Source: a bacterium
GTDB taxonomy: Bacteria; Zhuqueibacterota; Zhuqueibacteria; Oceanimicrobiales; Oceanimicrobiaceae
Assembly: GCA_037446635.1 (NCBI GenBank)
Contig: JBBIIG010000003.1
Coordinates: forward strand, 1-23,201
DNA: 23,201 nucleotides
Direction: 5' to 3'
Shown here: positions 1-23,201 of the stretch, in pieces
Layout of the letters: every line of letters begins with the position of its first letter
Numbering within the stretch: position 1 is the stretch's first letter
Notes under the pieces: model-generated
Told to the model about the DNA's origin: nothing
The model's database searches: none
The model's input: only the letters and a program-made list of their open reading frames with translations
Program-made: the position numbers and the translations under genes

Positions 1-241
1 TCCCAATCCCTTTAACCCGACAACCACAATTTCTTACACTCTCCCGAAAACTTCGCTAATCACGATAAAAATATATGACCTGCTTGGGCAGGAAATTGAA
101 ACTCTGTACAGCGGGCAAAAACCGGCCGGAAACCATAGATTGGTTTTTGATGCAAAAAACCTGGCCAGCGGCATGTATATCTGCCGATTGCAGCTCGCCG
201 GGGAGTTTACGAAATCCCGTAAGCTTTTATTGATAAAGTGA
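1..241 (+). CDS. 3' end of a secreted protein: T9SS type-A/FlgD-like C-terminal sorting domain (partial)
   Basis: Frame from nt 2 reads PNPFNPTTTISYTLPKTSLITIKIYDLLGQEIETLYSGQKPAGNHRLVFDAKNLASGMYICRLQLAGEFTKSRKLLLIK, stop TGA 239-241; not in ORF track because the start lies outside the window. Confidence 0.93.
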   Translation, partial: PNPFNPTTTISYTLPKTSLITIKIYDLLGQEIETLYSGQKPAGNHRLVFDAKNLASGMYICRLQLAGEFTKSRKLLLIK

Positions 242-264
242 CATGAAATACAAAGGGATTAACC

Positions 265-1878
265 ATGAAGTATAAAGCCAAATATTCAATAGTGTTTTTG
301 ATACTCGCCCTGACCGATATCCAAGCACAAACTACTTTAGAATGGGTCAGGGAATATACCGGCGATTTTGAATTACAGGACGCCCGTGACATAGCCGTAG
401 ATGAAACGGGTAATGTTTATGTTGGGATTACCAGCTTTGATACCGTTTCGAGTTATGGCTTTACCTTAATAAAATATAGCAGTGATGGAGCGCAGCAATG
501 GGTTCGTAAATATGAAGGAGATTTTGAACCTGGAAAATCTAAATCAAAGGACTATGTACAAGATATTACTGTAGACCATGAGAATAATGTGTACGTGGTC
601 GGCAGGAGTGAATTTTTGCAGACAGAGCCTTATGATGTGCACACAACTTTTGTAACCATAAAGTATAACACCCAGGGGGAACAACGGTGGCTGGCTGAAT
701 TTAAGGTAGACAGTCTGGGGAATGGCTGGTATTGGCCAAATCATATCGGGGTTGATTCCCTTGGTAACGTTTATGTTAATGGTATTTATGGCCCGAACGT
801 CCTTATAAAGTACGACTCTTTAGGAAATGAACTCTGGGTACAAACTATTGAGAGCGGCACATTAGAAGCAGAGTTCAAGTTAGATTATAATAGTATCTAT
901 ATTGGTAGTAATATTTATACAGTTATAAAATATGATAATGCCGGGAATAGAATCTGGGCGGCTCAAAACGATTCCTTAAGCATTGATAACAAGGCGCCAT
1001 CCGATATTGCAGTAGATAGTAAAGGTAACGTCTATGTATCTACCGTGGTTAAAAATAGTATTTATCAGACTGATTTTTTAATCATTAAATTTGATAGTTC
1101 CGGCATTTATGAATGGAGTAATATCTATGGAGGAGAATTATATTACCACTACAGAGCGCCCAAAATTAGTATTGATAGCGACGATTATGTTTACGTCAGT
1201 GGATATGTCTTTGCTGATTTCGCACAGGACGACCAATTTGTAACCATCAAATACGACACTAAAGGAATTGAATTATGGGTTGAAAAATTCGATGGGCCGC
1301 CAAACACCTGGGGGCGAACCTGGGATATGGGAATTGACAATTTAAATAATATTTATGTTATCGGAAAAGTCACGGATTATTCCAGCAATAATGATGATTT
1401 AGCTTTTGTCAAATATGATCCGGATGGAAACCTCCTTTTTGCCGATTATTATAGCGAAAATGGTAGGGATGAAGAAGCCATAAGAATAGCCTTCGATAAG
1501 AATAAGAATGTTTTTATCACAGGTAAAAGCAGGGCTGCAGGAAAAAAAGTTATAACGCTAAAGTATAGCCAAAAACCGGTTTCTGTCGAACAGGATTACA
1601 GGTTAATACCTGACAGTCCCGAATTATACCAGAACTATCCCAATCCCTTTAACCCGACAACCACAATTTCTTACACTCTCCCGAAAACTTCGACAATCAC
1701 CATAAAAATTTATAGCCTGCTCGGACAGGAAATTGAAACCTTGTACAGCGGGCAAAAACCGGCCGGAAACCATAGATTGGTTTTCAATGCAAAAAACCTG
1801 GCCAGCGGCATATATATCTGCCGTTTGCAGGTCGCCGGGGAGTTTACGAAATCCCGTAAGCTCTTAGTGATAAAATAG
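265..1878 (+). CDS. SBBP-repeat beta-propeller secreted protein with T9SS C-terminal domain
   Basis: Signal-peptide-like N-terminus; repeated DIAVDxxGNVYV and TIKYDxxGxxxW motifs; YPNPFNP...SGIYICRL...RKLLVIK C-terminus. Confidence 0.9.
   Translation: MKYKAKYSIVFLILALTDIQAQTTLEWVREYTGDFELQDARDIAVDETGNVYVGITSFDTVSSYGFTLIKYSSDGAQQWVRKYEGDFEPGKSKSKDYVQDITVDHENNVYVVGRSEFLQTEPYDVHTTFVTIKYNTQGEQRWLAEFKVDSLGNGWYWPNHIGVDSLGNVYVNGIYGPNVLIKYDSLGNELWVQTIESGTLEAEFKLDYNSIYIGSNIYTVIKYDNAGNRIWAAQNDSLSIDNKAPSDIAVDSKGNVYVSTVVKNSIYQTDFLIIKFDSSGIYEWSNIYGGELYYHYRAPKISIDSDDYVYVSGYVFADFAQDDQFVTIKYDTKGIELWVEKFDGPPNTWGRTWDMGIDNLNNIYVIGKVTDYSSNNDDLAFVKYDPDGNLLFADYYSENGRDEEAIRIAFDKNKNVFITGKSRAAGKKVITLKYSQKPVSVEQDYRLIPDSPELYQNYPNPFNPTTTISYTLPKTSTITIKIYSLLGQEIETLYSGQKPAGNHRLVFNAKNLASGIYICRLQVAGEFTKSRKLLVIK
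1638..1878 (+). repeat. Direct repeat of 1-241 (duplicated CTD coding sequence, ~92% identical)
   Basis: Manual alignment gives 20 mismatches over 241 nt, no gaps, offset 1637. Confidence 0.95.
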
Positions 1879-2017
1879 ATTCTAATCAAAACTCAAGGGA
1901 GGTGACATGTGGCAGCTTTAAAAGAAAACATCGGTTGAATTGCGAAAGCCAAAGCACGCCTCAAGCAACAGGCCGGGGTTCGTAAGCTTTTAACAATACG
2001 TTAACCGGAGGTTTATC

Positions 2018-3800
2018 ATGAACAAGACGAATGCATTATCCGCAGGCATGACTTTTTTCCTGTTATTTTTCATTTCAGTTAACGTTTCCCGCGCACAGAC
2101 AAACTTCTTTTATTACCAGGGGGAAAAAGTCATACTAAATGTCAAAAACACTCAACTGAGTATCATCTTTTCCGAATCCACTACGAAATCAAATGCCGCT
2201 GATCTATTATCCCGGTATGACATTGCCGGCGAGCTGGAACAGGTAAGGAATGTTGCTCTGCCGGCCTTTTATACGGTTAAATTTGACGAACCGAGAGATA
2301 TCGGCAACACGATCAGCAACCTCAAAAGTGAAGGCGACATTATATGGGCAAATCCTGTTTTTGAGCGTAACGGCACGGAGTTTAAGGTTTACAACCGGTT
2401 TGTGGTAAAATTGACTTCGCTCGTTTCCAGGGAACAAATTGATTCATTGAACCAAAAACACCATGTTAAATTAATCCGAGAAAGCGGCACCGGGCGCTAT
2501 ACTTTTGAGTTGGGCGACCAGGCAGATTTACCGGTTATGGATATGAGCAATCTATATTACAAGGAATTAAATGCCGATTGGGCCATGCCCGATTTTATCG
2601 TTCCTTTTGAATTTTACGGTAACCCAAGTGATTTCTATTTCTCCTATCAATGGAATTACAGCCAGGCTAATGACCACGACATTGACGCACCGGAGGCCTG
2701 GGATATCAGTACCGGCAGTTCCGACATTATTGTAGCCGTGGTGGATAACGGTGTGATGGCCCATCCCGATTTACCTGCTGCACGGATTGTTGAAGGTTAT
2801 GATGCTGTGAATTTACTACCATCTTCGGATCCAGATGCGAATGTTGAACCAAATAAGAACGAAGCGCACGGCATGGCCTGCGCCGGAAAGGACGGCCTAT
2901 TTCGCACCAAACGCTCAATAAACACCGAAGCAGAATGGCAATACTTGGGTTTGGGAGATTTGCAGGTTGTAGAGCCGGGCACATTTGGAGTTATTGATGT
3001 TGTAGTTCTAAATGATACGATAGTAGCAGGTGTTTCGGTTGGTTCGGACCAATTTCAGACGTCTGGTATTTATCGCTCTGTAGATGACGGCAACTCATGG
3101 GCGCCTTCCGATAGCGGATTTGTTGGATCCTCCGGCGTGGTTCTTAAACTTGCCCAGTCGCTTTCAAATCCTCGTATGCTTGCGGCAGGATGTATCTTTG
3201 GACCAAAGGTATATATAAGCAAAAATTTCTGGATATCTTGGATACCAGTATTTAACTTTGCACCGGATGCTGAAGCGGTATTTTCTACCTTAGGTTTTTC
3301 TCCACACCTCCCTAATGAAATTTGGGCCGGCGGGGCTGTGGTTCCTATTTACAGTAATCCCATACTGTTTCGCTCTACGGATTTTGGTGAAAAACGGAAC
3401 GACGTTTTGAACCGACCTCGTGATCCAAATTTATTTGAGAAAGTAAACGATATTGCTTTTGATTCTGAAGACGAACAAACAGTATATGTTTGCATGAACT
3501 ACGTCATTTTAAAAACCACGGATAGCGGTAATAACTGGACGCCCTCTGATACCTTAAGATCACCCCTACACAGTTTGTCGCTAGATCCTTCCGACAACCA
3601 GGAATTCATTGCAGGTGCTCTCGACACCTTATATCACAGCTTAAGATGGTATGCAATCCTGGTCTATGTTGGAAACAACTCCTGAAAGTGTTGACACTGA
3701 TATGAGGACACTTGCTGTGGATTGGCAAAAGCGGATTTTGTATGTCGCTACTTTCAGCGTATTAAGTCCACTAAAGGGAGTGTATAAGCTTTATTTTTAA
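2018..3800 (+). pseudogene. Chimeric gene: N-terminal half of an S8 subtilase fused to a BNR/Asp-box propeller protein; +1 frameshift near 3644
   Basis: Signal peptide, prodomain, IVAVVDNG (Asp) and HGMACAG (His) but no catalytic-Ser motif; then SxDxGxxW Asp-boxes. Removing one A at 3643/3644 restores HSLDGMQSW...LYVATF...KGVYKLYF, stop 3798-3800. Confidence 0.8.
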
Positions 3801-3825
3801 TAAAAATTTCAAGGAGGGGATGACC

Positions 3826-3948
3826 ATGAGGCGCAATCTAAACTCCTTATTTTGGTTGGTATGTATTTGCTTTAATCATTATGTCTTTCCTATCTGCGCA
3901 GAAACAAGAATTTATCCTAATGAGAATATTGAGAAAAAACGCTTATGA
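3826..3948 (+). CDS. 40-aa signal-peptide-like small ORF or gene remnant
   Basis: AAGGAGG RBS at 3811-3817; MRRNLNSLFWLVCICFNHYVFPICAETRIYPNENIEKKRL; its TGA overlaps the next ATG (ATGA at 3945-3948). Confidence 0.4.
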   Translation: MRRNLNSLFWLVCICFNHYVFPICAETRIYPNENIEKKRL

Positions 3949-6170
3949 GACAAAATTTGTTGTTTTATGCCCAAGCCGGGGGAATTTTGTTTTTCTTTTT
4001 GATTGTATTTGACGCCAGAGTTTTTGCCCAGGAAGGCTGGATTTGGCAAAACCCCTTGCCGCAGGGAAATGACCTTAACATAGTGCAATTTGTCGACCGG
4101 CAATATGGATGGATAGTTACGGAGGGCCCGACTTTGATGCGGACAGGCAATGGTGGACAAACCTGGGAAATTTTATACATCGACATATTCCTGGATAAAA
4201 TCCAGTTTCTCAATTCACGTTTGGGTTGGGCAGTTGGTCGTGAAGAATTTGCGAACCCCAATCGACATGTCTATCACACAACCGATGGCGGCCAATCCTG
4301 GCAGCGTCAACTTGAGGGACCTGAACCGGAGTTTGTATTCTCACTCTTTTTTCTTGATTCACTTCGAGGATGGATTTCGGGTTGCTTAAAAATATACCAT
4401 ACCGCGGATGGCGGGAAAACCTGGATAACTCAGGGGGACTCGCTTTTTCGGCCAAACTGCTTAAATGGCGTAACGTTTAAGGATTCTCTTCACGGCTGGG
4501 CTTATGGATTAAGCTGGGGGATTAGAACCGAGGATGGTGGCCAGACCTGGGTTAGCGATGCTGGCAGTCCCCCCGGCCGGAAAATGGTCTTCATTGATTC
4601 CACTCATGGCTGGCTTGCATCCGCTAGGCGACTCAGACGGACAATTGATGGCGGCCGGAACTGGGAGATGCTGCCGGACTTGCTGCCACCACTCAGTGAC
4701 GAGAACATCGAGGATCTGATTGCGCTGGAACGTAATAAGCTACTTTTATCAACGTACAAAGGACTGTATGCCAGTAATGATGGCGGTTTTAGTTGGGAAA
4801 AATACACTGATCAGCCCTTAGGCAAGATGGCGTTTCTAGATTCATTAAATGCATGGGCAGTGGGGCCTGAATTTCCACATGACCCGGCGCAATATCGCAG
4901 TACAGACGGCGGTCGCACCTGGGAAAAGTTAATAAAAAACTTCACTCAGGATAAAAGCGTTTTGTTCAACGATGTGGATTTCGTCAATAGTAACGTAGGT
5001 TGGGCTCTTGGAACGGCTGGACTCTCGCAGTCCCGCTACCTGGCTAAAACTACTGATGGTGGCTCAAACTGGGAAGAATTCCCAACTCCCGGCAATAATA
5101 GGTTACATGCGGTACAATTCTTGGATACGCAACAGGGATGGTTAGTTGGAAATAATGGTAGTGTTTTCTACACCGCTGACGGTGGTTCAACCTGGAAAGA
5201 TCTTTCAATTAACACTTCCGACGATATCGGCACCGTACACTTTTATGATACTAGCCGTGGTTGGGCAATTGGTAGCTCATTTGAGTTAGAAAAAGGAGCA
5301 ATCTGGAAAACGAGCGATGGTGGGCTGAATTGGGTGAATCTCAGCCCGCTAGATATGAAACGAGTTGAAGGGGCAGCGTTTATTGATACCTTATATGTCT
5401 GGATCGTCACAGGAGGCGGGTCTGTTACTGATGCTGGCAGTATCTGGCACACTAATGACGGCGGCCAAAGTTGGGAACGCCAGCTTCCAGACAACCCTTC
5501 TCTCGATTTCCGAGCCATCGCTTTTGCCGACACCAACGTAGGTTGGGCTGTTGGCTTTGATTATCAACAAGGCGGAGTTATTTATGCAACCAATAATGGC
5601 GGTAAAACCTGGGGAGTGCAATCAGTTATAAGTTTCACCCCTCTGGATATAACGGCCTTTAACCAGCAAAGAGCTTTGATCGTCGGTTTTAGCGGTCATA
5701 TCATCGCCACCAGCGACGGCGGACAAACGTGGATCGAACAACGCAGCCCTACCAGCAATTTTCTTGAAGCTGTCGATTTTTTTGATGCGCAAACCGGCTG
5801 GATTGTGGGCTGGCGTTCGACCATCCTGCATACGAAAACCGGTGGGCCAATCGCAGTCGAAGAGAGGCCAACGCTGAGAACACAACCGAAATCGTTTCGC
5901 TTGCTGTCAAATTATCCTAATCCTTTTACATTGAATACGCAGGTTGCTTTTGAGCTTTATCAGAACTCGAGGGCGGTGGATTTAACCTTCTACAATCTTC
6001 TGGGCAGAAAAGTGCGAACCATTTCATCAGTGGCACTCTCACCCGGCCGGCACGCACTGGTGTGGGATGGTCGTGACGATTCTGGCATAGTACTTCCTTC
6101 GGGTATCTATTTCTATCGTTTGCAGGTCGAGCAAGAATGGCAGACCGGAAAAGTTGTTTTAGCGCGGTAG
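3945..6170 (+). CDS. YCF48-related/BNR-repeat double beta-propeller secreted protein with T9SS/FlgD C-terminal domain
   Basis: WIWQNPLPQGNDL N-terminal motif, many FxDxxxGW and TTDGGxTW repeats, NYPNPF...WDGRDDSG...SGIYFYRL...GKVVLAR. Confidence 0.92.
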   Translation: MRQNLLFYAQAGGILFFFLIVFDARVFAQEGWIWQNPLPQGNDLNIVQFVDRQYGWIVTEGPTLMRTGNGGQTWEILYIDIFLDKIQFLNSRLGWAVGREEFANPNRHVYHTTDGGQSWQRQLEGPEPEFVFSLFFLDSLRGWISGCLKIYHTADGGKTWITQGDSLFRPNCLNGVTFKDSLHGWAYGLSWGIRTEDGGQTWVSDAGSPPGRKMVFIDSTHGWLASARRLRRTIDGGRNWEMLPDLLPPLSDENIEDLIALERNKLLLSTYKGLYASNDGGFSWEKYTDQPLGKMAFLDSLNAWAVGPEFPHDPAQYRSTDGGRTWEKLIKNFTQDKSVLFNDVDFVNSNVGWALGTAGLSQSRYLAKTTDGGSNWEEFPTPGNNRLHAVQFLDTQQGWLVGNNGSVFYTADGGSTWKDLSINTSDDIGTVHFYDTSRGWAIGSSFELEKGAIWKTSDGGLNWVNLSPLDMKRVEGAAFIDTLYVWIVTGGGSVTDAGSIWHTNDGGQSWERQLPDNPSLDFRAIAFADTNVGWAVGFDYQQGGVIYATNNGGKTWGVQSVISFTPLDITAFNQQRALIVGFSGHIIATSDGGQTWIEQRSPTSNFLEAVDFFDAQTGWIVGWRSTILHTKTGGPIAVEERPTLRTQPKSFRLLSNYPNPFTLNTQVAFELYQNSRAVDLTFYNLLGRKVRTISSVALSPGRHALVWDGRDDSGIVLPSGIYFYRLQVEQEWQTGKVVLAR

Positions 6171-6202
6171 GTCAATTAATATTTGCAGAAAGGAGTAGTA
6201 AA

Positions 6203-9200
6203 ATGTTGGCGAACAGAAAATCTCTCAACTTAGCGGGCGAAGTTAGAGCATGGGTTCTTCTAATTGTTATGCTTGTGACAGTCAATTCGACCCGGCTTCA
6301 CGCCCAGACTAATCACGTTTATTTTGAGGCTCCGATTATTGTTGAAAATGGGGTTACGCTATCAACCCAAATTACGGTGAACTTTAAAGAGCACGTTTTT
6401 GACCTGGCACCCGCCCAGATTGAGGCAACCATTGCAGATGCGGCACCGGCCTATCCAAATGCAAAAAAGGTATTTCAAGATCTCGAACTGCGTTTTGGCA
6501 GGGTTGTCTTCCAGAAGCAAATTCCGGGCGCCATCTGGGGAGATGTCTGGCGAACAAACAAGGTTACCGGAGAGCTGGTTCGCATTCACGAATGGTCGCA
6601 GCTCTTTTATGTTGTGTTCGAGGATTCCGCGCCGATTGATTCGATCATCACCGTGCTCAAAAAACTTCCAGAAGTGGACTACGCACATGGCCCGATCGGT
6701 GTAATTCGAGATGCGGAGCCTAATGATCCTAAGTACTTGGACGGAACACAATGGAACCTCACCAAAGTGAAAGCCTCATCGGCTTGGGATATCACCCAGG
6801 GCAGCACGGCGTTACGCATCGGCGACGTCGAATTTGATAGCGTCCCCGATCGTAATCATCCGGACTTCTGGACCGGCCCAGGTACAACTGGAACCAGCAA
6901 ATTCGATGGCGGAGATCTCACCGCCAACGACTTTCTTCATGCAACGCAAGTCGCCGGAATTATCGGCGCCGCCACCAATGATGGCGATGGAATTGCCAGT
7001 CTGGGATGGAATTTGATTATAAAGCCCTACAAGTTTACAAGTAATGCAGGTAGTGAAACCACACCAGGAAGCTTGGCAAATGCTATGAGCCGAGCAATAG
7101 ATATTTGTGATGTTATCAATTGCAGCTTTACGTTGATCACGAGCACCATCACTAATTGCGGGGGATGTCAACTTTATGACCCGGCCGGAGCTACTACTTA
7201 TCCTGAAGTGCAAGATGTCTTTGGCGATGCTATAAACCTCGGCATAGTTGTCACCGCTTCCATGGGTAACACGGGCAGTAATCGTATAAAGAATCCTGGC
7301 CACCCGGATTGCCAGACTTGTCCGACCGTGCCATTTACAGCCCATCCCGCCGCTTATGCTGGCGTGATTGGTGTTACCGCCACGGATATTAATGACGACG
7401 TGCCGAATAACTATAATTTCAATGATCCTGATGGGGTTCCGTTTATCGATTTTGCTGGTCCTGGAATTGGTGTTTTGAGCACCAGCCCCGGTGGTAATTA
7501 CTACACCGACAGCGGTTCATCATTTTCTGCACCTCTGGTAGCCGCTTTAGCAGGTTTGATGAAATCAATAAATGCTGGTTTGACGCCCAGTCAGGTTCAG
7601 GACATTCTTCAAAACACATGTGACCCAATTAATGAAACCCCCGCCTATGCTGGCGCAGGCCGTATCAACGCCTACCAGGCGCTGTTGCTCACCCACGCCT
7701 ATTCCAACAAATCTATGGATACCGACGCCACCGCTCACAACTCCGGCCGCCGGTTGGCGCGAGATGGTTCGGGCAATTACCATTTAGTCTTTGGCTCCGG
7801 CGGCGAGATTTTTTACCGTAAATACCAGGGCGGTTCCTGGCAACCACCGCAACGTCTCAGCAGCGGCAACGGCAATAATAAATATCCCTCCATCACCGAG
7901 CGCGGCGGCAATCTCTATGTCGTCTGGCAGCGTTACGATGGCAGCTCGTACGACATTTTCTTCCGCAAAAGCACAAACGGAGGAACGAGTTGGGGCACCG
8001 CGGCTGAAATAAGATCTAATGCCGGCTCGAGCAATCCCTTGCCTGTAATTGTCAGCCCCAAAACCGATGAGATAGTTGTTGTCTATCGCTATGGCCAGAT
8101 TCTGGAATCCAAACGGAGTACCAACAATGGTTCAAGCTGGTTCACCAATGTTATCACTGAGGGAACTTTAAGTTATCCCAGTGTCGCGAAAGTTAATCGG
8201 CAACCCTGGGGTGAGCCCACTACGGCTTTAGTTTATGGCAAGAGCGATACCGATGTTTACTATCGCTACTATGACACCGCAGGCAGCAGTTGGAGCGCAT
8301 CAACCAATTTATCCAGCATCATTCCGGGCACAGCAACGCACCAAACGCCATCGCTATCGTCTGAAGGCGCTGGTTATACTGTTGTGCACGTCGCCTGGCA
8401 CGAGACCTCTGGGAGCGGCCTATATCAGAATAACATCATCTATCGAAAATCCACCGGATACAATTCCTGGAATTCTCAGTACACTCGAATTTATTACCAA
8501 GATCAACGAAGACCTACAATCACTGCGCTTCATTCGTCCAGTGTTGATATTATATTCGAATCGAATTCGGCCCAGCAAGTCGGTAAACAACACTTCAATG
8601 GCTCTTATTGGAGTGGTCCAACCTACATAGGTGGTGGCCAATACCCCTCAGTCTCAACCGGCAGCAACCAAGCCAAATACGTCTGGACAAGTTCCGGCAG
8701 TGCACCCTACACGATTAATATTAGCTCAGAAACCTTAAGCAAAGAAGGTGAAAGCGGCGAGCCGTATTATGAGCGCGTGATCTCATGGCTGGACACGACT
8801 GAGGATCAGAGCCACATCACCGTGCATGTCAAAAATCTGAGCCTGAAAACTTCCAATGGTGAGGCACAAACTCTGCCCTTGCAACCGGTATCACTGGATA
8901 CAATTCCTGATTTTACTCCTGCCAACGCCTTTGATTATCTGGTAGCGACGCCAGCGCTGTTACCGGCGGATGCCGAGAGTCTGGTGGTAGATTTGAGTTT
9001 GTGGACGGAAAATGCCGAAAAAGTTGGATCAGGCGCCAATTCTAAAATAAGTCTGGAGTTCAAGGACGACGATGAACAATCGCTGACAACGATTTCTGGA
9101 CCGGCTTTTAGCGCTTCCGGTTCCATTTCGGAAAAAGCGCTGCGGTTCGCCGTGCCATTAGCAACAGTAAAACAAGCGCTCGGTTCAAAAAGTGTGAAAG

Positions 9201-9610
9201 TGAACGTCCAGATCGAAGGGCTGACCCCCAATTCAACAACGTTCGCAAGCCTGGGTCACATCTACGACTTCAACAAGTCTGTGGAAAATTCCTCGGCAGA
9301 ACAAGAGGTACTGACCAGCAACTCCTTGCCCCAAACAACCTCTCTGATGGGAAGCTATCCCAACCCCTTTAACCCGGAAACAACCATTAAATATCAAATC
9401 GACGATAGCGGACAAGTTCGGCTGAACATTTTCAATTTGCGCGGACAGAGAATCCGCACGCTGGTAGATGAGTTGAGGACGCCGGGAACGTACGAAGCCC
9501 GCTGGGACGGTAAAGATAAAAATGGTCAAGCCGTCGCATCCGGAATTTACGTCATTCAAATTCAAGCCGGAAATGTAATCGACGCAAGAAAAATCACTTT
9601 GCTGAAGTAA
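6203..9610 (+). CDS. S8 subtilisin-like serine peptidase + BNR/propeller region + T9SS/FlgD C-terminal domain
   Basis: AAGGAG RBS before ATG 6203 (preferred over 6137); PNDP..QWNL..AWDIT, HATQVAG, ASMGN, SGSSFSAPLVA, GAGRINAYQAL; STNGGTSW Asp-boxes; YPNPFNP...RKITLLK. Confidence 0.9.
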   Translation: MLANRKSLNLAGEVRAWVLLIVMLVTVNSTRLHAQTNHVYFEAPIIVENGVTLSTQITVNFKEHVFDLAPAQIEATIADAAPAYPNAKKVFQDLELRFGRVVFQKQIPGAIWGDVWRTNKVTGELVRIHEWSQLFYVVFEDSAPIDSIITVLKKLPEVDYAHGPIGVIRDAEPNDPKYLDGTQWNLTKVKASSAWDITQGSTALRIGDVEFDSVPDRNHPDFWTGPGTTGTSKFDGGDLTANDFLHATQVAGIIGAATNDGDGIASLGWNLIIKPYKFTSNAGSETTPGSLANAMSRAIDICDVINCSFTLITSTITNCGGCQLYDPAGATTYPEVQDVFGDAINLGIVVTASMGNTGSNRIKNPGHPDCQTCPTVPFTAHPAAYAGVIGVTATDINDDVPNNYNFNDPDGVPFIDFAGPGIGVLSTSPGGNYYTDSGSSFSAPLVAALAGLMKSINAGLTPSQVQDILQNTCDPINETPAYAGAGRINAYQALLLTHAYSNKSMDTDATAHNSGRRLARDGSGNYHLVFGSGGEIFYRKYQGGSWQPPQRLSSGNGNNKYPSITERGGNLYVVWQRYDGSSYDIFFRKSTNGGTSWGTAAEIRSNAGSSNPLPVIVSPKTDEIVVVYRYGQILESKRSTNNGSSWFTNVITEGTLSYPSVAKVNRQPWGEPTTALVYGKSDTDVYYRYYDTAGSSWSASTNLSSIIPGTATHQTPSLSSEGAGYTVVHVAWHETSGSGLYQNNIIYRKSTGYNSWNSQYTRIYYQDQRRPTITALHSSSVDIIFESNSAQQVGKQHFNGSYWSGPTYIGGGQYPSVSTGSNQAKYVWTSSGSAPYTINISSETLSKEGESGEPYYERVISWLDTTEDQSHITVHVKNLSLKTSNGEAQTLPLQPVSLDTIPDFTPANAFDYLVATPALLPADAESLVVDLSLWTENAEKVGSGANSKISLEFKDDDEQSLTTISGPAFSASGSISEKALRFAVPLATVKQALGSKSVKVNVQIEGLTPNSTTFASLGHIYDFNKSVENSSAEQEVLTSNSLPQTTSLMGSYPNPFNPETTIKYQIDDSGQVRLNIFNLRGQRIRTLVDELRTPGTYEARWDGKDKNGQAVASGIYVIQIQAGNVIDARKITLLK

Positions 9611-9647
9611 TATGAAAGTCAAGTTTAAATCAGTGTTCAGCTATAAC

Positions 9648-9788
9648 ATCCCCCTTCCGCGAAGCCTGCCTGCGCAGGCAGGCGGATCCGCTTTGGCGGA
9701 AAATCCCCCTTTCCGCCGAAGGCGGATCGGCTCAGCCGACAAAGGGGGACTTAAAGGTATCTGCGTTCATCAGCGCAATCTGCGTCCC
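9648..9788. repeat. Cluster of nested REP-like palindromes
   Basis: CCTGCCTGCGCAGGCAGG, TCCGCTTTGGCGGA, TCCGCCGAAGGCGGA and TCGGCTCAGCCGA inside ATCCCCCT-AAATCCCCCTTT..AAAGGGGGACTT, followed by ATCTGCGTTCATCAGCGCAATCTGCGTCCC. Confidence 0.88.
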
Positions 9789-9808
9789 ATTAAATGAAAG
9801 AGCGAGCC

Positions 9809-11362
9809 ATGGTAAAAGAAATCTTGTCCGACGAAGCGGATCGGCTTGTCCGACAAAAACCCGATTCCTTCTTTGAAAGCTTCACCCGCAAACCCGGCGC
9901 CGAGCCGCGCACCACGCACTACTGTCCCGGCTGCGGACACGGCGTCATCCACAAACTCATCGCCGAGGCCATGGATGACTTCGGCATCCGCGAGCGCACC
10001 GTGTTCATCAGTCCGGTGGGCTGCTCGGTATTCGGCTACTACTATTTCAATTGCGGCAACGTACAAGTGGCGCACGGCCGGGCTCCTGCCGCCGCCACCG
10101 CTATCAAACGGGCGCTTCCTCACGCCATCGTGTTGAGCTACCAGGGCGATGGCGATCTGGCTGCCATTGGCGGAAACAACATTTTGCAGGCGGCCAATCG
10201 CGGTGAAAACATCACCGTCATTTTTGTGAACAACGCCATTTACGGCATGACCGGCTCGCAAATGGCGCCCACGACCCTCATTGGACAGAAAACCACCACG
10301 ACGCCCCTGGGACGAACGGTTGAGAACGAGGGCTATCCCCTCCGTATGTGTGAGTTGTTGGCCACTCTGGAAGCGCCCGTCTATATCGAGCGGGTGGCCA
10401 TCACCGATTCCAAACACGTGATGCAGGCGCGCAAGGCCATTCGCAAAGGCATCCAAAATCAAATCGACGGCCGCGGCTTTTCGTTCATCGAGATCCTCTC
10501 CCCCTGTCCCACCGGCTGGAAAATGACGCCCTCGGAAGGAAAGAAGTGGGTGGACGAAGTTTTGAGCAGCTACTTCAAGTTGGGAATCTACAAAGATAAA
10601 AATGGCGTGCTGTCCGCCGAAGCGGATCGGCTCGACCGAAAACCCACCGACGGCGCGCCGAAAAGAATTGAAAAGAAACCCACGCCCACTGGCGACCTGT
10701 CTGCACAGGCAGGTGAACTGTTGGCGATTTTAGGCGCAACGAAAGAGGACTCGGCGGCAAAACTCACCCGTCCGATTGCAGATGTGAATTTCCGCAACCC
10801 GCGCATGAAAGTGGCGGGCTTCGGCGGACAGGGCATTCTGCTGTTGGGACAACTCATGGCCGAAAGCGCGATGGTGCTGGATTACTACTCCACCTGGCTG
10901 CCCTCGTATGGCCCGGAGATGCGCGGCGGCACCGCCAATTGCCACGTGATCATTTCCGAGAAGCGCATCGGCTCGCCGCTGGTGGCGGAAGCCGACGTGC
11001 TGATGGCGATGAACCTGCCCTCGCTCGACAAGTTCGAAAACGACCTGCGGCCCGACGGCGTGATTTTCGTGAACAGCTCGCTCATCTCCCGCAAGGTGGA
11101 GCGCAGTGACGTGCAAACGGTGTACGTGCCCGCCACCGAGTTAGCCGACGAATTGGGCGAAACCAAAGTCGCCAACATGGTGATGTTAGGCGCTTACATT
11201 GGCTACACCGGACTTCTCTCATTGGAGAGCGTATTAGCCGCAGCGAGAACGGTGATCAAACGCAAGGAGTTCATGGAACTGAATGAAAGGGCATTGAGGA
11301 AAGGGATGGAGTTTGCGAAGAGGCAGTACGTAAAAAGATCATTGCCGGAAGAGGTGGTTTAG
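9809..11362 (+). CDS. 2-oxoacid:ferredoxin oxidoreductase beta (TPP-binding) + gamma subunit fusion
   Basis: HYCPGCGHG, SPVGC, HGRAPA, QGDGD..AIG, VNNAIYGMTGSQMAPTT, ILSPCPTGW (beta); AGFGGQG, PSYGPEMRGGTA, NMVMLGA (gamma); alternative ATG at 9794. Confidence 0.95.
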   Translation: MVKEILSDEADRLVRQKPDSFFESFTRKPGAEPRTTHYCPGCGHGVIHKLIAEAMDDFGIRERTVFISPVGCSVFGYYYFNCGNVQVAHGRAPAAATAIKRALPHAIVLSYQGDGDLAAIGGNNILQAANRGENITVIFVNNAIYGMTGSQMAPTTLIGQKTTTTPLGRTVENEGYPLRMCELLATLEAPVYIERVAITDSKHVMQARKAIRKGIQNQIDGRGFSFIEILSPCPTGWKMTPSEGKKWVDEVLSSYFKLGIYKDKNGVLSAEADRLDRKPTDGAPKRIEKKPTPTGDLSAQAGELLAILGATKEDSAAKLTRPIADVNFRNPRMKVAGFGGQGILLLGQLMAESAMVLDYYSTWLPSYGPEMRGGTANCHVIISEKRIGSPLVAEADVLMAMNLPSLDKFENDLRPDGVIFVNSSLISRKVERSDVQTVYVPATELADELGETKVANMVMLGAYIGYTGLLSLESVLAAARTVIKRKEFMELNERALRKGMEFAKRQYVKRSLPEEVV

Positions 11363-11394
11363 CTGCCGCAATTCTAGTGCAGAGGAGAAATTTC

Positions 11395-12375
11395 ATGGTT
11401 GGCAAAATGCAAGTCAATAAAGCTTACAAGAATGCCGTGTTTTTCTTCATTGCAATTTTAGTGTCCTTATCTGACTTAGGCCGTGCTCAAGAACTCGACT
11501 ACTTCCCCATGCACATCGGCGACCTGTGGACCTATGAACTCACAACGTTTGAGGTTCAGAAGTGGGGTGAGCGCCGGGTTGAGATTATTGATACCACACG
11601 TATCGATAGCGTTCCCTACTTTGTTTTCCTTGAAACGACATACCTGCTTAACCCCAAAGAAGTAACGAGTCGCACCGAATACTACCGGAGATTAGAGAAC
11701 GGTGATATTGTCAAATACAGCCAACGGGTCGGCGAAGAACAACTCTTTTATACTTTTCAGGCGGATTTTCTATATCAACCATACCTATATTGTGATGACG
11801 TTATTGACCCGTTTAAATGGCAAATTACATTTATCGATACTAACACTAGTGCAAATACTCCAAGTGGTTTTTTCACGAAATGTTATGAATACCTCTTTGA
11901 CCTCTATGACGAAAGTACTGGCACTCTGCTGCCGCTCGAAGGCCGACAACTAGCACCTAACGTCGGGTTGGTCAAATATGGAGGGGAGGGAGACGTTAAT
12001 CAATTGTTAGGCGCGTATATTGACGGCAATCTCATAGGAGACACAACTGTAACATCTGTCGAGGAGATTCACCGGGATGATACTCTTCCTAATACGCCAG
12101 TTCTTTATCAGAATTTTCCTAATCCTTTTAATGGTAATACGACCGTGAGATTTTTCGTGCCGAATTCTTGGACTCAACCGGTCTCGTTAGTCATCTATGA
12201 TGCCATTGGCAAAGAAGTGTTCAGATATCAGCAAGACCATTGGACAAAGGGCTCTCAGCAGTTCATATGGAATGCCAAAACCCAGTATGGAAAGGAGGTG
12301 GGAAGCGGAATATATTTCGTTCGATTGCAAAGTGGTACCTATTCTGAATGTATCAAGATAACAATGCTCAAGTAA
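11395..12375 (+). CDS. Secreted hypothetical protein with T9SS/FlgD C-terminal domain
   Basis: AGGAG RBS before ATG 11395; signal peptide; DYFPMHIGDLWTY N-motif, LAPNVGLV..LLGAYIDG..GDT; NFPNPFN...SGIYFVRL...IKITMLK. Confidence 0.88.
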   Translation: MVGKMQVNKAYKNAVFFFIAILVSLSDLGRAQELDYFPMHIGDLWTYELTTFEVQKWGERRVEIIDTTRIDSVPYFVFLETTYLLNPKEVTSRTEYYRRLENGDIVKYSQRVGEEQLFYTFQADFLYQPYLYCDDVIDPFKWQITFIDTNTSANTPSGFFTKCYEYLFDLYDESTGTLLPLEGRQLAPNVGLVKYGGEGDVNQLLGAYIDGNLIGDTTVTSVEEIHRDDTLPNTPVLYQNFPNPFNGNTTVRFFVPNSWTQPVSLVIYDAIGKEVFRYQQDHWTKGSQQFIWNAKTQYGKEVGSGIYFVRLQSGTYSECIKITMLK

Positions 12376-14289
12376 TGATTGAACGATTGACTAAAAGGAG
12401 GGTAACCAAGAAATGGATTATCTGCTTAGCGGTTTCAGGATGTACACTGTTGTTGTCAAGCATGCCGGGCTTCGCAGGTGCACAATGTGCCCTGAATATA
12501 ACTGGCTCAGGTTCGCCATCATCGAATAAAATGCTCATAGTCTGGGCAAAAACTTATGATGATGGCAGCTCATTTCCCGGTTGGGCTAGTTCGATTCCGA
12601 CAACGCTAGTCGACTTTTATGAATTGATGTCCTACAACCAGCACCATGTGACCACGAAAGCGGCGACTTTTAACGGCGGCTTCTATGTCTCAGACCCCGG
12701 CCACACGGTTGATTGGTACAAATCGCAATATCAGCAATCGCCAAACGGTTATTTGGGTCCGTGGGGTGTTTTTGTAAAAGAGATTCTTACAAAAAGTTGA
12801 AAACGATAAAGGCACCGCATATTTTGACGACGTGAATCTAATTGCAATGATGATAACAGACGGGGGGTCGGACTGGTATCTGGCCGGTGGTAATTATACG
12901 GGCATTGGATGGCTCGGTGTCACGTATAGAACAGGTAATGGAAAAACTTTTGATCGTTATGCCGGTGGAATTACCAATGAATTTGCTATCGGACAAAACA
13001 CCACAAAGTGGGTAATCTGCCATGAATATGGTCACTATATTGGCCTTGGACATCGTGGCACCAACTATGGTGCTTATTCTTTGATGTACTGGGAAAAACT
13101 AAATGAAGGTGATGAAGGTGCGATGCCGTTGAGTATTCTGGAGATTGCTGGTCTGGGTTGGCTTGACCTTAACAACTCCAACCGCGTGCAAACCGTCAGC
13201 TCCGGCGCGCTTACTAATTTCAGTCTGAAGCCCATCCGAAGTACGTCCGGCAAAGTGGCTATAAAGGTGAATATCTCTTCCAATCAGTACTTTTTAATCA
13301 ACAACCACCAGCAGTCAACAAATCCGTATGATGCCACCTATCCCGCAAGTGGCGTCCTTATATGGCACATCAACGGTTCATCTGGTGACCTTGAGTGCGC
13401 CGTCCCACGATCTGGTGAAAATCAAGATCATTTGGATCTTCCCAAATCAGACCCAAATTATCATGGAGAAGGTTTGGCCGGAGATTTTTGGAGACCGTCG
13501 TCCCAGAATACCTTTGCACCGTGGACCAATCCCAATACCAAATCGTGGACGGGAAACTTCACCGATATCAAGGTGAAAGTAAAAAGCCAGTCCGGCGGTG
13601 ACTACGTTTTGGACGTTTTTAAGAATTCTGAGCCAGCGGCACCCAAGAACTTAGTCATCACCAACCCCGGTAGCGATGGCTCTCATCCCATCCTACAATG
13701 GAACGCCAACACTGAGCCCGACCTTCATCACTATCTGGTCTGGCGCGGCACCACTCCCAACTGGAAAACCACGCCCATCACCTGGGAATCCTCGTCGGCG
13801 GCCAACGTCACCAACACCACCTGGACCGACACCCAAACCATCATTGATTTAGACGTTCTCTCGGCAACTTATTATCGTATCACGGCCGTCGATGCCGTAA
13901 GTAATCAGTCAGACTATTCCAGTTCAGTTGGCACCACCTCCAACCCGCTTGCAAAACCAGCAGAGGAAGAACCGCACGCAGCTTCGCTGCCGGAGAATTT
14001 TTCTCTGCATACCAATTTCCCGAATCCCTTTAATCCCTCAACGGAGATCAAATTTGATCTGCCGGAGCCGGCGCAAGTCAATTTAACGATTTTCAATATC
14101 GCCGGTCAAATGGTGCGCACGTTGGTGGACGAGCCCCGGTTAGCTGGTTACCACAGCATCCTGTGGGACGGTCGCGATGAATTCGGAAACGAGGTGGCCT
14201 CGGGTATGTATCTGTATCGAATTTCCGCAACCACGACTGCAACGGCATCGCCTTATGTGGCGGTCAAAAAAATGTCATTACTACGATGA
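12375..14289 (+). pseudogene. M6/immune-inhibitor-A-like zinc metalloprotease + FN3 + T9SS/FlgD CTD, split by a +1 frameshift at 12791-12795
   Basis: ORFs 12348-12800 and 12832-14289 join (EILTK-VENDKGTAYFDDVNLIAMM) if one A of the 5-A run is removed; DFYELMSYNQ, HEYGHYIGLGH zinc motif, YSLM Met-turn, GVLIWHI, FN3 (PAAPKNL...YYRITAVD), NFPNPFNP...KKMSLLR. Confidence 0.82.
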
Positions 14290-14305
14290 ACTAAGAGGTT
14301 CTTTA

Positions 14306-14521
14306 ATGAACAAACAAAAACAAGATTTTGAGAAAAAGCTGAGCACCTGTCCGCTGCTGGAAATCGCTTGTCCGCGCGGAGAGGATCAGTCCACCCAGTG
14401 CTGGCTGCGCGTGAAAGGCGATTTCGATCCGCTGGCCAGCTTCGCGGACCAGTGCGTGCTGGACTGCGCCCGCGCGCGCGCCGAAAACATGCGCAGTGCC
14501 ACGGTCAAATTCTTCAATTAG
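14306..14521 (+). CDS. 71-aa Cys-rich hypothetical protein
   Basis: GAGG RBS, ATG 14306; five Cys (CPLLEIACP..C..CVLDC); GC-rich third positions like the core genes. Confidence 0.65.
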   Translation: MNKQKQDFEKKLSTCPLLEIACPRGEDQSTQCWLRVKGDFDPLASFADQCVLDCARARAENMRSATVKFFN

Positions 14522-14536
14522 TGAGTGGCGGGCAAA

Positions 14537-14654
14537 TTGGAGTGTTGGAGTACTGGGGCTTTGGAGTGATGAATTGGATTGATGGATTGATGGATTAATG
14601 GATTAATGGATCGATGTGTTCTGTTACTCCAATGATCCATTACTCCAATACTCC
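14537..14654. repeat. Degenerate 8-mer tandem repeats (GGAGTRNT/GGATTRAT) followed by inverted copies
   Basis: ttggagtg ttggagta ctggggct ttggagtg..atggattg atggatta.. then ttactcca atgatcca ttactcca atactcc. Confidence 0.88.
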
Positions 14655-14842
14655 GCAGGCTTAGTTCGGAGTTAGTAGCGATAGGGCAATGCTGATAGAA
14701 AAATAGATCGTTGTTGTAGTGAAGCCCGGGCACAGCGGCGTCAGATAAAGTTTCTTTCGTGGTATTGACTCGGTGAATAGATTGAGATGCTGACAAGTGT
14801 GTTTTTGATACGATGAGTGCCATGCCGCTGTGCCCCTTTTTT
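14655..14842 (+). ncRNA. Putative structured non-coding element (12-bp terminal stem enclosing 84 nt, followed by a T-run)
   Basis: GGGCACAGCGGC 14728-14739 pairs with GCCGCTGTGCCC 14824-14835; inner hairpin CTCGGT-gaatag-ATTGAG; TTTTTT 14837-14842; identity unknown. Confidence 0.35.
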
Positions 14843-14843
14843 A

Positions 14844-15008
14844 CGTGAAATGTGAAACGTGAGAGGTGAGACGGGCGGAGTTGGAGTACTGGAGTGCTGG
14901 AGTTTTAGAGTGCTGAATTGGATTGATGGATTGATGGATTAATGGATTAATGGATTAATGGATCGATGTGTTTTTACCTTTTCCATTAATCCAAAAATCC
15001 ATTACTCC
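14844..15008. repeat. 7-mer (CGTGAAA-like) run plus a second copy of the 8-mer repeat block
   Basis: cgtgaaa tgtgaaa cgtgaga ggtgaga; 14914-14972 repeats 14570-14620 with one extra TTAATGGA unit; inverted ttccatta atccaaaa atccatta ctcc. Confidence 0.88.
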
Positions 15009-15046
15009 ACATAATATTTTAAATTAGTTGTGGGTCCACTAAAAAA

Positions 15047-15808
15047 ATGACTATCGAATTACAAAAAGGTATCATTTACGGCCCGGTGAAATCCCGCCGC
15101 CTCGGGCGTTCACTGGGACTGAACCTACTGGCGGATGATTACAAGCTCTGCTCCTTCAACTGCGCCTATTGCCAGTACGGTTGGACACAAAAGCTCACCA
15201 CCGACGCCGAAAGTTACCGCGATGATTTGCCATCGGTTGTTGAAATCATCAACGCGCTGCGCGAACGCATTGCCACCAATCCGGATTTTGACTGGATCAC
15301 ATTTTCCGGCAACGGCGAGCCGACTATGCACCCGGAGTTCCCGCAAATCGTAGAGGCGGTGAGGCAAATCCGCGACCAGTGGCTGCCCAAAGTGAAACTC
15401 GCCCTGCTCTCCAACAGCACCACCTGCAACAACCCGAAAATTCGTGAGTCAATTGCCAAGCTCGATCTGCCGATTATGAAGTTGGACGCCGGCAACGAAA
15501 TGATGTTTAAGAAGATCAACCACGGCGCGCCGCCCATCACCTTGCAGCAAATTGTTGATGGACTAAAATCGCTGAAGCGATTGGTGATTCAAACGATGTT
15601 CGTCACCGGACGCGTGAACAACAGCAGCGACTGGGAAGTGCGCAGCTGGATGCACCGCCTCGAAGAATTGCGGCCACTGTGGGTGCAGATTTATTCGCTT
15701 GATCGCGGCGCCGCCAACGATCGTCTCGAAAAAGTTCCACGCGAACGGCTGGAGGAGATTGCGCGGAAAGTGATTGAAACGACGGGGTTGAAGGTGGAGG
15801 TGTTTTAA
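15047..15808 (+). CDS. Radical SAM Fe-S oxidoreductase (TYW1/COG0731-like family)
   Basis: YGPVKSRRLGRSLG, CSFNCAYCQ (CxxxCxxC), ITFSGNGEPT, KLDAG. Confidence 0.93.
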   Translation: MTIELQKGIIYGPVKSRRLGRSLGLNLLADDYKLCSFNCAYCQYGWTQKLTTDAESYRDDLPSVVEIINALRERIATNPDFDWITFSGNGEPTMHPEFPQIVEAVRQIRDQWLPKVKLALLSNSTTCNNPKIRESIAKLDLPIMKLDAGNEMMFKKINHGAPPITLQQIVDGLKSLKRLVIQTMFVTGRVNNSSDWEVRSWMHRLEELRPLWVQIYSLDRGAANDRLEKVPRERLEEIARKVIETTGLKVEVF

Positions 15809-15817
15809 ATTCGATTC

Positions 15818-15855
15818 TCCTCCCCCATTTTTAAAAAGCAAAAAAGGGGGGAGGA
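15818..15855. repeat. Intergenic hairpin (REP-like or terminator-like)
   Basis: TCCTCCCCCATTTTT..AAAAAAGGGGGGAGGA inverted repeat. Confidence 0.55.
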
Positions 15856-15889
15856 ACTGGATTAGCAGCTTTTTTAAAAGGAACATAAA

Positions 15890-16579
15890 ATGAAATCACA
15901 ACCCATATCAACCTGCCCGCATTGCGGCAAAGCCGTGGAGACGGCGTTCAAATTCTGTCCGGCCTGCGGCATCAATTTGAGCCAAAATTTGCTTGACCTT
16001 CGACTCAAAGAAGTGTTACATTGCCAGCGCCGCGGCAAAAACTGGGAGGCGATGGAACTGCTCAAAGAGCTGGCTGCTGCCTATTCTGATGACGCCTACA
16101 TTCACAAACTTTTGGGCAACACCTACTTTCACATGGGGCTGCTGGACTGGGCCATCGACGCCTATCAAAAGGCCCTGGCGATTGACAAAAACTACGTGGA
16201 TGCGCACTATGATTTGGGCGTGGCCTATTATCATCGCGCGCGCATTCACGACGCCATTGCCGAATATCAAACGGTGCTGAAACTCGACCCAGATTATCAC
16301 GCGGCCCACTATCGCATCGGGTTGTGCTATCATCACGCGGGACAACTTAACGCCGCCATTCATCATTTGTTGGAGTCCACCGTGGTGACGCCCGAATATG
16401 TGATGGCGCACTATCATTTAGGCGTGATTTATTACAAGCAGGGGGAATTACAAAAAGCCCGGCTGTCGTTTGAACGAGTTCTGGAGGAAGACCCCCACGA
16501 TACCAGCAGCGCCAAATACCTGAGTCAAATCCAGCCGCAACTGAATCACAAACGCGAGGAGGGCGTCGTTGCAAAATAA
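15890..16579 (+). CDS. Zinc-ribbon + tetratricopeptide-repeat protein
   Basis: CPHCG..FCPACG; TPR motifs such as AHYDLGVAYY..AIAEYQTVLKLDP and AHYHLGVIYY; AAGGAA RBS. Confidence 0.92.
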   Translation: MKSQPISTCPHCGKAVETAFKFCPACGINLSQNLLDLRLKEVLHCQRRGKNWEAMELLKELAAAYSDDAYIHKLLGNTYFHMGLLDWAIDAYQKALAIDKNYVDAHYDLGVAYYHRARIHDAIAEYQTVLKLDPDYHAAHYRIGLCYHHAGQLNAAIHHLLESTVVTPEYVMAHYHLGVIYYKQGELQKARLSFERVLEEDPHDTSSAKYLSQIQPQLNHKREEGVVAK

Positions 16580-17837
16580 ATTTAACCATCAAATTGTTTT
16601 GAGCCGCTTTTTTGTCTTCGTTGGCGTTGTTCTGCTTTTTCATCTTCCCTCTTTTTTATATGCCCAGGATGCCTGTTCCGAATGTCACGGCCAATCCGAT
16701 TTCATTTCCGTTGATGACGACGGGAACGAAATCTCGCTGTTCGTGGATGAACAGGAGTTTGCCAAATCCATTCACGCGGATTTGGGCTGCGAAGGCTGCC
16801 ACTTCGATGCCGCGGAAATTCCCCACGCCGAGACCCTCGAAAAAGTGGACTGCGGAATGTGCCACGACACGGCGCTCGCGGAATATCAGAAGAGTATTCA
16901 CTACCAGGCCATCGAAGAAGGCTCACCGGATGCGCCCGCCTGCGCCGACTGCCACGGCAAACACGACATCCAACCCTCCGCCAATCCGGAGTCGCGGGTG
17001 CACCCGCTGAAAGTGGCGGCTACCTGCGCGCGCTGTCACTCCGATCCGAAAATTGTTCAAAAGTATGATATCCCCATCGCCGACGCGCTGGCGGCCTATC
17101 AAAAAAGTGTGCACGGCGTCGCGGTGCTTTCCGAAAAAAAATTTGACGCCGCCACCTGCAGCAGTTGTCACGGCAGCCACGAGATTCACACCCTCGATGA
17201 TCCTTCGTCGCCGATTTTTTGGAAAAACGTTCCGGAAACCTGCGGCCAGTGCCACGGCGAGATTTACGAACAATACACCACCAGCGTGCACTGGTCGGCG
17301 GCCAAAAAAGGCATTCGCAACGCGCCTGTGTGCACCGATTGCCACGGCGAGCACGAAGTGAAATCGCCGCAAGACCCGGCCTCGCCGGTGCATCCCTTGC
17401 GGGTGGCGGCAGCCACCTGCGAACGCTGCCATGCCTCGGAGCTGATCACCGGACGCTACGGCATCGCCGACGAACGCGTCGCCACGTTTGAAGACAGTTA
17501 TCACGGCCTGGCCATCAAAGGCGGATCGCTGGCGGCGGCCAACTGCGCGAGCTGCCACGGCATTCACAATATTCTGCCCTCCTCGGATCCGAAGTCAATG
17601 GTCAACCCGGCCAATTTAGCGAAAACTTGCGGCAGTTGTCATGCCGGCGCCACCGCTAATTTTGCCAAAGGTCCGGTGCATCTCACCACCAGCACCACGC
17701 CGGGGCGCGTGGTACAGTTCGTGCAAACGTTTTACATCTGGCTCATCGTCATCGTCATCGGCGCTATGATTCTTCATAACGGCGCCGACTTCATTCGCCG
17801 ATCCCGTAAACATATCAGAAAAAGAGCAGAGGAATGA
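16569..17837 (+). CDS. Membrane-anchored multiheme cytochrome c (11 CxxCH)
   Basis: TTG start after GAGGAGG; signal peptide; CSECH, CEGCH, CGMCH, CADCH, CARCH, CSSCH, CGQCH, CTDCH, CERCH, CASCH, CGSCH; C-terminal TM helix with His (GAMILHN). Confidence 0.95.
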   Translation: MQNKFNHQIVLSRFFVFVGVVLLFHLPSFLYAQDACSECHGQSDFISVDDDGNEISLFVDEQEFAKSIHADLGCEGCHFDAAEIPHAETLEKVDCGMCHDTALAEYQKSIHYQAIEEGSPDAPACADCHGKHDIQPSANPESRVHPLKVAATCARCHSDPKIVQKYDIPIADALAAYQKSVHGVAVLSEKKFDAATCSSCHGSHEIHTLDDPSSPIFWKNVPETCGQCHGEIYEQYTTSVHWSAAKKGIRNAPVCTDCHGEHEVKSPQDPASPVHPLRVAAATCERCHASELITGRYGIADERVATFEDSYHGLAIKGGSLAAANCASCHGIHNILPSSDPKSMVNPANLAKTCGSCHAGATANFAKGPVHLTTSTTPGRVVQFVQTFYIWLIVIVIGAMILHNGADFIRRSRKHIRKRAEE

Positions 17838-18574
17838 GCGCTTTAACCAAAATCGAAAAAAACGAGACCACCGCCTACGTTCGCTGGTCGCTGAACGAAC
17901 GCATTCAGCACTGGACGCTGGCCATCAGCTTCATTTTGCTGGTCGTCACCGGCTTTGCGCTGAAGTATCCGGAAAGCTGGTGGGTGCGGCCTTTTGCCGG
18001 CGTGGAGTGGCTGTTCAATTTGCGCGGACTGGTGCACCGCATTTGCGGCGCCGTGTTTTTAGGACTCGGCGTGTACCACGCATTTTATATGTTCGGAACT
18101 CATCGCGGGCGGCAGCTCATTGCGGCTTTTCGTCCCAGCTTGAAAGACCTGCGCGATGTTGGCCAAAATATGGCCTATAATTTAGGGCTCAGCAAGCACC
18201 CGCCGCAGTTCAGCCACTTCAGCTACATGGAAAAAGCAGAGTACTTCGCTCTCATCTGGGGCGCGGTGATCATGGGCGTCACCGGTCTCATGCTCTGGTT
18301 CGAAAATATCACACTCAAATTTTTCCCGAAATGGGCGATCGATCTCGTCACCGTGATTCATCTTTATGAAGCGTGGCTGGCGACCCTCGCCATCGTTGTT
18401 TGGCATTTTTATTATGTGATCCTCAACCCGGATGTTTATCCCCTCAACACCAGCATGATCGACGGCAAGCTCACGGAAAAAGAAATGCGCGATGAGTATT
18501 TTTTAGAATGGGAAGCGCTGCAGAAGGGCGATGAACGGGAGGCTGAGGCTGAAAAAAGCGAGCGCGCTGAATAG
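17834..18574 (+). CDS. Diheme cytochrome b (FdnI/Ni-hydrogenase cytochrome b-like)
   Basis: ERIQHW..LLVVTGF, VHRICG, FSYMEKAEYFALIWG, IHLYEAWLA..WHFY; ATGA overlap with the cytochrome c gene. Confidence 0.93.
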   Translation: MSALTKIEKNETTAYVRWSLNERIQHWTLAISFILLVVTGFALKYPESWWVRPFAGVEWLFNLRGLVHRICGAVFLGLGVYHAFYMFGTHRGRQLIAAFRPSLKDLRDVGQNMAYNLGLSKHPPQFSHFSYMEKAEYFALIWGAVIMGVTGLMLWFENITLKFFPKWAIDLVTVIHLYEAWLATLAIVVWHFYYVILNPDVYPLNTSMIDGKLTEKEMRDEYFLEWEALQKGDEREAEAEKSERAE

Positions 18575-18780
18575 TTGGCAGTAGGCGGTGGCAGGGCATT
18601 AGGCGTGTTTGGCGATCGCCAGTTGTTGCGCTGCCGGCCTCAGCCAACTTTCAGCGTTGCTGTACCGTCCTTGGCCGGCCCTTTAAAATCTGCATGAATC
18701 CCAAACTTTTTTCATTAGCCAGCACGGTCTCGCCTCAGAAATCCGGTTCGCAAATACACTCCCTAAAGATTGTCTAAAAA

Positions 18781-18982
18781 CTGGACTATTGTAAAAATCC
18801 CTTAAGGAGATGGCTTCTGTCAATGAGAGCAGACCGCTTGGAAATGAATATCCAAGCTAAAAGCTTAAGCTTAAGCTTAATAAATTAAGCTGTTGCTGTC
18901 TATAGTCGATTTCAATCGACTTCAGCAAATTAGCCTGATGATTCATCATCAGGCGATCTGAAGATTTTTTACAATAGTCCAG
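18781..18982. mobile_element. ~200-bp MITE with 17-bp perfect terminal inverted repeats and an internal REP doublet
   Basis: CTGGACTATTGTAAAAA 18781-18797 / TTTTTACAATAGTCCAG 18966-18982; TAAAAA flanks both sides (18775-18780, 18983-18988); no ORF inside. Confidence 0.8.
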
Positions 18983-18995
18983 TAAAAAATAAAAG

Positions 18996-19024
18996 TTGAC
19001 ATTCTAACATCGGCTGGCTATTTT
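18996..19024 (+). promoter_or_regulatory. Sigma70-type promoter for the PLP lyase operon
   Basis: TTGACA 18996-19001, 17-nt spacer, TATTTT 19019-19024, A-rich upstream tract. Confidence 0.65.
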
Positions 19025-19056
19025 TGCATCTTGCAACGAAACTTTTGGAGGTAAAC

Positions 19057-20214
19057 TTGGATTTCGCTACCAAAGCCATTCACGCCGGGCAGCACCCCGA
19101 TTCCGATTGCGGCGCCATCATCACGCCAATTTACCAGACCTCCACCTATGTCCAGCAATCGCCGGGCGTGAACAAAGGCTACGAATACGGCCGCACCGCT
19201 AACCCCACGCGCGAAGCGCTGGAGAAAAATCTCGCCGCGCTGGAGAACGGCAAATTCGGATTTGCGTTTGCGTCCGGCATGGCTGCCACTTCCGCCATCA
19301 TGGGTTTGCTCAAGCAGGGCGATCACGTCATCGTCACCGAAAATGTGTACGGCGGCACCTATCGCTATTTCCAGCAAGTGATGACCGACTACGGCCTCGA
19401 ATTCAGTTTTATCGACACCTCGAAATTTGAGAATCTCGAAGCGGCGCTGAAGACCAGCACCAAAATGGTGTTTGTGGAAACGCCCACCAACCCGCTGCTC
19501 AAAATTTCGGACCTGGCGCAAATCGCCCAGTTTTGCCGCCGCCGCGATCTGCTGCTGGTGGTGGACAACACATTTCTCAGCCCGTACTTTCAGCGGCCGC
19601 TGGAGTTGGGCGCCGACATCGTCGTTCACAGCACCACCAAATTTATCAACGGGCACAGCGACGTTATCGGCGGCGTGGTGATCACCAACCACGAAAAAGC
19701 GGCCGAGCGCATCAAATTTTTGCAGAACGCGGTGGGCGCGGTGCCCAGCCCGTTCGACTGCTGGCTGATTCTTCGCGCCACCAAAACGCTGCACCTGCGA
19801 ATGCAGCAGCACAATCGCAACGCTCTGGAAATCGCCGGCTTTTTGGCGAATCATCCCAAAATTGAAAAAGTGATTTACCCCGGTTTGCCCAGCCACCCGC
19901 AGCACGAGCTCGCCAAAAAACAGCAGCGCGACCCCGACGGCAGCCCCGGTTTCGGCGGGATGATTTCCTTTGAGATGGGCAGCTTTGAGCGCGGCAAGAT
20001 TTTGCTGGAATCGCTGCGGCTGTTTGCGCTGGCGGAAAGTTTAGGCGGCGTCGAAAGTTTGATCAGCCACCCGGCCTCCATGACCCACGCCTCGGTGCCG
20101 CCAGAAGAACGCCGCCGCATCGGTCTCACCGACGGACTGGTGCGCATCTCGGTGGGCGTCGAGTCGGCGCGAGATTTGATTGGTGATTTGGAGCAGGCTT
20201 TGGAGAACGTTTGA
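19057..20214 (+). CDS. Cystathionine gamma-lyase/gamma-synthase family PLP enzyme
   Basis: GGAGG RBS before TTG 19057; FATKAIHAG, PIYQTSTY, YGRTANPT, FASGMAA, ETPTNP, VDNTF, HSTTKFINGHSD (PLP Lys), ESLGGVESL. Confidence 0.96.
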   Translation: MDFATKAIHAGQHPDSDCGAIITPIYQTSTYVQQSPGVNKGYEYGRTANPTREALEKNLAALENGKFGFAFASGMAATSAIMGLLKQGDHVIVTENVYGGTYRYFQQVMTDYGLEFSFIDTSKFENLEAALKTSTKMVFVETPTNPLLKISDLAQIAQFCRRRDLLLVVDNTFLSPYFQRPLELGADIVVHSTTKFINGHSDVIGGVVITNHEKAAERIKFLQNAVGAVPSPFDCWLILRATKTLHLRMQQHNRNALEIAGFLANHPKIEKVIYPGLPSHPQHELAKKQQRDPDGSPGFGGMISFEMGSFERGKILLESLRLFALAESLGGVESLISHPASMTHASVPPEERRRIGLTDGLVRISVGVESARDLIGDLEQALENV

Positions 20215-21110
20215 CCGCCCTCAGTTTTCTAATTTCGATTCGATTTCTATTTTTCGCCGAACCAGCGCCGCAGGATTGGTTGACTCTGGATTCCGAGCGC
20301 TTCAAAATTTATTACACCGCAGCGGACCGCTCCCGGGCCGCAGCGCTGCCCGCCATTTTTGAAAATGAGTACGCTGAGCTTTCCGCAAAATTAGGACTGC
20401 AACTGGATATCCCCGTCCAAATTTTATTGGCCCCCACGCCGGAAAAATTCAACGAATTCACCGGCCATCTCATCCCAGACTGGGGCGAGGGCGTCGCCGA
20501 TGCCGCGCGCGGTCTGATCATTTTGAAGACGCTGAGTCCGTCATCCCGCGACCGCTTGCTGAAGTCGGTTCGCCACGAGCTCACACATATTTTAGTTGGC
20601 CGCGGCGTGGCGCAGCCCGAAACCCTGCCGCGCTGGTTCAACGAGGGCCTCGCCATTTATTTTTCTTACGATGAAGAATTTGCCGGCGGCGCCGCCATCT
20701 CCAAAGCGCTCATTAGCAACTCCGTTGTTCCTTTAAATGAAATCGAAGATGTGTTGAAGTTTCAAACCGAGAAAGCTCGACTCGCTTATGAGGAGAGTTT
20801 TTCCGCCATCCTCTATTTTGAGGAAGAATTTGGATTCGAAGGCATTGCCGCGATTCTCGCTGAACTTAAAGCCGGCAAAGCTTTCGATGATGCGTTTGAA
20901 GAGTACACCGGTTTTCCCGCGGCGGAATTTGAATTGGACTGGCTGCGTTTTATTGAGCAGAAATATCGCTGGCGCTTTCTGCTCGATTTCGAAACCTACT
21001 TGTGGATTTTCATTTTGCTTTTGTTCGTACTCGTTTTTCTCGGAATTAAATGGCGCAACCGCCGCACCCTGAAACGCTGGGAAGACGAGGAGAAAATTTT
21101 AGGACGCTGA
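20211..21110 (+). CDS. Peptidase MA-like (gluzincin) protein with C-terminal TM anchor
   Basis: RHELTH (HExxH) + PRWFNEGLA; LAYEES; C-terminal hydrophobic helix with basic tail; start codon uncertain. Confidence 0.85.
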   Translation: MTALSFLISIRFLFFAEPAPQDWLTLDSERFKIYYTAADRSRAAALPAIFENEYAELSAKLGLQLDIPVQILLAPTPEKFNEFTGHLIPDWGEGVADAARGLIILKTLSPSSRDRLLKSVRHELTHILVGRGVAQPETLPRWFNEGLAIYFSYDEEFAGGAAISKALISNSVVPLNEIEDVLKFQTEKARLAYEESFSAILYFEEEFGFEGIAAILAELKAGKAFDDAFEEYTGFPAAEFELDWLRFIEQKYRWRFLLDFETYLWIFILLLFVLVFLGIKWRNRRTLKRWEDEEKILGR

Positions 21111-21120
21111 TTTCGTAAAT

Positions 21121-21230
21121 CACCGCAGCGGTCGCCCGCCTGCCAAAGCGAAGCGGCGGGCAGGCCGAGAACGTTGAGGTTGAAACAAAAATGACTCTGC
21201 GATCTCAATACTCCAGCACTCCATTACTCC
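21121..21230. repeat. REP-like repeat with a nested 30-nt palindrome, plus a short 8-mer run
   Basis: CACCGCAGCGGTCG[CCCGCCTGCCAAAGCGAAGCGGCGGGCAGG]CCGAGAACGTTGAG..CTCTGCGATCTC; ATACTCCA GCACTCCA TTACTCC. Confidence 0.7.
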
Positions 21231-21267
21231 GCGTCGGATAGAGAGCTTCGCTGAGCTAGAAAAAATA

Positions 21268-21909
21268 ATGAAGGTATTGAAAGTTAATCCTGATCGTTTC
21301 GGAGATGAAGAATTGCAACTCGCGGCCGATGTTTTAAACCGCGGCGGAGTGATTGCCTACCCCACCGAAACGGTGTACGGGCTGGGCGCGAACATTTTCC
21401 AACGCGCGGCGGTCGCAAAGATTTTTGCAATAAAAGGCCGCGATCCGGACAGGCCCATTTCGATTATGATTTCACAGGTTGCGGATGTCGATGTGTTTTG
21501 CAAAGACATTTCAGGCGTCGGCAGAACGTTGATGAACGCTTACTGGCCCGGCCCACTCACTCTGATTTTCAAAGCCTCATCCAAATTGCCGGACTACATC
21601 GTCAGCCGCGAAGGTAAAATTGGATTGCGTCTGCCGGATCATCCCATTTGCAGCGCGCTGATGCGCCGCCACCGCGATCCGGTCACCTCCACCAGCGCCA
21701 ATCTGACCGGCGCGCCGCCGCTGCTGAACGCCCGACAGATAGTCGAACAATTTGGCGAGAAAATTGATTTGGTTATCGATGGCGGCGTGTGCAAAATCAA
21801 CGTGCCCTCGACGGTGGTGGACGTCAGCGGCGGCGAGCCGCAAGTTGTGCGCGCAGGCGCAATCCCCGTGTCCGAAATTCAAAAAATCTTCAAACGGAAA
21901 ACTCGATGA
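21268..21909 (+). CDS. tsaC: L-threonylcarbamoyladenylate synthase (YrdC/Sua5 domain only)
   Basis: GGVIAYPTETVYGLG, IKGR, WPGPLTL, IGLRLP, STSANLTG, PSTVVD, RAGAI. Confidence 0.95.
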   Translation: MKVLKVNPDRFGDEELQLAADVLNRGGVIAYPTETVYGLGANIFQRAAVAKIFAIKGRDPDRPISIMISQVADVDVFCKDISGVGRTLMNAYWPGPLTLIFKASSKLPDYIVSREGKIGLRLPDHPICSALMRRHRDPVTSTSANLTGAPPLLNARQIVEQFGEKIDLVIDGGVCKINVPSTVVDVSGGEPQVVRAGAIPVSEIQKIFKRKTR

Positions 21910-22403
21910 AAAAAGCTACCTTTGATATTCTATTCGTTTGTTCCGGCAACAGTTGCCGCAGCCCAATCGCAGAAGGGTTGATGAAAATCAAAGCGCCAGA
22001 GAAATTTCGAGATCGAGTTAGAGTCGCTTCCGCGGGGACGCTGGGACTGGACGGCCACTCTGCCACCGATTTCGCCATTCAAGCCGCCGGTGAACTGGGC
22101 GCGGATATTTCGCGCCACCGCTCGCAGGGCGTCAACCAGGATTTGGTTCGCAACGCCGACATTATTTTTGCGATGGCGCGCGAGCACAAGGATTATCTGG
22201 AGCGAGAATTTCCGGAAGTGCGGGACAACGTTTTTTTGCTGCGAACGTTTGATCGTCCGCCCCAGGAAACCGCAGATGACAGCATCGACGACCCCATTGG
22301 CCGCAGTCTTTCGGTGTACCGGCAGTGCGCTGCGCTGATCGATTCCGAATTGAACCGCATCCTGCCGCGCTTAGTGAAGTTGATGGAGGAGAAGTTAGAT
22401 TAA
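21906..22403 (+). CDS. Low-molecular-weight protein Tyr/Arg phosphatase (YwlE-like)
   Basis: ILFVCSGNSCRSPIAE P-loop, SAGT, HRSQ, IDDPIG; ATG 21906 overlaps the tsaC stop. Confidence 0.93.
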   Translation: MKKATFDILFVCSGNSCRSPIAEGLMKIKAPEKFRDRVRVASAGTLGLDGHSATDFAIQAAGELGADISRHRSQGVNQDLVRNADIIFAMAREHKDYLEREFPEVRDNVFLLRTFDRPPQETADDSIDDPIGRSLSVYRQCAALIDSELNRILPRLVKLMEEKLD

Positions 22404-22419
22404 AATTTACCCGCCCCGG

Positions 22420-22494
22420 TGGGCGATACCGGATTCGAACCAGTGGCCTCCTGCTTGTAAGGCAGGCGCTCTAAACCAACTGAGCTAATCGCCC
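22420..22494 (-). tRNA. tRNA-Val (anticodon TAC)
   Basis: Reverse complement GGGCGATTAGCTCAGTTGGTTTAGAGCGCCTGCCTTACAAGCAGGAGGCCACTGGTTCGAATCCGGTATCGCCCA: cloverleaf, loop CTTACAA, GGTTCGAATCC T-arm; followed by CCG rather than CCA. Confidence 0.97.
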
Positions 22495-22508
22495 AAAAAT
22501 TGCCCTCG

Positions 22509-22536
22509 AATTTAGCACAAAATCCAGAAAAGTCAA
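22509..22536 (-). promoter_or_regulatory. Putative sigma70 promoter of tRNA-Val
   Basis: Minus strand TTGACT, 16-nt spacer ending TGC (extended -10), TAAATT, GC-rich discriminator CGAGGGC. Confidence 0.55.
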
Positions 22537-22659
22537 GCTGCCTCCAGCAAAATTTTTCAGCTACGCGTGAGAGTACTACGGCGCCGCTTTTGTCTTATAG
22601 TTTAAATCAAGCCTTTTTCCACGTACAATTTCCCATCTTTTTTACCAGGGAGGAAGGGT

Positions 22660-23201
22660 ATGCACGCCTTAAAGGGAGGTCATCCATTTTCTGCAATGCC
22701 TCGCATCCTCGCTTTCCTACTTCTAATTGTGCCGCTGACTGCTTCCGCGCAGGTGATCATCAACGAAATTGATTCTGACACGCCCGGCACGGACATGCTC
22801 GAATTCGTGGAGTTGTTTGACGGCGGCGTCGGCCACACGCCGCTGGATGGGTTGGTGGTAGTGTTTTTCAACGGCAGCAATGATCTTTCTTACGCCGCAT
22901 TCGATCTCGATGGCTTCACTACTGATGCCAACGGATTTTTTCTTATCGGCAATAGCGGTGTTTCGCCGGCCCCATCGATAGTTTTTGGAGATAATTTTTT
23001 GCAAAATGGCGCTGATGCTGTCGCTCTTTTTTCTGGCGACGCATCCGATTTTCCTAACGGAACAGCCGTCACTGACTCCAATCTAATTGATGCGATTGTT
23101 TATGATACCAGCGACCCGGATGACTCCGGCCTGCTCGCGCTGATCCACTCCGGCCAGCCGCAAGCGAACGAAAACGGCGGCGGCGACGCCGAAAATCACT
23201 C
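22660..23201 (+). CDS. Secreted protein with N-terminal lamin-tail-like domain (partial; this domain often precedes an endonuclease domain)
   Basis: GGAGG RBS; open frame to window end; signal peptide then VIINEIDSDTPGTDMLEFVELFDGG..LDGLVVVFFNGSND..LQNGADAVAL; alternative ATG 22696. Confidence 0.85.
   Translation, partial: MHALKGGHPFSAMPRILAFLLLIVPLTASAQVIINEIDSDTPGTDMLEFVELFDGGVGHTPLDGLVVVFFNGSNDLSYAAFDLDGFTTDANGFFLIGNSGVSPAPSIVFGDNFLQNGADAVALFSGDASDFPNGTAVTDSNLIDAIVYDTSDPDDSGLLALIHSGQPQANENGGGDAENH

Follow-up and report, generated by a model that had tools for sequence, protein, structure and literature searches.

A gene for the fused beta-gamma subunit of a 2-oxoacid:ferredoxin oxidoreductase carries three small in-frame inserts, and the corresponding sites are empty in relatives. 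The gene lies in a window of 23,201 nucleotides (nt), i.e., the whole stretch of bacterial DNA analyzed (contig JBBIIG010000003.1 of assembly GCA_037446635.1), and its inserts belong to two families of very short hairpins, designated C and D, that are dispersed through this KSB1-like genome (G000). We favor, with a probability of about 0.6, the reading that C and D are non-autonomous mobile hairpins of 18 to 30 bases, missing from the corresponding positions of close relatives, that are likely to have spread and are likely translated. All comparative signs suggest that the elements are mobile and likely spread as very small mobile elements.

Since the present case combines a unit of 18 to 30 bases, filled and empty alleles in close relatives, and a specific candidate enzyme for which the hairpin substrate is defined, the way in which repeats of REP, RPE, or SDR size move without a transposase becomes testable in vitro. 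A scarless route for inserting short DNA would, if true, be of technical interest, and insert peptides of this kind will disturb both sequence alignment and gene calling in the genomes of uncultured bacteria.

Three in-frame inserts and their empty sites

The host gene (9809..11362, + strand; assigned by Pfam, with a start that agrees with orthologues) encodes 517 aa, in which a Pfam scan placed the domains TPP_enzyme_C (residues 78-229) and POR (residues 339-501); its named homologues include KSB1 bacteria. Insert A (9827..9853, + strand) is a 27-nt hairpin doublet of family D that adds SDEADRLVR after residue 6, and insert B (10613..10639, + strand) is another 27-nt doublet of family D, adding SAEADRLDR in the beta-gamma linker. 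Insert C (10696..10713, + strand) is an 18-nt palindrome of family C, which begins at codon position 3 and has a net effect of six additional residues (LSAQAG). The first-pass annotation had placed all three in the frame of ORF 9809-11362, at the N terminus or in the linker, and this was borne out: each sequence was found there, clear of both Pfam domains. It had also described them as decayed copies of the neighboring intergenic hairpins, which is wrong for insert C, a sequence with 7 exact copies in the genome that equals the commonest 18-nt form among the matches listed for genome G047. Inserts A and B are each unique in the genome at 0-1 mismatches. Among the 2,943 genes of at least 150 aa, the host oxidoreductase alone contains three elements. 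There is no in-frame start codon between insert A and the CPGC motif, so insert A cannot be bypassed by use of a later start.

Empty sites were found in orthologues. Site A was empty in all 24 orthologues possessing the N terminus (26 loci surveyed, one lacking the N terminus and one lacking an ORF under the filter). In protein P0002, which is 93% identical, the gaps at sites A, B, and C measure exactly 9, 9, and 6 residues, respectively; P0003 retains insert A, with a single difference, and has neither B nor C; and P0004 lacks insert B and carries a different, longer insertion (~44 residues) at the linker position of insert C, indicating that this site tolerates repeated insertions. At the DNA level, a contig from run X3 that differs at 11 other letters over 9792-10298 lacks exactly 27 bases at 9827. 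The beta-gamma linker is too variable for comparison at the family level, and sites B and C were resolved by the closer proteins. The highest share of locus words recovered in any sequencing run was 0.19, below one half. The four runs compared with the locus were all represented by contigs, and none of the RNA contigs listed spans an insert site. Elements in other genes gave a similar picture: for carA, 18/18 relatives are shorter by 5-7 residues (16 of them by 6); for mnmA, 17/17 covering loci are shorter by 6; and for metH, 15/17 covering loci are shorter by 9.

These empty sites also bear on whether the hairpins or their peptides are regulatory or structural features that serve the host rather than selfish DNA. 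Persistence of insert A in two lineages that are ~91% identical in protein would fit such a function, but a motif scan of the 120 best homologues detected the insert peptides only in P0001 and P0003, with 118 lacking them. Moreover, the genes that contain the elements are unrelated, strand and reading frame vary among copies, and their density is ~6-10 times higher outside genes than inside. A host function is thus largely refuted by the empty sites, and we consider it extremely improbable.

Elsewhere in the window, we noted 8-base repeats, arranged in inverted orientation, in two arrays (14540-14660 and 14880-15010). At 12411-14289, a protein that looks secreted and has a FlgD Ig-like domain at its C terminus is divided near 12800 between two ORFs that lie in different frames. 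The N-terminal half of the ORF at 2018-3685 resembles, by eye, the S8 peptidase of 6137-9610, and its C-terminal half looks unrelated; it is possibly a chimeric remnant.

Two hairpin families and their fate in genes

Family C is an 18/19-nt palindrome with 79 genome copies, and family D consists of two small hairpins with zero spacer (24-30 nt; 99 copies under a loose definition and 93 under a strict one, which drops six). In three shuffled genomes, the C pattern matched 1-3 times and the D pattern 0-1 times. The earlier proposal of very small hairpin insertions is supported, the insertions being dispersed and having empty sites in relatives. The stems of family D covary, with position 3 of the second hairpin pairing as C-G in 51 copies, G-C in 40, and A-T in 2 and being unpaired in 6, and its loops vary. 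The doublet is the unit, given that 93 of 96 first hairpins sit in doublets. An Rfam scan yielded no match above the gathering score and one sub-threshold match (E=0.28). Gene calls from our own hexamer model (3,729 genes) were used with a threshold of 150 aa for counting an element as being in a gene; C and D together occupy 51 of the 2,943 genes above it, including carA, mnmA, metH, RecB, RecC, Lhr helicase, ferrochelatase, and acyl-CoA dehydrogenase.

Just upstream of the host gene, both families occur together in a larger C-run/G-run hairpin repeat (9649..9749; fold z = -6.6) that hosts two intergenic doublets. The first (9656..9700, + strand) is a 27-nt D doublet in which a family C 18-mer (9665..9682), a perfect palindrome of the commonest form, is inserted at the end of the first loop at a G^C step; this nest recurs at G000:C5:35059. 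The second (9712..9739, + strand) is a D doublet of 28 nt, not a multiple of three. Repeats of the same C-run/G-run type flank 20 of 71 intergenic D copies.

The first-pass annotation had taken lengths in multiples of three to be inherent in the elements. Instead, we found that family members of 19, 26, 28, and 29 nt are common outside genes and that the filter acts in genes. Family C comprised 30 copies of 18 nt and none of 19 nt in genes, versus 29 and 20, respectively, elsewhere (Fisher p=1.2e-5), so that 0/20 of the 19-mers are genic. The 19-mers are not hidden frameshifts, because their removal restored no long ORF. For family D, lengths divisible by three were found in 23/24 genic versus 50/69 other copies under the strict definition (p=0.019), and in 25/28 versus 50/71 under the loose one, where the difference is not significant (p=0.068).

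Reading frame was likewise biased. The family C palindrome can be read in three frames, two of which contain a cysteine codon, and the cysteine-free frame (LPAQAG-like) was used by 24 of 30 genic copies versus 10.8-12.9 expected from junction k-mers (p<=1e-5). The same frame was found in 44/56 genic copies from other phyla (crude ORF calls; 123 loci examined). Family D exhibited no frame bias. A bias of this kind requires selection on the peptide, and we infer that cysteine is its cause. Together, the length filter and the frame bias in genes point to translation under selection rather than routine excision; they are sequence-only evidence for translation and peptide-level filtering, even in carA, mnmA, metH, and recBC. 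The inserts thus likely stay in mRNA and protein as loops of 6-9 residues. Judging from these patterns, it is very probable that selection purges copies causing a frameshift or introducing cysteine, such that genes keep only copies with lengths divisible by three, mostly in the cysteine-free frame.

The first-pass annotation had left room for removal of the inserts at the DNA or RNA level, which the length filter and the frame bias disfavor. Precise removal from DNA or RNA, or skipping by the ribosome, with the enzyme being made without the elements, would accommodate the distribution of insert A. In the protein tree, P0002 groups with P0003 (support 84/90; 8 versus 4 informative sites), yet it lacks the insert A that P0001 and P0003 share, a distribution that calls for either a repeated insertion, a precise loss, or an exchange with an empty allele by recombination. 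Similarly, one contig of run X1 lacks A and another carries B and C ungapped, although the two may come from different organisms. However, recombination accounts for the tree conflict equally well, and efficient removal would permit 19-mers and any frame in genes, neither of which was observed. Furthermore, the 10-nt direct repeat at site A has a spacing of 22 nt, and slippage between its copies would not yield the 27-nt empty site. We therefore view removal as very unlikely.

Insertion pattern, distribution, and candidate mobilizers

Family C is inserted without target duplication, and GC flanks only 47 of 81 of its 16-nt cores on both sides. In tRNA duplicates carrying family D, the next tRNA base resumes exactly after the doublet. 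The target of both families is loose (pyrimidines followed by G or T, the cut, then A or C followed by purines), with C favoring G^C, and nesting is seen both among the elements themselves and within larger repeats of REP type. Insertion at the tips of target hairpins in genes showed no clear excess (20/30 and 16/28, versus 58% of random sites). A two-base GC duplication around a 16-nt core was considered and rejected, as junctions other than GC still retain the terminal C and G of the element.

Across 167 genomes of the phylum, family C bursts were confined to G000, G001 (same genus), and G047 (another class), and the strict D pattern was found in two genomes; D-like 30-nt variants occur at low copy number in G061-G063. 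A relaxed D pattern matched 150/167 genomes and was too noisy to classify them. Among the matches listed, the exact 18-mer was found patchily in Patescibacteria, Bacteroidota, Acidobacteriota, Gammaproteobacteria, Chloroflexota, and others. G047 has ~150 copies of 18-20 nt; in a sample of 26, all but one were located outside long ORFs and most sat within larger repeats, so that copy number overstates independent jumps. This patchy pattern across phyla suggests horizontal spread together with hitch-hiking.

Such observations could be explained without a dedicated enzyme, if short, stable hairpin fragments from other single-stranded DNA-processing systems or from DNA uptake were captured by break repair of the host or template switching and then hitch-hiked in REP-like repeats. 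The loose target, blunt junctions, and heavy nesting would fit, as would the passenger status of most sampled G047 copies and the finding that, across 123 loci drawn from many phyla, no gene is a consistent neighbor of the 18-mer (three loci share a GIY-YIG cluster). This explanation is unlikely, however, considering the exact ends at 30 unrelated genic sites and the bursts in only 3/167 genomes, which together suggest a lineage-specific factor.

We then consider enzymes that could mobilize C and D. Of the 11 window proteins scanned, none is a nuclease or transposase, in agreement with the earlier view that the mobilizing enzyme lies outside the window. The genome encodes four Y1/RAYT-like genes and three stand-alone GIY-YIG genes. 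The hairpins flanking all four Y1 genes and two GIY-YIG genes belong to families other than C and D, each matching the flanks of one such gene, and these families are themselves abundant in G000 (8-81 pattern matches for five of six).

RAYT-type HUH nucleases flanked by the same hairpins had been suggested as the place to look. A RAYT-like HUH (Y1) transposase could move the elements in trans through a single-stranded intermediate, as zero-spacer REPINs with the same translated fate. HUH chemistry joins DNA without a host ligase, which counts for this route, as do the four Y1 genes, the absence of target duplication, and the many intergenic copies inside REP-type repeats. In addition, family D is an obligate inverted doublet, as REPINs are according to the description in PMC3116915. 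Nevertheless, each of the four Y1 genes proved to be flanked by its own different repeat family and none by C or D, the flanks of the element copies listed have no constant GTAG or CGTC tag, and no circularly permuted doublet was detected in family D (0 of 96). Hence, we rate movement by a RAYT-like enzyme as somewhat unlikely.

The third GIY-YIG gene (G000:C94:106-342) encodes a protein of 78 aa and lies between tRNA-Ser and a partial tRNA-Ser copy with a family D doublet in its anticodon loop. It matches Pfam PF01541 only, NCBIfam is uninformative, and a single-sequence structure prediction (pLDDT 34) was not used. Among the 43 tRNAs of G000, this is the only locus with an element within 300 nt; its two D-bearing tRNA fragments are identical in sequence and probably reflect one event. 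The closest relative of the nuclease in the phylum (63%) resides in G047, the sole burst genome outside the genus, where the locus includes a tRNA duplicate with both a D-like and a C-like hairpin. In metagenomes, such hairpins were present within 250 nt in 14/25 tRNA-linked nuclease loci versus 1/55 others, a contrast whose significance is overstated by its p-value, the loci being related to each other. In the phylum sample the association was not significant (6/16 versus 2/14, p=0.23). Furthermore, among the best 30 nuclease loci, 14 of 16 genomes with a tRNA-linked nuclease show no burst of the exact C/D families; G061 has D-like doublets and no match to the candidate at E<=1e-8; and in G001 (74% complete), which has both families, the best match is inside an integrase-like gene and not by a tRNA. 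Dead tRNA copies may simply be neutral, safe targets for the elements, and we know of no strand-transfer chemistry for GIY-YIG enzymes.

On this circumstantial evidence, a stand-alone GIY-YIG nuclease of ~80 residues encoded beside tRNA genes is a possible, though tentative, candidate for the trans-acting enzyme of the mobile hairpins. Single-stranded DNA would be cut by it both at C/D hairpins and at the targets, the hairpin fragment would then be sealed in by the repair machinery of the host, and the elements would pass between lineages as passengers of nuclease cassettes and REP-like repeats. The broadest version of this proposal, in which cross-phylum mobile DNA of 18-30 nt, among the smallest known in bacteria, is written by tRNA-flanking GIY-YIG nucleases without transposase or target duplication, adds standard peptide loops to essential proteins, and can occasionally be removed precisely, is doubtful.

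Several further features of these loci were recorded. The end of G000:C90 overlaps the start of G000:C94, giving one locus in the order partial tRNA-Ser with doublet, intact tRNA-Ser, nuclease, second partial copy with the same doublet, and tRNA-Ser. The tRNA-linked nuclease copy L154 (G047:C2:120551-120784) has an internal TGA and may therefore be dead in a genome with ~150 family C copies. At L155 (G001:C522) and L196 (G074:C241), a small GIY-YIG gene apparently lies inside an integrase-like gene (labeled by eye), bracketed by short inverted repeats. Small GIY-YIG genes at L198, L204, L209, L212, L215, L218, and L261 adjoin incomplete copies of tRNA-Pro, -Met, and -Asn, part of whose sequence is interrupted or replaced by single hairpins belonging to other families. 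At G000:C6:18095-18340, the intact tRNA-Pro gene is preceded by a partial duplicate of itself; short repeats occur there, but neither a nuclease gene nor a C/D element. At G000:C44:23400-24030, a 170-aa gene sits between two copies of a short sequence resembling the tmRNA 3' end, forming a minimal island.

Comparison with known systems

Among the matches listed in a search of openly accessible papers, none described families C and D or a link of such hairpins to nucleases beside tRNA genes. Fungal mitochondrial GC clusters, double-hairpin elements, and byps are likewise mobile hairpins of small size and high GC content, a number of which lie in frame. The elements reported here differ from these in being bacterial, and there is no sign of ribosomal bypass, unlike byps, because out-of-frame lengths are excluded from genes.

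Intragenic REPs are GC-rich hairpins, certain copies of which are inserted in frame into housekeeping genes such as recBCD, and most of their inserts span 20-30 residues, as outlined in PMC3733652; REPINs are inverted REP doublets in the account of PMC3116915. C and D resemble them in their GC-rich hairpins and in-frame genic copies, and family D does so in its inverted doublet unit (family C being a single palindrome). They differ in adding 6-9 residues, in having about a third of their copies in genes, in inserting into REP-type repeats, in flanking no RAYT gene, and in having no GTAG/CGTC tag at the ends, as judged by eye from the flanks of the copies listed. Rickettsia RPEs also insert in frame into functional genes and are kept in the protein, and in vivo expression is cited for them in PMC3733652. 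With a size of 105-146 nt according to a table in PMC3184786, RPEs are four to eight times longer than C and D (18-30 nt), which in addition have no CGTC end and are spread across phyla.

The single-domain GIY-YIG protein Ssn (Chenal et al. 2025) is described as cutting single-stranded DNA at its own flanking hairpins (NTS/SRM) and may drive repeat expansion; NTS are rarely found in genes (2%), and the main text of that article contains no occurrence of "tRNA" (PMC11893778). Ssn as described there is a precedent for GIY-YIG cutting of single-stranded DNA at a hairpin family, not for DNA insertion. The published SRM pattern matched 0/178 elements (0/79 C and 0/99 D) and nothing within 500 nt of the candidate gene, although it is insensitive in this genome because hairpins beside the two other stand-alone GIY-YIG genes were also missed. 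By the tests applied, families C and D do not qualify as REP/RAYT, RPE, MITE, or SRM elements, although the supplementary list of intragenic REPs (PMC3733652) and SRM tables (PMC11893778) could bear on membership. As for MITEs, which have target-site duplications and measure 70-300 nt, neither feature applies to C and D, whose GC/GC flanks (47/81) and exact tRNA junctions show no duplication.

The SDRs of Nostocaceae reportedly measure 21-27 nt. These very small repeats (SDR1-8) are described as confined to Nostocaceae and as having an unknown mobilizer, and SDR5 inserts precisely into palindromic HIP1 (PMC4390886, PMC5861425, PMC2884548). Compared by descriptions only, C and D share with SDRs their very small size, precise insertion, and unknown mobilizer; in contrast, SDRs insert in a short palindromic target, whereas the target here is loose and the 18-mer is identical across many phyla. 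In their manner of working, the elements resemble intragenic REPs, RPEs, and Nostoc SDRs.
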